Source: a virus (Duplodnaviria > Caudoviricetes). Taken from it: DNA of 64,000 bases. Position 1 is the stretch's first letter. Each line of letters opens with the position of its first letter. A model generated the notes under the pieces. It had not been told where the DNA came from, ran no database searches, and saw only the letters and a list, made by a program, of their open reading frames with translations. The stretch covers positions 1 through 64,000 of the IMG/VR virus record IMGVR_UViG_3300035208_003131, one strand, 5' to 3'. Shown here one piece after another: positions 1-64,000 of the stretch. A program made the position numbers and the translations under genes.

Positions 1-27
1 CGTATTGTCTTTAATTCACTTAAATTA

Positions 28-999
28 TTATTTTCCGAATAATTTGTCAACGATATTAACAATGAATGCAACGAAGTTAAACCTTTTATAAGGATGAACT
101 CCTGGGGTTACTTCGGGTTTCACCGTTGATTTAATTGAAACCGTTTTTACCACTGGATCAATCGAAGTTGAAATAGCTTCTGGTTTAATTTCAACCTCGT
201 CAAATTCGATTTCAGTACTCATCAATCTATCCCAATTAAAATCTGGACCTAAATCCCATTTACCAGACTTACGATAATTTACATGAGTACATATACCCTT
301 ATATGATTTCGCTTCAGATGCGGACGAGAATACATTAAATCGCTCATCTTCATCAATAAATGTTTTTGGTATATCAAATTCTTTACATAAATAATCAAGT
401 AAATCCGACAAAGCAATATACTGTTCATCAGTAAATGAAGCAAAATATTTATATCCACGAAATTCGTCATCAACTATTGTATATTCATCAACGTCACTAG
501 TATTACAGTAAACATCTTTTTTACTTTTTTTCTCAACACCGTTTGAATCCGTATATTTAAGTTGAGAATAAATAGTTTCAAGGTTTTCACCTTTTTTTAT
601 AAGTGGTCCATAGTTAGATAGTTCAATTCCAATACTTCTAGCTGAATTTACTCTATTTCCACCAACCGAACCTTTACCTAAATGATATGACCAATATTTT
701 GGATCAAATAATTCATAGATATCGCCCGAACGTGCAATTACATATGATACACTTACATGATTATCCTGTGCAGTCAACGATGCCATATCAGCACGTAGAG
801 TTCCAGCAGTTGAATGTAATACGATCAAATCTTTTTTATTTTCAGTATTATAATAATATGAATCATATTTTGGACGTATTTGACGAACACTAGAATAACC
901 GATTTCATAGGTTCCAATATCTGTATATTTAACTCGACTTGTGTTAATTAGTTTATCACTAAACTGAACTTCTTGTTCTGTAATTTTACTTACTCTCAT
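28..999 (-). CDS. N-acetylmuramoyl-L-alanine amidase (Amidase_2), probable endolysin
   Basis: IVLHSTAG...SYVIARSG...SYHLG...NARSIGIELSN...CTHVN...KWDLGPDF gives a complete Zn-amidase ligand set. Start moved to the second Met (999): GGAG lies 6 nt upstream of it, while the TATAAACTA motif at 1018-1026 is only about 6 nt from the ORF-track ATG at 1011. Confidence 0.9.
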   Translation of the reverse strand: MRVSKITEQEVQFSDKLINTSRVKYTDIGTYEIGYSSVRQIRPKYDSYYYNTENKKDLIVLHSTAGTLRADMASLTAQDNHVSVSYVIARSGDIYELFDPKYWSYHLGKGSVGGNRVNSARSIGIELSNYGPLIKKGENLETIYSQLKYTDSNGVEKKSKKDVYCNTSDVDEYTIVDDEFRGYKYFASFTDEQYIALSDLLDYLCKEFDIPKTFIDEDERFNVFSSASEAKSYKGICTHVNYRKSGKWDLGPDFNWDRLMSTEIEFDEVEIKPEAISTSIDPVVKTVSIKSTVKPEVTPGVHPYKRFNFVAFIVNIVDKLFGK

Positions 1000-1017
1000 A
1001 GGTTTCTCCATTTTTAA

Positions 1018-1026
1018 TAGTTTATA
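1018..1026 (-). promoter_or_regulatory. Putative late promoter TATAAACTA
   Basis: Exact motif just upstream of the amidase; recurs genome-wide before structural genes. Confidence 0.7.
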
Positions 1027-1037
1027 AACCTTTTTAT

Positions 1038-1046
1038 TATAAACTA
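1038..1046 (+). promoter_or_regulatory. Putative late promoter TATAAACTA
   Basis: Exact motif 17 nt upstream of ATG 1064; divergent partner of the 1018 site. Confidence 0.7.
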
Positions 1047-1063
1047 TTTAGAGAGGTTAATTA

Positions 1064-1411
1064 ATGGCAGATAATGAAAAATACATAGATAACGTAACTG
1101 ACAGCGAAATTAATGCTGATGATAATGCGAAATCTCATACAAATTCTTCTTGTAAACAAGAGAAAAAATCAGATACAGATACAACAGAATCTGAGTTTAA
1201 ACCTGTCGAAAAGGTTAAAACACCCACTAAAACGACTAAAAAAGCATCTAAATCTAAAGTAGTTGCGAGTCCATCCGAAATGTTAGAGAAAATTGAAAGT
1301 CGTCCGCAAATGCAACCACCAATTAGAGTTCCACGTGTAAAAAAAAGTGCTCGTAAAAAAGCGGTTAAAGTTAATACAAAAACTATTAATCGTGTAGTTC
1401 GCTTTTTTTAA
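1064..1411 (+). CDS. Hypothetical protein, acidic N-terminus and Lys-rich C-terminus
   Basis: 115-aa ORF with GAGG SD and an upstream TATAAACTA. Confidence 0.75.
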   Translation: MADNEKYIDNVTDSEINADDNAKSHTNSSCKQEKKSDTDTTESEFKPVEKVKTPTKTTKKASKSKVVASPSEMLEKIESRPQMQPPIRVPRVKKSARKKAVKVNTKTINRVVRFF

Positions 1412-1420
1412 AAATACAGA

Positions 1421-1448
1421 TTGACAAAATACAATAACTTTCTATATT
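1421..1448 (+). promoter_or_regulatory. Sigma70-type (early) promoter
   Basis: TTGACA-16 nt-TATATT upstream of AAGGAG and ATG 1474. Confidence 0.6.
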
Positions 1449-1473
1449 AGTAGAAACAACAAGGAGTTCTACT

Positions 1474-2169
1474 ATGAAAATTATTCTTATTTTAATTAGC
1501 ATATTACTTACATCTGCAACCGCAGGTAATTTTAAAATAACCGTTAGTGACTACGAAGCAGACACAAATACAGTCGAAACAGCAAAAAAAATTGTAAACG
1601 AATTGGCTCCATTACTAGATAAGCCATTAAACTGGTGTACCATAGAACCTACAGGTTCAACCAGAGCGTTACGCAAAGGACCAACATCAACTAAAGTACT
1701 TATGGAATTTACAGTAAAATGTGATTTCAGTGAAACTCGAAAAACATTGAAAAATATATGGAATAAATATGATACATTTCTATATGCACATGGAAATATT
1801 GTAGACGCTGTAATGGAACGTCAGTATCCTGATTATAATTTAGTGTGGGGGCGTTCAATGAGTGATTATTATTTCATTCAAATAAAACTATTGAACCACT
1901 TTGGTGGATCAAATTCATTTAATAATAACTGTTTATTCTTTCGTTTATCAATTAATGATGATTTTGAAACTATTCCAATGCGAGTAGCAATGCCCGGTTC
2001 ACTGGCTAAAATCATTCCAACAAATGGCATCTCAAGTCACCCACCAGCTACGAATTATACATTCTTAATTGATATTCCAAATAAAATATTGGATGAAGGT
2101 GAACTTGATATTAAACTTGACCGTGTATGGCATTTATCTGTTAACGAACAATATAAAACAACTTATTAA
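1474..2169 (+). CDS. Hypothetical exported protein with N-terminal signal peptide
   Basis: MKIILILISILLTSATAG is a basic-hydrophobic-AxA signal peptide; strong SD AAGGAG. Confidence 0.75.
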   Translation: MKIILILISILLTSATAGNFKITVSDYEADTNTVETAKKIVNELAPLLDKPLNWCTIEPTGSTRALRKGPTSTKVLMEFTVKCDFSETRKTLKNIWNKYDTFLYAHGNIVDAVMERQYPDYNLVWGRSMSDYYFIQIKLLNHFGGSNSFNNNCLFFRLSINDDFETIPMRVAMPGSLAKIIPTNGISSHPPATNYTFLIDIPNKILDEGELDIKLDRVWHLSVNEQYKTTY

Positions 2170-2197
2170 AAAAGGGAGTAATTTTACAACCACTCCC
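2168..2197 (-). terminator. Intrinsic terminator between convergent genes
   Basis: GGGAGT/ACTCCC stem preceded by an A-run on the + strand. Confidence 0.5.
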
Positions 2198-2215
2198 CTC
2201 ACCAAGTCCAAAAGA

Positions 2216-2917
2216 CTAATCTTTGACTGGGACATACTCTTTCTTGAGTACTTCTTTATATATTCGAATTCTTGAAGCCCGAATCAAATCCATATCACGT
2301 TTATAATAGGTTGGATAATAAACTTCACTTAAATAACCTTCTTTCTTCACAGTGTAATGATTACCATGTAACTCAATACCCTTATAAAAGAGCTTACGAA
2401 GCGATTGGGCAGTCGATCTTACATCAAGTAGTAGTCTTAGTCGATGCGTATTCAAATAGCGTATAACAACGCCTCTAATAGCTTTATCTGATTTACCTTT
2501 ACTTATAAATTGAATAATCTTAGTAATAGCCTTATCCATTTTAACACGATCACTAGCACAGTTTTTTTCGTCCGATAGACGAAGAAGTGTAATCATTTTA
2601 ACATTTAAATAATTTAAATTAAAATCATCTTTATGTTCATTTATTATATTTAATGCTTCATCATAGAAATTAGCTGTAATACCAGTTTCATCACATCCAA
2701 TCAATGAAATTAAATGGTTAATTGGTTCTATTCCAAGTTTACTTACACGGTTAAGTATAGCTTTATTTGCCGACGCAGGTTTACCATCGATAGACGCTTT
2801 TACATAATACATCGGTGTACTTTTACTTAAATCGTACCCATAAAAAATATGGAACTTGGTGCCCTTTTTATTAGAAACTTTCAGAGAGAACTCTCGTAGC
2901 GTTATTCGTGTGTCCAT
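2216..2917 (-). CDS. Hypothetical protein
   Basis: 233-aa ORF with GGAG SD; no recognisable motif. Confidence 0.7.
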   Translation of the reverse strand: MDTRITLREFSLKVSNKKGTKFHIFYGYDLSKSTPMYYVKASIDGKPASANKAILNRVSKLGIEPINHLISLIGCDETGITANFYDEALNIINEHKDDFNLNYLNVKMITLLRLSDEKNCASDRVKMDKAITKIIQFISKGKSDKAIRGVVIRYLNTHRLRLLLDVRSTAQSLRKLFYKGIELHGNHYTVKKEGYLSEVYYPTYYKRDMDLIRASRIRIYKEVLKKEYVPVKD

Positions 2918-2943
2918 TATAATAAGACTCCTTTATATAATTG

Positions 2944-3444
2944 TTATAATATATCTGCATTTGCACTTGTATCTTGTGGTTCATCCGCAAGATTAATTGT
3001 AGTTGGATATTCAACCAGCACTTTTTTACCATCATCATCCTCTTCTTTATGTTTAAGATAGATGTAAGCGGTTTTACCATCTTCGTCACTAATCTCTTTT
3101 TTGAAATGGAAATTATATTCAAACGAATCAATTCCTTCAACATTTTTTTTAGTAACTTCAATTTTTTGAAGTCGTGCGTGAAATTCCATCTCATCAAATT
3201 CAACTAAATAATAATTGGGGTGGTAGTTAGCTACATCAAATGTCATTTTGCTCCACATTACCGGGTATGCAAATACATTCTGAATGTGTGTAGTGTCTAA
3301 AGCCTTTTCAAAGTGACCCATTAGTCTTTGGATATCACCGTAATTAGTATGCTTAATAACTATTTGTACACATGGTTCATTATCACCACTTGGTGGGATA
3401 TTAGTGTACTTGGTTAAAATTCCACGAAATTCTTTACCGATCAT
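2944..3444 (-). CDS. Hypothetical protein
   Basis: 166-aa ORF with AAGGAG SD; co-oriented with 2216..2917. Confidence 0.7.
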   Translation of the reverse strand: MIGKEFRGILTKYTNIPPSGDNEPCVQIVIKHTNYGDIQRLMGHFEKALDTTHIQNVFAYPVMWSKMTFDVANYHPNYYLVEFDEMEFHARLQKIEVTKKNVEGIDSFEYNFHFKKEISDEDGKTAYIYLKHKEEDDDGKKVLVEYPTTINLADEPQDTSANADIL

Positions 3445-3523
3445 TAGAAAAACTCCTTTATTTTTGGGTTTGGGGATTTATTTTATTAAATATAGCAAAC
3501 CATTCATGAATAACGGAATTTTT

Positions 3524-3532
3524 TATAAACTA
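3524..3532 (+). promoter_or_regulatory. Putative late promoter TATAAACTA
   Basis: Exact motif 24 nt upstream of ATG 3557. Confidence 0.7.
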
Positions 3533-3556
3533 TTACTAGAAACATATTAGGATATT

Positions 3557-4660
3557 ATGAAAGCACGTAAAATTGCAGGAATTCGATTAGTTAATTACAT
3601 ACATGATAGTATTAATTGGAAAGACCATAAAGACATTGTATTAGACTTTTGGATAGCATTCAAATGTCGTGAAGGTGGATACTATCCAAAACAATTTGCC
3701 GATATGTATATTGTTGAAGAATTGCCAATAGAAGCCCAAAAAATATATGAATCATGGTTCAATGAATTTGATTTTCAAAATGAAGATGATAAAGACTGGA
3801 TCAATTTTATTAATGGAACCCTTAATATATTCTACCACACGGAAGATCCACAAGAGATGGATGAAGATATCTGGTATATAGATCTAATGCAATCCGAAGT
3901 AAAAGCTCGTGAAATAGTAGAAGAGCAAACATATCATGGTAATCCTAATATAAATAATTTCTGGCGACTTGATACTAATTCAAAGCCCGAAGAAGTTGGT
4001 GGTAGACGTAATGGATACTTATTTACATCCGAACTTGTCGAAGTTGATCCAAGTGATACTAAAGGTTATTTTTGGGCGGTAGCATTTCAATGTATTGAAA
4101 CTGTTAAACTATACTTCAGAGACGGTGAAGTTAAAAAAAGTAAATGTATCAACTGGGCTGCAAATTGTGACCACATGACGTTATTAAAAATTACAGGTGA
4201 CGGAAGATTTAAAATTGAACCGGTAAATGTTAAAGGTAAAGTATGGCGTAGTGACCGTCAAGTACCACAAACATCAATACCAACAACTCCCTTATCAGGA
4301 CGAACACTCGTTAAACATATTAAAACCAATTTCTATGATATGTACGGGGTATGGGATGAAATTGACGGTGAAATAAAAATGGATAATGAAGCATCAAACC
4401 AACGTAAAAATGCTGTTAACACTATGAGTGATGAAGAAGTTAAAATAAGTAAAGTACTTGATAAAACTGTCGATGAATTTATAATCGATGGTAACGTATC
4501 ACATGAAAAACGTGAACGTAATAAAAAAATTCGTCAAGCTATTCGTGATAAAAATAAACTGCGTGAACGTGAAATAAAGAAAAAGATGCGTGAACTTGAA
4601 AAATCTAAAACCAAGCAAGATGGTAGAGATCACGACAAACTTAATGCGTTAAAAATCTAA
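3557..4660 (+). CDS. Hypothetical protein (probably late-expressed)
   Basis: 367-aa ORF with a charged helical C-terminus; preceded by the motif. Confidence 0.75.
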   Translation: MKARKIAGIRLVNYIHDSINWKDHKDIVLDFWIAFKCREGGYYPKQFADMYIVEELPIEAQKIYESWFNEFDFQNEDDKDWINFINGTLNIFYHTEDPQEMDEDIWYIDLMQSEVKAREIVEEQTYHGNPNINNFWRLDTNSKPEEVGGRRNGYLFTSELVEVDPSDTKGYFWAVAFQCIETVKLYFRDGEVKKSKCINWAANCDHMTLLKITGDGRFKIEPVNVKGKVWRSDRQVPQTSIPTTPLSGRTLVKHIKTNFYDMYGVWDEIDGEIKMDNEASNQRKNAVNTMSDEEVKISKVLDKTVDEFIIDGNVSHEKRERNKKIRQAIRDKNKLREREIKKKMRELEKSKTKQDGRDHDKLNALKI

Positions 4661-4671
4661 TTAAAACATAT

Positions 4672-4680
4672 TATAAACTA
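4672..4680 (+). promoter_or_regulatory. Putative late promoter TATAAACTA
   Basis: Exact motif 28 nt upstream of ATG 4709. Confidence 0.7.
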
Positions 4681-4708
4681 TAACAAAGAGTTACAGGACT
4701 AAATTACA

Positions 4709-5530
4709 ATGAACAAATTTGAACTACCTAAAAATTCAGACTTTGAAAAGATTCTAAAAAAGAATCTTGAGTATACTAACCCACTTGAAATGAAACAAAA
4801 AGAAGTGAGTGGTAAAAAAACAATTTTCCCTTTCTGGAAACCAGTCGATAGTGAAGGTGCCGAAGTATTTTATGATTACGACGCATATTTATCTAAAAAG
4901 GAACAGAAATTACGTTCAGCCCCAAAAGATAATACAGGTGCAGTTAAACCCAAATCTACATTTAAAACTAATGCCAATGGTAGTATTGATGTAAAAGACA
5001 CTTATGAAGACAACAGTATTATAGGTAAAATGAATGGATTAATCACTAAAATGAATAATACTAATCTATCCGATAAAACTGGTGTTGTTAAACCACAAGC
5101 AGAAGATATGTCTAAAGGTACAGTTAAACCGCAGACTACTCAAGATGGAATTGAAACAACTGTTAAAACAGATTCAAATGCAGCTAAACCTAAAGGTGAT
5201 AATGTAGGTGTTGTTAAACCTAAATCTGAAGGGATGCCTAAAAATACAACTAAACCTATAACTACACAAGACGGAATTCCAACAACTGTTAAGGAAGAAT
5301 CCTTTGCAGCTAAACCTAAAGGTGATAATGTAGGTACGGTTAAACCTAAAACTGAAGATAAAAAAGTCAAAAAAGTAAAACCAACTACAACATCAGATAC
5401 AACCGAACCTGTAATTGTTGAAAAATCAAACGCAGCTAAACCTAAAGGTGATAATGTAGGTGTAGTAAAACCTCAAGCATCATTTGACGTGAATGCCAAT
5501 ATGGTTGACTTTACTCGATATATGAAATAA
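4709..5530 (+). CDS. Hypothetical protein with 42-aa internal repeats
   Basis: AAKPKGDNVG(V/T)VKP occurs three times at 42-aa spacing, with degenerate GxVKP units upstream. Confidence 0.8.
   Translation: MNKFELPKNSDFEKILKKNLEYTNPLEMKQKEVSGKKTIFPFWKPVDSEGAEVFYDYDAYLSKKEQKLRSAPKDNTGAVKPKSTFKTNANGSIDVKDTYEDNSIIGKMNGLITKMNNTNLSDKTGVVKPQAEDMSKGTVKPQTTQDGIETTVKTDSNAAKPKGDNVGVVKPKSEGMPKNTTKPITTQDGIPTTVKEESFAAKPKGDNVGTVKPKTEDKKVKKVKPTTTSDTTEPVIVEKSNAAKPKGDNVGVVKPQASFDVNANMVDFTRYMK
5180..5461 (+). repeat. Three coding repeats with a 126-bp period
   Basis: The 30-mer GCAGCTAAACCTAAAGGTGATAATGTAGGT is identical at 5180, 5306 and 5432. Confidence 0.9.
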
Positions 5531-5554
5531 ATTTATATATGTATAATATTTTTT

Positions 5555-5578
5555 AAACCCCGTATTTGGGGTTTTTTT
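5555..5578 (+). terminator. Intrinsic terminator
   Basis: AAACCCC-GTATTT-GGGGTTT followed by a T-run, after the 4709 ORF. Confidence 0.75.
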
Positions 5579-5753
5579 ATTCATCAGATGAACAACAAGG
5601 TTTTAATTCGGTATCACCATGAGTGTCACCTTCACCAGGACCCCAACCACCAATTTTTGATGGGTTGTAGGTTCCCATAGTTATTTCAGATGGACCTTTT
5701 TCAAAAGTTCCACCACATAGGGTTTTATCAATATGTTCGCATTCTTCGCTCAT
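5577..5753 (-). CDS. Small Cys/Gly-rich protein (58 aa), missed by the ORF track
   Basis: Translated by hand: MSEECEHIDKTLCGGTFEKGPSEITMGTYNPSKIGGWGPGEGDTHGDTELKPCCSSDE*. Has a GGAG SD and TATAAACTA at 5776-5784 on the same strand, and fills an otherwise empty gap. Confidence 0.75.
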   Translation of the reverse strand: MSEECEHIDKTLCGGTFEKGPSEITMGTYNPSKIGGWGPGEGDTHGDTELKPCCSSDE

Positions 5754-5775
5754 TATAAGGCTCCTTATTAATAAC

Positions 5776-5789
5776 TAGTTTATAAACTG
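5776..5789. promoter_or_regulatory. Overlapping divergent late-promoter pair (palindrome AGTTTATAAACT)
   Basis: TATAAACTA on - (5776-5784) and TATAAACTG on + (5781-5789), between divergent ORFs. Confidence 0.65.
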
Positions 5790-5803
5790 TAAGTGAGGAA
5801 ATC

Positions 5804-6472
5804 ATGGAACATAATAATTTTACACAAATTGTAACAGATATGCCAAGACGTGCAAAAAAAAGAAATAGAAATAGAAATAGAAATGCTAATAACTTAGCAC
5901 TTAACGTATTCCCACCACATAAGGCTAATCCCGTTATGGCTATGGGTGAAGCTAGTGATAAATTCGTATATGAATATAGTTGTGCTATGTTAAATATTAG
6001 TGATGACATTGCGACTAAAATGTGTGATTGGGCCAAAGAGAATATTCCAGAAGATGCATTATACATAGATGAAGACACAGGAATGGACGGTTATGAAGAC
6101 ACTCCACACGTAACGATTAAATATGGATTACACGACGTTGAACCTACAACTTTACAAAAATTAGTTGACGGATATGGCCCAGTTAAATTTAAACTTGGTT
6201 TAATTGAAAAATTCGATACTAATCCCAAGTTTGATGTATTGAAAATTACAGTTGATAGTAAATCTCTACGAAAACTTAATGAACATATTAGTAATAATAT
6301 GGAATATACAGATACATTTGATGAATATAAACCACATGCAACTCTTGCTTATGTTAAGAAAAACTCATGCGATAATTTAATTTCAAATAGTTTTTTTGAT
6401 AAACTAGAAGATGAAATATATGAAATCTATTTCACCTCCAAAACAGGAGATGAGTATTTTATAGATCTCTAA
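5804..6472 (+). CDS. 2H phosphoesterase, T4 gp57B/Acb1-like
   Basis: Two HxT motifs (PHVTIKY, PHATLAY); TDTFDEYKPHATLAY resembles recalled gp57B THDFDDYTPHITLSY. Confidence 0.8.
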   Translation: MEHNNFTQIVTDMPRRAKKRNRNRNRNANNLALNVFPPHKANPVMAMGEASDKFVYEYSCAMLNISDDIATKMCDWAKENIPEDALYIDEDTGMDGYEDTPHVTIKYGLHDVEPTTLQKLVDGYGPVKFKLGLIEKFDTNPKFDVLKITVDSKSLRKLNEHISNNMEYTDTFDEYKPHATLAYVKKNSCDNLISNSFFDKLEDEIYEIYFTSKTGDEYFIDL

Positions 6473-6481
6473 GGTATTATT

Positions 6482-7102
6482 ATGGACGGACCATTACAAG
6501 ATAGAAATTTAGGCAGAATGCATCAAGGAACCGCTCGGTGTGAGATCGGTCCTATTCCTGTATCATATGATCAGGAAGACGCACCAACATCAGAATCAGT
6601 CAATGGAAGCATCACTGCATTTGTAGCTCCAGGTTTATCTCAGAAATATAAACTCGATGGTAATTACAAAGCAATGGTTCACATTCCTATTACAGAAGAT
6701 AATGAATATTATGATAAATTATTAACAATCAATATGATTGGTGATGATCGAATGGAAAACTATTGGACTCTTTATAGATATATGCAAACCATACAAAGTG
6801 GTCAAACCGACGCATTCCCAGTAACCGATCCTAATCATCGAGTAATTGGTGACGATGGACATTATCGAAACAGAAGAACATGGATACCATATATCAATAT
6901 TCACATGGCCGATGATTCATACCAAAAACACCAAATTGTTAAATTTGCTAGATGTTATCCAGTTGAAATAGAACAATTAAATCTTAATTTTATGGGACCA
7001 GACCCAGTTAAATTTACAGTAAGCTTTGTTTATTCGTTAGTAACAATCGAACGTCAAGATCCACCTAACGAAATAGATCCAGTTAATTGTATTGTGGAGT
7101 AA
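6482..7102 (+). CDS. Tail-tube-fold protein, gp3/gp54-like (tail completion)
   Basis: C-terminal FARCYPVEIEQLNLNF...VKFTVSFVYS pattern is typical of the gp19/gp3/gp54 family. Confidence 0.55.
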   Translation: MDGPLQDRNLGRMHQGTARCEIGPIPVSYDQEDAPTSESVNGSITAFVAPGLSQKYKLDGNYKAMVHIPITEDNEYYDKLLTINMIGDDRMENYWTLYRYMQTIQSGQTDAFPVTDPNHRVIGDDGHYRNRRTWIPYINIHMADDSYQKHQIVKFARCYPVEIEQLNLNFMGPDPVKFTVSFVYSLVTIERQDPPNEIDPVNCIVE

Positions 7103-7108
7103 CAATTT

Positions 7109-8035
7109 ATGCCAGTAGTACATTCATTAGAAAAAACAATGGAAAATCGTGTAACCGAATTCTATGGAAAATCTAGTATATATAGACCAAATAAATTCCT
7201 TGTTGGATTTTATGGTGAATACGTAGACCAAGCAATTAAAAAATTAGAAAGTGATACTAGAACCGAACGTAACCCAAATAATCAATATAATGGAACTAGT
7301 AAACTTCAACTAGGAACCGACATTCATACATCCGCACTGAATCAATGGAAAACTAATCATTATTTTAAAGAAGACTCACAGGTTGAACTTAAATGGGGAT
7401 GTTCAGAAGCAATTATACCATCAATACAACCAACAACTGAAAGTGGATTATGTATTGATTCAATTAAAAATATTAAATATCCTATGATACGTGACGCTGG
7501 TGGATTACAATCAGTTGAAATTGAAATTACAGAAGATAGACATTTAATGTTCTACCAATTTTTCAATGCATTAATAAATCGATTTTTCACACCACAAATA
7601 TTAAAAGCACGTAGTTCAGTTCAAAAATTAGGTATGTATATTGCGGTGTTACAGGAAGATTTTGTTATACCACAAGGTGTACAAGAAAATGGAATCCAAC
7701 GTGATCAAGATTTAGATGCAATTGTAAGTCAAATTTTTGAATTTAACTCAATTGTACCTAAAGGAATTCCAAATCTTACATTTAATAATGATATCAAAAC
7801 TCCTCTTAAATACAGCATTAGATTTGACGCACCAAACGCATTTCAAGGTTCATTTAAAACTAGTTTCAAAGGACTTAGAAATAATACAAGTGATACTCAA
7901 TTCATGACTGGATTTGATTCAAATTCACTGGACGCAACCGGACAGGAGTATATTAAATCTAATTTTGAAGTTAGTACAAACTCTCTAATGACTACACAAA
8001 ATGGTGTGTATGAAAAAACACTTAAAGCTGAGTAA
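7109..8035 (+). CDS. Putative tail-tube-fold/baseplate protein (gp54-like)
   Basis: FEFNSIVPKGIPNLTFNND...KYSIRFD resembles tail-tube family C-termini; follows the gp3-like gene. Confidence 0.4.
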   Translation: MPVVHSLEKTMENRVTEFYGKSSIYRPNKFLVGFYGEYVDQAIKKLESDTRTERNPNNQYNGTSKLQLGTDIHTSALNQWKTNHYFKEDSQVELKWGCSEAIIPSIQPTTESGLCIDSIKNIKYPMIRDAGGLQSVEIEITEDRHLMFYQFFNALINRFFTPQILKARSSVQKLGMYIAVLQEDFVIPQGVQENGIQRDQDLDAIVSQIFEFNSIVPKGIPNLTFNNDIKTPLKYSIRFDAPNAFQGSFKTSFKGLRNNTSDTQFMTGFDSNSLDATGQEYIKSNFEVSTNSLMTTQNGVYEKTLKAE

Positions 8036-8930
8036 AAAAAGCTAAATTAAGTGGTTTAATTTTATGAATCTTACTTAATTTATCACATTGTTTCATAAAA
8101 AAATCTTTATGTGCAATGTTATGAGTTGTTTCAGGTCGTGGATGATTAATATGAAGTACACCTGATTTAATATCACCAACTGTACTTATATAGATTCGAC
8201 AGAACCATGCTTCTATGCCAAGAAAACTATCTTCACCACCCCAAGCACCTAAAAATGCACTATGAAATAATTCTGATCGTTCATAATAACGTCGATTAAA
8301 GTTTTTAATTCTATTAACAGTTTTAATATTCATAGCAATGTTACATGACCATACAATAAGACATTGTTTAATTAACTCATTATTATTAATCACAATACCA
8401 TCAGGGCGAAACATATTTAAATGTGAGATTGATGATATAACTTCACGTTGATCCATCCATCTATATCGTTGTTCTTTACGTCTACCAATAGATAATACAG
8501 GAAGATCAACATTACATTTTTTGATATGAGCTTGGACTAAATCTGGTTCAGGTATACAATCACCATCAATAAATATAAATATATCACAATCATCATGGAT
8601 TGCAGCTTCAACGCCAACATTACGAGCCATACCAGCTAGAAAAATATTTCCCCCTGATTTTCTCGTAATATTATCAGGTACACCCGAAATTATTCTAATT
8701 TGAATGTTTAAATCTGGATATTTATTATTTTCAGTCTTGATAGCTTCTAAACAATCCCAATCTTCATTCTCAGGCTCTCCGGATCCTCTCAGAGGTCCTA
8801 TATCCATTTTAGGGCGATCTACTATGACATAAACCACATCAGGGCGTACAGACTGCTTAGTAAGGCCCATTAGAACCTTAGGCCAATATTTAGATTGATT
8901 ATGTAGAGGAATAATGACTGATGTTTTCAT
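8022..8930 (-). CDS. Glycosyltransferase, GT2/GT7C type
   Basis: SVIIPLHN, ARNVG, FIDGD (DxD), WGGED, HINH. Confidence 0.9.
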   Translation of the reverse strand: MKTSVIIPLHNQSKYWPKVLMGLTKQSVRPDVVYVIVDRPKMDIGPLRGSGEPENEDWDCLEAIKTENNKYPDLNIQIRIISGVPDNITRKSGGNIFLAGMARNVGVEAAIHDDCDIFIFIDGDCIPEPDLVQAHIKKCNVDLPVLSIGRRKEQRYRWMDQREVISSISHLNMFRPDGIVINNNELIKQCLIVWSCNIAMNIKTVNRIKNFNRRYYERSELFHSAFLGAWGGEDSFLGIEAWFCRIYISTVGDIKSGVLHINHPRPETTHNIAHKDFFMKQCDKLSKIHKIKPLNLAFFTQL

Positions 8931-8934
8931 ATAT

Positions 8935-9975
8935 TTATTTAATAGTAGTATTTAATTGACTAGACAAATACAGAATTTTTCCTGAATATAATGTTAACAT
9001 CTTTTGATACTCACTATATAATTTTCGATTATGTGTTGTTGTTGGTATTACCGACTGTTTACAATACCTTAACTCATCTATATATCGACTACGAACTTTA
9101 ACTATGTCACCAAGCTCATTTGAAATACACCAATAATCTTTAGTAGGTGTAAATACAATACCTTCACTTATATCATAAAACTCTTCAAGGTTTTGTTCAT
9201 TACTATGTTCAGCCATAAATTCGATTCGATCAAACGCACCGTAAGTGTAGTTACATATCATATCAACACGATTATCAGCTAAAACAATATCAGCCATTTT
9301 ATTTCGTTCCGTTAGTATAGAATGAACCTTACGAATATCGATTGTATCCATTGTAATATTTGGATGATCTAGTAGAGTTTTACATAACTGCTCATATCCA
9401 TTGACAGGTCTATAAACACTTCCAGTATTACTACCATCAAGACATGATAGATCTATCTCACGAGCTAATCCCTCACGAGTAAACTTAGATTGGCGAATAC
9501 CACCCCATTTATTTATACCCATATGTTTTAATAGACTATCATATAACCATTTAGGAAAAAAGTTTTTATATATATTGATAAAATTGTTTACATTTTCCAG
9601 ATTCTCACGAAACTCACCAATTGTACTTAAACAAAATTCAACTTGTTCCCACTCCTCAGCTGAGTCAAAACTTGATTTATTCAACGGATAACTAATAAGA
9701 CCATTACGAGTATTCACAAATTTCAAATCATTGAATGGTATATATACAAATGTTGAATTTGTTAATTTTTTAAATTCAACATCGACCCCAAGGGCTTTTA
9801 TCTGTAGTACATTCTCATATGATATATAATCTCGTGTTTCATCCAACGGATGTCCCAGTGTACCAGTTTGTAGATATACAATTTCTATATCTCGTTTTGA
9901 AGCTAATTCACGTGCAAACATTGCAGAGTCAAGCGAATATCCAATTATGTAAGTTTTCTTTTTTAATTTATTCAT
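8935..9975 (-). CDS. UDP-galactopyranose mutase-like protein with degenerate FAD motif
   Basis: YPLNKSSF, KWGG and YRPVNGYEQLCKTLLDHPNI match Glf segments, but the N-terminal motif is IIGYSLDSAMFARELA rather than GxGxxG. Confidence 0.65.
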   Translation of the reverse strand: MNKLKKKTYIIGYSLDSAMFARELASKRDIEIVYLQTGTLGHPLDETRDYISYENVLQIKALGVDVEFKKLTNSTFVYIPFNDLKFVNTRNGLISYPLNKSSFDSAEEWEQVEFCLSTIGEFRENLENVNNFINIYKNFFPKWLYDSLLKHMGINKWGGIRQSKFTREGLAREIDLSCLDGSNTGSVYRPVNGYEQLCKTLLDHPNITMDTIDIRKVHSILTERNKMADIVLADNRVDMICNYTYGAFDRIEFMAEHSNEQNLEEFYDISEGIVFTPTKDYWCISNELGDIVKVRSRYIDELRYCKQSVIPTTTHNRKLYSEYQKMLTLYSGKILYLSSQLNTTIK

Positions 9976-10402
9976 TAAATGCCATCTCGTCCTTTACTAA
10001 AGGTAAAATATATTTTTCTAACCACTCAGGTGTCGGAAAGCCCATAATGATATCAATTATTTTTCCATCCCCATCACAGAAGATATGCATAGGAGTTTTT
10101 GTAAATCCCATTTCTTGATATATTAGGTTCTTTTCAGGTTCATCTTCTAAAATCCATTTAACGTTTCTAGTTGGATCAGTAAATAATCCATATTTAATAA
10201 ACCACTGGTTCATTGCAGCAAATTTAAATTGACAATCATCACATAAATCATCCTCACCATAAAATGTAAACAACCACATAAAAGTATTACTATACTCTCG
10301 CATAAGCTGTTCACCGCTTACTTCTTTACCAAACTCAACTAAACGTTTGTTAATTGGAACATAAATGTGATCAATAGGGGCTTTTTTATTACAACAGGTC
10401 AT
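9968..10402 (-). CDS. Thioredoxin-fold protein
   Basis: FY...CDDC (CxxC), cis-Pro segment KTPMHIF, DGKII...GF. Confidence 0.8.
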   Translation of the reverse strand: MTCCNKKAPIDHIYVPINKRLVEFGKEVSGEQLMREYSNTFMWLFTFYGEDDLCDDCQFKFAAMNQWFIKYGLFTDPTRNVKWILEDEPEKNLIYQEMGFTKTPMHIFCDGDGKIIDIIMGFPTPEWLEKYILPLVKDEMAFNE

Positions 10403-10471
10403 AGTTTATCATCTTACTTAATAGTCTTTATCTACTAATATATACAATTTAAACCTATTTATTAATGAACA

Positions 10472-11002
10472 TTACTTAAATAAAGTATTAGTATTTTTTT
10501 CGTTTAGAATACGCCACACGATACCATTTTTCAAACACCAGTTTTGAGCAGCTTCCCATTTAGCCATATTTACCATATAATCTTTAGTATCATATTTATA
10601 CCGAAGTAAACTTTTTCTATAACGTTCCCATTTTTTAGGATCATTGTTACTTGGAGCATTAGGCTTCTTTGGCATAACACAATATTTTGCAGGTTTAATT
10701 TCAGCAAGTATTTTATGTTGAGCACCACTATCCATTTGTATATGACAATATATATCAGGCCAATAAATTGTATAATTCATGTAAATTGGATTATGGTAGT
10801 AAATTGGAAATGGTTCATACCCCCATTCAAGCACATATGGATTTATATCTAATGCATGAAACACCTCAGCTTCCCACCCAGATTTCCACATAGGAGCTTT
10901 TGCGTTTTTGTGATATTTACCCGGATTTTTTAATTGGAACGGCTCTTTTGCTTTTTTGCAATCTTTTTTATAATTCATTATATCAATACCTCGGTGTACC
11001 AT
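10472..11002 (-). CDS. Head completion nuclease, T4 gp4-like (TnsA-like PD-(D/E)xK fold)
   Basis: KSGWE...WGYEPFPIYY...YWPD...EIKP; NMAKWEAAQNWC. Confidence 0.85.
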   Translation of the reverse strand: MVHRGIDIMNYKKDCKKAKEPFQLKNPGKYHKNAKAPMWKSGWEAEVFHALDINPYVLEWGYEPFPIYYHNPIYMNYTIYWPDIYCHIQMDSGAQHKILAEIKPAKYCVMPKKPNAPSNNDPKKWERYRKSLLRYKYDTKDYMVNMAKWEAAQNWCLKNGIVWRILNEKNTNTLFK

Positions 11003-12804
11003 CTCGTATATTGAGATTGTAATGATTCTCCTGTTAGTTTATCAGGTTTAGTAGATTCTTGAATTTTATCAATGGATTCTTCGTCATAATCATTATATAA
11101 TTCATACGTTGGAGTTTTAAACGATTGAACTGGAGGATTGTTTGCTAGTGTAAACGCATCAACTACACGTTCACTAGATGTATCATCATATATATTTGTT
11201 ACCTCACGTGTACTAATTATATTACCAATTCCATCTTTACTTATTTTATCAACCTTTTCAATTAAATTTGTGTGCTCGGTTGTTTTTTTATATCGAGCTT
11301 CCCATTCAACTAACTGTAAAAATCGTTCGAAATAAATACCACGATTAACCGAAGTACCAAGATTTCTAATTATACTAATTATACTTTCTTCCACAGTTGC
11401 ATCTTTAAATAACTCTTCACCTTCTTGTATTGGAAGATCTTCATTATCAGGACCATCTTTAAATTGAATCGCATCAGCAATTGGAGTAGGATTTTTAGTT
11501 GATTGGTTTTTAGTCGCATCCAATTTACCAGTCTGTTTAAATGCATCAATTATACCAACAAAAATATTTTTACCTTTATCTTGATTCTTAACAAAAATTT
11601 CACGAATCATCGCAGGTCTAGGCTGCTGTGATTGGACTTGTTGTGCTATACATGATTGATATAAATCTATCAACATCACATCACGCCAATATTTATCATC
11701 AAGACGTAAATCTTCGTTAAGTGTTTTAATTGTAGTTCGTAAATCTTCTACAAATGTTTCACATACAAACTCAAAACAATTAGCCCAATATTTAAACGTA
11801 TTAATAATATCAATTACACTCATACCAAAGTATTCATTACCTCGCTCATCTCGCTCAACGGTATATACTAACAAACAATCAGCAGGACCTAATGTTTTTA
11901 CGATACTTGTAACATTAATTTTTTCATTCAATAATATACAATACATACGCATTAATTCTCTAAGCGGAGCCATAAGAAGATCCATTGTAGTTTTAATAAA
12001 TTTATCAAGCATGTTGAAACCTTTATCAATATTATCAAGAATAGTATTATCAACAAAATCATTTACAGCAGAAAGTATTTCATCTGGACTTATTAAAAAT
12101 TTAGTCTCCACACACGCAACCACCTGTGCTGCCGTCGTATATTTATTTCCATATTCATCTTCAGTGCAATCAAACATTGATGATACTATATCTTGAATAC
12201 ATGGACATTTTTCCATAAGTTCAATTAAAATATCAAAATCAGTTATATTGTTAATTACTTTATTAATTGCTAGTTTTGCATCAACAATTACACTTACGAT
12301 ACAATCACGAACTTCACTAGTAAAATCAAGTAAAGCCTTTTCAAGTTTACGTTTAAGTATATCAATTTTTTTAAATAATACAAACGCCGCTTTAGTAGCA
12401 GCATCAACATAAAAAATTACTGTTCTATATGCATTAGTTACAGTTACACAAAATGATGATGTAATACTCTCACTATCAAATCCAACATCACTAGATACTT
12501 TATCTAAAGCACCACCAACTTTCTGCATCCCAGTCTGTAAATTGACATTTTCAGATACCCAATCATACCCACCACGAACAGCACCTGTAGTTGTAGGAAA
12601 TTGATTAGAAAAATAATCCATAACTACATCTGTACAATTAGTACGTTGTAATTTCAAGGTAGCACTTTCTAACGCATCAACAAATGTATCGAATAAAAAT
12701 TCATCACCTTTACTCTTATTATTCGCTACGTTTTTATCGGTTGCATTTTTTACACCACTCGCAGCAACATTTTCATTTATAATTTTATTTATACACTTAG
12801 CCAT
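10978..12804 (-). CDS. Hypothetical Cys-rich protein in the baseplate operon
   Basis: 608-aa ORF between gp5-like and gp4-like genes, abutting both; many Cys (KCPC, CFEFVC). Confidence 0.75.
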   Translation of the reverse strand: MAKCINKIINENVAASGVKNATDKNVANNKSKGDEFLFDTFVDALESATLKLQRTNCTDVVMDYFSNQFPTTTGAVRGGYDWVSENVNLQTGMQKVGGALDKVSSDVGFDSESITSSFCVTVTNAYRTVIFYVDAATKAAFVLFKKIDILKRKLEKALLDFTSEVRDCIVSVIVDAKLAINKVINNITDFDILIELMEKCPCIQDIVSSMFDCTEDEYGNKYTTAAQVVACVETKFLISPDEILSAVNDFVDNTILDNIDKGFNMLDKFIKTTMDLLMAPLRELMRMYCILLNEKINVTSIVKTLGPADCLLVYTVERDERGNEYFGMSVIDIINTFKYWANCFEFVCETFVEDLRTTIKTLNEDLRLDDKYWRDVMLIDLYQSCIAQQVQSQQPRPAMIREIFVKNQDKGKNIFVGIIDAFKQTGKLDATKNQSTKNPTPIADAIQFKDGPDNEDLPIQEGEELFKDATVEESIISIIRNLGTSVNRGIYFERFLQLVEWEARYKKTTEHTNLIEKVDKISKDGIGNIISTREVTNIYDDTSSERVVDAFTLANNPPVQSFKTPTYELYNDYDEESIDKIQESTKPDKLTGESLQSQYTRWYTEVLI

Positions 12805-14039
12805 TATACAATCCTTGTACCATCTAGGTTACCAATTCCTTCCACAGGAGGAATCGCAATTAATACATCAGGTGATACCGGTATAATTGGTATACCTACA
12901 TTTTTAGCTTCATATCTAATATGGGCTACAAGTTTAGATATAGTTTCATATTGATATGTCGTGAATGAAGAACCTGTACCACTTAACATAATAACAACAG
13001 CCCCATCATTAGCTTGATCACCATTTACGGTCTTAGCTTCACTCATATAATGAACATCATTTGTAGTATCAACAAATTGGATAAATCCTTTTTGTTTATC
13101 CTCGTCAGTTCCCTCACGTTCACTATCAACAGGAGGAGTTCCCTCAACTCTACCAATTAAATAATGCACACCCATATCATTACCACCATCTGTAATTCTA
13201 CCAGCGGATTCTAAAAAATCATCACTATCAGATTTATCGATAATAATACGAGTAATTTCTTTATCCACTACATCAATATAACTCTCGATCGGGTAGAAAG
13301 GTACACTACCAATCACATCACCACTAGCATCATATAGATCACGAGTTTCAAGCTCACTACCACCAACTTCTTTAGATGGTTCTCGATCTTCAACCGTATC
13401 AAAATCATTATTACTTTTACCATTAATTGAATCAGCAACCGCTGATGACATATGTGTTACAAACATATATTCAGATCCCTGATATGCCCCACCATTAACT
13501 ATATTATTACCTACCGGTGTACACGTAAATGGATCAATCGTAGCTTCAGTTAATACCGAATGTATACGAGTACCCTGAGTGTTAATTGCACCTCGACCAG
13601 CATTATTATATCCTTTATCACTATTGTGAATTAAAGCCCCAGTTGATGTCCACGTTACTTGACTATTACTTGGGTGAGTTATCCGAGATTCTTTAGTACG
13701 TCTATTATGAGTCAATTGGAAAAAATCTCCACCTAAATTAGTAACAGATACATTAGGATAATCAGATACATACTCTTCTGGTAAATATCTAGGTTCAGGT
13801 GAGGTCTGGAAATATTTTCCTTTTTGAATATCACCATCATCAAATGCAACACGCATCAACGTTCCTTTAGTAGGAACAGCTTGCATACTATTTACACCTG
13901 GAAGTACAAATGGTTGTTCATCAGGTTTAAGTGTATCAGTTACACCTTTAATTAATGCACGAACAGCACCACCGTGATTTGGATCAATCTCATCACTTAC
14001 AACAACCGCATCATAATATTTATCATTAAGCTTTCCCAT
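12804..14039 (-). CDS. Baseplate hub/spike protein, gp5-like OB-fold plus degenerate amidase-fold C-terminal domain
   Basis: AVVVSDEIDPNHGGAVRALIKG...VPTKGTLMRVAFDDGD is the gp5/VgrG OB-fold; C-terminal RIIID...VHYLIG...AND.AVVI...QYETISKLV. Confidence 0.75.
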   Translation of the reverse strand: MGKLNDKYYDAVVVSDEIDPNHGGAVRALIKGVTDTLKPDEQPFVLPGVNSMQAVPTKGTLMRVAFDDGDIQKGKYFQTSPEPRYLPEEYVSDYPNVSVTNLGGDFFQLTHNRRTKESRITHPSNSQVTWTSTGALIHNSDKGYNNAGRGAINTQGTRIHSVLTEATIDPFTCTPVGNNIVNGGAYQGSEYMFVTHMSSAVADSINGKSNNDFDTVEDREPSKEVGGSELETRDLYDASGDVIGSVPFYPIESYIDVVDKEITRIIIDKSDSDDFLESAGRITDGGNDMGVHYLIGRVEGTPPVDSEREGTDEDKQKGFIQFVDTTNDVHYMSEAKTVNGDQANDGAVVIMLSGTGSSFTTYQYETISKLVAHIRYEAKNVGIPIIPVSPDVLIAIPPVEGIGNLDGTRIV

Positions 14040-15349
14040 TATTTAGCATCCTTAAGCATATTAACCATATCAGTTACATTTTCAAATCCAGTTGTTCCAT
14101 AATTATTCGACACATAGGTCAATATAGTTGTAGTTGATTGTTTTGCAGTTGGTAATATTTTTGCTGTCGTAGTTGGTGATACAGTTGAGTATTCAACTAA
14201 TTTACTAACAAGTATATATTTATCACTATATGTATTATCAAGTCCATCAGCACGAACTTTATGGTCATTCGCCAATGCAATTATAATCGCAGTTGTTCCA
14301 AGTGGAGGTCCAATTGAATTATGAACTCTCAATTGTATAACTTTACCATATGTAGCTAATCTATATTCACGATATACATCAGAAACTGAATACATTTTAT
14401 ATGTATTATTTGGTGCATGTCTACGGACAATTAATGGTCCAAATACTTCATCCGCCGAAGCACCAGTAACTGTTTTAACCTCTTCTTGTTTATTATCACC
14501 CATTGATTTAAGCACACTAGCAAAACATGCTTTTCTAAACCCAGCCTGTTCAATTTCAGTATCGACTACACCAGAGAATGACACATTAGGAAATAACTTT
14601 TCTCGATGCTTACCAAGTGTATTTGATTTACGATTAGTATCATATGTCCATATAGTAACAGCAGGATCATCCAATGTAAGTTTAGCTTCACTTGTAGCAG
14701 TATACGCATTCTCCGAATATATGAACAAATGACGATCATCCAAAGCATATTCTAGATTAAATGACGATATACGCATATAACTGTTTACATCATCATATAC
14801 CCAAAATAAAAAATCATTTTTTATATATGAATGACTCACGGTCTCGTCTAATGCACTCCACATATCATCTTGTATATATCGCCATGTCATTGAATCTGAT
14901 GGTTTATCAAATTCAAGATCAGTTAAATTTTCAATCGCAAGATGTTTATATGTATTGCATATATCCATCATAGCTTCTAAACTAGTACCTTTAAATACAC
15001 GAGTTTTATTAGTTAGTGCTATTTGGTTCCCAGCACTCCATTTAATTTGATATGTAGTGTTTGATCCACTAACTGATAAATGATTCATCTCATCAATAAT
15101 AAAATTTAATGTACTAGCTTTTGCAGTATTATTATCACTTGTGTCAGTAAAATAAAAACTACCATAGTCACCACTCTGAGTAACAAGTAGATCACTATTA
15201 GAATCAGTCAATATCATTTCACCTGAAGGTACACTATTCAATGTATTTGAAAATGCGAATTTTACTAATGACGCAGATGTAAATACTATGTCGTCGAATT
15301 GGACCATAATACCTAAATTACCACCTGCGGTTGTTTGTACTGATGACAT
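14039..15349 (-). CDS. Baseplate hub protein, gp27/GPD-like
   Basis: Immediately upstream of gp5-like gene; TRVFKG...WRYIQDD...FLFW pattern. Confidence 0.55.
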   Translation of the reverse strand: MSSVQTTAGGNLGIMVQFDDIVFTSASLVKFAFSNTLNSVPSGEMILTDSNSDLLVTQSGDYGSFYFTDTSDNNTAKASTLNFIIDEMNHLSVSGSNTTYQIKWSAGNQIALTNKTRVFKGTSLEAMMDICNTYKHLAIENLTDLEFDKPSDSMTWRYIQDDMWSALDETVSHSYIKNDFLFWVYDDVNSYMRISSFNLEYALDDRHLFIYSENAYTATSEAKLTLDDPAVTIWTYDTNRKSNTLGKHREKLFPNVSFSGVVDTEIEQAGFRKACFASVLKSMGDNKQEEVKTVTGASADEVFGPLIVRRHAPNNTYKMYSVSDVYREYRLATYGKVIQLRVHNSIGPPLGTTAIIIALANDHKVRADGLDNTYSDKYILVSKLVEYSTVSPTTTAKILPTAKQSTTTILTYVSNNYGTTGFENVTDMVNMLKDAK

Positions 15350-15352
15350 TAA

Positions 15353-15772
15353 TTACTCCTCTAAATACTCATATAATTTGAGCCATTGATCAGCACTTTC
15401 AAATGTTGGCACTAATAATGGACGACCTTCGAATACATCACTCATCATACCGTAACTATTATCTGAATAGCTATTCCAATCAAGATCTGTCAGTCTTTTT
15501 TCATCCATAATTGTTTCAAACTCAATTTCGAGTTCATCCCCAGAGTAACCATCAGATTTTAATTCAAGTCTTAATGCGTCCTCAGTTTTGCGAACACCAG
15601 CACGATATCCCATACTTAATGGAATTTCATTAGCAGCAGCTAATGCTTTATACATACGGGTTGCACCATAAATTTCATATGCAATTTTATCAAGTCTTCC
15701 AACCTGATATCCCTGCACGACATATGCTTTCTCATAAGTAAAAGTAAATTTTTTGATTCTTGGATATTTCAT
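15353..15772 (-). CDS. Baseplate wedge protein, gp53/LysM-like
   Basis: RLDKIAYEIYGATRMYKALAAAN. Confidence 0.75.
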   Translation of the reverse strand: MKYPRIKKFTFTYEKAYVVQGYQVGRLDKIAYEIYGATRMYKALAAANEIPLSMGYRAGVRKTEDALRLELKSDGYSGDELEIEFETIMDEKRLTDLDWNSYSDNSYGMMSDVFEGRPLLVPTFESADQWLKLYEYLEE

Positions 15773-15784
15773 TATATCTCTCCA

Positions 15785-17020
15785 TTATGTAATAGTTGTC
15801 GCACTTTTTGTCTGAATGGATGGTAAATCAGCAACACTTGTATATTGAGGAGAACCATTAGCAATAGCAGCATTTCTAAACTCATATGTACTTGCAAAAT
15901 CAAGACCAGCCCCTTCATTTGAACGGCTATTATAACTATCAAAACCTTCTTTTTTAATAATTGATTTATCAGGTACAGGTTCAGTACCAAATAATTCTTG
16001 TCCAAGTATACTTGTAAACTGTAAATCGGGTGCTGGATTCAACCAGTACTTGAATGTTATATCAGTTGTAACCATAATAGGTAGATGTCTACCTCTCTTA
16101 TCTTTAGTACCACTATAATTAATAAATGTTTCTTTAGAAAAAGATGTATTCACCGCAGTAATAACCAATGGCTCAATATCCATATATTGTCCAACTGATA
16201 CACGCACAGGTAATGGATTAAATGTATAATTAGAACCAAAATCTTCCTGTAGTTGCATTACACCTTTAGCAGCACCTTTAATTAAATTACCAGCAGCATC
16301 AACAGCTTGACTAAGTACTCCATCCGGTTCACCAGTATTTGATTGTACTAATTTAGTAGTAGCTTTAGCTTTTATATACGTAGTAGTTTTATTAATTAAC
16401 GCATCAACCACCGATAAATCAGTTTGCTTCGGATATGCCATTCGATATACAGTCTTTAATGATTTAATACATAACTGATATTGTTCAGGTATATACCAAC
16501 CACATTTAACATGGAAATCAGATAATTCAACCCCAGCAAATTCTTTAACAGTACCACTACCAGTTGTAGATTTATTTATACCTAGAAGACTACCACCAAT
16601 ATCACCAATACCTTCTAATGCTTTAGTTATACCACCAACAGCAGTATTAACTCCAGGTACAGCACCCGCCAGTCCTTTAATAGTATCAAGAACCGCACCT
16701 GACCCAGTTTCTGCGTTCCAGTTGGATGACATATTAAATCCAGTCTCTGATCCAGCAACCAAAAATCCATAGAACACACGTTCACCAGGTTGAGTTGTTT
16801 GTTGATATACACTCGCTCGTATGTTATCACCAGCTCGTTGAACTGCGGCTAAATAACGTTTACGTGCGTTGCCATCTAATACTTCAATGCGAAGTATATT
16901 TGGTTTAGGTAAATTGGTTGATAAACTTTCACTTAACCCACCACCTTTACTCGATGGAATTTTATTTCCTGTACCTCGATTTTTAAAATCTCTTGGTATT
17001 GCACTTTTTTGACTTGGCAT
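15785..17020 (-). CDS. Baseplate tail-tube cap, gp48-like
   Basis: PLPVRVSVG...LVITAVNTSFS...PIMVTTDITF; sits between the tape measure and gp53-like gene. Confidence 0.55.
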   Translation of the reverse strand: MPSQKSAIPRDFKNRGTGNKIPSSKGGGLSESLSTNLPKPNILRIEVLDGNARKRYLAAVQRAGDNIRASVYQQTTQPGERVFYGFLVAGSETGFNMSSNWNAETGSGAVLDTIKGLAGAVPGVNTAVGGITKALEGIGDIGGSLLGINKSTTGSGTVKEFAGVELSDFHVKCGWYIPEQYQLCIKSLKTVYRMAYPKQTDLSVVDALINKTTTYIKAKATTKLVQSNTGEPDGVLSQAVDAAGNLIKGAAKGVMQLQEDFGSNYTFNPLPVRVSVGQYMDIEPLVITAVNTSFSKETFINYSGTKDKRGRHLPIMVTTDITFKYWLNPAPDLQFTSILGQELFGTEPVPDKSIIKKEGFDSYNSRSNEGAGLDFASTYEFRNAAIANGSPQYTSVADLPSIQTKSATTIT

Positions 17021-17031
17021 TATAATTATCC

Positions 17032-19086
17032 TTAACCGAAAGTAGCTTGGGCTACCGAAGCACCCTGTACTTTCGCAATTTTTGTTTGAACTTCACTATA
17101 TTGTGTGCTAGTTAATATTTTACTAATTTCATTTGCATTAAGCCGTGCTTGTAATTCCATCTTAGCCATAGATTCACGTCCGTTTGCGGCATCTACACTA
17201 CGTATCGTAGTTTTTGGTTGCACTGTTTGTCGTGTAGATACAGCATTATTTTCATAAGAAGCAGCACTACCAAATTTACTACCACCAGCACCACGGATAT
17301 TACTACTCTTAGTTGCACCACCCATAATATCAGCACCAATACCTTCGTTAGATTCACCATACACATCATCGGCAATTAAGGCACCATCAAGAGCAAGTGA
17401 TATACCAGTACCTACACCAGGTACAGTACTCGCAACACCAGATCCAGCTTCAAGTAAAGCTCGACCATAGTTACCATTTGCAAGCTCACTAGCCGCAAGT
17501 CCTAGTCCAATAACTAAACCAACCCCCGGAATTTTCTTAAGTAAACTTTTACCTAATCCTTTAGCGACACCTTTTTTTGTAGCAGTTTTAACACCACTTT
17601 TAAGACCAGTTTTAAGTAAACCTTTACCACTTTTAACTGCGGTAGCTGCCCTCTTAGCTTTAAGTGCGGTTCTACCAGTTTTAGTTGCCCGTGCCGCACG
17701 AAGACTACTAGCTTTTGAATTACGAGCAAGTCTACCAACAGCACCAAAACTACCTTTTTTCAGTAACATACCACCAATACCACCAACAATAGCACCACCG
17801 AGACTACCTAACATAGTACTCATTATACCACCATCAGAATCTTTTTCAGTTACACTAGTTTTTTGACCAATACCACCTTCAAGAATACTATTTAAATTTT
17901 CAAGTTCGTTATATATTCCAGTAATATACTCACCATATGTTTTTGGATTACTTGAACTAGACAATGAAGTATTAAATAATCTAGTATTATCTTTTTTATC
18001 TTCAGTCCTATTTTTACTTTTACTACCACCATCACTATTTTTATTAAAAAGTGAAAATTTAGATGAACCATTTTTTGATTCATTTTTATTTTTTGTTAAT
18101 TCGAGCATACCATCAATTGAATCAACATCTGACATCACACTATTCGCAATATTACTCTTAGTCTGTTCAATTAAAAGCCCTTTATCGGATTTACTCATTT
18201 TACGAAAATTTTTATCAGCACGACCTTTCTGGTACATATGCTCAGTTGCAGTTAAATCACCAAACGTTTCAGATCTATCTCGAATCGATCCTTTTAATTT
18301 ATCAATTCTTAATTTGTTTGCAGTAAGGTCTACTTCACTTACACCACCCATACGTAATTTATCTATTTTATCCGCCTCAGCAGATAGTATCGATTTATCA
18401 CGATTAATTTTTGATGTTTCGTTTTTTATTTTTTTTTGTCGTCTACGACTTCCAATTCCAGTAACACTCTCCTTACCACGTTTAAGTGACATTCCCATTT
18501 CACGGAATCCGGTTAGTATTCCACCGATACCACCACCGATCTTACTCCCACCTTCACCTGTTCGCACAAATGAACGTTCAAGTAATCCAGCACCTGATCC
18601 CTCAATGATATTTCCCTTTTCATCACGTTTAATTCTAGTATTTTCAACTCGATCATCATTCTTTTGAGTTAACTCAGCAAGTACACGCAAATAATCATTT
18701 GTTTGCATTTGCCCTTCATTGGATTCTTCTTGTGCTGTTAATTGCTCTTCCCTAAGACGAATAGCAGTCATAGCGGCTTTATCCGCAATCTCTTGATCAG
18801 CTTTTCTATCATCCTCTTCGGATTTGGCTTTAAGTTTATTGACTAATTCATTATGATCATCAAGAGTTTTTTGTTGATCAGTTGCAATACTGTCATTCGG
18901 TGTATACGACGCAGTTTCCACATCATCATCAACCGAATCAGCTTTTTGTTGATCCGCTAGTGTCTTATCAATACGTTCAAGAGTAACGGTTGACTGAGTC
19001 GATGTCTCAAGCATTCCCGCCATGTGTGTACGTAATTTTTGTAGTTCCCCAATAAGAAGTTCTACCGTTTCTTCATTAATACCCAT
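17032..19086 (-). CDS. Tape measure/baseplate hub protein, gp29-like
   Basis: Coiled-coil N-terminus and Gly/Ala-rich LLKKIPGVGLVIGLGLA...PGVGTGISLALD; follows the chaperone genes. Confidence 0.7.
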   Translation of the reverse strand: MGINEETVELLIGELQKLRTHMAGMLETSTQSTVTLERIDKTLADQQKADSVDDDVETASYTPNDSIATDQQKTLDDHNELVNKLKAKSEEDDRKADQEIADKAAMTAIRLREEQLTAQEESNEGQMQTNDYLRVLAELTQKNDDRVENTRIKRDEKGNIIEGSGAGLLERSFVRTGEGGSKIGGGIGGILTGFREMGMSLKRGKESVTGIGSRRRQKKIKNETSKINRDKSILSAEADKIDKLRMGGVSEVDLTANKLRIDKLKGSIRDRSETFGDLTATEHMYQKGRADKNFRKMSKSDKGLLIEQTKSNIANSVMSDVDSIDGMLELTKNKNESKNGSSKFSLFNKNSDGGSKSKNRTEDKKDNTRLFNTSLSSSSNPKTYGEYITGIYNELENLNSILEGGIGQKTSVTEKDSDGGIMSTMLGSLGGAIVGGIGGMLLKKGSFGAVGRLARNSKASSLRAARATKTGRTALKAKRAATAVKSGKGLLKTGLKSGVKTATKKGVAKGLGKSLLKKIPGVGLVIGLGLAASELANGNYGRALLEAGSGVASTVPGVGTGISLALDGALIADDVYGESNEGIGADIMGGATKSSNIRGAGGSKFGSAASYENNAVSTRQTVQPKTTIRSVDAANGRESMAKMELQARLNANEISKILTSTQYSEVQTKIAKVQGASVAQATFG

Positions 19087-19111
19087 AATATTCTACATTT
19101 GTTTCTAGTTA

Positions 19112-19120
19112 TAGTTTATA
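19112..19120 (-). promoter_or_regulatory. Putative late promoter TATAAACTA
   Basis: Exact motif 25 nt upstream of the tape-measure ATG. Confidence 0.7.
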
Positions 19121-19125
19121 AAAAC

Positions 19126-19160
19126 AAAAAAGGACCATTTTATTAAAAAATAGTCCTTTT
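19126..19160 (-). terminator. Intrinsic terminator
   Basis: AAAAGGAC/GTCCTTTT inverted repeat downstream of 19183. Confidence 0.55.
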
Positions 19161-19182
19161 GAATGTATAATATTATTTTTTG

Positions 19183-19411
19183 TTACGCTTGATGTGAAAC
19201 AATTGACACAATTGACTCTAACATCCCCTGAGCTTCCTCAGCTTTCTTATCCAATGTTGTTTTAACTACCTCATCCAGCTTAATAAAATCTGGTACGAAC
19301 ATTCTATCACAATCAAAAAATGAGTTTGAACTATGCATTGAAATCAACGCTTTAGATTCCCGTATCTGATCATCAGGTACTAAAGGGAATATATATTTCA
19401 GGTCGAAAGGG
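19183..19411 (-). CDS. gp51-like tail assembly chaperone C-terminal segment, possibly reached by frameshift
   Basis: IRESKALISMHSSNSFFDCDRMFVP resembles the T4-like gp51 pattern (LMQHHKYSLTELENMxP). Its frame overlaps the end of the gp26-like gene and has no good start codon; the ORF track gives 19473. Confidence 0.55.
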
Positions 19412-20374
19412 ATATCCCTTAAGGGAAGTGACCCCCTGACACTTAGGACAAATATGATTAACAATTGGTTCAACTATTAAACTATTATTATTCACGGCTT
19501 TAACTAAATCTAAGAAATCCAAAATATCCCATTGTTTAATTTCCTCTACACGTCCACGTAGATCAGCAATTCCAATATCAGTTACAGACGCAATTCGTAA
19601 TAAATCTAAATACTCAGCGGTTATATCAATATCTTTATCAAAGAAATCAGTTTTTAATACTTCATTAATTAAACTTGAATGAAAACGTCTACCAATATAA
19701 AGATCAACTTCTCTACCTGAATTTAATTTAATTGTAATAAATCCATCTTTTTCATATTTCGCTGCAATCTCATCTGGAAGTACATTAGCATCCCATGTAA
19801 TTTGGTTAAAAGGAATTTCATAATCAGGATCATGTAATTCAAAATCACAGTTTTCATTCTCACATACAAACCCATTTGAAGGGAAATTATATCCAGGAAA
19901 TGAAGTAGCACGAAGCCACATAGATATGTATAATTCGTCAACAGAAAGAATTTCATCTGGAAGAACATCACGTATTCTACGTCCAAAAATTTCATCAAAC
20001 CTTGATTGAATATTTGTCTCATCAATTGATTGAATTAACAAAAGATCTTCAACTTTCAATGCTTGACCTAACATTTTGTTTCTATAAAATAAACCTTTTG
20101 ATGGAAGATTTTCAACTTCAAGAAATGTATCATGTACTTTAACTTCCTGTGTGGCCGGAGCCGCAGCAGGAGGTGTTGTAATTTCAGGTGCAATCCTTGT
20201 CATAGGCTTTTGAGGTATAGCTACATCTTGTATCGTAGGTTGTTTAGGTTTGGTTGATTCAAATGGCTCAACCCCACCTAGACCCAAGCTACGCAGTTGA
20301 CGCTGTGCTTCTTTGGCTTGACGTAATGACGCTAATGATTCAGCATCAAGCATTTGGTTTAAATTATCCGGCAT
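19373..20374 (-). CDS. Baseplate hub assembly chaperone, gp26-like
   Basis: LPSKGLFY...LKVEDLLLI...LSVDELYISMWLRATS...CENENC...CPKC. Confidence 0.8.
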   Translation of the reverse strand: MPDNLNQMLDAESLASLRQAKEAQRQLRSLGLGGVEPFESTKPKQPTIQDVAIPQKPMTRIAPEITTPPAAAPATQEVKVHDTFLEVENLPSKGLFYRNKMLGQALKVEDLLLIQSIDETNIQSRFDEIFGRRIRDVLPDEILSVDELYISMWLRATSFPGYNFPSNGFVCENENCDFELHDPDYEIPFNQITWDANVLPDEIAAKYEKDGFITIKLNSGREVDLYIGRRFHSSLINEVLKTDFFDKDIDITAEYLDLLRIASVTDIGIADLRGRVEEIKQWDILDFLDLVKAVNNNSLIVEPIVNHICPKCQGVTSLKGYPFRPEIYIPFST

Positions 20375-20378
20375 TGTG

Positions 20379-21095
20379 TTATACTCCTTGTAGACATTCC
20401 TCGACTACCTTCGCTCGCTTGAGCAGATCAACGATGTCACCCTCGATGTTATATAATTTAACATCTCCAATATCTACATCTTCCATGATCTTATACCAAT
20501 TATCACCAGTATAGAATTCAGTTAGGTATTGATCTCTAATACCATCCTTTAATCTGTTTATACCTTGAGTTTTCCACGGATGTGTCACAAAAATGGCATT
20601 ATAGAAATTTTTTGTATTTACTTCAGCAGTTTCTTTACATAATCCAATCAAAAACTTACAGTGATCATTAGGCTCTTTATTCAATTGACTTTGAAGATAC
20701 TTCATACCACCTACAGTGATTGCATAAAAATCAATTGGACTTCTATCAGTTAACAACATTACAGGTGTAGTGTGTGTATCTTGGGTTGAAAGAAAAACTT
20801 CAGTTGAAAAATCATTAAGTAATTGCATTTGAGATTTAATATACTTTTCATATATCTCATCGATTTTTGTATTAAGTTCATCAGGCGTTGCACCCTCAAT
20901 AACATCACGATACGTTTGAAGAAGACCAACCGGATTAACATACGTATTCTTGTTAAACAAATAACGAATAATTCCAGTACTTGGAGAGATTCGATGTCCA
21001 TTAATTGGACCTCTTACATTGCGAATGATGGTTGTTTTACCAGCACCCGATTGTCCAAAAAACCCAATAATTTTTAAATTTTTATTTCTATTCAT
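20379..21095 (-). CDS. P-loop nucleotide kinase, AAA_28/NadR-like
   Basis: IGFFGQSGAGKTT; LLTDRSPID. Confidence 0.75.
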   Translation of the reverse strand: MNRNKNLKIIGFFGQSGAGKTTIIRNVRGPINGHRISPSTGIIRYLFNKNTYVNPVGLLQTYRDVIEGATPDELNTKIDEIYEKYIKSQMQLLNDFSTEVFLSTQDTHTTPVMLLTDRSPIDFYAITVGGMKYLQSQLNKEPNDHCKFLIGLCKETAEVNTKNFYNAIFVTHPWKTQGINRLKDGIRDQYLTEFYTGDNWYKIMEDVDIGDVKLYNIEGDIVDLLKRAKVVEECLQGV

Positions 21096-21100
21096 TTTTA

Positions 21101-22603
21101 TTACTCCTTAGTGGAATTAGTGATATCAGCTGGTAGGGCTACTTTTGGTGTAGTCACCGCAGCTACCTGCTTGTCTTTTGCGGCATTAGCCTCCGACTCA
21201 ATCTGTACACGAGTTTCAGTTGCTATAGCTTCACGAGCCATTGCTAAATCTCTACCAAGCATGATAACGAAATAGCCTTGAATAATATTTGGAGATGTAA
21301 TCAAACGACCTTCAACATATGGACGATATTTATTATATGCTTCGTTCCAACGAGCAGGAATTTTATGTGATTCAATCATAGCACGAATTTTTTTAGCTGG
21401 GGTATCTTTACCGAACGTAAGACCAGCACGGAAGCCAAGCATACTAGCTTGCATTTCTTTACGATCATCATCACTTACATAATCAGGGATTAAATGTTCA
21501 ATTCCACATATAGATAACGCACCATAAGATGTTGAAAATAGAATATCTTCCTCACCAGTAGTTATTTCATATGCATTTCCGTCAAGTGAATCAGGAAGAG
21601 TATGAATAACAAAATCATATCCAAAGTCACGCTCAATTGCATATGTAGGAAAAATGTTTGATTTATTCACATATGGATTTGCCCAATGATAAATATGTTT
21701 AATCTTACCACGTTGCATTAATCCTAAAATATGTTCATTTACCTCATCAACAGAACTTAATGTAATTTCCATCTTGCGATAGTTTTCCATAATAAATTCT
21801 TCAACATTAGCGGGTATACTCACACCTTTAACAAGAACTTTTGGTTTTTCCATTGTAAGCATAGTCATGTTTTTATTATCACGTGTAAAGTTTTTATACA
21901 CTGGTGAAAATTCTGCATTCATTGCAGTTGGAATTACAGCAATTGGTTTATCTACATCAAGAACTAACGGACGAATATTTTTTGAACGTGCTTGATCCGA
22001 TAAATGTCTAATCATATCTTTTAATTCGACAGTTGGGACCACTATAATATCCGCAATGTTCATGAATGTTTCCATGATTTGCATAGTTTGAATATCATGT
22101 GAACGTCCTACAGGACCTTCCCATATGAATTCATCTAGTGCATACACAATACGAATTTTATTTTCACGTTTAACACTAAGTTGTTTAACATACGCAAATG
22201 CTTTATCTTTATCTTCAGCCTCAAGAGTCGCAATTGTTTCTTTCCAGTTAGGATCGATTTCACCAAGAAATTCAGGATGAATTTCAGATAATTTTTTAGC
22301 TGCTAAATAATCAGTTGCATTATCAACCCAAAGGATATTAATACCTTTTAGATCTTCCATAGTCATTTTTGCTAACTTAGATGATGGAGCTGTCATATAT
22401 GTAATGTCAGCTTGCTTCGTATAGAATTCAGCAAAATTTCTAAGTGCAGTTTCACCACGGAATGGACGCAAACGAGAGTTTCCATCGGTGATATATAGAA
22501 TGTTAAAAACTGGACGTTTCGATGCCAGTTCTCTTAATTCATCGGTTAATACAAAATCGGACTTTACGTCTTCTACTTCTATTTCATTAGGTTCCACAGA
22601 CAT
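21101..22603 (-). CDS. GT-B fold (GT4-like) glycosyltransferase-like protein, divergent
   Basis: NILYITDG, RIVYALDE, ADIIVVPTVELKD, IAVIPTAM. Confidence 0.5.
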   Translation of the reverse strand: MSVEPNEIEVEDVKSDFVLTDELRELASKRPVFNILYITDGNSRLRPFRGETALRNFAEFYTKQADITYMTAPSSKLAKMTMEDLKGINILWVDNATDYLAAKKLSEIHPEFLGEIDPNWKETIATLEAEDKDKAFAYVKQLSVKRENKIRIVYALDEFIWEGPVGRSHDIQTMQIMETFMNIADIIVVPTVELKDMIRHLSDQARSKNIRPLVLDVDKPIAVIPTAMNAEFSPVYKNFTRDNKNMTMLTMEKPKVLVKGVSIPANVEEFIMENYRKMEITLSSVDEVNEHILGLMQRGKIKHIYHWANPYVNKSNIFPTYAIERDFGYDFVIHTLPDSLDGNAYEITTGEEDILFSTSYGALSICGIEHLIPDYVSDDDRKEMQASMLGFRAGLTFGKDTPAKKIRAMIESHKIPARWNEAYNKYRPYVEGRLITSPNIIQGYFVIMLGRDLAMAREAIATETRVQIESEANAAKDKQVAAVTTPKVALPADITNSTKE

Positions 22604-22611
22604 TTATACCT

Positions 22612-23730
22612 CTATGAGTTAATGGTTTCATCAAAAATATTGATTTGGTTCATGATAGCAGCTTTTACATCTGCTTGTAATTTTAATTTTGGAAGGTCTT
22701 CAGTATTTTGTTCCATGTAAATTTCAGACAGACTTACAGTATTCATTTTCATGATCTGATTCGCTTCTCTTTGCTCTTCAGGTTTAGATTCATCATCGAC
22801 TCTATCATCACTATATGGCATAGTCCTAATTAAGATAGGTTTTTTATTTTCAATTTTCAATCTTATTTCAAATTCTTCTTCTTTAGAATGAGTGTCACAT
22901 ATATGTAAACGGACAAAACTATTTTCTAAACTTTCTATTGCATCTATATCGTCAGTATCCCATATATCTTTAAAATTGGGTGAGATAGTGTTCTCAATAT
23001 ATTCCATGTTCATATCTTCATCTAAAATCCATACACCATGACTTTGATCCGCATTTGCAAATGTCATTGGATATGGCGAACCTAAATATATTAATTTATC
23101 CGAACCCTTTTCAGTAATTGACTGTCCATGATAATGTCCACTAAATACATGTGCAGCTGCATTCATATATAAATTTGGATCAAGGCCGAAAGTTGATACA
23201 CTCTTACCTTCCATATTAATTCCGAACATTTCAAAGTGACCAAACATTACTGTGTTATCTCGAACCTTACGTGAATTACCAGACATTTTATTTAAAAATT
23301 CAACTACCTTGGTTTCACGATCAGCTATAATCCAAGGAAATATATACCATTTTTTATTTAGGAATGTTTTAACTGTAACATTCTTACGATATACAGTTAC
23401 ATTTGGAATATCTTCAAAAAGTTCAAGTGCTGTAATATCATACGCATTTTCATGGTACATATCATGATTACCAAGAATTATATGAATATCAAAATCTTTC
23501 ATCTTGGTTTGGAATAATCGTTTAGTATTGACTAATGCTTCTACATTAATCGACTGACGTGTGTCATGGATATCACCAGTAAATAAAACTGTTTTAATAT
23601 TACGCTCATTTAATTCCCCAATTAAGTAATCGAAGAACGCCAATTGACCTTCTTTAATGTTCTTTTTTATTAGGGGATGTTCCGCTTTTCTACTAAAATG
23701 CGTATCACCAATTAAGCATATCTTATCCAT
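22612..23730 (-). CDS. 47: Recombination endonuclease subunit gp47 (Mre11/SbcD)
   Basis: GDTHF, TGDIHD, GNHDMY, FGHFE, SGHYH, YLGSP. Confidence 0.92.
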   Translation of the reverse strand: MDKICLIGDTHFSRKAEHPLIKKNIKEGQLAFFDYLIGELNERNIKTVLFTGDIHDTRQSINVEALVNTKRLFQTKMKDFDIHIILGNHDMYHENAYDITALELFEDIPNVTVYRKNVTVKTFLNKKWYIFPWIIADRETKVVEFLNKMSGNSRKVRDNTVMFGHFEMFGINMEGKSVSTFGLDPNLYMNAAAHVFSGHYHGQSITEKGSDKLIYLGSPYPMTFANADQSHGVWILDEDMNMEYIENTISPNFKDIWDTDDIDAIESLENSFVRLHICDTHSKEEEFEIRLKIENKKPILIRTMPYSDDRVDDESKPEEQREANQIMKMNTVSLSEIYMEQNTEDLPKLKLQADVKAAIMNQINIFDETINS

Positions 23731-23769
23731 GCTTAATAATGTACTATAAAAATGTTTTAAATGGTGGAT

Positions 23770-24363
23770 TTATTTAAAATCTTGTTCAATTATTTCAATC
23801 ACATCTTCATCAGTTGTAGAAGGGACATCAGGTAACGAATCAAGAATAGTATCATCATCTCTAGCTTCTTTAACAAAAGCAATCCAATCCTTTGGTGACA
23901 TGGTTTTAGATGTAGACTCATCGTCTCCCATAAGAGTAAGACCTTTCATCTCTTCTTCTTGTTTGAACTTAAGAATCATATTTGTTAATTTATCAATACT
24001 ACCAGTAACAGAATCAATAAGTTTTGCACCAGAAGCCCACATACGATCATTTGGATTTACAGATTGATCAATCTGATCTCTAAATCGATTTAATAATGAA
24101 CGACTAATATCATATACTTCAAATGCCTCAGTCTTAATGCGGATTTTATCTTGCTCAAGCTCTTCGAGATCAAATCCACTCTTAACTAAATCACTGGCTG
24201 ACATTTCATCCAACACATCCATCTGCTTGGTTTTATTAACCAATTCTTTCGTTTTTGCTTTAACCCCATCAACTAGCACCGGACGCAAATTATCTTCACT
24301 CTGTGCTGTGGATCCTTGGGGTAATCCTAATAATCTTTCAATTCCTGCGTATTTTTCTGACAT
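23770..24363 (-). CDS. Terminase small subunit, gp16-like
   Basis: PNDRMWASGAKLIDSVTGSIDKL resembles the gp16 PRAYEV..QLI...D..KL helix. Confidence 0.6.
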   Translation of the reverse strand: MSEKYAGIERLLGLPQGSTAQSEDNLRPVLVDGVKAKTKELVNKTKQMDVLDEMSASDLVKSGFDLEELEQDKIRIKTEAFEVYDISRSLLNRFRDQIDQSVNPNDRMWASGAKLIDSVTGSIDKLTNMILKFKQEEEMKGLTLMGDDESTSKTMSPKDWIAFVKEARDDDTILDSLPDVPSTTDEDVIEIIEQDFK

Positions 24364-24423
24364 AGATAGTATATTTTAGTGTATAACCTTTAATGAATAA
24401 TATATGCAATTTAAATTGCTTAA

Positions 24424-24897
24424 ATGGAGTTTTTTATTATGGCAGTCCCTAGACCACCAATTAATATTGAAAGTAACAAAATTAAAGAACTACGTGATTG
24501 GATTAATCAGTACTTAAATGCCGAAGATACAAACGGAGAACTTGATCTTAATAGAGCACAGCGTAACATTAATTATTGTGCTGGTGATTTCTACACAAAT
24601 CTTAACGGAATTTACATGCAAGAAGAATTTAAATTACGACAACTCGAAAGTGATCTATCTAAAATTAAAGCAATACAATATGATAAAATCAAACGATTCA
24701 CCGATTATGTAGTTGAATCCGCTGGTATAAAAATATTACTTGATGGAAATGAAGAAGTTCGTAAAAAACAACTTGAACTAGATAAACAAGAAGCCTATTT
24801 AGATTTCCTTGACCGATCACTCAAACAATTCAGTTTCTATTCAAATAAAGTAGAAATAATGTTAAAGGCTCGTGAAGCTCAAGAAAGATATGGATAA
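24424..24897 (+). CDS. uvsY: Recombination mediator UvsY-like
   Basis: Helical; KILLDGNEEV...YLDFLDRSLKQFSFYSNKVEIM follows the UvsY C-terminal pattern. Confidence 0.65.
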   Translation: MEFFIMAVPRPPINIESNKIKELRDWINQYLNAEDTNGELDLNRAQRNINYCAGDFYTNLNGIYMQEEFKLRQLESDLSKIKAIQYDKIKRFTDYVVESAGIKILLDGNEEVRKKQLELDKQEAYLDFLDRSLKQFSFYSNKVEIMLKAREAQERYG

Positions 24898-24923
24898 AAA
24901 AAAGGAGCAATTAAGCTCCCTTT
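24896..24923. terminator. Bidirectional terminator
   Basis: A-run, GGAGC-AATTAA-GCTCC, then CTTT, between convergent genes. Confidence 0.6.
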
Positions 24924-24928
24924 ATTAT

Positions 24929-25609
24929 TTAAAGTCCAGTTGTATAATCTTCTGGAATCTGAATTGTCCATCTATCAGCATGTAATGTAAACTTGAAGTT
25001 TGCAATATCACCTTGCTTATAATTAAGATCAAAACCTGCAACCGAAGTTGGATATGCATTAATAAGATTCAATCTCATAATGACATCACCACGCATCCAG
25101 TTATATAGTTCAATTTTAATATTAGCATTACGAAGAACTTGTTGTGTAGGATTCTCAATATCTTTATGATTACCAAGACCAAGACGCAACCCAGTTTGAT
25201 TCATTCTATCTTTACCTTGTGAATCCACAAGAATACCTGTATTTAAACAGGCTTGTTCCCAACCTAACATTGCTTCATAACCTCTCATATCTTCCAAAAG
25301 AATACTTTCGAAATCGATATCAGTAGCTATTTGAGCGTTAACAGGATGACTAGAAGGAAACCCCATATAATGATGTTGTCCTTGATCAAGTTTAATAGTT
25401 GGAATCTGACAACTCTTCACATGAAGTGCAAAGTTATCAGTACCATCTTCACCATTGGTGAATTGATCACCATTAGTTACTTGAATACCACTTGCTGCAA
25501 ACACCTCAGAAGGTATTAATACCCTCCAACGTGTAGTTCTTACAGGATCTCTTAAGTTATCAATAGCACTTAAGAAAAATAATTTTGTTTGATTACTAAA
25601 ATCGGCCAT
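24929..25609 (-). CDS. 19: Tail tube protein gp19
   Basis: LRDPVRTTRWRV...VKSCQIP...AYPTSVAGFDLNY...FKFTLHADRW; directly after the sheath gene. Confidence 0.85.
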   Translation of the reverse strand: MADFSNQTKLFFLSAIDNLRDPVRTTRWRVLIPSEVFAASGIQVTNGDQFTNGEDGTDNFALHVKSCQIPTIKLDQGQHHYMGFPSSHPVNAQIATDIDFESILLEDMRGYEAMLGWEQACLNTGILVDSQGKDRMNQTGLRLGLGNHKDIENPTQQVLRNANIKIELYNWMRGDVIMRLNLINAYPTSVAGFDLNYKQGDIANFKFTLHADRWTIQIPEDYTTGL

Positions 25610-25614
25610 TTGAA

Positions 25615-28600
25615 TTAACCTCCAATTAATTGAGCACTTGCGATAGTCGCAGTGTCACCAGTTCTTTGTACAGTAGTTCTGAGAGTAATAAACTCAGCAG
25701 TTCTTGTTGGTTGTAGATAAATATCAACGATCAATTGATTAGTATCAATTATATCAGTAGTATTATTTGTTTCATCACAAACACAGATACCTTCTGTTAA
25801 ACCAGCAGGATTAGCTGATTTAATTAACTCAAGTTGTGCTTGAAGTTCAGAAGTAATTCCATTTCTTAATGCACTAGTATTCAATTGGAATACTTTACGA
25901 TCTAAGAAGTTAGCGAATCTTTTATGAATACCAGCCACCAACATGATTACATTTAATCTGTTTAATGCAGTTGAACGTTTCAACATAGTCTTTTGACCAT
26001 AAATGAATTGTCCTTGATCATTAACACGTGTTGGGTTAATATTTGCATCGTAAAGGCGAGCAATATCAGAAGTCGCATCATCAGCATAATTATATGAACG
26101 GCTATATTTTTGTTTACTTGAAAGTGATGCTGGTATTGCACCTGTTTCATAACCAGCAGGTGGCAACCAATAAACATTTGCAGCTCTATTAAGACTAATA
26201 ATTGCCGCAACTTCAATTGATTTTACAACTTCAACATTAAGTTTTGTGTAAACACTATCATAGAAAATTGAACGACCATCAAATAATGCACCCCAACGAG
26301 CAAGGTCACCTTGAGAACCAATACCAACCATTTTTTTAAGTGCGTTGTTAACTTTCGCTTCATCAACACCATCAAAAATAGCAAATATATCTTTTCGTTT
26401 TTCACAAATACCAAGCATTACATCCATTACGTTATAGTTAATCTGTTCAAGATTTTTAACGAATAAATTACTAATTGCAGTACCAGCAGATATTAGCATA
26501 TCAGCACTTGCTGTATCTTTATCAAGAAATAACTCCCAAGCAGTAGCAAGCATTGCAGAACCATTATTATTACGAGGATCATATTCCCATATTGCATCAT
26601 AAACGATTGCGGGATCCTCAGCATTAAATGCAACTTGCGTAAAATCACTTGTTACCGCACCAGCATATACACTTTGAGAAAGATCAAAATTAGGATCTAA
26701 AATTGCATTCTCTAATGACATATTTTCGTTTATAACAAATTCCCAACCATTAGCTACATTATCAGCTTGTTCCTTAATATCAAGGTTAAGGTCACCAAAT
26801 ACATAAGGTGTGATAGTTCCACTAAAGCTATATAATTCACCAGCAAAATAATACTCTACAAATAGAAAAATTCTTGCAACAGCTTTACCAGTATCAGTTA
26901 ATGTAAATACACGATCTTGACCACCATCAAAATCAATATCTTGATAATCTTCAATAGCAAGACCAAGACTTAAAAATGTTCTACCAATTGTATCATCTAG
27001 AACTATACCAGTTGTAGTTGCATCAATTGTTTTTTCAGGTGATGTTAATAAATCCATATCACCAGGAACGGCCAACGCAGCAATGCTATTTGTATCAACA
27101 AATGATGTTGCTTCATCTTGAGTATCTTCAGGAACACTAAGACCAAATGATCCAATAATGTCTAATCTTAGGTTTTTATAACCATCACTAAGTGATACTG
27201 AATTTTTACCATCAGTTAAATTAAGAATTGTTAATGTTCCAGTTGGAGTTGAACTCATTACAACCTCTGCACCAGCAGTTGTTTTAAGAGAGATAGTATC
27301 ATTACCAAGATCGACAGTAGCGATTTGATAAATAGTACCAGCGGTGATTCCAGTAGGAAGTGTGATTGTTCCAGATACAATATCTTCGTAATTACTAAGA
27401 ATAACAGAATCATTGACACTGAAGTTAGACGCTCCGCTTAAAGAAAGTTGAATTAAACTAGTAGTTACTAAAGAACCATCAAATGTAGTTTTTGCATTAC
27501 TGCTACTTGCATATCCGATATCAACTAAAGCATCTTGAATATTTCTAAGAATTTCAGTTTGGTTAACGATTGTATTAGGTCCAGTTCCATCATCAGTCAT
27601 TACAACTGCGGTAGCTGAACCGTCATTAGCAACGATTGTTAAAGTAGTTGAATTAATTTCACTAATAAGATAGTCAGTACTTATCGCTAATCCAGCAGGA
27701 AGTGTGTTAGTTTCAACTAAAGTAACAGAGTCACCAACATTAAATTTAGTAGCATCAGTTACAATCAACTCATTAGCAGCAGTTGCGAATGCAGTAGTGA
27801 ATGTATCATTTACAATATCAATTCCAATATTATCAGCACTAGTTACTACATCACCATTATCAACATCGATGAATTCCAATACGCTTTCTGTATTATCCGA
27901 ATCAACCACAGTAAACGTATCACCACTATTAGCAGGTAAAATTACATTACTACCACCTTTAATTTCAAGGTAGTCATATTTCTTAGTAGCTTTTCCAGTT
28001 GCAACAGTTTTAACATTGATATAATCAACACCACTAGTATCAGTATCTTCATTTCTAAATACAGCACCTTCAGATTCAGTTGCAGTAACCGTAGTAGTAG
28101 GAGTATATGTAAATTGAGTTGAAGTTAAATTTGTTGAAAGAACAACTACATTAGTCTCATTAAAATCAACAGTTCCTGTTATGTTCACTTCATCACCAGC
28201 GGTAAATCCATGAGCTGATGATGTGTTAACAGTTACATCAACACCCGAAGATGTGATTGTATTAATTACAAAACGATCACCAGCACGGTTAGCCGCAGTT
28301 GGATCACTATTCATAAGTGCGAATAACGCAACACGATCGGTTCCACCAGAAGCATCATCTTGTCCATCAGCATCAATTTCAAAATTAATGTTAGTATGTT
28401 CAGATAGTGTTTCAGTTATGGTATAAATCTCACGAGTTCCTTTACCAGCTAAACCATCAGCGATGTGACGAGTTGCGGCATAATGATCAATATTAAATGA
28501 TTTACGTGCACCATCAGAAAAATCATATTCAACTAAAAATGTATCAGTTTTCAATTCCTGATTTGTATCATAGTCATCATCATCTTTATCTTCTATGATA

Positions 28601-28878
28601 TCTTCACCATATGGACGAACGTATTCTACGTATCCACCTGCGTTGATAACAGCTCTCGCTGCATATAATCCCTGATTGAATTTTGGGTTGTTATATCCAC
28701 TACCAAGAATAGTATCTTGATCAGCAGTTGATGTAAGATCTATAATCTTATTTAACTCACCTTTAGATGAATATCCAACAACACCTGCTGTAATATTTGG
28801 ATTAATTACCAAATTAACAGCACTTGCGTCTCGCAATCTAATTCTAACGCCAGCAGCACCTTGTCCAAATATTGCCAT
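25615..28878 (-). CDS. 18: Tail sheath protein gp18, enlarged (1087 aa)
   Basis: N-terminal PGV-like AAGVRIRLRD; C-terminal WLPPAG, INP, IYGQKT, ALNRLNV, PTRTAEFITL. Confidence 0.92.
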   Translation of the reverse strand: MAIFGQGAAGVRIRLRDASAVNLVINPNITAGVVGYSSKGELNKIIDLTSTADQDTILGSGYNNPKFNQGLYAARAVINAGGYVEYVRPYGEDIIEDKDDDDYDTNQELKTDTFLVEYDFSDGARKSFNIDHYAATRHIADGLAGKGTREIYTITETLSEHTNINFEIDADGQDDASGGTDRVALFALMNSDPTAANRAGDRFVINTITSSGVDVTVNTSSAHGFTAGDEVNITGTVDFNETNVVVLSTNLTSTQFTYTPTTTVTATESEGAVFRNEDTDTSGVDYINVKTVATGKATKKYDYLEIKGGSNVILPANSGDTFTVVDSDNTESVLEFIDVDNGDVVTSADNIGIDIVNDTFTTAFATAANELIVTDATKFNVGDSVTLVETNTLPAGLAISTDYLISEINSTTLTIVANDGSATAVVMTDDGTGPNTIVNQTEILRNIQDALVDIGYASSSNAKTTFDGSLVTTSLIQLSLSGASNFSVNDSVILSNYEDIVSGTITLPTGITAGTIYQIATVDLGNDTISLKTTAGAEVVMSSTPTGTLTILNLTDGKNSVSLSDGYKNLRLDIIGSFGLSVPEDTQDEATSFVDTNSIAALAVPGDMDLLTSPEKTIDATTTGIVLDDTIGRTFLSLGLAIEDYQDIDFDGGQDRVFTLTDTGKAVARIFLFVEYYFAGELYSFSGTITPYVFGDLNLDIKEQADNVANGWEFVINENMSLENAILDPNFDLSQSVYAGAVTSDFTQVAFNAEDPAIVYDAIWEYDPRNNNGSAMLATAWELFLDKDTASADMLISAGTAISNLFVKNLEQINYNVMDVMLGICEKRKDIFAIFDGVDEAKVNNALKKMVGIGSQGDLARWGALFDGRSIFYDSVYTKLNVEVVKSIEVAAIISLNRAANVYWLPPAGYETGAIPASLSSKQKYSRSYNYADDATSDIARLYDANINPTRVNDQGQFIYGQKTMLKRSTALNRLNVIMLVAGIHKRFANFLDRKVFQLNTSALRNGITSELQAQLELIKSANPAGLTEGICVCDETNNTTDIIDTNQLIVDIYLQPTRTAEFITLRTTVQRTGDTATIASAQLIGG

Positions 28879-28916
28879 TATGTAACTCCTATTTTAAGCT
28901 ATTTTTTCTTTACTTA

Positions 28917-28925
28917 TAGTTTATA
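28917..28925 (-). promoter_or_regulatory. Putative late promoter TATAAACTA
   Basis: Exact motif 38 nt upstream of the sheath ATG. Confidence 0.75.
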
Positions 28926-29038
28926 ACTGTGCATTTTTTATTATTTTTTTGACGATAATAAATGTCATATTATAACATGTTTATATATATGTCACAGTTG
29001 ATTATAATTTTTGCTATATTTAGACTAAACCCCTTTAA

Positions 29039-29554
29039 ATGGAGATAAAAATGAAAAAACAGAATAGAATTAGAGGATTTGAATTGGTTGCTCGCTGGAA
29101 AGATAGTGATATTGATTTCATTCCTCCAGCTCGTGGAAGTAAAAAATCAGCATGCTATGACATGTTTAATAACACAGGAGAGGACATTGTTCTCGAACCA
29201 AATGAAATTAGCGGTGCGATTGCGACCGGATATAAATCATACATGTTAGACGATGAAGTATTGAAAGCATATGTAAGATCCGGACATGGATTTTCATATT
29301 CAGTTAGACTAGCGAATTCTACTGGAATCATTGATTCTGATTACTATGAAGAAAAACCAGTACTGAATAAAAAAGGTAAATGGGTTGAAGGTGAAATATT
29401 CATCAAACTACATAACCAAGGAACTGAAACATTAACTATTCCAAAAGGTGAAGGAATGGCCCAAGTAATGTTTCAAAAATATTTACTTGCGGATGGTGAT
29501 TCATTTGAGATCGGTGATGATCGAACTGATGGATTTGGAAGTACTTCTAAATAA
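29039..29554 (+). CDS. dut: Trimeric dUTPase
   Basis: SACYDM, RSG, GIIDSDY, AQ, RTDGFGSTS (motifs 1-5). Confidence 0.95.
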   Translation: MEIKMKKQNRIRGFELVARWKDSDIDFIPPARGSKKSACYDMFNNTGEDIVLEPNEISGAIATGYKSYMLDDEVLKAYVRSGHGFSYSVRLANSTGIIDSDYYEEKPVLNKKGKWVEGEIFIKLHNQGTETLTIPKGEGMAQVMFQKYLLADGDSFEIGDDRTDGFGSTSK

Positions 29555-29584
29555 AAAAAGCCCCTGATTGCTCAGGGGCTTTTT
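29553..29584. terminator. Bidirectional terminator
   Basis: A7, AGCCCCTGA-TTGC-TCAGGGGCT, T-run, between convergent genes. Confidence 0.85.
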
Positions 29585-29593
29585 ATTTCTTAA

Positions 29594-30376
29594 TTATTTT
29601 TTAGTAGCTTTCTTGGTCACTTTTTTAGTGGCCTTTTTTGTAGCTTTTTTCTTAACTACATTTTTTGTAGCTTTTTTCTTAACTACATTTTTTGTAGCTT
29701 TTTTCTTAACTACATTTTTACTTTTAATAGATATAGGTGGTTGATCGTCTTCATATTTTTTTGTAGCAAATGGCAACCCATGTTCATCAATCTCTTTTTG
29801 TAATTTTGCGGCTTTAGCTTTCATTCGTTGAGCTTCTTCATCTCTACGTTTTCTCTCTTTAGCTTCTTTTAAAAGTAATTGATATTCATCACTCTTGATA
29901 ATATCATCAACATCGTTATCATTAATACCATTCATAGAATCATATATAATAGTGGGTTCAGGTAAATTATTTTCAGAAGATTTTTTTACTTTACCGGTAT
30001 ATTTATCAGTTACCTTAACACCTGTAATTCTATCTACCATATATCCATTACATGAGACTTCATCACCCAAATAATCTAATTGATCTGGATGGGTTACATT
30101 ATGTCTCCAAGGATTAGCTGATCTATCATGTGTGACACATGCATATTTATCTTCATATATAGTAAGTTTCGATTTAAGATCCGATATTTGTTTATTTTGA
30201 GCTAATAATGTTTTATTAAAATTACTAACAGCAAGTTTATGTACTTTAGCATCTTCAAGCTCTTTAATTATATTGGCAGTTACATCGTTATTTAATAACT
30301 GACTTATTTTATTGATTGAATCAACGTCAAATCCAGCGTCAAATAATGATGTAATTAATTGTTTAATATTATACAT
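29594..30376 (-). CDS. Hypothetical protein with histone-H1-like KKATKK tail
   Basis: Start moved to MYNIKQ (AAAGGA SD; avoids overlap with 30485); C-terminus is (NVVKKKATK)3 followed by KATKK repeats. Confidence 0.75.
   Translation of the reverse strand: MYNIKQLITSLFDAGFDVDSINKISQLLNNDVTANIIKELEDAKVHKLAVSNFNKTLLAQNKQISDLKSKLTIYEDKYACVTHDRSANPWRHNVTHPDQLDYLGDEVSCNGYMVDRITGVKVTDKYTGKVKKSSENNLPEPTIIYDSMNGINDNDVDDIIKSDEYQLLLKEAKERKRRDEEAQRMKAKAAKLQKEIDEHGLPFATKKYEDDQPPISIKSKNVVKKKATKNVVKKKATKNVVKKKATKKATKKVTKKATKK
29634..29714. repeat. Three perfect 27-bp tandem repeats (coding)
   Basis: TTTTTTGTAGCTTTTTTCTTAACTACA at 29634, 29661 and 29688. Confidence 0.92.
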
Positions 30377-30453
30377 ATTAATTCCTTTTAATGAATGTAC
30401 ATATAAAAATACTATATTAAAATATAAATGCCCATAACAATAACATAACTTTA

Positions 30454-30462
30454 TATAAACTA
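30454..30462 (+). promoter_or_regulatory. Putative late promoter TATAAACTA
   Basis: Exact motif 22 nt upstream of ATG 30485. Confidence 0.7.
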
Positions 30463-30484
30463 TGAATAAATTAGGTAGAACATA

Positions 30485-31222
30485 ATGGATAAAAGATATT
30501 TTCATAATTATTTAAATAAATTAAAAGACTCAAGCCCTGATGATTTTGCTTTAATTGAAAGCATTCAAAATACATTTGAGACTACGGTTGACTGTATTAC
30601 TGATGATCAACGCAGAGCATTAAGAAATCACCCAATTCAATTTATTGAACGCAAATTACAGGAAGATGGTAGTTGGACTACCGATCTACATTTATGGGCT
30701 GAAAACGGACTACCAGAACTAATTGAATTAGATCCGATGATACTAGCACATAAAAATGGGTACGGTGATACTATACTTATGTCACTTGTTGTTGGTGCGA
30801 CTGGAGCACACACCGAAGTAGTTAATTATAAATTAATTCAAAAAATTCTTGAAACCGATCTCAATTATGACGACATTGAACGTAATGGCGACGAAGAGAA
30901 AATTATACCATCTAATGTATTAGATATTGAAGATTTAAATGGTGAAAGCGTTTTAGACTACCTTATAGACTTCGCATATGCAACTGGAGCCTATGAGGGC
31001 CAAGAACCAGATGAGAAGCTTCAGATGCTCTTAAAATACTTTGCTGAGTATGATGGAGAGGAAGAAGATCCCGAACCAGAACCAGTGAAAATTATCATCC
31101 ATGATGAACCTGAGATTAAAAATAAAGATCCCGAAGAATTACAAGAAGATAACAAAGACTTAGATATAAAAAATCACGTTTCTCCTAACTCTTCATCTAT
31201 AATATCATCAACAACAGTCTGA
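30485..31222 (+). CDS. Acidic protein with ankyrin-like motifs
   Basis: KNGYGDTILMSL and DLNGESVLDYL resemble the ankyrin D..G.T.Lh.A consensus. Confidence 0.55.
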   Translation: MDKRYFHNYLNKLKDSSPDDFALIESIQNTFETTVDCITDDQRRALRNHPIQFIERKLQEDGSWTTDLHLWAENGLPELIELDPMILAHKNGYGDTILMSLVVGATGAHTEVVNYKLIQKILETDLNYDDIERNGDEEKIIPSNVLDIEDLNGESVLDYLIDFAYATGAYEGQEPDEKLQMLLKYFAEYDGEEEDPEPEPVKIIIHDEPEIKNKDPEELQEDNKDLDIKNHVSPNSSSIISSTTV

Positions 31223-31374
31223 TATTTAGCTATAAGTCTTTCTTGTTCAGTTTTAATATAACCTGCACGAATATATTGCAGATTTAAGCCTCGGTCAATT
31301 ATGACTTGGGCTTTTTTTTCGTCTATATTAAAATACCGCTGTACTAATTCAATGTCTGTTAGTTCTTCATGCAT
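31174..31374 (-). CDS. Hypothetical small protein
   Basis: 66 aa at the end of the clamp-loader operon; overlaps the convergent gene by 49 nt. Confidence 0.5.
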   Translation of the reverse strand: MHEELTDIELVQRYFNIDEKKAQVIIDRGLNLQYIRAGYIKTEQERLIAKYQTVVDDIIDEELGET

Positions 31375-31389
31375 ATTAACAATATATAC

Positions 31390-31560
31390 CTATTGAGTAA
31401 ACTTAATAAGGTAAACTACAAAATTACCGAGCCATACACCAAGTGATAATCCATATACAGCACCCATCTCATAATCAGAGATATAATGTATAAATATACC
31501 AAGACCTAGTGCAATGAGTGCAGCTAATGTTGCAAATCCTAACGCTTCAAAAAATATCAT
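31390..31560 (-). CDS. Small two-TM membrane protein (56 aa), missed by the ORF track
   Basis: Translated by hand: MIFFEALGFATLAALIALGLGIFIHYISDYEMGAVYGLSLGVWLGNFVVYLIKFTQ*. The start overlaps the gp62 stop (ATGA) and the ORF fills the gap. Confidence 0.7.
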   Translation of the reverse strand: MIFFEALGFATLAALIALGLGIFIHYISDYEMGAVYGLSLGVWLGNFVVYLIKFTQ

Positions 31561-31994
31561 TTTCGTTTCCTTGCTCGTTGTTTTCTAAAATTGATACTTT
31601 TATTGTCAAACAATTTAGCATGCAACTCTTCAACTTCTTTCATATCAACAGTTTTAAATTTAATACATGAATCAGCTTCGTTGTATGATAGATCAAATAC
31701 TTCCATGACCATAGATACCTGATCTTTTAATTGTTTTGTACTTCCAGCTTTAGCTTTCTTCCACCGCATATCAAATGCAACACCATCAAATGATGTGAAA
31801 GCTAAACACTGGATGTTTTTTGGTAGCTTAAAAAACTGTTCTGTATTAATTGCATCACAAATATTATTAAATCTACTATCCATAGATAATGCCATTTGTG
31901 TCATATATAAATTAAATTCCTTAAGATCTTCAGGTGAAGGTTCAACTCCAAACTTTCGGTCTTTAAGAAATTCAAAATGATTAAACTTAGCCAT
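31557..31994 (-). CDS. 62: Clamp loader small subunit, gp62-like
   Basis: FNLYMTQMALSMD pattern; directly downstream of gp44. Confidence 0.7.
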   Translation of the reverse strand: MAKFNHFEFLKDRKFGVEPSPEDLKEFNLYMTQMALSMDSRFNNICDAINTEQFFKLPKNIQCLAFTSFDGVAFDMRWKKAKAGSTKQLKDQVSMVMEVFDLSYNEADSCIKFKTVDMKEVEELHAKLFDNKSINFRKQRARKRK

Positions 31995-31996
31995 AA

Positions 31997-33025
31997 TTAA
32001 CCTTGGGTTTTTAGTAACAACATAGTTTTTGCAAGAAATCCATTCATATTAATTTCTTGATCAACAGCAGGAGCCGCAGAACGAAATTGATATTCAGCTA
32101 ATTGTACAGCAAAATTTAGACGATACTTTTTATCCATGTTTGTAATTGCAAATTCACCTAGAGGAGCATATACAGATTGAAAATCAACAATTGTACTTGA
32201 TACAAACTGTCTCAGTCCCATATAATCATTCTTACATATAAAATCCCAAATGGTTTGAATATGATCATATGTAACAAAGGTAGGTTCGCCATCGATATTA
32301 CCCTTGTTCTCTAAAAAATTAATGAACATACTTTGTATAATTGATCTAAAATCGGGATAATAGTAACGAGCCATTTGTTTTAATGTCTCTTGATTTACAG
32401 TACCACCTTTATCTTCAACTTCAACTTTAGCAATATACTTCATACGATTAAATAATTGGCGTTTCACTTCATTATCATTCATATCATATGCAAATGAAAT
32501 TGGAGCACATCGAGACGATATTGATTCAGGTATTTTGTAAAGGTTATTGCACGTAAGAATAAATCTAAGTGTACCCTCAGTTGCTTCAATTAATGAATTA
32601 AGCCCGTTATAAAACTTACCAGCATCTTGAGCCTTTGGTCTATCAGCTTCATCGATAATTACAAATCGAGGTTTTCCATCCATCGATTTTTGAGCAGCAA
32701 ATGCACGGATATGATCAAATATTTCAGATCCAGATTCAGCACCAGCATAAAAATCATAATCAGCATTTAATTGAGTTGGGATTACTCGTGCGGTTGTTGT
32801 CTTACCAGTTCCAGGTTTACCAGAATGTAAAATCATGTGAGTAAACTCATTCTTAGCTAATCCATATTCAATCATAGATTTAATTCGTGTAGGAAGAATA
32901 GTTTCTTCAATTGATTGTGGTCTCCATCGTGCGACCCACGGTGATTTTAGCTGTACAACACTTAAAGCTTCTTGACTCATGCTTTCAGTTTCCGCTACGC
33001 CTTCACCTGTAAAAATGTCTTCCAT
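31997..33025 (-). CDS. 44: Clamp loader large subunit gp44 (RFC family)
   Basis: WVARWRPQSIEE, SGKPGTGKTT, IIDEAD, FILTCN, SRC, PDFR. Start moved to MEDIF (GAGG SD). Confidence 0.93.
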   Translation of the reverse strand: MEDIFTGEGVAETESMSQEALSVVQLKSPWVARWRPQSIEETILPTRIKSMIEYGLAKNEFTHMILHSGKPGTGKTTTARVIPTQLNADYDFYAGAESGSEIFDHIRAFAAQKSMDGKPRFVIIDEADRPKAQDAGKFYNGLNSLIEATEGTLRFILTCNNLYKIPESISSRCAPISFAYDMNDNEVKRQLFNRMKYIAKVEVEDKGGTVNQETLKQMARYYYPDFRSIIQSMFINFLENKGNIDGEPTFVTYDHIQTIWDFICKNDYMGLRQFVSSTIVDFQSVYAPLGEFAITNMDKKYRLNFAVQLAEYQFRSAAPAVDQEINMNGFLAKTMLLLKTQG

Positions 33026-33087
33026 TATATAACCTCGTTGTTTAACACAAAAGATAGCAACTTTATAGCATAACAGGAACAGAAATT

Positions 33088-33096
33088 TATAAACTA
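33088..33096 (+). promoter_or_regulatory. Putative late promoter TATAAACTA
   Basis: Exact motif only 5 nt upstream of ATG 33102. Confidence 0.65.
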
Positions 33097-33101
33097 TTAC
33101 C

Positions 33102-33494
33102 ATGAACAAATTTATTACATTTATAGAAAGTTTACGTAATTCGTCAAACGATGAATTAATCAATATAATTAAAGAAGGTTATCATATTATATATGAATCT
33201 TTAAGCACAGACGACGCAAATGGAAAACCAAATGGTAATACCGTTTCAGATCCAAGCGTTGCAAGTGTTGTTGACTATCAACAAAATGATAATAATGAAT
33301 ATTTCCCACAAACACTAACCGATACCAAACTAGATAAAGTATCTAAATCATACATCGGTAGTAGAGTAGCTGCATACCCACAAGCTGCACGTACATCTGT
33401 GGGTAAAGACCCCATAAATAAATTCCAATCTACACCAAATGTAAATGGTGTAGGTGGAGAATATGCAGGTGGTGGATCAGGTGGACTTAAATAA
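33102..33494 (+). CDS. Hypothetical protein, possible head-internal protein
   Basis: N-terminus MNKFITFIES resembles the T4 capsid-targeting sequence. Confidence 0.65.
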   Translation: MNKFITFIESLRNSSNDELINIIKEGYHIIYESLSTDDANGKPNGNTVSDPSVASVVDYQQNDNNEYFPQTLTDTKLDKVSKSYIGSRVAAYPQAARTSVGKDPINKFQSTPNVNGVGGEYAGGGSGGLK

Positions 33495-33517
33495 AAAATA
33501 TTTAAGTCTATTACCCA

Positions 33518-36379
33518 TTATAAAAACTCAACGAGGTTATCACTCTCATCATGTTCTAAATTTTTACCCCAACCAACAGCTATGAAAATTTTATCCATTG
33601 TTTGAGCAATATTTTTAAGCCATTGTTCATCCCAATCTGGAGTAAAAATTTCTAATAATCTTGGTGGACATGATTCACCGATATACGCAATAGAGTTGAT
33701 GTTAAATTTATTTGGTGCAACTTTAATAAACTTCACTTTAGCCGATTCAAAAATAGGTTCAAGTGGAAGCTCGGATAGTTGTGGATCTGTTTCAATTAAA
33801 TAATTCCATACAGATGCCGATCGCAATCTCCAATCAACGGTTTTACGGTCTTCTTCACTCCATGTAATATATTGTTCCCACTTTGGTGGATTTTGCTTTA
33901 CACCAGACGGTATTGAAATTTCATAAATTCGGCCTTCATCAATACATTCATAGAACTCAGATTTAATTTTTAAATATTCGGCTCTTATATAACCTTTATC
34001 CATATTATCAAACATTTTATAAATTAAACCTAAGATACGCTCACGAGCAAACGGAGTTGTCGAACTACGAACAATTTCCATACCAGTAATTGCAAACTTA
34101 GCTTCTAATACATATTCACCAGTTTTTTTAATAAGTTTTTTATCAAAATATTTAGCATCTTCATTACTCTCAACACGACAGATATATTTCTTTTTTCTTG
34201 TTACAATCGCTTGATGAATACATTTTTCTCGTTTTAAAAAAATTGTATTTTCACGATAATTCCATTTATCGGAGTAACGTTGCATAATATCAGCAAGTGT
34301 ATCTTCCATAAGACCAGCATCAAGTATACGACAGAAATCCGTTAGTAGATTTCTATTATATATAATTCGATATTCACCTGCAACTACAATTCCTTCGGCG
34401 AATGCATGTTTCTTTTTACCATTATCCAACGTAGCCCATTCATCGGAATATTTTATACATGCTGTATTAAATGCTTTCTTAGAATCTAATTCACCATCAG
34501 GTAAATCAAATGGATACTTTTCAATTATCTGATTACCCTTGAATACAATTACACTAATTTTCTTACCAACTAGTAATGCCGAATCTTTATAGAAATCTTC
34601 ATACTTTACAAAGAACGAATCAGTATCACCATGCGACATACGTCTATATGCAAGATCACCATCTTCATTTTCAAATGTACCACTAAGTGTAGGATCTATA
34701 GTTGGTTTATGTCCAAACATATTTTCAAATCGTTTATCATCTTTAAAATCATCTTCAAAATATTGATTCAATTCTTTAATAGTTGTGGTGATCAATTCAC
34801 GACCCAACGCAGTAATAGTAGCACTGTTATCGATATCATATAACTGAAAATATGGATTGCCTAATAATCCATACAATGAATTACCAAGAATCTTATATGT
34901 TTTCTGCTTCATATCATAGTAATCAGCAAGTACTTGATTACCATCTTTCATAGCTTTGAACATTAATTTTTTAAGTTCAGAACGTCCATCAAATAAAATC
35001 TTAACAACTTGTGGAACTATACCAACTTTATCCTTACGGTAATAAACTTGACGTTGTCCATTTGCAGTCCAAGGGCTTCTTACTAACGTGCGTTTTTCTT
35101 CAGCAGTTAATTCATAATCCATTGGGAATGTAACTTTAGTTTCAGGACTAATATTTGCTCCCATCATAATTGACGGATACATTGAACGATAATCATATGA
35201 TACTAAACAATCATAATACCCCGGTGTGGAATATACATAAGCCCCAGGAAACCATTCACGTTCATTCTCTCTAAGAGGAGGAAGTGTTAATCCTTGTTTA
35301 TGTAGATAGTTTAATAAAAAACCAACTAACATTTTTTTAGCTTCAAAAATAGCTGAAAATGGAACACGAGCCTCAGAACAAGCAGTTACAGTTGTTTCAA
35401 ACATGCGACACTTGTCTTCAATTAATTTCATTAACTTAACATCTTTAAAATTATATAAAACGAAATCATCCCAATAATTAATCCATGACATATATCCATC
35501 AGGTAATGGAGCTTTGCGTTCACCTACTTCAATTTCACCAATAGTATCTAACTTAAAATTATCACGTTCTGAGAATGTGTATTTTTTATATAGTTGTAAA
35601 AAGTCAATAGTTTCAGTACCACCAATTTCTAACCGATTTGTACGTTTAGAAACATAAGCACTTTTATATTTCACAGGAAGTCTACTTAACGAACGAATAT
35701 CAACATCAAGTCTAGCAGCACGATTAATTAAATATGGGAAATCATAAAAATCCGAATTCCACCCAGTAAGAATATCACACTCACTATCACCGATAGTTGA
35801 AAACAATTTATTAAGTAAATCAGTTTCAGTTTTACAGTTAATATATGCACAATTTTCATCTGCAAGTTTCTTTGCAGTCTCTTCTTTAATCTCTCTATTA
35901 AGACCAAATGTATAATACGTACCAACTTTTGATAAATAAATAGTAACACAGTTAACCGGATACTCAGCTTTTTCAGCCGTTGGAAATTTACCTTTAGTTG
36001 CAACTTCTATATCAATAAAACATGTATTAACATCTTTTGGATTAAATCTAATTTCTTCTTGATCTTCGTATTGGTTTTGTAACCAACGAGTTCTAAAATC
36101 TACATCACATTCTGCTAATTGATTATAACGACCCGCATGCTGACTTCGAAGGTCACCCTCGGTTTTACCATCAGTAATAACTTCATACATTGGTTTGTCA
36201 TATATATTTTTCATACCACACGGATATGCCCCATATTCACCACGATTAGGTGTGAAAAAACGATGCTTTACAGGGTATGATAGTCTCTTTCCATCAGTAT
36301 ACCAAACGAATACTCTATCCGATCTACGATCATGATGGATTGAACTCCACATTTTCTTCTTTTCTTTTACTTCAGTCAT
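33518..36379 (-). CDS. 43: Family B DNA polymerase gp43
   Basis: Exo I FIDIE, Exo II GWNSDFYD, Exo III YNFKD; motif A DYRSMYPS, motif B KILGNSLYG, motif C HGDTDS. Start moved to MTEVK. Confidence 0.97.
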   Translation of the reverse strand: MTEVKEKKKMWSSIHHDRRSDRVFVWYTDGKRLSYPVKHRFFTPNRGEYGAYPCGMKNIYDKPMYEVITDGKTEGDLRSQHAGRYNQLAECDVDFRTRWLQNQYEDQEEIRFNPKDVNTCFIDIEVATKGKFPTAEKAEYPVNCVTIYLSKVGTYYTFGLNREIKEETAKKLADENCAYINCKTETDLLNKLFSTIGDSECDILTGWNSDFYDFPYLINRAARLDVDIRSLSRLPVKYKSAYVSKRTNRLEIGGTETIDFLQLYKKYTFSERDNFKLDTIGEIEVGERKAPLPDGYMSWINYWDDFVLYNFKDVKLMKLIEDKCRMFETTVTACSEARVPFSAIFEAKKMLVGFLLNYLHKQGLTLPPLRENEREWFPGAYVYSTPGYYDCLVSYDYRSMYPSIMMGANISPETKVTFPMDYELTAEEKRTLVRSPWTANGQRQVYYRKDKVGIVPQVVKILFDGRSELKKLMFKAMKDGNQVLADYYDMKQKTYKILGNSLYGLLGNPYFQLYDIDNSATITALGRELITTTIKELNQYFEDDFKDDKRFENMFGHKPTIDPTLSGTFENEDGDLAYRRMSHGDTDSFFVKYEDFYKDSALLVGKKISVIVFKGNQIIEKYPFDLPDGELDSKKAFNTACIKYSDEWATLDNGKKKHAFAEGIVVAGEYRIIYNRNLLTDFCRILDAGLMEDTLADIMQRYSDKWNYRENTIFLKREKCIHQAIVTRKKKYICRVESNEDAKYFDKKLIKKTGEYVLEAKFAITGMEIVRSSTTPFARERILGLIYKMFDNMDKGYIRAEYLKIKSEFYECIDEGRIYEISIPSGVKQNPPKWEQYITWSEEDRKTVDWRLRSASVWNYLIETDPQLSELPLEPIFESAKVKFIKVAPNKFNINSIAYIGESCPPRLLEIFTPDWDEQWLKNIAQTMDKIFIAVGWGKNLEHDESDNLVEFL

Positions 36380-36491
36380 ATATTTCCCACGATTCAAATA
36401 AAAATATAGCAAAAATTAAAACAAATGAACAAAAAAAAACGACACAACACTAGTTGAATCGTTTAATAATTATTATAATTTATTATTTTTA

Positions 36492-37289
36492 TTATATCAA
36501 TGGTTTAATTGATACCGCATATGCTTCAAGTACACCTTGAATATATTTAGAATTTTCATCATTCTTAATAGATTCTACAAATGCTTCAAACTTATCAGCG
36601 TTTTCTTTTAAAACTGCTTTTGCTTCAGCTTCTGGTTGAGTTTTAGCAACTTCCTCAAATTTCTTATTACCGTCAGCACCCTTTTGCATATCTTTCATAG
36701 AACTATCAGCTTGTTTTTCAACAGTATCATCAGCTTTATGTTCAGTTACACTGTGTTCAGTATTAGTATTTGCTTTATCAAGCTCTTTACTTTCCTTAGA
36801 ACCAGTTTTGGCTGTAACGAAATCAGTTTGTTTAACTGCGTCTGCTTTCAAGAATTTTTCTGCACTGTCAACTCCACCCGATGGGTTAGCCGCATTAGCT
36901 TCATTGATGTTTTTCATTTTTTCTTCCTTTTTTATATTAGATTCAACTGTTTTACGTTTATTAGCGATATAAGCATCTTGATCATCGATGTTACCATCAT
37001 TATTGATGTCTTCATCTTCTTTATCAACTTTATCCAATTTAGGTTCCGCTGATTCGGTAATACCAAATACTCCATTAACGCTTCGTTCAAGATCCGCAAA
37101 GTCTAGACGATCATTTACATCATTACCTCTGCTTAGTATACCTTCAATTTCAGCACGAGTGTCATTAATTACGCCCTCGTTAATACTTTGTGTTACTGCG
37201 TTATACGCAGAATCGTCCATTGTTCCTTCTGTGATTCTATCGAACACATTGGCATCTCTCATTAATTTATCGAGGTCAAGCATATCCAT
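36492..37289 (-). CDS. Acidic hypothetical protein, possible prohead core/internal protein
   Basis: Low-complexity charged ORF with upstream TATAAACTA at 37333. Confidence 0.7.
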   Translation of the reverse strand: MDMLDLDKLMRDANVFDRITEGTMDDSAYNAVTQSINEGVINDTRAEIEGILSRGNDVNDRLDFADLERSVNGVFGITESAEPKLDKVDKEDEDINNDGNIDDQDAYIANKRKTVESNIKKEEKMKNINEANAANPSGGVDSAEKFLKADAVKQTDFVTAKTGSKESKELDKANTNTEHSVTEHKADDTVEKQADSSMKDMQKGADGNKKFEEVAKTQPEAEAKAVLKENADKFEAFVESIKNDENSKYIQGVLEAYAVSIKPLI

Positions 37290-37332
37290 CTTATTTAGCT
37301 CCGTAACTGTAAATGATTACTTTCTTTACTTT

Positions 37333-37341
37333 TAGTTTATA
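37333..37341 (-). promoter_or_regulatory. Putative late promoter TATAAACTA
   Basis: Exact motif; a divergent variant TATAAACTT lies on + at 37356-37364. Confidence 0.65.
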
Positions 37342-37388
37342 AAAGATGGAAAAATTATAAACTTTTTGTAACAACGTAGGTAATACAC

Positions 37389-37898
37389 ATGCAAGTAATT
37401 CATACATCATACATAAAACGTATGGCAGATCAGACAGGAAAAACATATAGAGACCTTGAAAGTATATGGAAAAAATTTGAACGTGAAGTTCAAAATGAGC
37501 GAATGTTCAATCCAAATAAATTTAGTCACATGCGTTCGACTGATGGTACAATAGCTCAAGAGATAGCAAAACGGTTTGAAGATTTTTTAGTAAATCCACT
37601 TGGAACCGAAGCTGAAAATCAGAATGAAAAAGTAGACGAAGTTCAAGATGAAATAGCAGCCGACGAAATTCAGGATAATATGGAGGAAGATATTGAATCC
37701 GACCTAGAAGGTGAACTCGTAGGTGACGAGCCTGATGAAGAAAATATAACCGATGAAACAGTAGAAGATACTAGCGATAAAATTGATAATGATATAGAGA
37801 AAGAATCAACAGACGAAAAAACCTCAGATGAAAAAACATCCGAGGATATTGAACCTGATATTAATATGGACGATTTTGAAGATCTAGAAGAACTTTAA
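37389..37898 (+). CDS. Hypothetical protein with very acidic C-terminus
   Basis: 169 aa; D/E-rich tail; preceded by TATAAACTT. Confidence 0.7.
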   Translation: MQVIHTSYIKRMADQTGKTYRDLESIWKKFEREVQNERMFNPNKFSHMRSTDGTIAQEIAKRFEDFLVNPLGTEAENQNEKVDEVQDEIAADEIQDNMEEDIESDLEGELVGDEPDEENITDETVEDTSDKIDNDIEKESTDEKTSDEKTSEDIEPDINMDDFEDLEEL

Positions 37899-38512
37899 AT
37901 TTCATGAAATGGATTAATCAGTTCTTTATTTAGAACATATTCTCTAATTTTTTGAACTACCCAATCAACCCTTTCATCTAATGTCGTCTGTTCAACCACT
38001 TCAAATGTACACGGCTTAAACATTTTAAATAAAGATCTAGTAAACGCATCTGCTTGTGTTCGCCATTTTTTATCTTTAATACATTCATGTCTAACATCAT
38101 CAAGTAATACAGGAATTCCATCTTCTGGTAAATGAAATATGATATCATATGGACTGTCAGCAGTAATTTTTGAAATTTTTTTAAATATATCTGACATCAC
38201 CATTTGTTCTTTTGCTGTACCACCGTTTAATTCAGTTGCATATAAAAATGCTAATTGTATTGGACTATCAGCGAGCATTACATCAATTTTAGATTTATCT
38301 GCGAGAGTTTCCCATTCCTGTTGTATATCAACAAGACGATACTGTTCCCATATATTCTCAATTCCACCATACTTGCGTATGTAAGATCGTGCATATTCTG
38401 ATACTAACTCAACTCGGTTTAAATCTGTACTCTGTTTAAGAGCAAGATTTACAGCCTGAGTTAATGTGGTTTTACCTGTAGAAGGTAATCCCGAAAATCC
38501 AATTTTAATCAT
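37895..38512 (-). CDS. P-loop kinase, NadR/AAA_28 family
   Basis: IGFSGLPSTGKTT, VSEYARSY, ADSPI, YDIIFHLP, DDVR. Confidence 0.85.
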   Translation of the reverse strand: MIKIGFSGLPSTGKTTLTQAVNLALKQSTDLNRVELVSEYARSYIRKYGGIENIWEQYRLVDIQQEWETLADKSKIDVMLADSPIQLAFLYATELNGGTAKEQMVMSDIFKKISKITADSPYDIIFHLPEDGIPVLLDDVRHECIKDKKWRTQADAFTRSLFKMFKPCTFEVVEQTTLDERVDWVVQKIREYVLNKELINPFHEI

Positions 38513-39743
38513 TTTTATTTGTCCATTCGATTAGTTTCTGTTTTCTAAAAATAGAAAACTTTTCATGATCGTAGGACATTTTTTTTATAATTAATTGATT
38601 TTCAAGTTGCATATATAATTTCGTAGGTGAAGAATACATAAGCTGAATTGCATCAACTTTAGTTCGACTAACCATTTCTTGGAATATATCCGAATCAATT
38701 TCAATTTTTTCATCTGAAAGCATAGCTAAATCAGTTCGAACTGAAATTGTATATCGACCATCAATTCCACAAGTTAAATCAGCCTCACCATCACTTACTT
38801 TTTCAATCGTGAGCATTGATATATTAGACTGTTTATTGAGTCTATTAATAAGCTTCATTGTCGATTCAAGTAGCTCCGCATCTATGATGAAATAACGTTT
38901 ATTATTATCTTCATTAAATGTATAAACTTCATGCTTTTCAGTAAGTCTATAATAAAATTCATAATCATCAGTACTTAACATTACAACATCATTGTCATAT
39001 AAATTAAATACAAGATCATATATATGACCAGTACTAATCATTAACTGAAAAATATTCATTGGGATGTAAATTGACACATCAGTATCATATACTTCATCGT
39101 CGGTTTGTTTAATTGACAATTCACTTATGAACCCATTATAATCGGCTTGGTATTTAAGTTTACCATTCTCAACTATAATATTTACCCCATCAAGATTATT
39201 CTCAACATTCAATTCACTCATAATAGTATGAAATGTAATTGCGTTCATTGTAATACTTGTAATCTTTTTAGATTTGCATTCAGTGATTGCAGGAGTTGCA
39301 CCAGTACCTTGGATCTTAAATCTAATTTCAAGTTCGTCGATACCTTTTTCTTCATTATAAAAACTATTAAGAACAAGTTCGTTGTCCTCTTCATCAATCC
39401 AAAATGTAATTAATTCATCCGGGCAGTTTTCAATTGCGTTGTATAAATCATACATATTAACAGATACACCCCTTTCAAGAATTGCACCTGATACTTTATC
39501 ATGTGGATGTATTTCACTCCACATACCATTATCATCAGTAAACCTAATAACCTTAAGTTCACTACCATCTATTTCTCGTGAGAAGCAATCCATATGGATA
39601 AGAGCACATTCAGCACTCGATTCATCGGAAAGGCCGCTCGCAAAATGTTTTAATCGATTTGCTATATTACTAAAAGGACTTACAACCATCATAATTGGGT
39701 TGAATTCACCTTCTACTGTATCATTTTTTTCTATTTCGTTCAT
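38505..39743 (-). CDS. DnaN (beta-clamp)-like three-domain processivity factor, divergent
   Basis: 412 aa with three DnaN-like domain patterns: GVSVNMYDLYNAIENCPDELITF; LDGVNIIVENGKL...IYIP...EFYYRL; FIIDAELL...IEIDSDIFQEM...SSP. Confidence 0.6.
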   Translation of the reverse strand: MNEIEKNDTVEGEFNPIMMVVSPFSNIANRLKHFASGLSDESSAECALIHMDCFSREIDGSELKVIRFTDDNGMWSEIHPHDKVSGAILERGVSVNMYDLYNAIENCPDELITFWIDEEDNELVLNSFYNEEKGIDELEIRFKIQGTGATPAITECKSKKITSITMNAITFHTIMSELNVENNLDGVNIIVENGKLKYQADYNGFISELSIKQTDDEVYDTDVSIYIPMNIFQLMISTGHIYDLVFNLYDNDVVMLSTDDYEFYYRLTEKHEVYTFNEDNNKRYFIIDAELLESTMKLINRLNKQSNISMLTIEKVSDGEADLTCGIDGRYTISVRTDLAMLSDEKIEIDSDIFQEMVSRTKVDAIQLMYSSPTKLYMQLENQLIIKKMSYDHEKFSIFRKQKLIEWTNKND

Positions 39744-39784
39744 GTAGACCTCATTTATGTATAATATATTTTTTTATACATAAC

Positions 39785-39813
39785 AAAAAAGAGAGAATTT
39801 ATATTCTCTCTTT
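39785..39813 (-). terminator. Intrinsic terminator
   Basis: A6, GAGAGAAT-TTAT-ATTCTCTC, TTT. Confidence 0.75.
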
Positions 39814-39837
39814 ATTTTTTATATGACACTACTTTAA

Positions 39838-41409
39838 TTAAGCATTAGGAAATTCATTTAATTCCTTTCCATCAACATCAGATTCAACTTCTTTACGTAG
39901 TGCGTCGTCATCGGCATCCTCATCCTCAGTTGCATCTGATATCTCGGTAAATATATCGTCAATTTCACCGTCATCAGAAGTTGTGTCATCAATGAATTCA
40001 TCGAACTCACCTAGACCATCGAAATCTTTTTCCTTTTCACCACCCATTTCTTCAAAATCATCAAACATTTCATTATCCAACGCATCGCTTACGTCTTCAT
40101 CGCCACGCATACCTGGAAGTTCCGCTTGTAACCATGAATCAAATTGACCATCATCAAGTGAAAGTTTTTCTTCGATTCTATCAAGATCTTCTTCTTTCAA
40201 TTCAATTGAATCAAGTGAAGGATATACTTTCAAAAATTTGTCGATGATTTCTGAATTTGCATCATTTTTTATACCAGCACTTCCGTTAAGAATCTCATCA
40301 GATGTAAGTAGAACACCTTCACCGTCTTGCATTTTAGTTGCAACACTTGCAGCTACAAGTTTTTGCATTGAATCAAGTGATGAATTTAACCAATCACTTT
40401 TTTCTCTAAATGCCATAAAGTTTACATCTTCTTCAGTTGTGAATTCATCGCCAGTGTCGTTAACACCTTTATCTCCACCTTCATCTCCACCACCGATACC
40501 ACCGATACCACCAGCACCACCAATATCATTAAATCCAGACATATCAACATCCGAACCAAAGTCCATGTCATCGCCTTCCATTGAGAAATCAGCTTCACCA
40601 AATTCTTCCGAGTTTACGTCAGCCGCATCACCACCAACATCACCACCAAGCTCATCAACACCTTCTTCAGCATCTTCTAAGCCAAGGTCCTCTTCATCGT
40701 CTGTAGCCTCTACAAGAGACATTAGAGCGGCCATACGCCTAACATCAACAGATTCACCAATTCCAGCACCAGCAACCCAGTTAGGAGACATATCTGTCAT
40801 CCCACCGCTTTTATTACTGATATAGTATTCATCATCATAATCACCTAAACCCATAGCTTCTTTTGATTGAATCATCTCATCAACTTGAGTAAGGATTGAA
40901 GCACCGAAGTTACTAACATATGCTTCGTCTTCTAAAGACAATTCATAAATATTATCATCAACATCATCAACAGATAATTTTACAGTGATTTTATCATTAG
41001 CATTTGGATACATTAATTCAATATGTACAGATTCACCCGCACGTGTCATACCTAATTTGGCATGAGTCTTATCAAGAACAAGACTTCCAAGATCTAAACG
41101 GAACGCATTTGGTTGACTATTTTCAAGGATAGCAGATTCAGCAAGTAATTTCGTACTGATATCTTTCATATCACTTTGTTGTGGCTTCCAAGTACTTTCA
41201 AATTTGATTGTAGAACCTGGATTAGCTAAACTTGTATTCAAGTTTTTACGAGAGTCATCAAGCAATTGACCCTTTCCATCCGGAGTAGGCATAAAATTAC
41301 CAATTTTCTTAAGAAAATCGGTTTTCTCAAATGCGTGATTATTTTTAGGGCCATTGTCAATCTTTTGATTTTGCAACGCACCTAATATATCATTTTTATT
41401 CATTTTCAT
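39838..41409 (-). CDS. Very acidic protein, possible prohead core/scaffold
   Basis: 523 aa, D/E/G-rich; upstream TATAAACTA at 41439. Confidence 0.7.
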   Translation of the reverse strand: MKMNKNDILGALQNQKIDNGPKNNHAFEKTDFLKKIGNFMPTPDGKGQLLDDSRKNLNTSLANPGSTIKFESTWKPQQSDMKDISTKLLAESAILENSQPNAFRLDLGSLVLDKTHAKLGMTRAGESVHIELMYPNANDKITVKLSVDDVDDNIYELSLEDEAYVSNFGASILTQVDEMIQSKEAMGLGDYDDEYYISNKSGGMTDMSPNWVAGAGIGESVDVRRMAALMSLVEATDDEEDLGLEDAEEGVDELGGDVGGDAADVNSEEFGEADFSMEGDDMDFGSDVDMSGFNDIGGAGGIGGIGGGDEGGDKGVNDTGDEFTTEEDVNFMAFREKSDWLNSSLDSMQKLVAASVATKMQDGEGVLLTSDEILNGSAGIKNDANSEIIDKFLKVYPSLDSIELKEEDLDRIEEKLSLDDGQFDSWLQAELPGMRGDEDVSDALDNEMFDDFEEMGGEKEKDFDGLGEFDEFIDDTTSDDGEIDDIFTEISDATEDEDADDDALRKEVESDVDGKELNEFPNA

Positions 41410-41438
41410 AACGTAACCTAAATTATAACAGTTATTAT

Positions 41439-41447
41439 TAGTTTATA
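41439..41447 (-). promoter_or_regulatory. Putative late promoter TATAAACTA
   Basis: Exact motif 29 nt upstream of ATG 41409. Confidence 0.7.
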
Positions 41448-41498
41448 AATAACTGATTTTGGCGTATTATTAAATGATTTTAAAATGAATTTGGTGTA

Positions 41499-42350
41499 TT
41501 ATTCAATGATGTCGAAATTATTTTGACTTTGTGATGTACTTTCAGTTGCTCCAATAAACACTTCAATATCATCTTTACCATCAACGGCAACTTTACCAAA
41601 AGCTTTGAACCCAACTAAATTACGATTCTCACCAGTATATCTAAGTTCAACCTCGAAATCTATTTTAAAATATGACATAAAATTAAAAATACGAGCGGGA
41701 AACTGTCTAAATTTATCAATACCATCAGACGCAAGTACCGTACTGTTATTAATCTTACATTTCACAGGATCAATCTGACGGGTAACTTGTTGACGTTCAA
41801 TACCACGCATATAGAATGATACATCAGTGTTTACAGTTACTCCGAAAAATTCACAACCTTTCATTAATTTAATATCATTAGTTAATTTATCCAAATCATC
41901 TTGAGTTACAATAAAAGATGATACTAATTCCATTGGATCTTTATCACGAGAAATAGGAACTTTTTTGTCTCGTTTAGTTTCAAATCGAGTGGGGTCAGCC
42001 ACAATCATGCGATACTTAACATACTCATCATTCAGCACAACACATTCAAATGATTTACCTTTAGTCGAAGTTTCAGTAGCAATATTGATATCACCAACTT
42101 TCGGATAATTAATGGCTTTGATATAATCCATTAATTCACCAATATTAGCAACACCGAACTCATTTTGATATGTAGCATGTTGGTCACTTGTTTTTACATG
42201 AACCAACGCTCCCATATCCATCAAAGATATCATTGATGAATTATCTTCTTTAAAAAAAAGAATTTCATTTTTCTTTGTACCTTTAGATACTTTTAGAAAA
42301 TTTTTTAAAACTTCAATATATTCATCCGAGAATTTTATTCCATTTGACAT
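41499..42350 (-). CDS. 45: Sliding clamp, gp45-like
   Basis: IKFSDEYIEVLKNF resembles T4 MKLSKDTTALLKNF; EFGVANIGEL resembles the family EFGIYDL motif; two-domain size. Confidence 0.75.
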   Translation of the reverse strand: MSNGIKFSDEYIEVLKNFLKVSKGTKKNEILFFKEDNSSMISLMDMGALVHVKTSDQHATYQNEFGVANIGELMDYIKAINYPKVGDINIATETSTKGKSFECVVLNDEYVKYRMIVADPTRFETKRDKKVPISRDKDPMELVSSFIVTQDDLDKLTNDIKLMKGCEFFGVTVNTDVSFYMRGIERQQVTRQIDPVKCKINNSTVLASDGIDKFRQFPARIFNFMSYFKIDFEVELRYTGENRNLVGFKAFGKVAVDGKDDIEVFIGATESTSQSQNNFDIIE

Positions 42351-42403
42351 ACAAACTCCTTATATGTCTGTAAATATACCAATTCATTTGGAAAATTGGG
42401 AAT

Positions 42404-42433
42404 AAAAAAAGCGACCTTCGTGCGAAAGTCGCT
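42404..42433 (-). terminator. Intrinsic terminator
   Basis: On the - strand: GCGACTTTC-GCAC-GAAGGTCGC followed by T7. Confidence 0.75.
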
Positions 42434-42474
42434 ATAAATATATTATATTGTGTAGCATAGAATAATTTATTATA

Positions 42475-43065
42475 CTATTTATTATACTTTGCTTTATTTT
42501 TTACTTCATTTATCAATTCACGAACACCAGTAATATCATATTCAGATATAAATGCAGATATACCAGAAATTAAATTAGTTAATTCATCATCAGGTAAGTT
42601 TTTAAATAATTGTTTAAGAACAGTTAAAAATTTAGATTTGTCTTTAATAGTAATTTCAGTTGCAAGTTGTGGTACTTTACGAGACCCATCCATTGCACTC
42701 TTTAATTCATCACCACTTACATCATCAAGCCCAAGAGCCGAATTAATATGAGGAATTGTATCAACTGAATTAGACATAGAATCAGCTTCATTAATTTTTT
42801 TTAACTGTGATGTTAATAATTTATCAATCATACCGATATTACTATTAATTTGATTGATATCATAAGTACGATCAACACTTTCATTCATAGAAACTTGATG
42901 ATCCCCATAAGTATATAAATCGTTTACAGCACGATTGTACATTCCAATTCCATCATCGATAGGAGCATTTACATTATTTCCTAAATGAGTAGACATTTCA
43001 CCTTGAGTATTGTCTTCAATACCTAGACTTAGATCTTTAAGATCTTCAAATCCATTAATATTCAT
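42475..43065 (-). CDS. Hypothetical protein (probably late-expressed)
   Basis: 196 aa; upstream TATAAACTA at 43089. Confidence 0.7.
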   Translation of the reverse strand: MNINGFEDLKDLSLGIEDNTQGEMSTHLGNNVNAPIDDGIGMYNRAVNDLYTYGDHQVSMNESVDRTYDINQINSNIGMIDKLLTSQLKKINEADSMSNSVDTIPHINSALGLDDVSGDELKSAMDGSRKVPQLATEITIKDKSKFLTVLKQLFKNLPDDELTNLISGISAFISEYDITGVRELINEVKNKAKYNK

Positions 43066-43088
43066 ATTTAATTACCTGATATTTTATA

Positions 43089-43097
43089 TAGTTTATA
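43089..43097 (-). promoter_or_regulatory. Putative late promoter TATAAACTA
   Basis: Exact motif 23 nt upstream of ATG 43065. Confidence 0.7.
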
Positions 43098-44180
43098 TTA
43101 ACTAAAGATTGAACGAGGTAACATACTTTGCCACTTAGATGTAAAATATGATTGATCATTCATCATATCTTCATCATCTCTATGTCTAGTTACATTATCA
43201 AATTGCATGCATGATGATTTAATCTGAGCTGCAGCCAATCCACGAGACGCACATTGCATTGAAATATCAGCCATGTAATGATAAAACCCACCTACTATAT
43301 TCTCAGACATTTCAGTGAAATCCATTTGCATAAATGTTTCACCACGAACTGCAATAAATGGACCATGGACAATTAGAACTCGATTCTTTGGTTTAGTTTT
43401 AAATTCATGTCCAACGATAAAATCCCAATTGATATCATTGATTGCACCTTGAATATAACATCCACGAAAATTATGTACAGGAAATCCTTCAACATCATAC
43501 CATCGTCCAGACGCACGAATTTCTTGGAATCCATATGAACCAGCAATATGAGTAGTTGGGTTAAGTTCTTCAAGTCGTGTGATTAAATTACGGTCATTTA
43601 ACATCGACGAGTCATTACTAATAATGATCCACTTCGGTGCATTCGCTGGATTCTCACCACGAGCTGTTTTAATTTTTTCTTGAACTGTAATAAGGTGTTC
43701 AAATGCATTTTTCTTACTTGTATTTCCAAACCCAGGGATACCCATTAATATACGAGGACAAATATCGACACCATCTTTGTAAATTTCACTTCGATGTTGA
43801 TTCATCACAACATGAATAGCTCTATCACTTACAGCTTCAGCAAGGAATGCATGACTTCGTGTACTAAATTTACTTTGTTTACTTGATCTAATACCAAGTT
43901 CTTTTTTGGTTTTATTTATAGTCTTACGTTTCTTTGAAGCTTTCTTTTTCATCTTAGTGATTTTAACTTCTTTTACATCAGCAGCTTCTTCAATTGCTGC
44001 ATCGAATGCATCACCTATAACACCATCACCTTCAAAAAACTCACCATCACCTTCACCCTCGAAAGTATTACCCTCGATAAATTCAGGATTCATGTCTTTA
44101 TTAGTTCGATTGTTTAAAATTTCATCTGCTTGATTATCTATGTCAGCCATTGTTACCTCAAAAATATGGTCGGATTTCAT
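43098..44180 (-). CDS. Protein with charged N-terminus and GT-A-like (Glyco_tranf_2_5-like) C-terminal domain
   Basis: WIIISND...HIAGSYG...VLIVHGPFIAVR...FYHYMADISMQ. Confidence 0.5.
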   Translation of the reverse strand: MKSDHIFEVTMADIDNQADEILNNRTNKDMNPEFIEGNTFEGEGDGEFFEGDGVIGDAFDAAIEEAADVKEVKITKMKKKASKKRKTINKTKKELGIRSSKQSKFSTRSHAFLAEAVSDRAIHVVMNQHRSEIYKDGVDICPRILMGIPGFGNTSKKNAFEHLITVQEKIKTARGENPANAPKWIIISNDSSMLNDRNLITRLEELNPTTHIAGSYGFQEIRASGRWYDVEGFPVHNFRGCYIQGAINDINWDFIVGHEFKTKPKNRVLIVHGPFIAVRGETFMQMDFTEMSENIVGGFYHYMADISMQCASRGLAAAQIKSSCMQFDNVTRHRDDEDMMNDQSYFTSKWQSMLPRSIFS

Positions 44181-45393
44181 CCGTTCGTTTACTTTGGATT
44201 CTCATCTGCTCATAACGTTTTTTAAGCTTTTGCTTACGTTTCTTTTCACGATTACCATGAATAAGAGTGAGTAGTATTGATGCACCTTCTGATACCATAA
44301 TATACTTTTTTAAATCGTCTGATATAATAAAACCATTATTATCCAATCTAAATTTATTTGTATACATGACAGCATCATTCATATCTTTGATTTTACGTTC
44401 TTTCATCACACCATTTTCATCGGTGTAATATTGATATTGAGATAATGGAGTAATATCTCTCCAGTCAAACCACTTAAACCCAAGATCAACAGTTTTCGGA
44501 ATCTCATCGTATCCAGCTTCATCATTATCCCATATCACAGTACCATTATGAGCATGTTCAGCAATATGTGGAAATTGGTTTAAAAATGACATTAAATGCT
44601 TTGTTCCACCAAACGCAACTGAATTACGAACAAATGTAGAATCAATAGAACCTTCAAATAAAAAAAATGGTTCATTTACATTTAAAAAATCTCCGTTATA
44701 TAATTCTCTATCAGCACCTTCAAGGTTTCGATAACGAAGAAATGATTTTTCATTTAAATCACGAGCATCAAATTGAACCCAATCACCACCATATCTATAA
44801 TATGGAATAATTAAACGATTACCATATTCATTTCCAATTGGAATACCTTTATCATTATATATATAATTTCCATCGGGTCCTCTTACTATAAACTTAGAAT
44901 CCTTAAGGCATACATACCAGTGACTATAAATTGATTTAGGTATCTTACGACTAATACAATAATTAAGAGCTATTTTAGCAGTTGGGTGGGCATCAGTAAT
45001 TCCAATCAATTCACCTTTTTGGAATTTATATATATTAGTACCTTTAAACGTTGCTTCTTGTTTTGGAATTACTTTTTTAGTTTTTTTCTTCCAATCACTT
45101 CGATCAAATGCATGAAATAATACATTTCGATAAACATCATTATGTCGCTCTTTAAGGAATTTAAAAAAACTCATTGACCCACATTCATTATGACAATGAT
45201 ATATCCAATTACTATCTTTAAACAAAACGTAACCACGTTTAATATGTGGATTCTTTTTTGAATCACCACAAATTGGACATCTGAAATTATATGGAGTTGT
45301 ACCGGTACCACCACTTAAATTACAATCACCAAGTGTTTCCTTTACTGCGTCATGTAAAACGTAGTCAGGTATTTGTTCAAAATTAAACGCCAT
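44158..45393 (-). CDS. 61: DNA primase gp61
   Basis: Zn finger FRCPICGDS...YHCHNECG; TOPRIM FEGSIDS, DND, KDMND. Confidence 0.93.
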   Translation of the reverse strand: MAFNFEQIPDYVLHDAVKETLGDCNLSGGTGTTPYNFRCPICGDSKKNPHIKRGYVLFKDSNWIYHCHNECGSMSFFKFLKERHNDVYRNVLFHAFDRSDWKKKTKKVIPKQEATFKGTNIYKFQKGELIGITDAHPTAKIALNYCISRKIPKSIYSHWYVCLKDSKFIVRGPDGNYIYNDKGIPIGNEYGNRLIIPYYRYGGDWVQFDARDLNEKSFLRYRNLEGADRELYNGDFLNVNEPFFLFEGSIDSTFVRNSVAFGGTKHLMSFLNQFPHIAEHAHNGTVIWDNDEAGYDEIPKTVDLGFKWFDWRDITPLSQYQYYTDENGVMKERKIKDMNDAVMYTNKFRLDNNGFIISDDLKKYIMVSEGASILLTLIHGNREKKRKQKLKKRYEQMRIQSKRTDEIRPYF

Positions 45394-45616
45394 TTTCTTT
45401 TAAATCCTTAAGAGTATCCTCTATAAACTTTAAATATACAAAAGTTCTTAGATAATTAGAAAATATTCCATCAGATTTTAAAATATGCTTGTTATTATAA
45501 CCTCGCCCATATCGGCGAATTCGTGATAATCCTTCCATCTGGATAAGCTGTTTCGCAATACCATCATAGATGTCAAGTTCATTATTTATAGATTTTTTTA
45601 TATTTTTATGTTTCAT
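45383..45616 (-). CDS. Hypothetical small protein
   Basis: 77 aa; 3' end overlaps the primase start. Confidence 0.6.
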   Translation of the reverse strand: MKHKNIKKSINNELDIYDGIAKQLIQMEGLSRIRRYGRGYNNKHILKSDGIFSNYLRTFVYLKFIEDTLKDLKENGV

Positions 45617-45626
45617 TTATACCAAC

Positions 45627-45654
45627 AAAAAAGGAGAGGAATAATCCTCTCCTT
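45627..45654 (-). terminator. Intrinsic terminator after gene 32
   Basis: A6, GGAGAGGA-ATAA-TCCTCTCC, TT. Confidence 0.8.
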
Positions 45655-45678
45655 CTAAAATATATCATTTATAAATGA

Positions 45679-46752
45679 TTAGAACGGTAAATCATCATCA
45701 GCACTATCTGAAATCTCAGGTGCTGATTCAGTCACAGGTGTAAAATCAGTAGGAGCTGATACACTTGTATCATCACTATTCATATCAAACATATCATCAG
45801 ACTTCTCAGTCACCGCAGTGTTTCCACCTTCAGTGCCTTCGAAATATAATGATGCATCACCAGTTGAAACATTTTTCGCTGGAGCCGCAGTATTACCTGG
45901 AGCCGCACTGCGATTAGCTTGAACATCATTTGCAAGAGCGTTACGTTCTTTAGCTTCAACTAGAGCTACAAACTCATTATATTGATTCATTAATTCCTCA
46001 GATGTAGGCACATCACGATATTCACTAAGATCATGACATTGTTCAAGTACAGCCATTATATCTTCAGACGTTCCAGCTATATCACTTAAACCATCTTCAT
46101 CCCAATACGAATTATCGTATGTTGGCATATCATTTGATGGATTACGTTCAACAATAACAAAACGATCACGTCCATTGCGAGGACTATATGGAACAAATTT
46201 TTCTTTTGCTTTTTTAAATTTAGGTTTATCTTCACCGGGTTTAGACTCATCATCACGAAGAGGATCCATTAAAGTACTATTGATATGATCAGTGTGATCC
46301 CATTTTAATACTTTACCATCATTAACAGGTTTAGTCAAATCTTCACGAACAAGAATATTAATTACATGTCGAGTTGATGGAAGTCTACTCTTACCAAGAT
46401 CCATTAAAACTTTGTTGTTTTTATCTTTTCCCGCATTATAAATAGCCCATGCTGCTTCGCATATAGGACAAGCTTCATCAATAGTCTTACGACACGGTAC
46501 GTTTTTATAAATTTTATTTACAGGATCTTTAAGATAATGCATCATATATGATACAGATGCTGGGAGTTTATTTTTAACTCCGTTTAAACCCTGTGGTAGT
46601 AAACGAATCTTAGCTTCATATTCTTTTACATCTCTTCCAATTGTTGGTTTCCATAATGTAGGGTCTATTTGTTTACCGTTTCCAGAATCAGCGTTCTGTG
46701 CCTCGATAGCGGCAGCTTGATCAGTATCGATCGTTAAAAAATCTTCAGACAT
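45679..46752 (-). CDS. 32: Single-stranded DNA-binding protein, gp32-like
   Basis: WKPT...KIRLLP...CRKT...CPICE...NILVREDLTKPVNDGKV; acidic tail ending DDDLPF. Confidence 0.88.
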   Translation of the reverse strand: MSEDFLTIDTDQAAAIEAQNADSGNGKQIDPTLWKPTIGRDVKEYEAKIRLLPQGLNGVKNKLPASVSYMMHYLKDPVNKIYKNVPCRKTIDEACPICEAAWAIYNAGKDKNNKVLMDLGKSRLPSTRHVINILVREDLTKPVNDGKVLKWDHTDHINSTLMDPLRDDESKPGEDKPKFKKAKEKFVPYSPRNGRDRFVIVERNPSNDMPTYDNSYWDEDGLSDIAGTSEDIMAVLEQCHDLSEYRDVPTSEELMNQYNEFVALVEAKERNALANDVQANRSAAPGNTAAPAKNVSTGDASLYFEGTEGGNTAVTEKSDDMFDMNSDDTSVSAPTDFTPVTESAPEISDSADDDLPF

Positions 46753-46887
46753 TTTGTACTCCTTAGTGGTTGTATTTAACCGATTTATTTGTCATTTGTT
46801 TTTGTAAGTCTTAATTATAAGACATAAAGAAAGATACATCATTTGAAGTGACTTTATGAACTTTTTTTATGTCTTTATTAAATTTAA

Positions 46888-47541
46888 TTAGAGATTCATC
46901 TTAGCCTTCGTGGACGCAATTTTTAATTGTTCCGCATTAGCTTGTTCTTGTTTTTTCTGTTCAATGAACAAAACTTTTGATTCTTCAATTATATTCGAAA
47001 TATTGATCGAAGTTTCATATGAATTATCACCATGATATGCTTTCATTGCTCTATTTGCTTCATCGACAATCTTAGATTCAGGTAATGATAAATAACGTTT
47101 AGTCATATTTTCAATAATAGATAAATCAATAAATTTCTTATCATGTTCATTATCACCTTTAAGTGCTTCACCATAATCTTCAACTTCATCTCCATATGAA
47201 GAATTTGGATTGAAATCAGCCGCACCTAAATTAGCTTGATTCATAAACTCAGATGCTGCTGCCTCATCTAACACCTCGTCATCATTAAGTTTAACCTCTT
47301 CCGTATACTCTTCAGGTGCAGCCGTAACATGTTTCCCGATAAATGGATTGTTAGCACGATGAGCATCAAGCCATGATCCAAATTCTTTAGTTTTAACCGG
47401 AAGATTATTAATTGAACCTCCAGCATGTTCTACTATGTCAAACTTATCTACATCAGTTTGTACAGATTGACGTTCAATTTCAATCTCTTTATTGATTGAA
47501 GCAAATGCTTCCCCTTTTTTAATTACTTTCTTTCGGGCCAT
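46888..47541 (-). CDS. Hypothetical protein
   Basis: 217-aa ORF within the replication operon. Confidence 0.7.
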   Translation of the reverse strand: MARKKVIKKGEAFASINKEIEIERQSVQTDVDKFDIVEHAGGSINNLPVKTKEFGSWLDAHRANNPFIGKHVTAAPEEYTEEVKLNDDEVLDEAAASEFMNQANLGAADFNPNSSYGDEVEDYGEALKGDNEHDKKFIDLSIIENMTKRYLSLPESKIVDEANRAMKAYHGDNSYETSINISNIIEESKVLFIEQKKQEQANAEQLKIASTKAKMNL

Positions 47542-47866
47542 CGTTCATTTTCCGTGCTGCTGTGTTCATATGGTATGCCTCTTCCATTTCGGACTTAATA
47601 AGTATGGTAAGTTCAGGATCAAGCACATTTTGTACAAGTGGTTCCATATCAAAAAACTCTTGTAATGCTAAAATAATATGAAATAGTTTAACATCCTGAT
47701 CTTTATATCGATTATATACAATAGTAAGAGCGTAATTAAACTTTTCAGCATTTTTCTTAAATTTATGTTCTGGCATATATAATGTAAAGGGATCAATGTC
47801 ATCCGGTGACCTTTTAGTCATCAAAATTTCATTAATTTCTTTTACATAGTTGCGATCTAATGGCAT
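47519..47866 (-). CDS. Hypothetical protein, possibly gp33-like late-transcription coactivator
   Basis: Size, helical pattern (VLDPELTILIKSEM) and position among replication genes; weak. Confidence 0.3.
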   Translation of the reverse strand: MPLDRNYVKEINEILMTKRSPDDIDPFTLYMPEHKFKKNAEKFNYALTIVYNRYKDQDVKLFHIILALQEFFDMEPLVQNVLDPELTILIKSEMEEAYHMNTAARKMNDGPKESN

Positions 47867-49455
47867 TAGAATGGACTCCCAGTCTCTTGTGGAGACTGTG
47901 TTTGCAACGGTGGGTTTTTGTTACCGTTTTCATTACTATCTAATATAGTTTCTTGTACAGGTAAAATTTCAACTTCCGTTATTTTTTCAGTTTTTAGATC
48001 TTTATTTTTTAACTCGTTCATTTTTTCCACCTGTGCTTCAATCTCTTCTCTACTCTTTGAAGGAGCTTTAATCGAACCACGTAAATCACTTGTACGAGAG
48101 GTAAATGAATCCGCATTACCATCTTGTGATATCTGCATTTCACTATATTGTTTAATATCATTATTAGACGCACTACGAACACGCATATGTGAATAATCAC
48201 ACTTAGACATACTATTTATCATATTTGGACCAAAACGATTCTTAAGAATCATATGATAAAATAAATGATGTTCTTTTAATAGTGGATCTTGTGTAATAGT
48301 AATCATTAAATCAGCTGTATCATTTAATCCAGCACTACCAGCAACATTTTCCATCGAAGCTTCTTTACTACCATAACCATCACGATTTAATTGTGATGCA
48401 GTTACAACAGCGATTTCACGAGCCTTTGCCATATCACGTAGTTGTTCGGCAATCTCTTTACCCATTGTATATAGAGTATGACTGCCTATTCCATTCGCAC
48501 GTTTAGCAGGTTTCATAATACCAATATAATCAACTACTAACATATCAATATCAAATCCTTTAGTGCGTTTTATTTCAATAATTTCATTTTCGATATCAAC
48601 AACAGTTGCAGTGGTAGGTAATGCTTTAACAACTAGATTACCGACATCATGTACATCCTTATCGGGTACAGTGGTTAATAATCGTTTTAAATCAGCCCCA
48701 TTTGAAACACGAACTTCATTCATTGGTACATCAGTAATATTTGACGTAATACGTTCCCATATTAATTCTTCGGCCATTTCTAACGTAATATACATAACAT
48801 TGTATCCACGTTGAAATGCAAATGCAGCTTCATTACATAACACAATAGATTTACCAACGTTAGGCATACCCATAAAAATGGTTAACGCTTTCCTATAATG
48901 ACCACCATATCCAGTTCCATTCGATGTAAATGCACGAATATCTTCTAATGCTGATGGTATTGCTCTCATAGATTCATTTAATCGCCTCAATGCTTCATCC
49001 GTGTCAGCAACTACATCTAACGCACCATCAATATGTAAACTAAAATTAACCGCATTTTGCAATCCTTTGATTAATGTGTTAATGTTTGTAAAATCTCGTT
49101 CATGTATGGCCTCAGCAGCATCTGTTAAAATATTTGTTGTTTGTTGTACTTGAAAAAATGTTTCAATTTGATCGATAACGTAACTGTTTTCCATCGGTTG
49201 TATATCACGATTACATATGTTAATCAATTTAGTTCGCTGAGTACAAGCAGGTAACGCAGTGACCAATTCTTGAGCACTGGGGTATCGATTATACTTCTTA
49301 TGGTATCGTAAAATCCACTCACATATTTTTTTATTAGCAGGATCTTTAAAAACATCCTCCGAGAAATGTGGTGCGATTCGATGTTGTAAAGTAGTATCTT
49401 CGAAAAATTTACGTATTACTAAATCTTCATTAGATATGTCATAGACTTTTTGCAT
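47866..49455 (-). CDS. 41: Replicative helicase gp41 (DnaB family)
   Basis: GMPNVGKS, YITLEMAEE, VVDYIGIM, TASQLNR, KNRFG. Start moved to MQKVY (AAGGAG SD). Confidence 0.95.
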   Translation of the reverse strand: MQKVYDISNEDLVIRKFFEDTTLQHRIAPHFSEDVFKDPANKKICEWILRYHKKYNRYPSAQELVTALPACTQRTKLINICNRDIQPMENSYVIDQIETFFQVQQTTNILTDAAEAIHERDFTNINTLIKGLQNAVNFSLHIDGALDVVADTDEALRRLNESMRAIPSALEDIRAFTSNGTGYGGHYRKALTIFMGMPNVGKSIVLCNEAAFAFQRGYNVMYITLEMAEELIWERITSNITDVPMNEVRVSNGADLKRLLTTVPDKDVHDVGNLVVKALPTTATVVDIENEIIEIKRTKGFDIDMLVVDYIGIMKPAKRANGIGSHTLYTMGKEIAEQLRDMAKAREIAVVTASQLNRDGYGSKEASMENVAGSAGLNDTADLMITITQDPLLKEHHLFYHMILKNRFGPNMINSMSKCDYSHMRVRSASNNDIKQYSEMQISQDGNADSFTSRTSDLRGSIKAPSKSREEIEAQVEKMNELKNKDLKTEKITEVEILPVQETILDSNENGNKNPPLQTQSPQETGSPF

Positions 49456-49491
49456 TGAGTTCTCCTTACATAGAAAGATACGCAAAAAAAT

Positions 49492-49517
49492 AAAAAATCG
49501 GGAAAGTTTTTTCCCGA
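49492..49517 (-). terminator. Intrinsic terminator after uvsX
   Basis: A6, TCGGGAAA-GTTT-TTTCCCGA. Confidence 0.7.
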
Positions 49518-49547
49518 CTATTTATTAAAAAAAGTAGTTGACCTAAC

Positions 49548-50786
49548 TTAATCATTCATGTCAAACTCATCCATTTTACCAGCTTTCACAGCTTTACTTA
49601 CGACGGTCTCAGCATCTTCAAGGTTTTCACTATCGATATCAATACCTTGTTCTTCTTCATCGTCATATTTAAAATCAATTGGTTTCACAAGTTGTAATTT
49701 ATTTTTAATATATTCATTGATCTCATCAAAAACAGTTCCAATGGTAGATTCCATATGAATATCTTTTTCTTTACAAACAATCCATTCAGATTCAGGTTTT
49801 TTTGGATCTTTAATTACATAAAAATTTGCACCGCCAGTTTTTTCAGGACCGACAACACCTTTTTTATCAAATTTAGCAGCCGACCACTTTTCAAGTAATT
49901 TAGCTTCCACAGCCCATTCATGCATTCCATACCATTTATTTAGACCACGCTCCCAATTCAAATAAATCTGAGCCTTCTGACCATCAATACAGAATCTACT
50001 TTTAACATTTTTAGCGGTGATGATAGTACCTTTACGGATCGTACCTTCTTTATACTGCTTTTTAGTCATATGTAGAATTACAGATGATGCATATAACCCA
50101 CCACTACCACCAGCAACGGTCGTAGGATCACCGTAGCCGCCAATATTAGCATATACATGATTAGTGATAAGCATTGGAATATCAAGCGTTCCTAGACGCA
50201 CTAGAACCGATTTATAAAAGCTCTTCAATTGTTTTTGAGCAGTCATATCGTTAACATAATTACTGTTCTGAATATCAGTTCTACTCTTCAATGTATCAAG
50301 CATACCTTGTGAATCGATTACAAATGCACACTTATTTGGGTTCTCAGCCTTTCTTCCCATAGCATCTTCAAGTTGCTCTAGAATTTGGTCGAAGTTACCT
50401 TTCAGTTTTTCAACAACAGATTGACTAATAAGTTTAAATGATCCTTCAGGTAATCCAAAATTAATTAGATCAGAATCACATAGTGAGTTTTCAGTGTCAA
50501 TGTAATAGATAAAATAACCCTTCTCAACGAGTGGACGTGCAAATGCAAACATAGCGAAAAAAGTTTTACCTACCGCTTGTTCTCCTGCAAACATAAATGC
50601 TCTATTACTTGGGAATCCTTTTGTCATGTCGCCCGACATGATTGCGTTCAATGTATATGAACCAGTATCGATCCAATCTTTAACTTCACGCTTGCGACCG
50701 CTATCAGCCATTTTGTCTCCAGTCTTCACAGAACTGAAAAAACTAAAATCAGGTGCGGTATTCGTTTTCTTCTTTTTTGGTGGCAT
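49548..50786 (-). CDS. uvsX: RecA-like recombinase UvsX
   Basis: IDTGSYTLN, AGEQAVGKT, DTEN, VIDSQG, TNHVY, GGSGGLYASS, KSRF. Confidence 0.95.
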   Translation of the reverse strand: MPPKKKKTNTAPDFSFFSSVKTGDKMADSGRKREVKDWIDTGSYTLNAIMSGDMTKGFPSNRAFMFAGEQAVGKTFFAMFAFARPLVEKGYFIYYIDTENSLCDSDLINFGLPEGSFKLISQSVVEKLKGNFDQILEQLEDAMGRKAENPNKCAFVIDSQGMLDTLKSRTDIQNSNYVNDMTAQKQLKSFYKSVLVRLGTLDIPMLITNHVYANIGGYGDPTTVAGGSGGLYASSVILHMTKKQYKEGTIRKGTIITAKNVKSRFCIDGQKAQIYLNWERGLNKWYGMHEWAVEAKLLEKWSAAKFDKKGVVGPEKTGGANFYVIKDPKKPESEWIVCKEKDIHMESTIGTVFDEINEYIKNKLQLVKPIDFKYDDEEEQGIDIDSENLEDAETVVSKAVKAGKMDEFDMND

Positions 50787-50847
50787 TTTTTATTCCTCTT
50801 ATATTAATATTTAATAAGATACACGAAAAAATACGGGATTACCATGT

Positions 50848-51771
50848 TTATTTTAGAAGATTTATACCACCTTTCATTTCACGTAAAATTTTATCAGAAT
50901 TAAAAATTAGAGGACTAATAAATACCGGAATTCCACGATGAGATACCACGGTATATGGCATTTTTTGATTCTTAAGTTTAATTGGCTTAGTAGTCATTAA
51001 TATGTATGGATTAGGAGTACTAGTAAGTGTACTGGTATCCTGTAAAAAACCATGCATTTTAAGTTCCAATACTGATATTCCATTACGAACACCAATTACA
51101 TTCACACGAGCCTGTGAATGTCGATCATCCATTTTTATAACATAATCAGCGTCAATTTCAGAATCTATTTTATTAAATAATCCCTTTGTTGGTATCTGAA
51201 GCATTCGAAGATAACTCTCAAGTTTTGCATATCCTGTTAATAGACTTTTATTACCTTTAAATAGATGAATTGTATTTAAATACCGCTGTAAAATTGGTGC
51301 TAACATACGCCCATTATCAGTAGATAATCTATGAATCATTTTATGTACAAGAGGTAACTCACTCACACCCATATCGCCAAATGAAATCACTTTACCATTA
51401 TCATCACGCATGGTATTTTTTATTTCTTTAATTGCACCTTTAAATTCAACACCATCAATCTGAAGAATATAATTTTCACCGAATGTTTTTAATGCATTTA
51501 CAACATTATGTGGATTTTCAGACGACATTGTAAAATCATGTGAATCCGAAATTATATATGTATTAATTCCCTTTGCTGAAAATTTAACACACGGAACCGA
51601 ACCATTACCGCCTTTAACATAATACACCTGTGAATATTCAACCTGTACGTATTTATATAGATTTCCATCCTTCTTAGTATAATTTAAATCACGGGCTATA
51701 TTTCTATAATCCGCACTAGGTTCACGTGTAAATACTACCTGTGTAGTACTATCAATATTTTGTACTATCAT
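50848..51771 (-). CDS. Hypothetical protein
   Basis: 307 aa; start overlaps the stop of the gp25 fusion. Confidence 0.7.
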   Translation of the reverse strand: MIVQNIDSTTQVVFTREPSADYRNIARDLNYTKKDGNLYKYVQVEYSQVYYVKGGNGSVPCVKFSAKGINTYIISDSHDFTMSSENPHNVVNALKTFGENYILQIDGVEFKGAIKEIKNTMRDDNGKVISFGDMGVSELPLVHKMIHRLSTDNGRMLAPILQRYLNTIHLFKGNKSLLTGYAKLESYLRMLQIPTKGLFNKIDSEIDADYVIKMDDRHSQARVNVIGVRNGISVLELKMHGFLQDTSTLTSTPNPYILMTTKPIKLKNQKMPYTVVSHRGIPVFISPLIFNSDKILREMKGGINLLK

Positions 51772-54700
51772 ATATTGGCCTCGCCATTTGAAATTGATTT
51801 AAGTGTAATACCAATAACTCGAACATTTCCAGTTGGTACTAATAAATATAATACAATCATTACATCATTTATAGCATCATTAAAAAATACATATGAATCT
51901 TCTTCTACTATAGATACACGTGGTTCGTATCGCTTAACAGATTCAATAATTTCAGTTAACGCACGTTTTTGAAAACCATCAATGTCATCAACAATTGAAT
52001 GAATATAATCTTCAATTCGAGTACCGAAATCAGGATTAAATATTCTTTCACCAGCACGAGTTAGAATAATACTATACACATTCTGTACCATACTATTCTC
52101 ATCAGTAACCTCAGAAAATCCAGAATATCCCATATCTCGATTATATATAGCTGTTATATCAGAGTCACGACCAAATGGACTAATTAATCCAGAACCAGTT
52201 GTAAGTGTTTTTCGCTTTTGATAATCACGAGTTAATTTATCACGTTCTGGATCAAACTCTTCATCATCAAATAATAATGTATATATATCAATATTACTTA
52301 ATGAACAGTTTTCATATCCAGTATTAGTAGGGCCAGTTTCAACTTGAACTGGCCCCGTTGTTGCACCAAATGGAACAACAACTTGAATTGCATTTCGATC
52401 ACCACCAATTACCGTACCAACAATTCCATTAAACGTAACAACATTATTAATTGGAATTGGATTTAGTAATCCAACCGTTGCCGATACCGTAACAGTATCA
52501 CCTACATAACCTTGCGTTGGATTAACTTCAATATATACAGGACATCCAGTTACAACATTTATTGTACGAATTGCGGCATTTTCATTTCCACATGGATCAC
52601 TTACAGTATATAGGATTAAATAAGTACCAAGTGTATTTGAATCAACTGCACCCTGTATTAAAATATCGGCGGTAACATCACCAAAAATATTATCAATTGC
52701 AATAGCACCTTCCTCTATATATGATTCACCTTGAATTACTTCCATGACCTGATCACCATTAATTGATATGATAGGAGGAGTATTATCTAAAATATTAGTA
52801 ATTGTATTTGTAAATAATGTAACATTATTATGTACCATACTCATAACAAAATCCATCTCACCATCAGGAGTTCCAAATCCATAATATACTGTAACCGATG
52901 TCATAGTCGCATTCGTAATATTTAAATTTGAATTTAAAAACGATCTACTTGATGTTTCATCATGATTTAAATTGATACCAGTCAAAGTCAATACTGAATC
53001 ATTATTAAAACATTCAGGTGTTACACTAGTTAATACCGGAGGTATTATTGATGTAGTATCATTACCCTCAGTATTCGCATAAACAGTCAATACTCCATTA
53101 ACCAACCCATCCACTTCAATATCAAATGTCATCTCATCAACACTTGCTACTAAATTACTTATAACACCATAACTTGTATCAGAAACTTCACCTTCAGCAA
53201 ATATACCTGGAGATGAACTATTACTCGCTATTATAGCACTAACTGGATCAAGTGGATTAAATGTAACATGCATGTTTAATATAAAATGATCAGCATCAAT
53301 AATTGTATATCCATCAACCGAAATAGCAAGTGTGTTGGTAGTAGGTATAGGTTCAGTTGCAAATGCTAAATTACCAACCTCATCCGCAACATCAACACGT
53401 AATATACCTGTACCTGTAACATTAACTTCATATATTAATATTCGAGGATCTGTTGAATTACTTAAAGAACCGGTACCATTAATAAACGATACACTAGATT
53501 GATTAATCGGAGAAATATCAGTAATAGTCACATTAATTATATCGCCAGTACCCACAATAGTTGGAATTTCAATCATAGGTGCATAATCATCAACAATAAT
53601 AGACACCTGATTATTATAATCGCTTGTTATAATACCATCTTTAATTACATATGCAGGTGATACATAATTATACATCTTCATATTCATATCATCTGTATGA
53701 TCTAAATCAATTGCAGATCCACCAGTTGAATATGAAATCTGAATCTCTACATTAAATCCAATTTGAGTTGCCGCAACAATGTAATATAAATCACCAATTA
53801 CAATAGGTGCATTTGTGTGATTACCTAATGAATTAAATGATACAATATCACCAATTTTAAATGAGCAGTTTTCAACTAATATTGTATCCGCAACATCATC
53901 CACACTTAATACATTATACTTACCTTGAATACCAGATGGTAATGTAAATGTAAATAAATTATTTGGAGCATCTATATCAACAAGACCTATACTTTGAGTT
54001 AATCCACCTGAAACGGTACCACCAATAAGTGTATCATCAGCAATATTAAGTGTTAATGGGTCTTCTACATTGAACCCAATAATATCAACTATATCACCTG
54101 AACGAACAACCGCTGATACTTGTTCAGTTGAATGTTTACGATAATACATTAGAATTGGAGCTGTTAATCTAGCACTCTGATTACCAATCTCGTCTTTGAC
54201 AGCAATATCATAATATCCATCACCAATCCCACTTAATGTGAAATCAAACGATAAATTTGTTGATGGTGATTTTACAATATTAGATGGTGTTACATTTGTC
54301 AACGACGAAGTCTTACGTATTTCAATATCCAACGAGTCATCAGATATCTCACTATCATCAATCCCAAGAGCCGATACGTCAACAACAGTCTGTCTAAGTG
54401 ATATACCACCAACATCAGTAACTGTTGATGTATTTCCGGGTATATTAATTGTATATGTAAATGCAGTTGGTGTAGTAAGTACAACAGCACTACGTACATT
54501 ATAATTAGGTGAAATAATATTAACTAGATCCCCAACATTTAAATTACTAGAAGTTGTCGATGTAATAGTAACTTCACCAAATCCATCACCAATCGCACTA
54601 TCAACGATTAATGCATTATTTGTATTAGTTAATTGAACCGTAGGAGGCTCTTCATCATCAACAACACCAGAACTAATAACAATATACGGTTTATATTCAA

Positions 54701-56270
54701 TTGTTTCAGTACTCCAATATACATTTTCAATTGAGTTCGATTCCTGAGTTTTAACAAATCCAACATCAGGAACCTCAATACCATCTAACCACTTAGTTAG
54801 TTTATCTGTACTTACAGTAAATTTAGTATATGCATCATTTTCACCACTACCAACATTAATAAAATTATAATACCCGATTGGATCACCCATATCAATTAAT
54901 GGATTAATTGTATCCCATGTATCAGAATCAGACCATGAATCATCCACCATTTGAAATAATCCCATTTGAGCATCACCATCAGTACCACTTTCATATACAG
55001 CATTAATTTCAGCAAATAATAATTGTGATAATGGTATACCAGCAATCGGAAATCTAAACACCATACGTTGATAATTTGGAGGTGAATTAGTACTAAAATT
55101 TCTTACTTTCAATTGCGTTGATGAACCAAAATCATTAGCTACATTATTATCAATATATGTATCTTTATCAGCATATCGAAGATATGTAAATAGCGTATGA
55201 TCTTCAAGTATTTTTGCTTCATACCCACTTACATAATTAACTGCGATTGCAGCCGAAGGTGGACGACTTGAATATTTAATTGAGCCTACTAATTCAAGTG
55301 TTGTTGACGTATTTCCAGTTAATTTACATTCAACTGAGTTTGTACTAAGGCGACTAGTTATAATTAATTGATTGCCGTCATAATTAGTAGTACCTTCAAT
55401 TGCAATGATATCATTAACTTGTAAATCATGAGATCTAGTTGTGTTAATTGTTATTGTACCCGAACCATCGCCTGAAATTGAACTAATTGATTGTTCATTT
55501 ACAACAACTTCCCAAAATTCTACAGTTCCGCTAGTATGAGTACTTGCAGTCACAACATGTTTTGTGTGATATGTGAATGTAGTAGGACCTGTAACCGTAA
55601 TTTTAAATGTACCTTCATACCGTTCACCCGAACTACCAAACGAACGAACTCCACTACTAATGTCAGTAATGCGAACTGCATCACCTGAATTATATGAATG
55701 AGCTGCACTTGTTGTTACAGTTACGGTATTTCCCAATGATGTAATATTAGAAATAGTTTCAGTTTTACTATTATCTCGGTGTTCAAATACCCAGTTCATT
55801 GGATTAGTAATATTTTCACCATTCAATCCAATATATGAGTATGAATCTTCACAGTCATTATATCGACCTAAACGTTCTGTATTATCCCACATCCCACGTA
55901 GATTGAACCTACCTTGATTTGCAAGGGTTGCACTACTACTAAGAGTTCGAGTTGGCATATATAATAATATTTCAGATGAGAATTTGTTCTCATCAATACG
56001 AGGTGGGCGAATATTATTCATCCAGTCATCATACCCTTCTGTCATTGTACCACCAACACCTTGAAATGGCTGTATATCGTTAATTGCATAATAACCACTG
56101 TTATCTAATACAGTCAATACATAATGATGATTGAAAAATCCACGGACACGATAATCCTGTAACGCATATGACCCACCGGAAATACACTCTAGAGATAGCT
56201 CCAATGAATATCGAGTTACTCCATTAACAGTAGTTGAACTACCATCTTCTTTAATTCTAAGTTCTAACAT
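51768..56270 (-). CDS. Large multidomain virion protein with C-terminal gp25 baseplate wedge domain
   Basis: C-terminal NVYSIILTRAGERIFNPDFGTRI...YEPRV (gp25/GPW). Upstream: DNRLRE-like ADKDTYID...RMVFRF, DUF5011-like PIISINGDQ...AIDNIFGDVT, and IPT/TIG-like segments. Confidence 0.85.
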   Translation of the reverse strand: MLELRIKEDGSSTTVNGVTRYSLELSLECISGGSYALQDYRVRGFFNHHYVLTVLDNSGYYAINDIQPFQGVGGTMTEGYDDWMNNIRPPRIDENKFSSEILLYMPTRTLSSSATLANQGRFNLRGMWDNTERLGRYNDCEDSYSYIGLNGENITNPMNWVFEHRDNSKTETISNITSLGNTVTVTTSAAHSYNSGDAVRITDISSGVRSFGSSGERYEGTFKITVTGPTTFTYHTKHVVTASTHTSGTVEFWEVVVNEQSISSISGDGSGTITINTTRSHDLQVNDIIAIEGTTNYDGNQLIITSRLSTNSVECKLTGNTSTTLELVGSIKYSSRPPSAAIAVNYVSGYEAKILEDHTLFTYLRYADKDTYIDNNVANDFGSSTQLKVRNFSTNSPPNYQRMVFRFPIAGIPLSQLLFAEINAVYESGTDGDAQMGLFQMVDDSWSDSDTWDTINPLIDMGDPIGYYNFINVGSGENDAYTKFTVSTDKLTKWLDGIEVPDVGFVKTQESNSIENVYWSTETIEYKPYIVISSGVVDDEEPPTVQLTNTNNALIVDSAIGDGFGEVTITSTTSSNLNVGDLVNIISPNYNVRSAVVLTTPTAFTYTINIPGNTSTVTDVGGISLRQTVVDVSALGIDDSEISDDSLDIEIRKTSSLTNVTPSNIVKSPSTNLSFDFTLSGIGDGYYDIAVKDEIGNQSARLTAPILMYYRKHSTEQVSAVVRSGDIVDIIGFNVEDPLTLNIADDTLIGGTVSGGLTQSIGLVDIDAPNNLFTFTLPSGIQGKYNVLSVDDVADTILVENCSFKIGDIVSFNSLGNHTNAPIVIGDLYYIVAATQIGFNVEIQISYSTGGSAIDLDHTDDMNMKMYNYVSPAYVIKDGIITSDYNNQVSIIVDDYAPMIEIPTIVGTGDIINVTITDISPINQSSVSFINGTGSLSNSTDPRILIYEVNVTGTGILRVDVADEVGNLAFATEPIPTTNTLAISVDGYTIIDADHFILNMHVTFNPLDPVSAIIASNSSSPGIFAEGEVSDTSYGVISNLVASVDEMTFDIEVDGLVNGVLTVYANTEGNDTTSIIPPVLTSVTPECFNNDSVLTLTGINLNHDETSSRSFLNSNLNITNATMTSVTVYYGFGTPDGEMDFVMSMVHNNVTLFTNTITNILDNTPPIISINGDQVMEVIQGESYIEEGAIAIDNIFGDVTADILIQGAVDSNTLGTYLILYTVSDPCGNENAAIRTINVVTGCPVYIEVNPTQGYVGDTVTVSATVGLLNPIPINNVVTFNGIVGTVIGGDRNAIQVVVPFGATTGPVQVETGPTNTGYENCSLSNIDIYTLLFDDEEFDPERDKLTRDYQKRKTLTTGSGLISPFGRDSDITAIYNRDMGYSGFSEVTDENSMVQNVYSIILTRAGERIFNPDFGTRIEDYIHSIVDDIDGFQKRALTEIIESVKRYEPRVSIVEEDSYVFFNDAINDVMIVLYLLVPTGNVRVIGITLKSISNGEANI

Positions 56271-56290
56271 ATGAAACGCTTGTTTTCCTA

Positions 56291-56299
56291 TAGTTTATA
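56291..56299 (-). promoter_or_regulatory. Putative late promoter TATAAACTA
   Basis: Exact motif 20 nt upstream of ATG 56270. Confidence 0.75.
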
Positions 56300-56332
56300 A
56301 AGAAAAATAGGTTTCTTTGTGGAGTATTTTAC

Positions 56333-57118
56333 TTAAAATTGAATTTTACTACGATATATATCAGAAACCGCTTTATATCGATCAATAGAGGACTTTGCAT
56401 ACTGCTTCCAATTATCAGTTTTTAACAAACTAATAATACCATCACCCATTTTTTCATATTCAAGTTCAATAATAGAATTACCCATATAATTCTGAGGACT
56501 TTTTTCACTAACAACACATCGTCCATTAATTATTGGATAATACATACGAGCTTGCTCTTGTTTAGATTGTTCACCTGAATGCAAATTTAAAACAATTTTA
56601 CTTCGCTGGATATATGAATCAAGTTCTTTACCCCAAACCCCATATAAATCAAATACTTTATATTTCCCAGCAAATTTTTGTTGTAAATAAAACAATAATT
56701 TCGCACGTCTTTCATGCATATAACCATAAAACAATACATCGATATCACAATCAACTTCATCCACAGATGGAAGAATATTAAGTGTATTAGTGTACATAAG
56801 AGGAACAAATTTTGCATTTAAATTATAGTTTTTTCGAATCCATGCAATATTTGATTGATCATAATCCCATATTTCATCAGCAGCACGTAAATTATAAAAT
56901 GATTGACGATTAACCCAATGAGATCCATCATACAATTGTTCTAGTTGATATACAATTACTTTATAACCAGGATACTTAGATTTGATATCATTTAAATTTT
57001 TCAAAACATTATAACCAAGAACAAAAACCGTAGTATCATATTTAGGATTATTTCCTACTAACTCACGTAATGTAATTTCAACATGATCAAATACTCTATT
57101 AAATTTAAATACTTCCAT
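56333..57118 (-). CDS. GT-B fold glycosyltransferase (Glyco_trans_1_2/CgeB-like)
   Basis: ADEIWDY, DIDVLFYG...RR, WGKELDSYIQRSKIVLNLH, EQARM, VVSE. Confidence 0.75.
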   Translation of the reverse strand: MEVFKFNRVFDHVEITLRELVGNNPKYDTTVFVLGYNVLKNLNDIKSKYPGYKVIVYQLEQLYDGSHWVNRQSFYNLRAADEIWDYDQSNIAWIRKNYNLNAKFVPLMYTNTLNILPSVDEVDCDIDVLFYGYMHERRAKLLFYLQQKFAGKYKVFDLYGVWGKELDSYIQRSKIVLNLHSGEQSKQEQARMYYPIINGRCVVSEKSPQNYMGNSIIELEYEKMGDGIISLLKTDNWKQYAKSSIDRYKAVSDIYRSKIQF

Positions 57119-57248
57119 TATCTTATACCTTTATTTTATATTTTAGATGACCTAAATATGGATGTAAACATAATTATAACAATACATATTATTACATCAA
57201 ACCTAAATTTTAAATCATTCCACACATTATATAATCGATTAAACTTCA

Positions 57249-57902
57249 TTATCTAACACCCTCAGCATAAACAACTAAATGGTTTTTCCGAAAACATGAT
57301 ATTGCATATGTATTAGTATAGTCTTTACTTTTTAATCCACCAACCAACTTCCATTCAACTGGTCGAGTCAACATAACACCATTACCGAATCCATCACCAT
57401 TAAGTGATCTAATGATTATCCAATCATCGACAAACCATCTAATATTATCGGACGTTTTTAACTTATGTGATTTATTATTCGTACATATTGCACCTAATTT
57501 ACGCTTATAATCATATTCGATATGAATATTTAATAAATCGGAAAGCCAATTCAAACTTTCAAATGATATTAAAGGTTCTACAATCGCAACGTAATCAAAT
57601 GTATCGTTTGATTCAACTATATCATTCATCATAATAGTTGGATCAAATGTTGAATTATCGTATATAGGAATTATATCATCAAATACAGGATCAATTGCAA
57701 CTTCTGATCTTTTACTATACGACGCAATATAATTAGCAAGAAATGATTTATTAAATGATTCTCTTATTCCAGTTATAGGTATATATAATGTTGGTTGAAT
57801 ATTATTATAATTACTTCTCATAAGTTGCATCAAACATGTAGCTACCTCTTCATCATGATAATATACAGGAACTAATATTGCAATTTTATACATTACTATC
57901 AC
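57249..57902 (-). CDS. GT2-like glycosyltransferase-fold protein, divergent
   Basis: IAILVPVY; DYVAIVEP at the DxD position; GVMLTRPVEWKLVGG. Confidence 0.55.
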   Translation of the reverse strand: MIVMYKIAILVPVYYHDEEVATCLMQLMRSNYNNIQPTLYIPITGIRESFNKSFLANYIASYSKRSEVAIDPVFDDIIPIYDNSTFDPTIMMNDIVESNDTFDYVAIVEPLISFESLNWLSDLLNIHIEYDYKRKLGAICTNNKSHKLKTSDNIRWFVDDWIIIRSLNGDGFGNGVMLTRPVEWKLVGGLKSKDYTNTYAISCFRKNHLVVYAEGVR

Positions 57903-58551
57903 CTAACGGACGAGCTTTAGTTAACGGTGCATTTCTAGCCGCACGTCTACCATCATCATCATAAAAATCATTTGAATATGGATTCTCATCAAGACCAGCA
58001 ACCGCCTCTTCCAACTCAAATGATCTTTCAACTTGTTGATGGAACCGCTCAATTCGATGTTCTAAATAATCCATTGATATATCAATCATATCTTGATCAT
58101 CGATATATAACATTTCGGGATCATATAATTCATTATTAACTCTATTAATTGCAGCAGCTAAAGCTTTCTTATATGAAAACGCATATATTCCATATGCAAA
58201 CCCTTTAGAGTTGCAACATTCACCGATATGAACTACATCAGACTCTTCACCTTCAGCAAACATAGTTTCAAATACATTACCACTCGGAGTTACATCACCA
58301 CCAGTGACCATTAGATTATTATCTAACGTCAATTGGGTTGAATATGGCGTAACAAAAAATAACGCAGTATCATCAAAAATTATACAATATACAATTTCAG
58401 TATTAATTACATATTCATAATACGATGAAAACATGAATGTATATAATCCATTGTTTCCATCCACAGTTAGTCGATTAAATTCTTCTTTAAATTCTTTTTT
58501 TAACTCAACTGGATCATCATTATAAAACGCTATAATCTCATTGTCTATCAT
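57886..58551 (-). CDS. Hypothetical protein
   Basis: 221 aa in a tightly overlapping operon. Confidence 0.7.
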   Translation of the reverse strand: MIDNEIIAFYNDDPVELKKEFKEEFNRLTVDGNNGLYTFMFSSYYEYVINTEIVYCIIFDDTALFFVTPYSTQLTLDNNLMVTGGDVTPSGNVFETMFAEGEESDVVHIGECCNSKGFAYGIYAFSYKKALAAAINRVNNELYDPEMLYIDDQDMIDISMDYLEHRIERFHQQVERSFELEEAVAGLDENPYSNDFYDDDGRRAARNAPLTKARPLGDSNV

Positions 58552-58880
58552 ATTATTTTTGAAAAATATGTAAGAATATTTTGAAGAAGAACATTTTCAG
58601 TATTTTTTTCCTGGTCAAGTAAATCGACATAACGTTTCATTGCGTTAACTACTTGAGTTGGAAATTTTTCATATTCAACTACATAATCTGGATCATTTGT
58701 TATAAATGAACCATCCTTTGGATTAATAGTGATCTCATATTTTTCAGCTTCCTCAGGTGTAATTTCGATTTGCTGGTGAAATTGATCAATAGTAAAACGA
58801 AGTGATACCGTACATGGTAATTTACGACTGTACATACTAATATAATATCTATCTTCTAGTGTAAGCTTAGTGCTCATCAT
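58548..58880 (-). CDS. Hypothetical protein
   Basis: 110 aa; overlaps both neighbours. Confidence 0.7.
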   Translation of the reverse strand: MMSTKLTLEDRYYISMYSRKLPCTVSLRFTIDQFHQQIEITPEEAEKYEITINPKDGSFITNDPDYVVEYEKFPTQVVNAMKRYVDLLDQEKNTENVLLQNILTYFSKII

Positions 58881-59064
58881 TTACCTTCTTGCGTGTTTTA
58901 AATTTAAAATCTTTATAAAGTTCATCGAGTAGTGTTATATACATAAGACTAATAATTATAATCGTAGCAACTACCAAAAATATCGGTAACATAATTGCAA
59001 CAATCATTGAAAGTATAAATTCTTTTATAATTAATATACTACGCATATTCAACCTCATCAACAA
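58867..59064 (-). CDS. Small single-TM membrane protein
   Basis: Long hydrophobic stretch followed by a basic tail; start uncertain. Confidence 0.55.
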   Translation of the reverse strand: MLMRLNMRSILIIKEFILSMIVAIMLPIFLVVATIIIISLMYITLLDELYKDFKFKTRKKVNDEH

Positions 59065-59081
59065 GATACTTTTTTTTTAAA

Positions 59082-60092
59082 TCAATTACCACAATTCCAT
59101 TCAAGTTCTCTAAGTTTTTCATATAATTCAATCTCGGCATCGCTTGCATCAGTTGGAACTAACACGGTAAACGTAATAAATAATGAACCATCTTTAATAC
59201 CATGCTTTTTTAATTTGAGTTTAGCCGTTGATTTAGTTCCTTTTGGTATTACCGCTTTAATAATTTTACCAAAAACATTAATTTTAATATCAGCACCAAG
59301 AACTAAATCCGAAGGTGATACATCAAACGACATATAAATATCATTACCTTTACGAATAAATTTTGAATCTTCGATAACCTCAATGTAAGCTAGAATATCG
59401 CCATTTGCACCACCATTACGACCAGCATTACCAGAACCAATAACTTTAATTAAATTACCATCTTCAACACCTGATGGTATTTTTACAGTAATATGTTTAG
59501 TTTCAGATAAAATTGTTTCACCTTTACATAAAGTACATGGTGTCTCGATTACTAATCCAGTTCCACCACAATTATTACAAATATCAACTTGAATTGAATT
59601 ATCATCTTCTATTGATGTAGCTTTATGTACCTTCCGAACAACACCTTTACCTTTACATATTGTACACTGTTTTTGTTTACTAGCTCCAGTACCATCACAT
59701 AATGAACACCGTTTTTTACGATTAACTTCTATTACTTTATCAATACCAGTAATAGAAGATTCAAATGTAATAGTAAAATTTACTCTAATATCTTGGCCTT
59801 TAATCGGAACTTTACGATTTGTTTTTTTATGAAAACTAGCCGCAGTATTACATGTACCAAATGCCTCACCCCAGCGTTTAAAATCATTACTAAATGACAT
59901 TTTATTATCATAGACTTTTTTCTTACCAGCATCACTAAGTATAGAATATGCTTCATTCACTTCTTTGAATATAGATTCAGAATTTGGATTTTTATCAGGA
60001 TGATATTTAACCGCTAATTTTTTATATGCACTTTTTATTTCAGATGTAGATGCGGACCGACTAACACCGAGTGTACTATAATGATCTTTCAT
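59082..60092 (-). CDS. dnaJ: DnaJ co-chaperone
   Basis: J-domain with HPD; CSLCDGTG, CTICKGKG, CNNCGGTG, CTLCKG; GDILAYI C-terminal domain. Confidence 0.95.
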   Translation of the reverse strand: MKDHYSTLGVSRSASTSEIKSAYKKLAVKYHPDKNPNSESIFKEVNEAYSILSDAGKKKVYDNKMSFSNDFKRWGEAFGTCNTAASFHKKTNRKVPIKGQDIRVNFTITFESSITGIDKVIEVNRKKRCSLCDGTGASKQKQCTICKGKGVVRKVHKATSIEDDNSIQVDICNNCGGTGLVIETPCTLCKGETILSETKHITVKIPSGVEDGNLIKVIGSGNAGRNGGANGDILAYIEVIEDSKFIRKGNDIYMSFDVSPSDLVLGADIKINVFGKIIKAVIPKGTKSTAKLKLKKHGIKDGSLFITFTVLVPTDASDAEIELYEKLRELEWNCGN

Positions 60093-60107
60093 ACATGTGA
60101 ATATAAA

Positions 60108-60602
60108 TTATAAACCATCAAATTGTTCTCGATTTATTCCAATAAATTTATCGAGACGATCCCTAATATCAGTATGAAATAAATTAAACACAGGTATATT
60201 AAAATTTTGTGCAATTCGAATACCAAGACCTGTACCACCAGAATCACTGCCATCATGAGTATAACATATTACAAATTTAACAGGACTATTTAAATCACTA
60301 CCAAGGATAATCATTGAATTCCGACCATGTAATTTACGAGCTATAGGACTACATGCATCCCAAGTTGGATGAAAACGTGAAGCTAATTCAATTGCCTCAG
60401 TAGTTGCATGTTTAGGTCTAAAAATTTCTTTATTGTTATTATATATAACTCCGTTTTCAAACGCTGTATCCGCACCTTGAGCACCACCACTACGTAAAAT
60501 ATAATCAATGGATTCGAGTTTAGACGCAACAGATGACATCATATCAAATATGAACGACGGTGTTCGCCCTCTAGAACCTATACCAGCATAATATTTAGAC
60601 AT
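60108..60602 (-). CDS. SLOG-superfamily (DprA/YpsA-like) protein
   Basis: YAGIGSR, LRSGGAQGAD, RNSMII, GGTG..IRIA. Confidence 0.75.
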   Translation of the reverse strand: MSKYYAGIGSRGRTPSFIFDMMSSVASKLESIDYILRSGGAQGADTAFENGVIYNNNKEIFRPKHATTEAIELASRFHPTWDACSPIARKLHGRNSMIILGSDLNSPVKFVICYTHDGSDSGGTGLGIRIAQNFNIPVFNLFHTDIRDRLDKFIGINREQFDGL

Positions 60603-60611
60603 AATTTATAT

Positions 60612-61490
60612 TTATTGTAATTTACGAAAACGCTTACCAACACTACCACCTTCTTGTTCAGTGTAAGTACGCCCAAAAATTGCACCAGTCTTAACAAACC
60701 CACGAAATCCATCAGCCTCGGCTTTATCAGACCATAGATCCCAGTTATCAATTACATTGTCATGGTAATGATATAACCACATTTTAGCTTTAATTTCGTC
60801 AGGAAGTTCACGTAAACGTTCATAACTTGCATGAACGTTAGAAGGAAATAAACTAGTTTCACAATCATGAAAAATTACATCACATTCTTTTAAATAAGCA
60901 GTCATTGCATTCACAGGACAAAATTGAGTATCAGTTGTAATATAAATGCGTTCGTTGGTATCAGGATCAGTCCACATCAATCCGTATGAATTCTCAATTT
61001 TATATCGAGCTGATACATGCACAGTCTGTACCATATCAAATTTAATACCTTCCCAAATGAAATGTCCATTTTCCTGCACTGGATTTACATCAAAATATGT
61101 ATGTAATTGAGCATCTTCAGTTTCAAGTCCACGAAGCCCACCCTGAAGACTATCACTCCATAGATCACGAGCAAGTCCAGAAGCAAACGATTGATTATCA
61201 TCTTGTATAATATATTGACCTTGAATGAACATTTTAGGTCTTGGAATGGTTGGATTAAAAAAAGTACAAAATGCAAGAGCTTCAAGTCCACCAACATGAT
61301 CAGCATGAATATGACTAATATAAACAGCATCAATATCAACTTCACTTAATCCCATCTCTTCATTTAAAGCCAATGGTGCAAAACTACCACAATCAATCAT
61401 TAACCATTTTTTGTTTTGTCTAATTAAAAAATTAGATTGCCAATTCTTTTTTGTAAAAGCATTTCCACTCCCAAGCGTATACAATTCCAT
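60612..61490 (-). CDS. MBL-fold phosphodiesterase, Apyc1-like (anti-Pycsar)
   Basis: GSGNAFTKK, IDCG, HIHADHVGGLE, LWSDSLQGGL, TVHV, TTDT, FHDC, VHAS, HYHDN in the order recalled for Apyc1. Confidence 0.85.
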   Translation of the reverse strand: MELYTLGSGNAFTKKNWQSNFLIRQNKKWLMIDCGSFAPLALNEEMGLSEVDIDAVYISHIHADHVGGLEALAFCTFFNPTIPRPKMFIQGQYIIQDDNQSFASGLARDLWSDSLQGGLRGLETEDAQLHTYFDVNPVQENGHFIWEGIKFDMVQTVHVSARYKIENSYGLMWTDPDTNERIYITTDTQFCPVNAMTAYLKECDVIFHDCETSLFPSNVHASYERLRELPDEIKAKMWLYHYHDNVIDNWDLWSDKAEADGFRGFVKTGAIFGRTYTEQEGGSVGKRFRKLQ

Positions 61491-61585
61491 AATACATACC
61501 TTTATTTATTATTTATAATACATATAATATAGAATTAAATTAGTACATGTAAACAAATTAAATCTATATAATATTAAAAATGTGA

Positions 61586-62629
61586 TTAACTATACATAGA
61601 CCTAAAAAATTCTACAATTAATACCTCTTCATCAGTCATATTCTCAATACGATCATCTATAAGATCAATGATTTGTTCAAGAAACCCCAATCCATCAGTA
61701 TTAACCACAGCCTGTAAAATCTCCTTTAATCCAATTTCACCATCAGTTGACGTAATCGCATAAACAGTTGTATCAATTGCTATACTTCCGGTACCTATTT
61801 TTAAATTTACATTAAAATTAAGCCTACCAGCAGCATCATACTCACGTACAATGGACTCCAATGGATTAGATTTACCCGCAATTACATCAGCCACATACAT
61901 CTGTAACTCATTATCACTCATTCTACGAATAGCTGCAACTCTTTTTTTGTTCCACGTGAAACATTCCGACTTAGTATATTCAACATTGTTGGTTTTTGGA
62001 TGATATAAATGTAATAATTCTACATCACCTGTACACCGTTTAATTGGTGAGACCAAACGGTTACATTTATCAACGAATGCATCATCTTCACCACCCCAAC
62101 CTTCAAATTCTTCATCGAATCCGCCTACAACATCAAATGTGGTTTTATTAAACACATTTATAAGCCCAGTGTACCGATTAATGAACAAATCTTGCTTATG
62201 AGCAGATTGTATTAATGGATTACCTTTAATATATCGTCTAGTGTGAGCCTCATTGAGGAAATTTACACGTGAGAATGGAAAATATACACTATGTTTGATT
62301 AATTCTGTGATAAAAACTGAATTTTCAATCTTAGGTATAATACAATCAGCATCAGACATCATGATTATATCATAAGTTGCATAATTTCTGATGGTTTGAT
62401 TAATAACATAAGACTTATTGAACCTATCTGACCCAACTTTAATTTGAACATGTTTTAATAATGGATGAATTGGGATCAAAACACTTTTAATATATGTACT
62501 ATCAGACAATTGTTCAGCTATAATTATCTCAAAATCTGGATAATTAAACATAAAATTATCTACAACCGCAGCCAAATTACGTCTACGATAAGAATCTTTA
62601 TCAAAAAATGGAATAATTACAGTTATCAT
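61586..62629 (-). CDS. Glycosyltransferase, GT2/GT7C (galactosyltransferase-like)
   Basis: VIIPF, FNKSYVIN, SDAD (DxD), GGFDEEFEGWGGEDD, HLYH. Confidence 0.9.
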   Translation of the reverse strand: MITVIIPFFDKDSYRRRNLAAVVDNFMFNYPDFEIIIAEQLSDSTYIKSVLIPIHPLLKHVQIKVGSDRFNKSYVINQTIRNYATYDIIMMSDADCIIPKIENSVFITELIKHSVYFPFSRVNFLNEAHTRRYIKGNPLIQSAHKQDLFINRYTGLINVFNKTTFDVVGGFDEEFEGWGGEDDAFVDKCNRLVSPIKRCTGDVELLHLYHPKTNNVEYTKSECFTWNKKRVAAIRRMSDNELQMYVADVIAGKSNPLESIVREYDAAGRLNFNVNLKIGTGSIAIDTTVYAITSTDGEIGLKEILQAVVNTDGLGFLEQIIDLIDDRIENMTDEEVLIVEFFRSMYS

Positions 62630-62663
62630 TTTACAAATATAATTAAATTTCTATATTAATGGT

Positions 62664-63107
62664 ATGATAGAACATTTTTCATCCGATTTAACTCGTTGGT
62701 TAAGTAATTTTTACCCATGTGATATCACATTTGAAGGTAAAACTTATACATCCATCGAACATGCTTACATGTCTGCAAAATCACTCGATCCAAATTGGAA
62801 ACAATTCTGTATTGAAACTGAAGATCCAAGAGCGGTAAAAAAACGTTCTCGTGAAATCAAACTAATACCTGAATGGGAAAACATAAAAGTAGATGTTATG
62901 AGAGAGTGTGTAACTCAGAAATTCTCAAAAGAACCATTCCGTAGTAAATTATTAGATACAAAAAATGAATACATTCAAGAAGGTAACTGGTGGAACGACC
63001 GATTCTGGGGAGTTGATTTAAAATCAAATCCACCAGTCGGTAAAAATATGTTAGGTATTCTAATTATGGAAGTTAGATCTAATTTAATTACGGATGAAAT
63101 ATTATAA
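62664..63107 (+). CDS. NADAR-family ADP-ribosylhydrolase
   Basis: WLSNFY, EHAYMSAK, WENIKVDVM, LLDT, EGNWWNDRFWG, GKNMLG. Confidence 0.93.
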   Translation: MIEHFSSDLTRWLSNFYPCDITFEGKTYTSIEHAYMSAKSLDPNWKQFCIETEDPRAVKKRSREIKLIPEWENIKVDVMRECVTQKFSKEPFRSKLLDTKNEYIQEGNWWNDRFWGVDLKSNPPVGKNMLGILIMEVRSNLITDEIL

Positions 63108-63323
63108 AAATCCGTCAAGTTTTTTAATCATCATATCACAATTATGAACCATACTATCATTTTCAGATTTGGAGAATTGTGATCGAAACGTTTCCATCAT
63201 ATATTTCATATGCTTCATTGAACTTTTCGCTTCACGTCGCTCTTTTTGTAACCGAGTTACTAAAGGTTCAACATCTCGTCGCTTTGCATACTTTCCAGAT
63301 TTGTTAATTTTTTCTTTAATCAT
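63102..63323 (-). CDS. Hypothetical small basic protein
   Basis: Start moved to MIKEK (GGAG SD upstream); the ORF track extends it to 63377. Confidence 0.55.
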   Translation of the reverse strand: MIKEKINKSGKYAKRRDVEPLVTRLQKERREAKSSMKHMKYMMETFRSQFSKSENDSMVHNCDMMIKKLDGFL

Positions 63324-63478
63324 AGAATCATCTCCACCACGGCGAAGAATATTTATGTTATACCAATTAATTGACATGATAATACTTCCGGTGTTAGGGC
63401 CTTCCGACCACGTTACTTAAATTGTTTATATTACAATGTTAATTCACCACATCTTCTATTATTAATGTACACTAAAAA

Positions 63479-63733
63479 TTATAAATCTAATGAATTTATA
63501 GTATATCCTTTCGATTTATAAACATCTAAATCACCATTAACCGATTCTTCAGATGCCCAATAGTAACCATAGCAGTTTTCCATTATAGTTCCACTATCAA
63601 GTTTAAATACAGGTACTTCAATTTCGATACCTAAATCATCATTTTCTACTAATTTATTTTCTTGGAATTCACCGAAGCCAATAAGTGTAACCACTTTATC
63701 TTCGACTGATTTAATTACGCCTATACGTTTCAT
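63479..63733 (-). CDS. Hypothetical protein
   Basis: 84 aa with GAGGA SD. Confidence 0.7.
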   Translation of the reverse strand: MKRIGVIKSVEDKVVTLIGFGEFQENKLVENDDLGIEIEVPVFKLDSGTIMENCYGYYWASEESVNGDLDVYKSKGYTINSLDL

Positions 63734-63788
63734 ACATAAGTCCTCTTTATGTATAAAAATATATACTACGGGAAGCTAGAATTTTAAA

Positions 63789-63998
63789 TTAATATGCAAC
63801 ACCAGTAATTACACCGTTTTCATCAAGGATTTGGTCAAATAAAAATGCAATATCATCAACTTGGTCTTCAGCTACAATCACAGAATCATGTACGGTACAA
63901 TACGGGACGTTAAATTCAGTATCAATTCGTGGACATACTTTATTAAAAATCAACTCAGCTTCATTACGTTGTAGTGTATGAGATAATGCTTTATAATC
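63789..63998 (-). CDS. C-terminal fragment of a PolA/single-subunit-RNAP superfamily-like protein (truncated by window edge)
   Basis: Translated by hand: DYKALSHTLQRNEAELIFNKVCPRIDTEFNVPYCTVHDSVIVAEDQVDDIAFLFDQILDENGVITGVAY*. LQ..E and VHD resemble the palm motifs. Confidence 0.55.
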   Translation of the reverse strand, partial: DYKALSHTLQRNEAELIFNKVCPRIDTEFNVPYCTVHDSVIVAEDQVDDIAFLFDQILDENGVITGVAY

Positions 63999-64000
63999 CC

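Follow-up and report, generated by a model that had tools for sequence, protein, structure and literature searches.

The gene block between positions 60108 and 63107 of the analysed window, a stretch of 64,000 nucleotides, is a real accessory block of a known kind and not a new system. Our best explanation of the whole, which we consider plausible though short of probable, is that its genes are independent: an Apyc1-like hydrolase would act against cyclic mononucleotides, a NADAR protein against ADP-ribosylated guanine and a SLOG protein on single-stranded DNA (ssDNA). Firmly based here are the existence of the genes, the folds and motifs, the fusion and neighbourhood statistics and the lineage-specific synteny.

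All four genes named in the sequence-only reading were confirmed as ORFs at their coordinates, and the scores that assign them to families are far above chance level. The SLOG gene (60108..60602, minus strand, 164 aa) encodes a minimal, stand-alone protein of the DprA-type Rossmann fold. It directly follows the gene of a putative Apyc1-family phosphodiesterase with a metallo-beta-lactamase (MBL) fold (60612..61490, minus strand, 292 aa). Between the TAA stop codon of the latter, at 60612-60614, and the SLOG ATG at 60602 there are 9 nt (ATATAAATT), and ORF coordinates and sequence agree on the 9-nt gap that had been described. Coordinates and strands likewise agree with the nearby glycosyltransferase (GT) gene (61586..62629, minus strand, 347 aa) and the divergent NADAR gene (62664..63107, opposite plus strand, 147 aa), whose start codons are 34 nt apart. 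Directly downstream of the SLOG gene there is a dnaJ gene (59082..60092, minus strand, 336 aa).

The source is a fragment of a giant T4-like phage and the contig represents about 20% of the genome. We found that the block is a syntenic backbone segment between a polymerase-like gene and DnaJ/baseplate genes. The NADAR and Apyc1 genes come and go among close relatives, and SLOG, GT and DnaJ are constant. The proposed "anti-defence island" does have variable, accessory-like slots, but it is part of the syntenic phage backbone and not a self-contained unit. The locus would belong to the leftward string of early/middle genes, in which backbone genes (GT, SLOG, DnaJ and the conserved unknowns) have swappable accessory genes (NADAR, Apyc1) between them, and the genes would work independently and not as a single system. 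There was no composition signal of recent acquisition, the GC content of the block (0.30-0.33) being that of the rest of the window. Promoter and terminator scans gave site counts not above those of shuffled-sequence controls, and no DNA-level similarity to cultured phages was found.

The SLOG-fold call was borne out by an AlphaFold2 model (pLDDT 93): all 16 PDB representatives that VIA-align matched to it with Z≥8 are SLOG-superfamily proteins, and the top Foldseek matches were DprA, ThsA, MCP and TT1887. Judged by this model, the protein belongs to the SLOG superfamily and has the three-layer Rossmannoid of DprA, LOG, YpsA, MoCo-carrier and ThsA C-terminal domains. The Z values were 13.0 and 12.7 for DprA (3MAJ and 4LJK), 11.9 for ShosA, 10.2 for the SLOG domain of ThsA (7UXS), lower than for DprA, and about 10 for LOG enzymes (10.0 for 5WQ3 and 1WEK). 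No effector domain such as SIR2 is present on the protein. The Pfam model of the DprA/Smf domain, PF02481, scored 11.7 bits, below its gathering threshold of 29.6, and we therefore call the protein DprA-type and not a DprA; a precomputed PF02481 match exists for a minority of the members of its phrog_768-type family. The accessory domains of canonical DprA (SAM-like N-terminal domain, C-terminal winged helix) are absent, the 164 aa being the Rossmann core alone.

Two motifs line the ssDNA pocket of DprA, namely G-S/T/A-R in the loop that follows the first strand of the core and F/L/Y-x-x-R-N/D on the pocket helix (PMC3950713). The SLOG protein has both. The first is G9-S10-R11, which HMMER aligns to IGTR of HpDprA, and the second is L91-H92-G93-R94-N95. 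Across 240 aligned family members, stand-alone and fused, G9 was kept in 238 and S, A or T at position 10 in about 235, while R94 and N/D95 were kept in every one (N95 is replaced by D in four fusions). The conserved pocket elements comprise the GSR loop, the LxxRN helix, SGGAxGxD and GGTG. A free nucleotide could also fit into this pocket, a point against reading it as a DNA site. The LOG motif PGGxGTxxE with its catalytic Glu is not kept (G122-G123-T124-G125 is followed by L-G-I-R), and the LOG model PF03641 gave no Pfam match. We also considered a Zn or Cys/His catalytic site formed by H78, W81, C84 and H92. All four are invariant within the close subfamily; W81, C84 and H92 are replaced in fused members, where H78 alone persists, and the site was rejected as a family-wide feature. 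PADLOC returned no match for the SLOG protein.

The protein was assigned to phrog_768 (E 1.1e-49), a family that comprises 5,871 clusters at 50% identity and has 1,302 records from cultured phages. It is essentially viral; a contig scan with a narrow search pattern found 2 bacterial MAG loci. A role of viral SLOGs in an ADPr-processing network was predicted earlier (Iyer, Burroughs, Anantharaman and Aravind 2021/2022; PMC7824862, PMC9503650). Given the huge catalogued family, the anti-ADPr-signal role already proposed in these papers and the listing of a DprA/Smf-like phage protein, ORF83, as anti-Avs3 (10.1101/2025.06.06.658234), the claim that the gene is a new counter-defence candidate had to be dropped; its role against ADP-ribose-based defences is an earlier prediction.

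The partners of the family proved informative. Among the 120 longer homologues listed we counted fusions with NADAR (about 20), DUF4326 (about 40), Macro (5), RecJ-like DHH exonuclease (9) and AlkB (3) domains, plus SF1 helicase, HNH and PolB-exo. The best two profile matches in 1.84 billion proteins are proteins of about 1,480 aa that combine this SLOG with two other SLOG types and a NADAR. A NADAR-, DUF4326- or Macro-type gene lies within 8 kb of the SLOG gene in 20 of 62 dereplicated viral neighbourhoods (17 of them outside this lineage) and is adjacent in 7; this count stands without a random-window background rate and is no statistical proof of enrichment, the fusions being the stronger evidence. 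The NADAR, Macro and DUF4326 partners are compatible with a DNA and a small-molecule substrate alike. Direct neighbours of SLOG in other phages are often genes of DNA or nucleotide metabolism.

A tight SLOG-Apyc1 link did not stand up. Apyc1 flanks SLOG in only 3 of the 61 dereplicated neighbourhoods scanned, all 3 from this phage lineage, and the relative L008 has SLOG without Apyc1. The pairing is lineage-specific and therefore gives no indication of a functional pair, and we rejected it as a conserved one. Neighbourhood analysis thus upheld the recurrence of NADAR, DUF4326 and Macro but not that of Apyc1 outside this lineage. Because the recurrent partners are NADAR, DUF4326, Macro, RecJ-like, AlkB and helicase, we place SLOG in an ADP-ribose/DNA-lesion branch and not with Pycsar; on these sequence associations the function of the family appears to be linked to enzymes that erase ADP-ribose and DNA lesions (NADAR, Macro, DUF4326, AlkB, RecJ-like) and not to Apyc1. 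The partnership with NADAR is not obligatory, since phages JSE and Tonic have the SLOG gene and no Pfam-detectable NADAR.

All biochemical activities of the block genes are ones that we infer. As a bare DprA-type Rossmann domain whose conserved pocket would hold a nucleobase, SLOG would bind single-stranded phage DNA, or a nucleotide adduct on such DNA. It would help to protect or repair replicating phage DNA from defence damage, for example base ADP-ribosylation, alongside NADAR-type enzymes. DprA as the best fold match, both ssDNA-binding motifs and the DNA-related fusions point to such a role. According to the EVADES list the nuclease-armed Avs3 is countered by ORF83, which is annotated as DprA/Smf, and by ORF55, a DNA ligase (10.1101/2025.06.06.658234); that both are listed against a nuclease-armed system fits a DNA-protective role. 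Going further, viral DprA-type SLOGs might recognise ssDNA on behalf of a phage pathway of DNA de-modification, in which the pocket captures a damaged (e.g. ADP-ribosylated) base on single-stranded replication intermediates and passes it to NADAR, Macro, DUF4326 or AlkB erasers. We regard this as speculative and unlikely. If true, it would explain the repeated SLOG-eraser fusions and make the stand-alone SLOG a previously unrecognised cofactor of anti-DarT-type counter-defence.

The earlier proposal of a signal sponge or hydrolase, shared with Iyer et al., has SLOG bind or cleave soluble NAD+-derived immune signals (cADPR isomers etc.) and counter Thoeris-like TIR systems in this way, be it as a sponge or as an N-glycosidase. 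The SLOG fold itself, the match to the ThsA SLOG with bound 3'cADPR, the repeated occurrence of NADAR, Macro and DUF4326 as fused or adjacent partners and the published prediction of action on soluble ADPr derivatives (PMC9503650) are consistent with it. However, DprA is nearer than ThsA or LOG and both ssDNA-pocket motifs are kept, so that a cADPR-type sponge or hydrolase is only one of several readings. Furthermore, the catalytic Glu of LOG is missing, the RecJ-like, AlkB, helicase, HNH and PolB-exo fusions indicate DNA, and NADAR and Macro partners are now known to work on DNA adducts (PMC11125620, PMC11257639). We consider the proposal possible but doubtful.

Quite unlikely, in our view, is an ORF83-type role for SLOG, in which it would act as a nucleotide phosphoribohydrolase or bind AMP and so counter STAND/Avs-type defences via nucleotide metabolism. 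EVADES lists ORF83 as anti-Avs3 and predicts AMP binding by an Arg-Asn pair and a Thr (10.1101/2025.06.06.658234), and R94-N95 and T124 of SLOG lie in equivalent motifs. Amoeba-virus homologues of ORF83 are fused to DUF4326, as in this SLOG family, and the LOG enzymes 5WQ3 and 1WEK are among the structural matches. The likeness to ORF83 is, however, one of annotation and features, the AMP activity of ORF83 is an AlphaFold 3 prediction only and SLOG does not have the LOG catalytic Glu.

The PHROG annotation, with a suggestion in PMC7824862, would give SLOG a housekeeping function, as a recombination mediator or an additional ssDNA-binding protein, in loading UvsX as DprA loads RecA. The DprA fold and motifs would suit this, a UvsX-like recombinase, a gp32-like SSB and a DnaB-like helicase are encoded a few kb away, and there are the frequent DNA- and nucleotide-metabolism neighbours in other phages. 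Nevertheless we judge it highly unlikely. In the T4-like phage JSE a SLOG gene, in a plastic region of small unknown genes, coexists with a canonical UvsY (E 2.5e-53), and this contig has a weak UvsY-like ORF of its own (24424-24897). SLOG is without the extra domains of DprA, ORF83 is without its dimerisation and RecA-contact residues according to EVADES (10.1101/2025.06.06.658234), and the patchy distribution and the NADAR/Macro fusions suit an accessory role better.

The NADAR call was confirmed with PF08719 at 80.5 bits, well past the cut-off of 35.1 (79.8 bits in a six-frame search, which found only one NADAR on the contig), and with TIGR02464 at 74.3 bits (cut-off 73.7). Structures matched were E. 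coli YbiA (2B3W, E 1.9e-13) and the NADAR 8BAU (E 8.3e-9), and in PADLOC it matches the candidate PDC-M42C. [quoted passage not shown] In the HMMER alignment, which alone places the strand, 'IQEG' stands opposite 'LVEH' of YbiA, and the gp30.3 model PF08010 gave no NADAR match at E≤0.01. By these alignments the protein appears to be YbiA-like and not of the T4 gp30.3 type. NADARs cleave guanine-ADPr on DNA by hydrolysis, and those encoded by phages overcome DarTG1 (PMC11125620, PMC11257639). Most likely this protein, by analogy with other NADARs, would also remove ADP-ribose from guanine in DNA. It would be premature to credit it with anti-DarT activity, because E. coli YbiA was active in vitro and failed to rescue cells from DarT1 (PMC11125620). 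The gene is present in the related loci L003-L005 and absent from L008 and L057. That NADAR, and perhaps SLOG, serve to undo or limit the marks of the phage's own ADP-ribosyltransferases is very improbable: an ART-PolyVal domain protein is encoded on the same contig (82947-84044; PF18760, 32.4 bits, cut-off 31.2) and Iyer et al. noted NADAR-ART associations in viruses, but this gene is about 20 kb off in the late/structural arm, the close relatives L008 and L057 have no NADAR and phage NADARs assayed so far counter host DarT1 (PMC11257639).

The Apyc1 family call held as well, with PF23023 at 105.5 bits (cut-off 50) and matches over residues 2-248 to the solved Apyc1 structures 7U2S (E 1.7e-29), 7U2R (1e-26) and 7T28 (1.6e-22). 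The metal motif ISHIHADHVGG (HxHxDH), like the H, D and H further along, lines up with the same residues in 7U2S and 7U2R, and the full-length identity to the SBSphiJ locus is 30.5%. By sequence it appears to be a true but distant member of the family. The NCBIfam equivalog NF041851 (cyclic nucleotide-degrading phosphodiesterase) scored 25.8 bits against a cut-off of 400; since the protein is a distant relative far below this cut-off, equal function is not guaranteed, and as it has only about 30% identity to the assayed enzymes its substrate may differ. Its homology and retained metal ligands suggest that it would most likely destroy cyclic-mononucleotide (cCMP/cUMP-type) alarm signals. For both the Apyc1 and the NADAR family, experimentally shown counter-defence members exist.

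The GT is an ordinary GT-A glycosyltransferase (GT2 plus Glyco_transf_7C: PF00535, E 3e-9; PF02709, E 5.6e-11; phrog_1721 'galactosyl transferase', E 7.6e-17) and was found in 5/5 related loci. The family call is right, but nothing ties the gene to nucleotide signalling, and the contig has at least one more GT2-type gene (8022-8930, Pfam-confirmed). Modification of DNA of the hmC type found no support as an explanation of the GT, there being no thymidylate-synthase-family gene on the contig, which covers about 20% of the genome. The DnaJ is full-length, with J domain (PF00226, E 6e-24), Zn-finger (PF00684, E 7e-10) and C-terminal domain (PF01556, E 2e-30); it matches phrog_14336 (E 8e-73) and is syntenic in 5/5 related loci.

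The four small flanking ORFs, all on the minus strand and of unknown function, are real and conserved in related phages, and profile searches gave no informative family match for any of them, so that the suggestion of further counter-defence candidates among them gained evidence neither for nor against. The 91-aa ORF (63102..63377; PADLOC included in its searches) is kept in L003, L004, L005 and L008 with 30-71% identity and the 84-aa ORF (63479..63733) in five related loci with 33-73%. The well-conserved 110-aa ORF (58548..58880) shows 50-61% identity across five related loci. Structure searches with its confident AF2 model (pLDDT 89) brought up nothing convincing: the best PDB match had Z 5.1, and the best viral Foldseek matches (E 1.2e-3) were proteins that are themselves uncharacterised. 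A weak NCBIfam match (E 0.018) that would make it an NMN-adenylyltransferase fragment was rejected, with no HIGH-type motif visible and no structural match for the model. The 221-aa ORF (57886..58551) is kept in five related loci; its ESM Atlas model is poor (pLDDT 0.38) and gave no usable structural match.

The locus itself adds little beyond a clean natural case, in a T4-like giant phage, of SLOG together with NADAR and an Apyc1 homologue. Of the phage accessory families that have no measured activity, the SLOG family, with its ~5,900 clusters at 50% identity, is one of the largest; about 2.6% of the genomes of cultured phages carry it, those of therapeutic phages of Klebsiella, Pseudomonas, Acinetobacter and E. 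coli among them. Deciding between DNA and small signals as its target would give a function to thousands of genes and clarify how phages survive NAD+/ADP-ribose-based immunity.

We compared the genes with known systems. The Apyc1 prototype is the anti-Pycsar phosphodiesterase gp147 of Bacillus phage SBSphiJ (PDB 7T28, 7U2R, 7U2S; Hobbs et al. 2022). The protein here shares its MBL fold, HxHxDH and downstream metal ligands, aligns over its full length and passes PF23023. It differs by an identity of about 30%, a 13-residue insert and a 46-residue C-terminal tail. Of the cultured-phage homologues 84/85 are in Bacillus phages, whereas here the host is a T4-like giant phage, and the locus extends Apyc1 homologues past the Bacillus phages that dominate cultured examples. 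Like AdfN (T4 gp30.3) and the phage NADARs that neutralise DarTG1, the NADAR is stand-alone, phage-encoded and variably present among relatives. Unlike AdfN it is best matched by YbiA (2B3W), has a Glu that the HMMER alignment puts opposite the LVEH strand and is not matched by PF08010.

With the DprA/Smf domain (H. pylori DprA 4LJK/4LJR; PF02481) and the ShosA antitoxin (8ZVA) SLOG shares the fold (Z 11.9-13.0), the G-S-R loop, the L-x-x-R-N helix motif and SGxAxGxD. It differs in being a 164-aa core without SAM, winged-helix and N-terminal domains, below the Pfam threshold, with a family-specific H78-P-x-W insert and an essentially viral distribution. ORF83 (anti-type III Avs; 10.1101/2025.06.06.658234), compared by description, resembles it in annotation, structural neighbours (LOG 5WQ3/1WEK, DprA 3UQZ), the Arg-Asn and Thr pocket and DUF4326-fused homologues; Silas et al., Samuel et al. 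and Tesson et al. did not prove to be the primary source of ORF83. The predicted viral ADPr-network SLOGs, PHROG 768 'DprA-like DNA recombination-mediator protein', are the same sequence family, stand-alone in a large phage and near a NADAR, and their described NADAR, Macro and DUF4326 fusions were found here too. Iyer et al. put most viral SLOGs in a YpsA-like clade, whereas the SLOG here is nearest to DprA by structure and motifs. Nothing essential is different otherwise; the position of the gene immediately behind an Apyc1 homologue is a peculiarity of this lineage.

The source contig is 84,209 bp long and the window takes up its first 64 kb; a CheckV completeness of ~20% identifies the contig as a fragment of a giant phage. 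It encodes T4-like replication genes, namely a UvsX-like recombinase, a DnaB-like helicase, a gp32-like SSB, a primase and a family-B polymerase. At 24424-24897 (+) we also encountered a 157-aa ORF whose similarity to UvsY is weak and stays below the threshold (E 0.005, 13.3 bits); it may be a divergent recombination mediator of the phage. The sequence-only reading had placed four ORFs in a compact nucleotide-signalling counter-defence cluster, and their coordinates were as claimed: SLOG at 60108-60602 (-, 164 aa), Apyc1-like at 60612-61490 (-, 292 aa), GT at 61586-62629 (-, 347 aa) and NADAR at 62664-63107 (+, 147 aa). Exactly 9 nt separate the Apyc1 stop codon from the SLOG start codon, again as reported. 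The base composition of the block was the same as in the remainder of the window, and scans for promoter and terminator consensus sequences gave counts no higher than shuffled controls. The 95-nt GT-Apyc1 spacer contains sigma-70-like hexamers (TTTACA-16/18-TATATT/TATTAT; 61513-61553, -) and a TATAAATA box ~20 nt before the Apyc1 start; given these elements Apyc1, SLOG and DnaJ may be under a promoter of their own, with hexamers that are not significant in DNA of 30% GC. The DnaJ gene (59082-60092, -) directly follows SLOG and encodes a complete type-I-like protein with J domain, CxxCxGxG zinc finger and C-terminal domain. It matched phrog_14336 (E 8e-73) and was syntenic in five out of five related phages. 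It is uncommon for a phage to carry such a full-length Hsp40 co-chaperone.

We compared the block with five related viral loci (L003, L004, L005, L008 and L057). The common gene order is a 475-aa gene, the ORFs of 84 and 91 aa, NADAR, GT and Apyc1, followed by SLOG, DnaJ, 110, 221, 217 and 261. NADAR is absent from L008 and L057 and Apyc1 from L008, and other small genes take the vacant slots. Apyc1 and NADAR are thus swappable, and SLOG, GT and DnaJ form the backbone of the lineage. The genes filling the NADAR or SLOG-flanking slots (L057:4743-5117, -; L008:8486-9043, +; L057:7419-7952, +) had no match in the Pfam scans run and mark gene-exchange hotspots in an otherwise syntenic block. Most likely the SLOG, Apyc1-like and NADAR genes are independent accessories rather than one machine. 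The small flanking ORFs (84, 91, 110 and 221 aa) were all kept within the lineage and matched no informative family in the family searches; they are counter-defence candidates by position only. The 110-aa protein (58548-58880, -), whose gene always lies two genes after DnaJ, showed 50-61% identity among the relatives from five phages, and 36 of its residues are invariant. Its AF2 model is confident and mixed alpha/beta (pLDDT 89), and the structural search returned no relatives above noise and no PDB match over Z 5.1, which makes the modelled protein a candidate orphan fold. For the 221-aa protein the Atlas model was poor.

The Apyc1-like protein scored 105.5 bits against the Pfam Apyc1 model (cut-off 50), and its residues 2-248 could be aligned to Apyc1 in three experimental structures, 7U2S (E 1.7e-29), 7U2R and 7T28, with the metal ligands HxHxDH and the later His/Asp/His in register. 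It shares 30.5% identity with the SBSphiJ prototype locus, its NCBI equivalog score of 25.8 bits is far under the cut-off of 400, and it has extra segments, one an internal insert and the other a tail of 46 residues. By sequence it is a distant member of the Apyc1 family and would probably break down cyclic-mononucleotide signals. Among cultured phages 84 of 85 homologue records were from Bacillus phages and one from a Xanthomonas phage; an Apyc1 homologue in a T4-like giant phage suggests a wider spread among uncultured viruses. The NADAR was also above the Pfam cut-off (80.5 bits). Its best solved relative was E. coli YbiA (E 1.9e-13), and the model of T4 gp30.3, a phage NADAR, did not match it. 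Every NADAR subtype tested removes ADP-ribose from guanine in DNA, and protection from DarT1 in vivo differs by subtype (PMC11125620); phage NADARs (AdfN) overcome DarTG1 (PMC11257639). By analogy, the NADAR here would probably strip ADP-ribose from guanine in DNA. The GT is a GT-A enzyme (GT2 plus Glyco_transf_7C) with at least one further GT2-type gene on the contig, and its inclusion among nucleotide-signalling genes was not borne out, as we found no link to such signalling. Beyond the window, contig 82947-84044 (+) encodes a 365-aa protein with an N-terminal ART-PolyVal ADP-ribosyltransferase domain (PF18760, 32.4 bits, cut-off 31.2). With this gene and the NADAR on one contig, the phage is predicted both to write and to erase ADP-ribose marks.

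Searches of Pfam and NCBIfam with the SLOG protein gave no match, and it matched PHROG 768, annotated as a DprA-like DNA recombination-mediator protein, with E 1.1e-49. An AlphaFold2 model built from an alignment of 36 sequences reached pLDDT 93. An exhaustive structural search gave 16 hits at Z>=8, every one a SLOG-superfamily protein. DprA came out on top (3MAJ Z 13.0; 4LJK Z 12.7), ahead of ShosA (Z 11.9), the ThsA SLOG (10.2) and LOG enzymes (~10); Foldseek gave the same picture. The ssDNA-binding pocket of DprA is marked by the motifs G-S/T/A-R and F/L/Y-x-x-R-N/D (Wang et al., PMC3950713), and both are kept here as G9-S10-R11 and L91-H-G-R94-N95. The Arg-Asn/Asp pair is present in 240 of 240 aligned family members, stand-alone and fused. 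Residues W81, C84 and H92, which look catalytic in the close subfamily, are lost in fused members, and H78, D45 and E49 are retained there too.

The family is essentially viral and comprises 5,871 clusters at 50% identity in a library of 1.84 billion proteins. Of 50,697 records of cultured phages, 1,302 contained a member, and N4-like, T4-like, phi92-like and PAK_P1-like phages were among the carriers. Among the 120 longer homologues listed, about 40 were fused to DUF4326, about 20 to NADAR, nine to a RecJ-like exonuclease, five to Macro and three to AlkB, with SF1 helicase, HNH and PolB-exonuclease domains as further partners. The two top-scoring profile matches in the library, the metagenomic proteins P0243 and P0244 (~1,480 aa), combine a DprA-type SLOG with YAcAr (PF10686), SLOG cluster 4 (PF18306) and a C-terminal NADAR. 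Dereplication of the SLOG neighbourhoods in IMG/VR left 62 groups, and in 61 of these the genes next to SLOG were scanned. Apyc1 and DnaJ flanked SLOG in this lineage only (three groups each of the 61 scanned). In 20 of the 62 groups (17 from outside this lineage) a NADAR-, DUF4326- or Macro-type gene lay no more than 8 kb away, and in seven it adjoined SLOG.

For the SLOG protein we tentatively favour a DNA-directed role, at somewhat less than even confidence, in which the DprA-type pocket would bind a base of single-stranded phage DNA and the protein would protect or repair DNA hurt by host defences, working beside NADAR-type erasers. Pointing this way indirectly are the retained ssDNA-pocket motifs, the structural closeness to DprA, fusions to domains with DNA as their substrate (RecJ, AlkB, helicase, HNH), the action of NADAR and Macro on ADP-ribosylated DNA, and the grouping of ORF83, a phage protein listed as an inhibitor of Salmonella Avs3, with the DNA ligase ORF55 against this nuclease-armed system. 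That the protein instead binds or cleaves soluble signals is rather unlikely. We consider a nucleotide phosphoribohydrolase of the ORF83 type improbable; of the LOG motif PGGxGTxxE only GGTG is left, without the Glu. A role as recombination mediator is more doubtful still: in the T4-like phages JSE and Tonic the SLOG gene sits in plastic regions, surrounded by small genes without known function, and JSE encodes a canonical UvsY beside it, which disfavours a simple replacement of UvsY. Service to the phage's own ADP-ribosyltransferase, for which the transferase gene at contig 82947-84044 speaks, is very unlikely.

As a whole, the observation behind the sequence-only reading stands and its interpretation does so only in part. 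The stand-alone SLOG had been offered as a novel counter-defence candidate, a role that was already predicted: Iyer et al. reported jumbo-phage proteins of the DprA/SLOG type and, in their proposal, assigned the viral SLOG, Macro, NADAR, Nudix and DUF4326 domains to one network acting on ADP-ribose derivatives from host immunity (PMC7824862, PMC9503650). ORF83 is annotated as a 'DprA/Smf Rossmann-fold protein', is predicted to bind AMP via an Arg-Asn pair and a Thr, and has DUF4326-fused homologues in amoeba viruses (EVADES preprint, 10.1101/2025.06.06.658234); compared by its description alone, it very probably belongs to the same family as the SLOG here. The main question raised, what viral SLOG proteins of the DprA type do biochemically, is general and already posed in the literature, and beside these known systems the block is a tidy example rather than a discovery.
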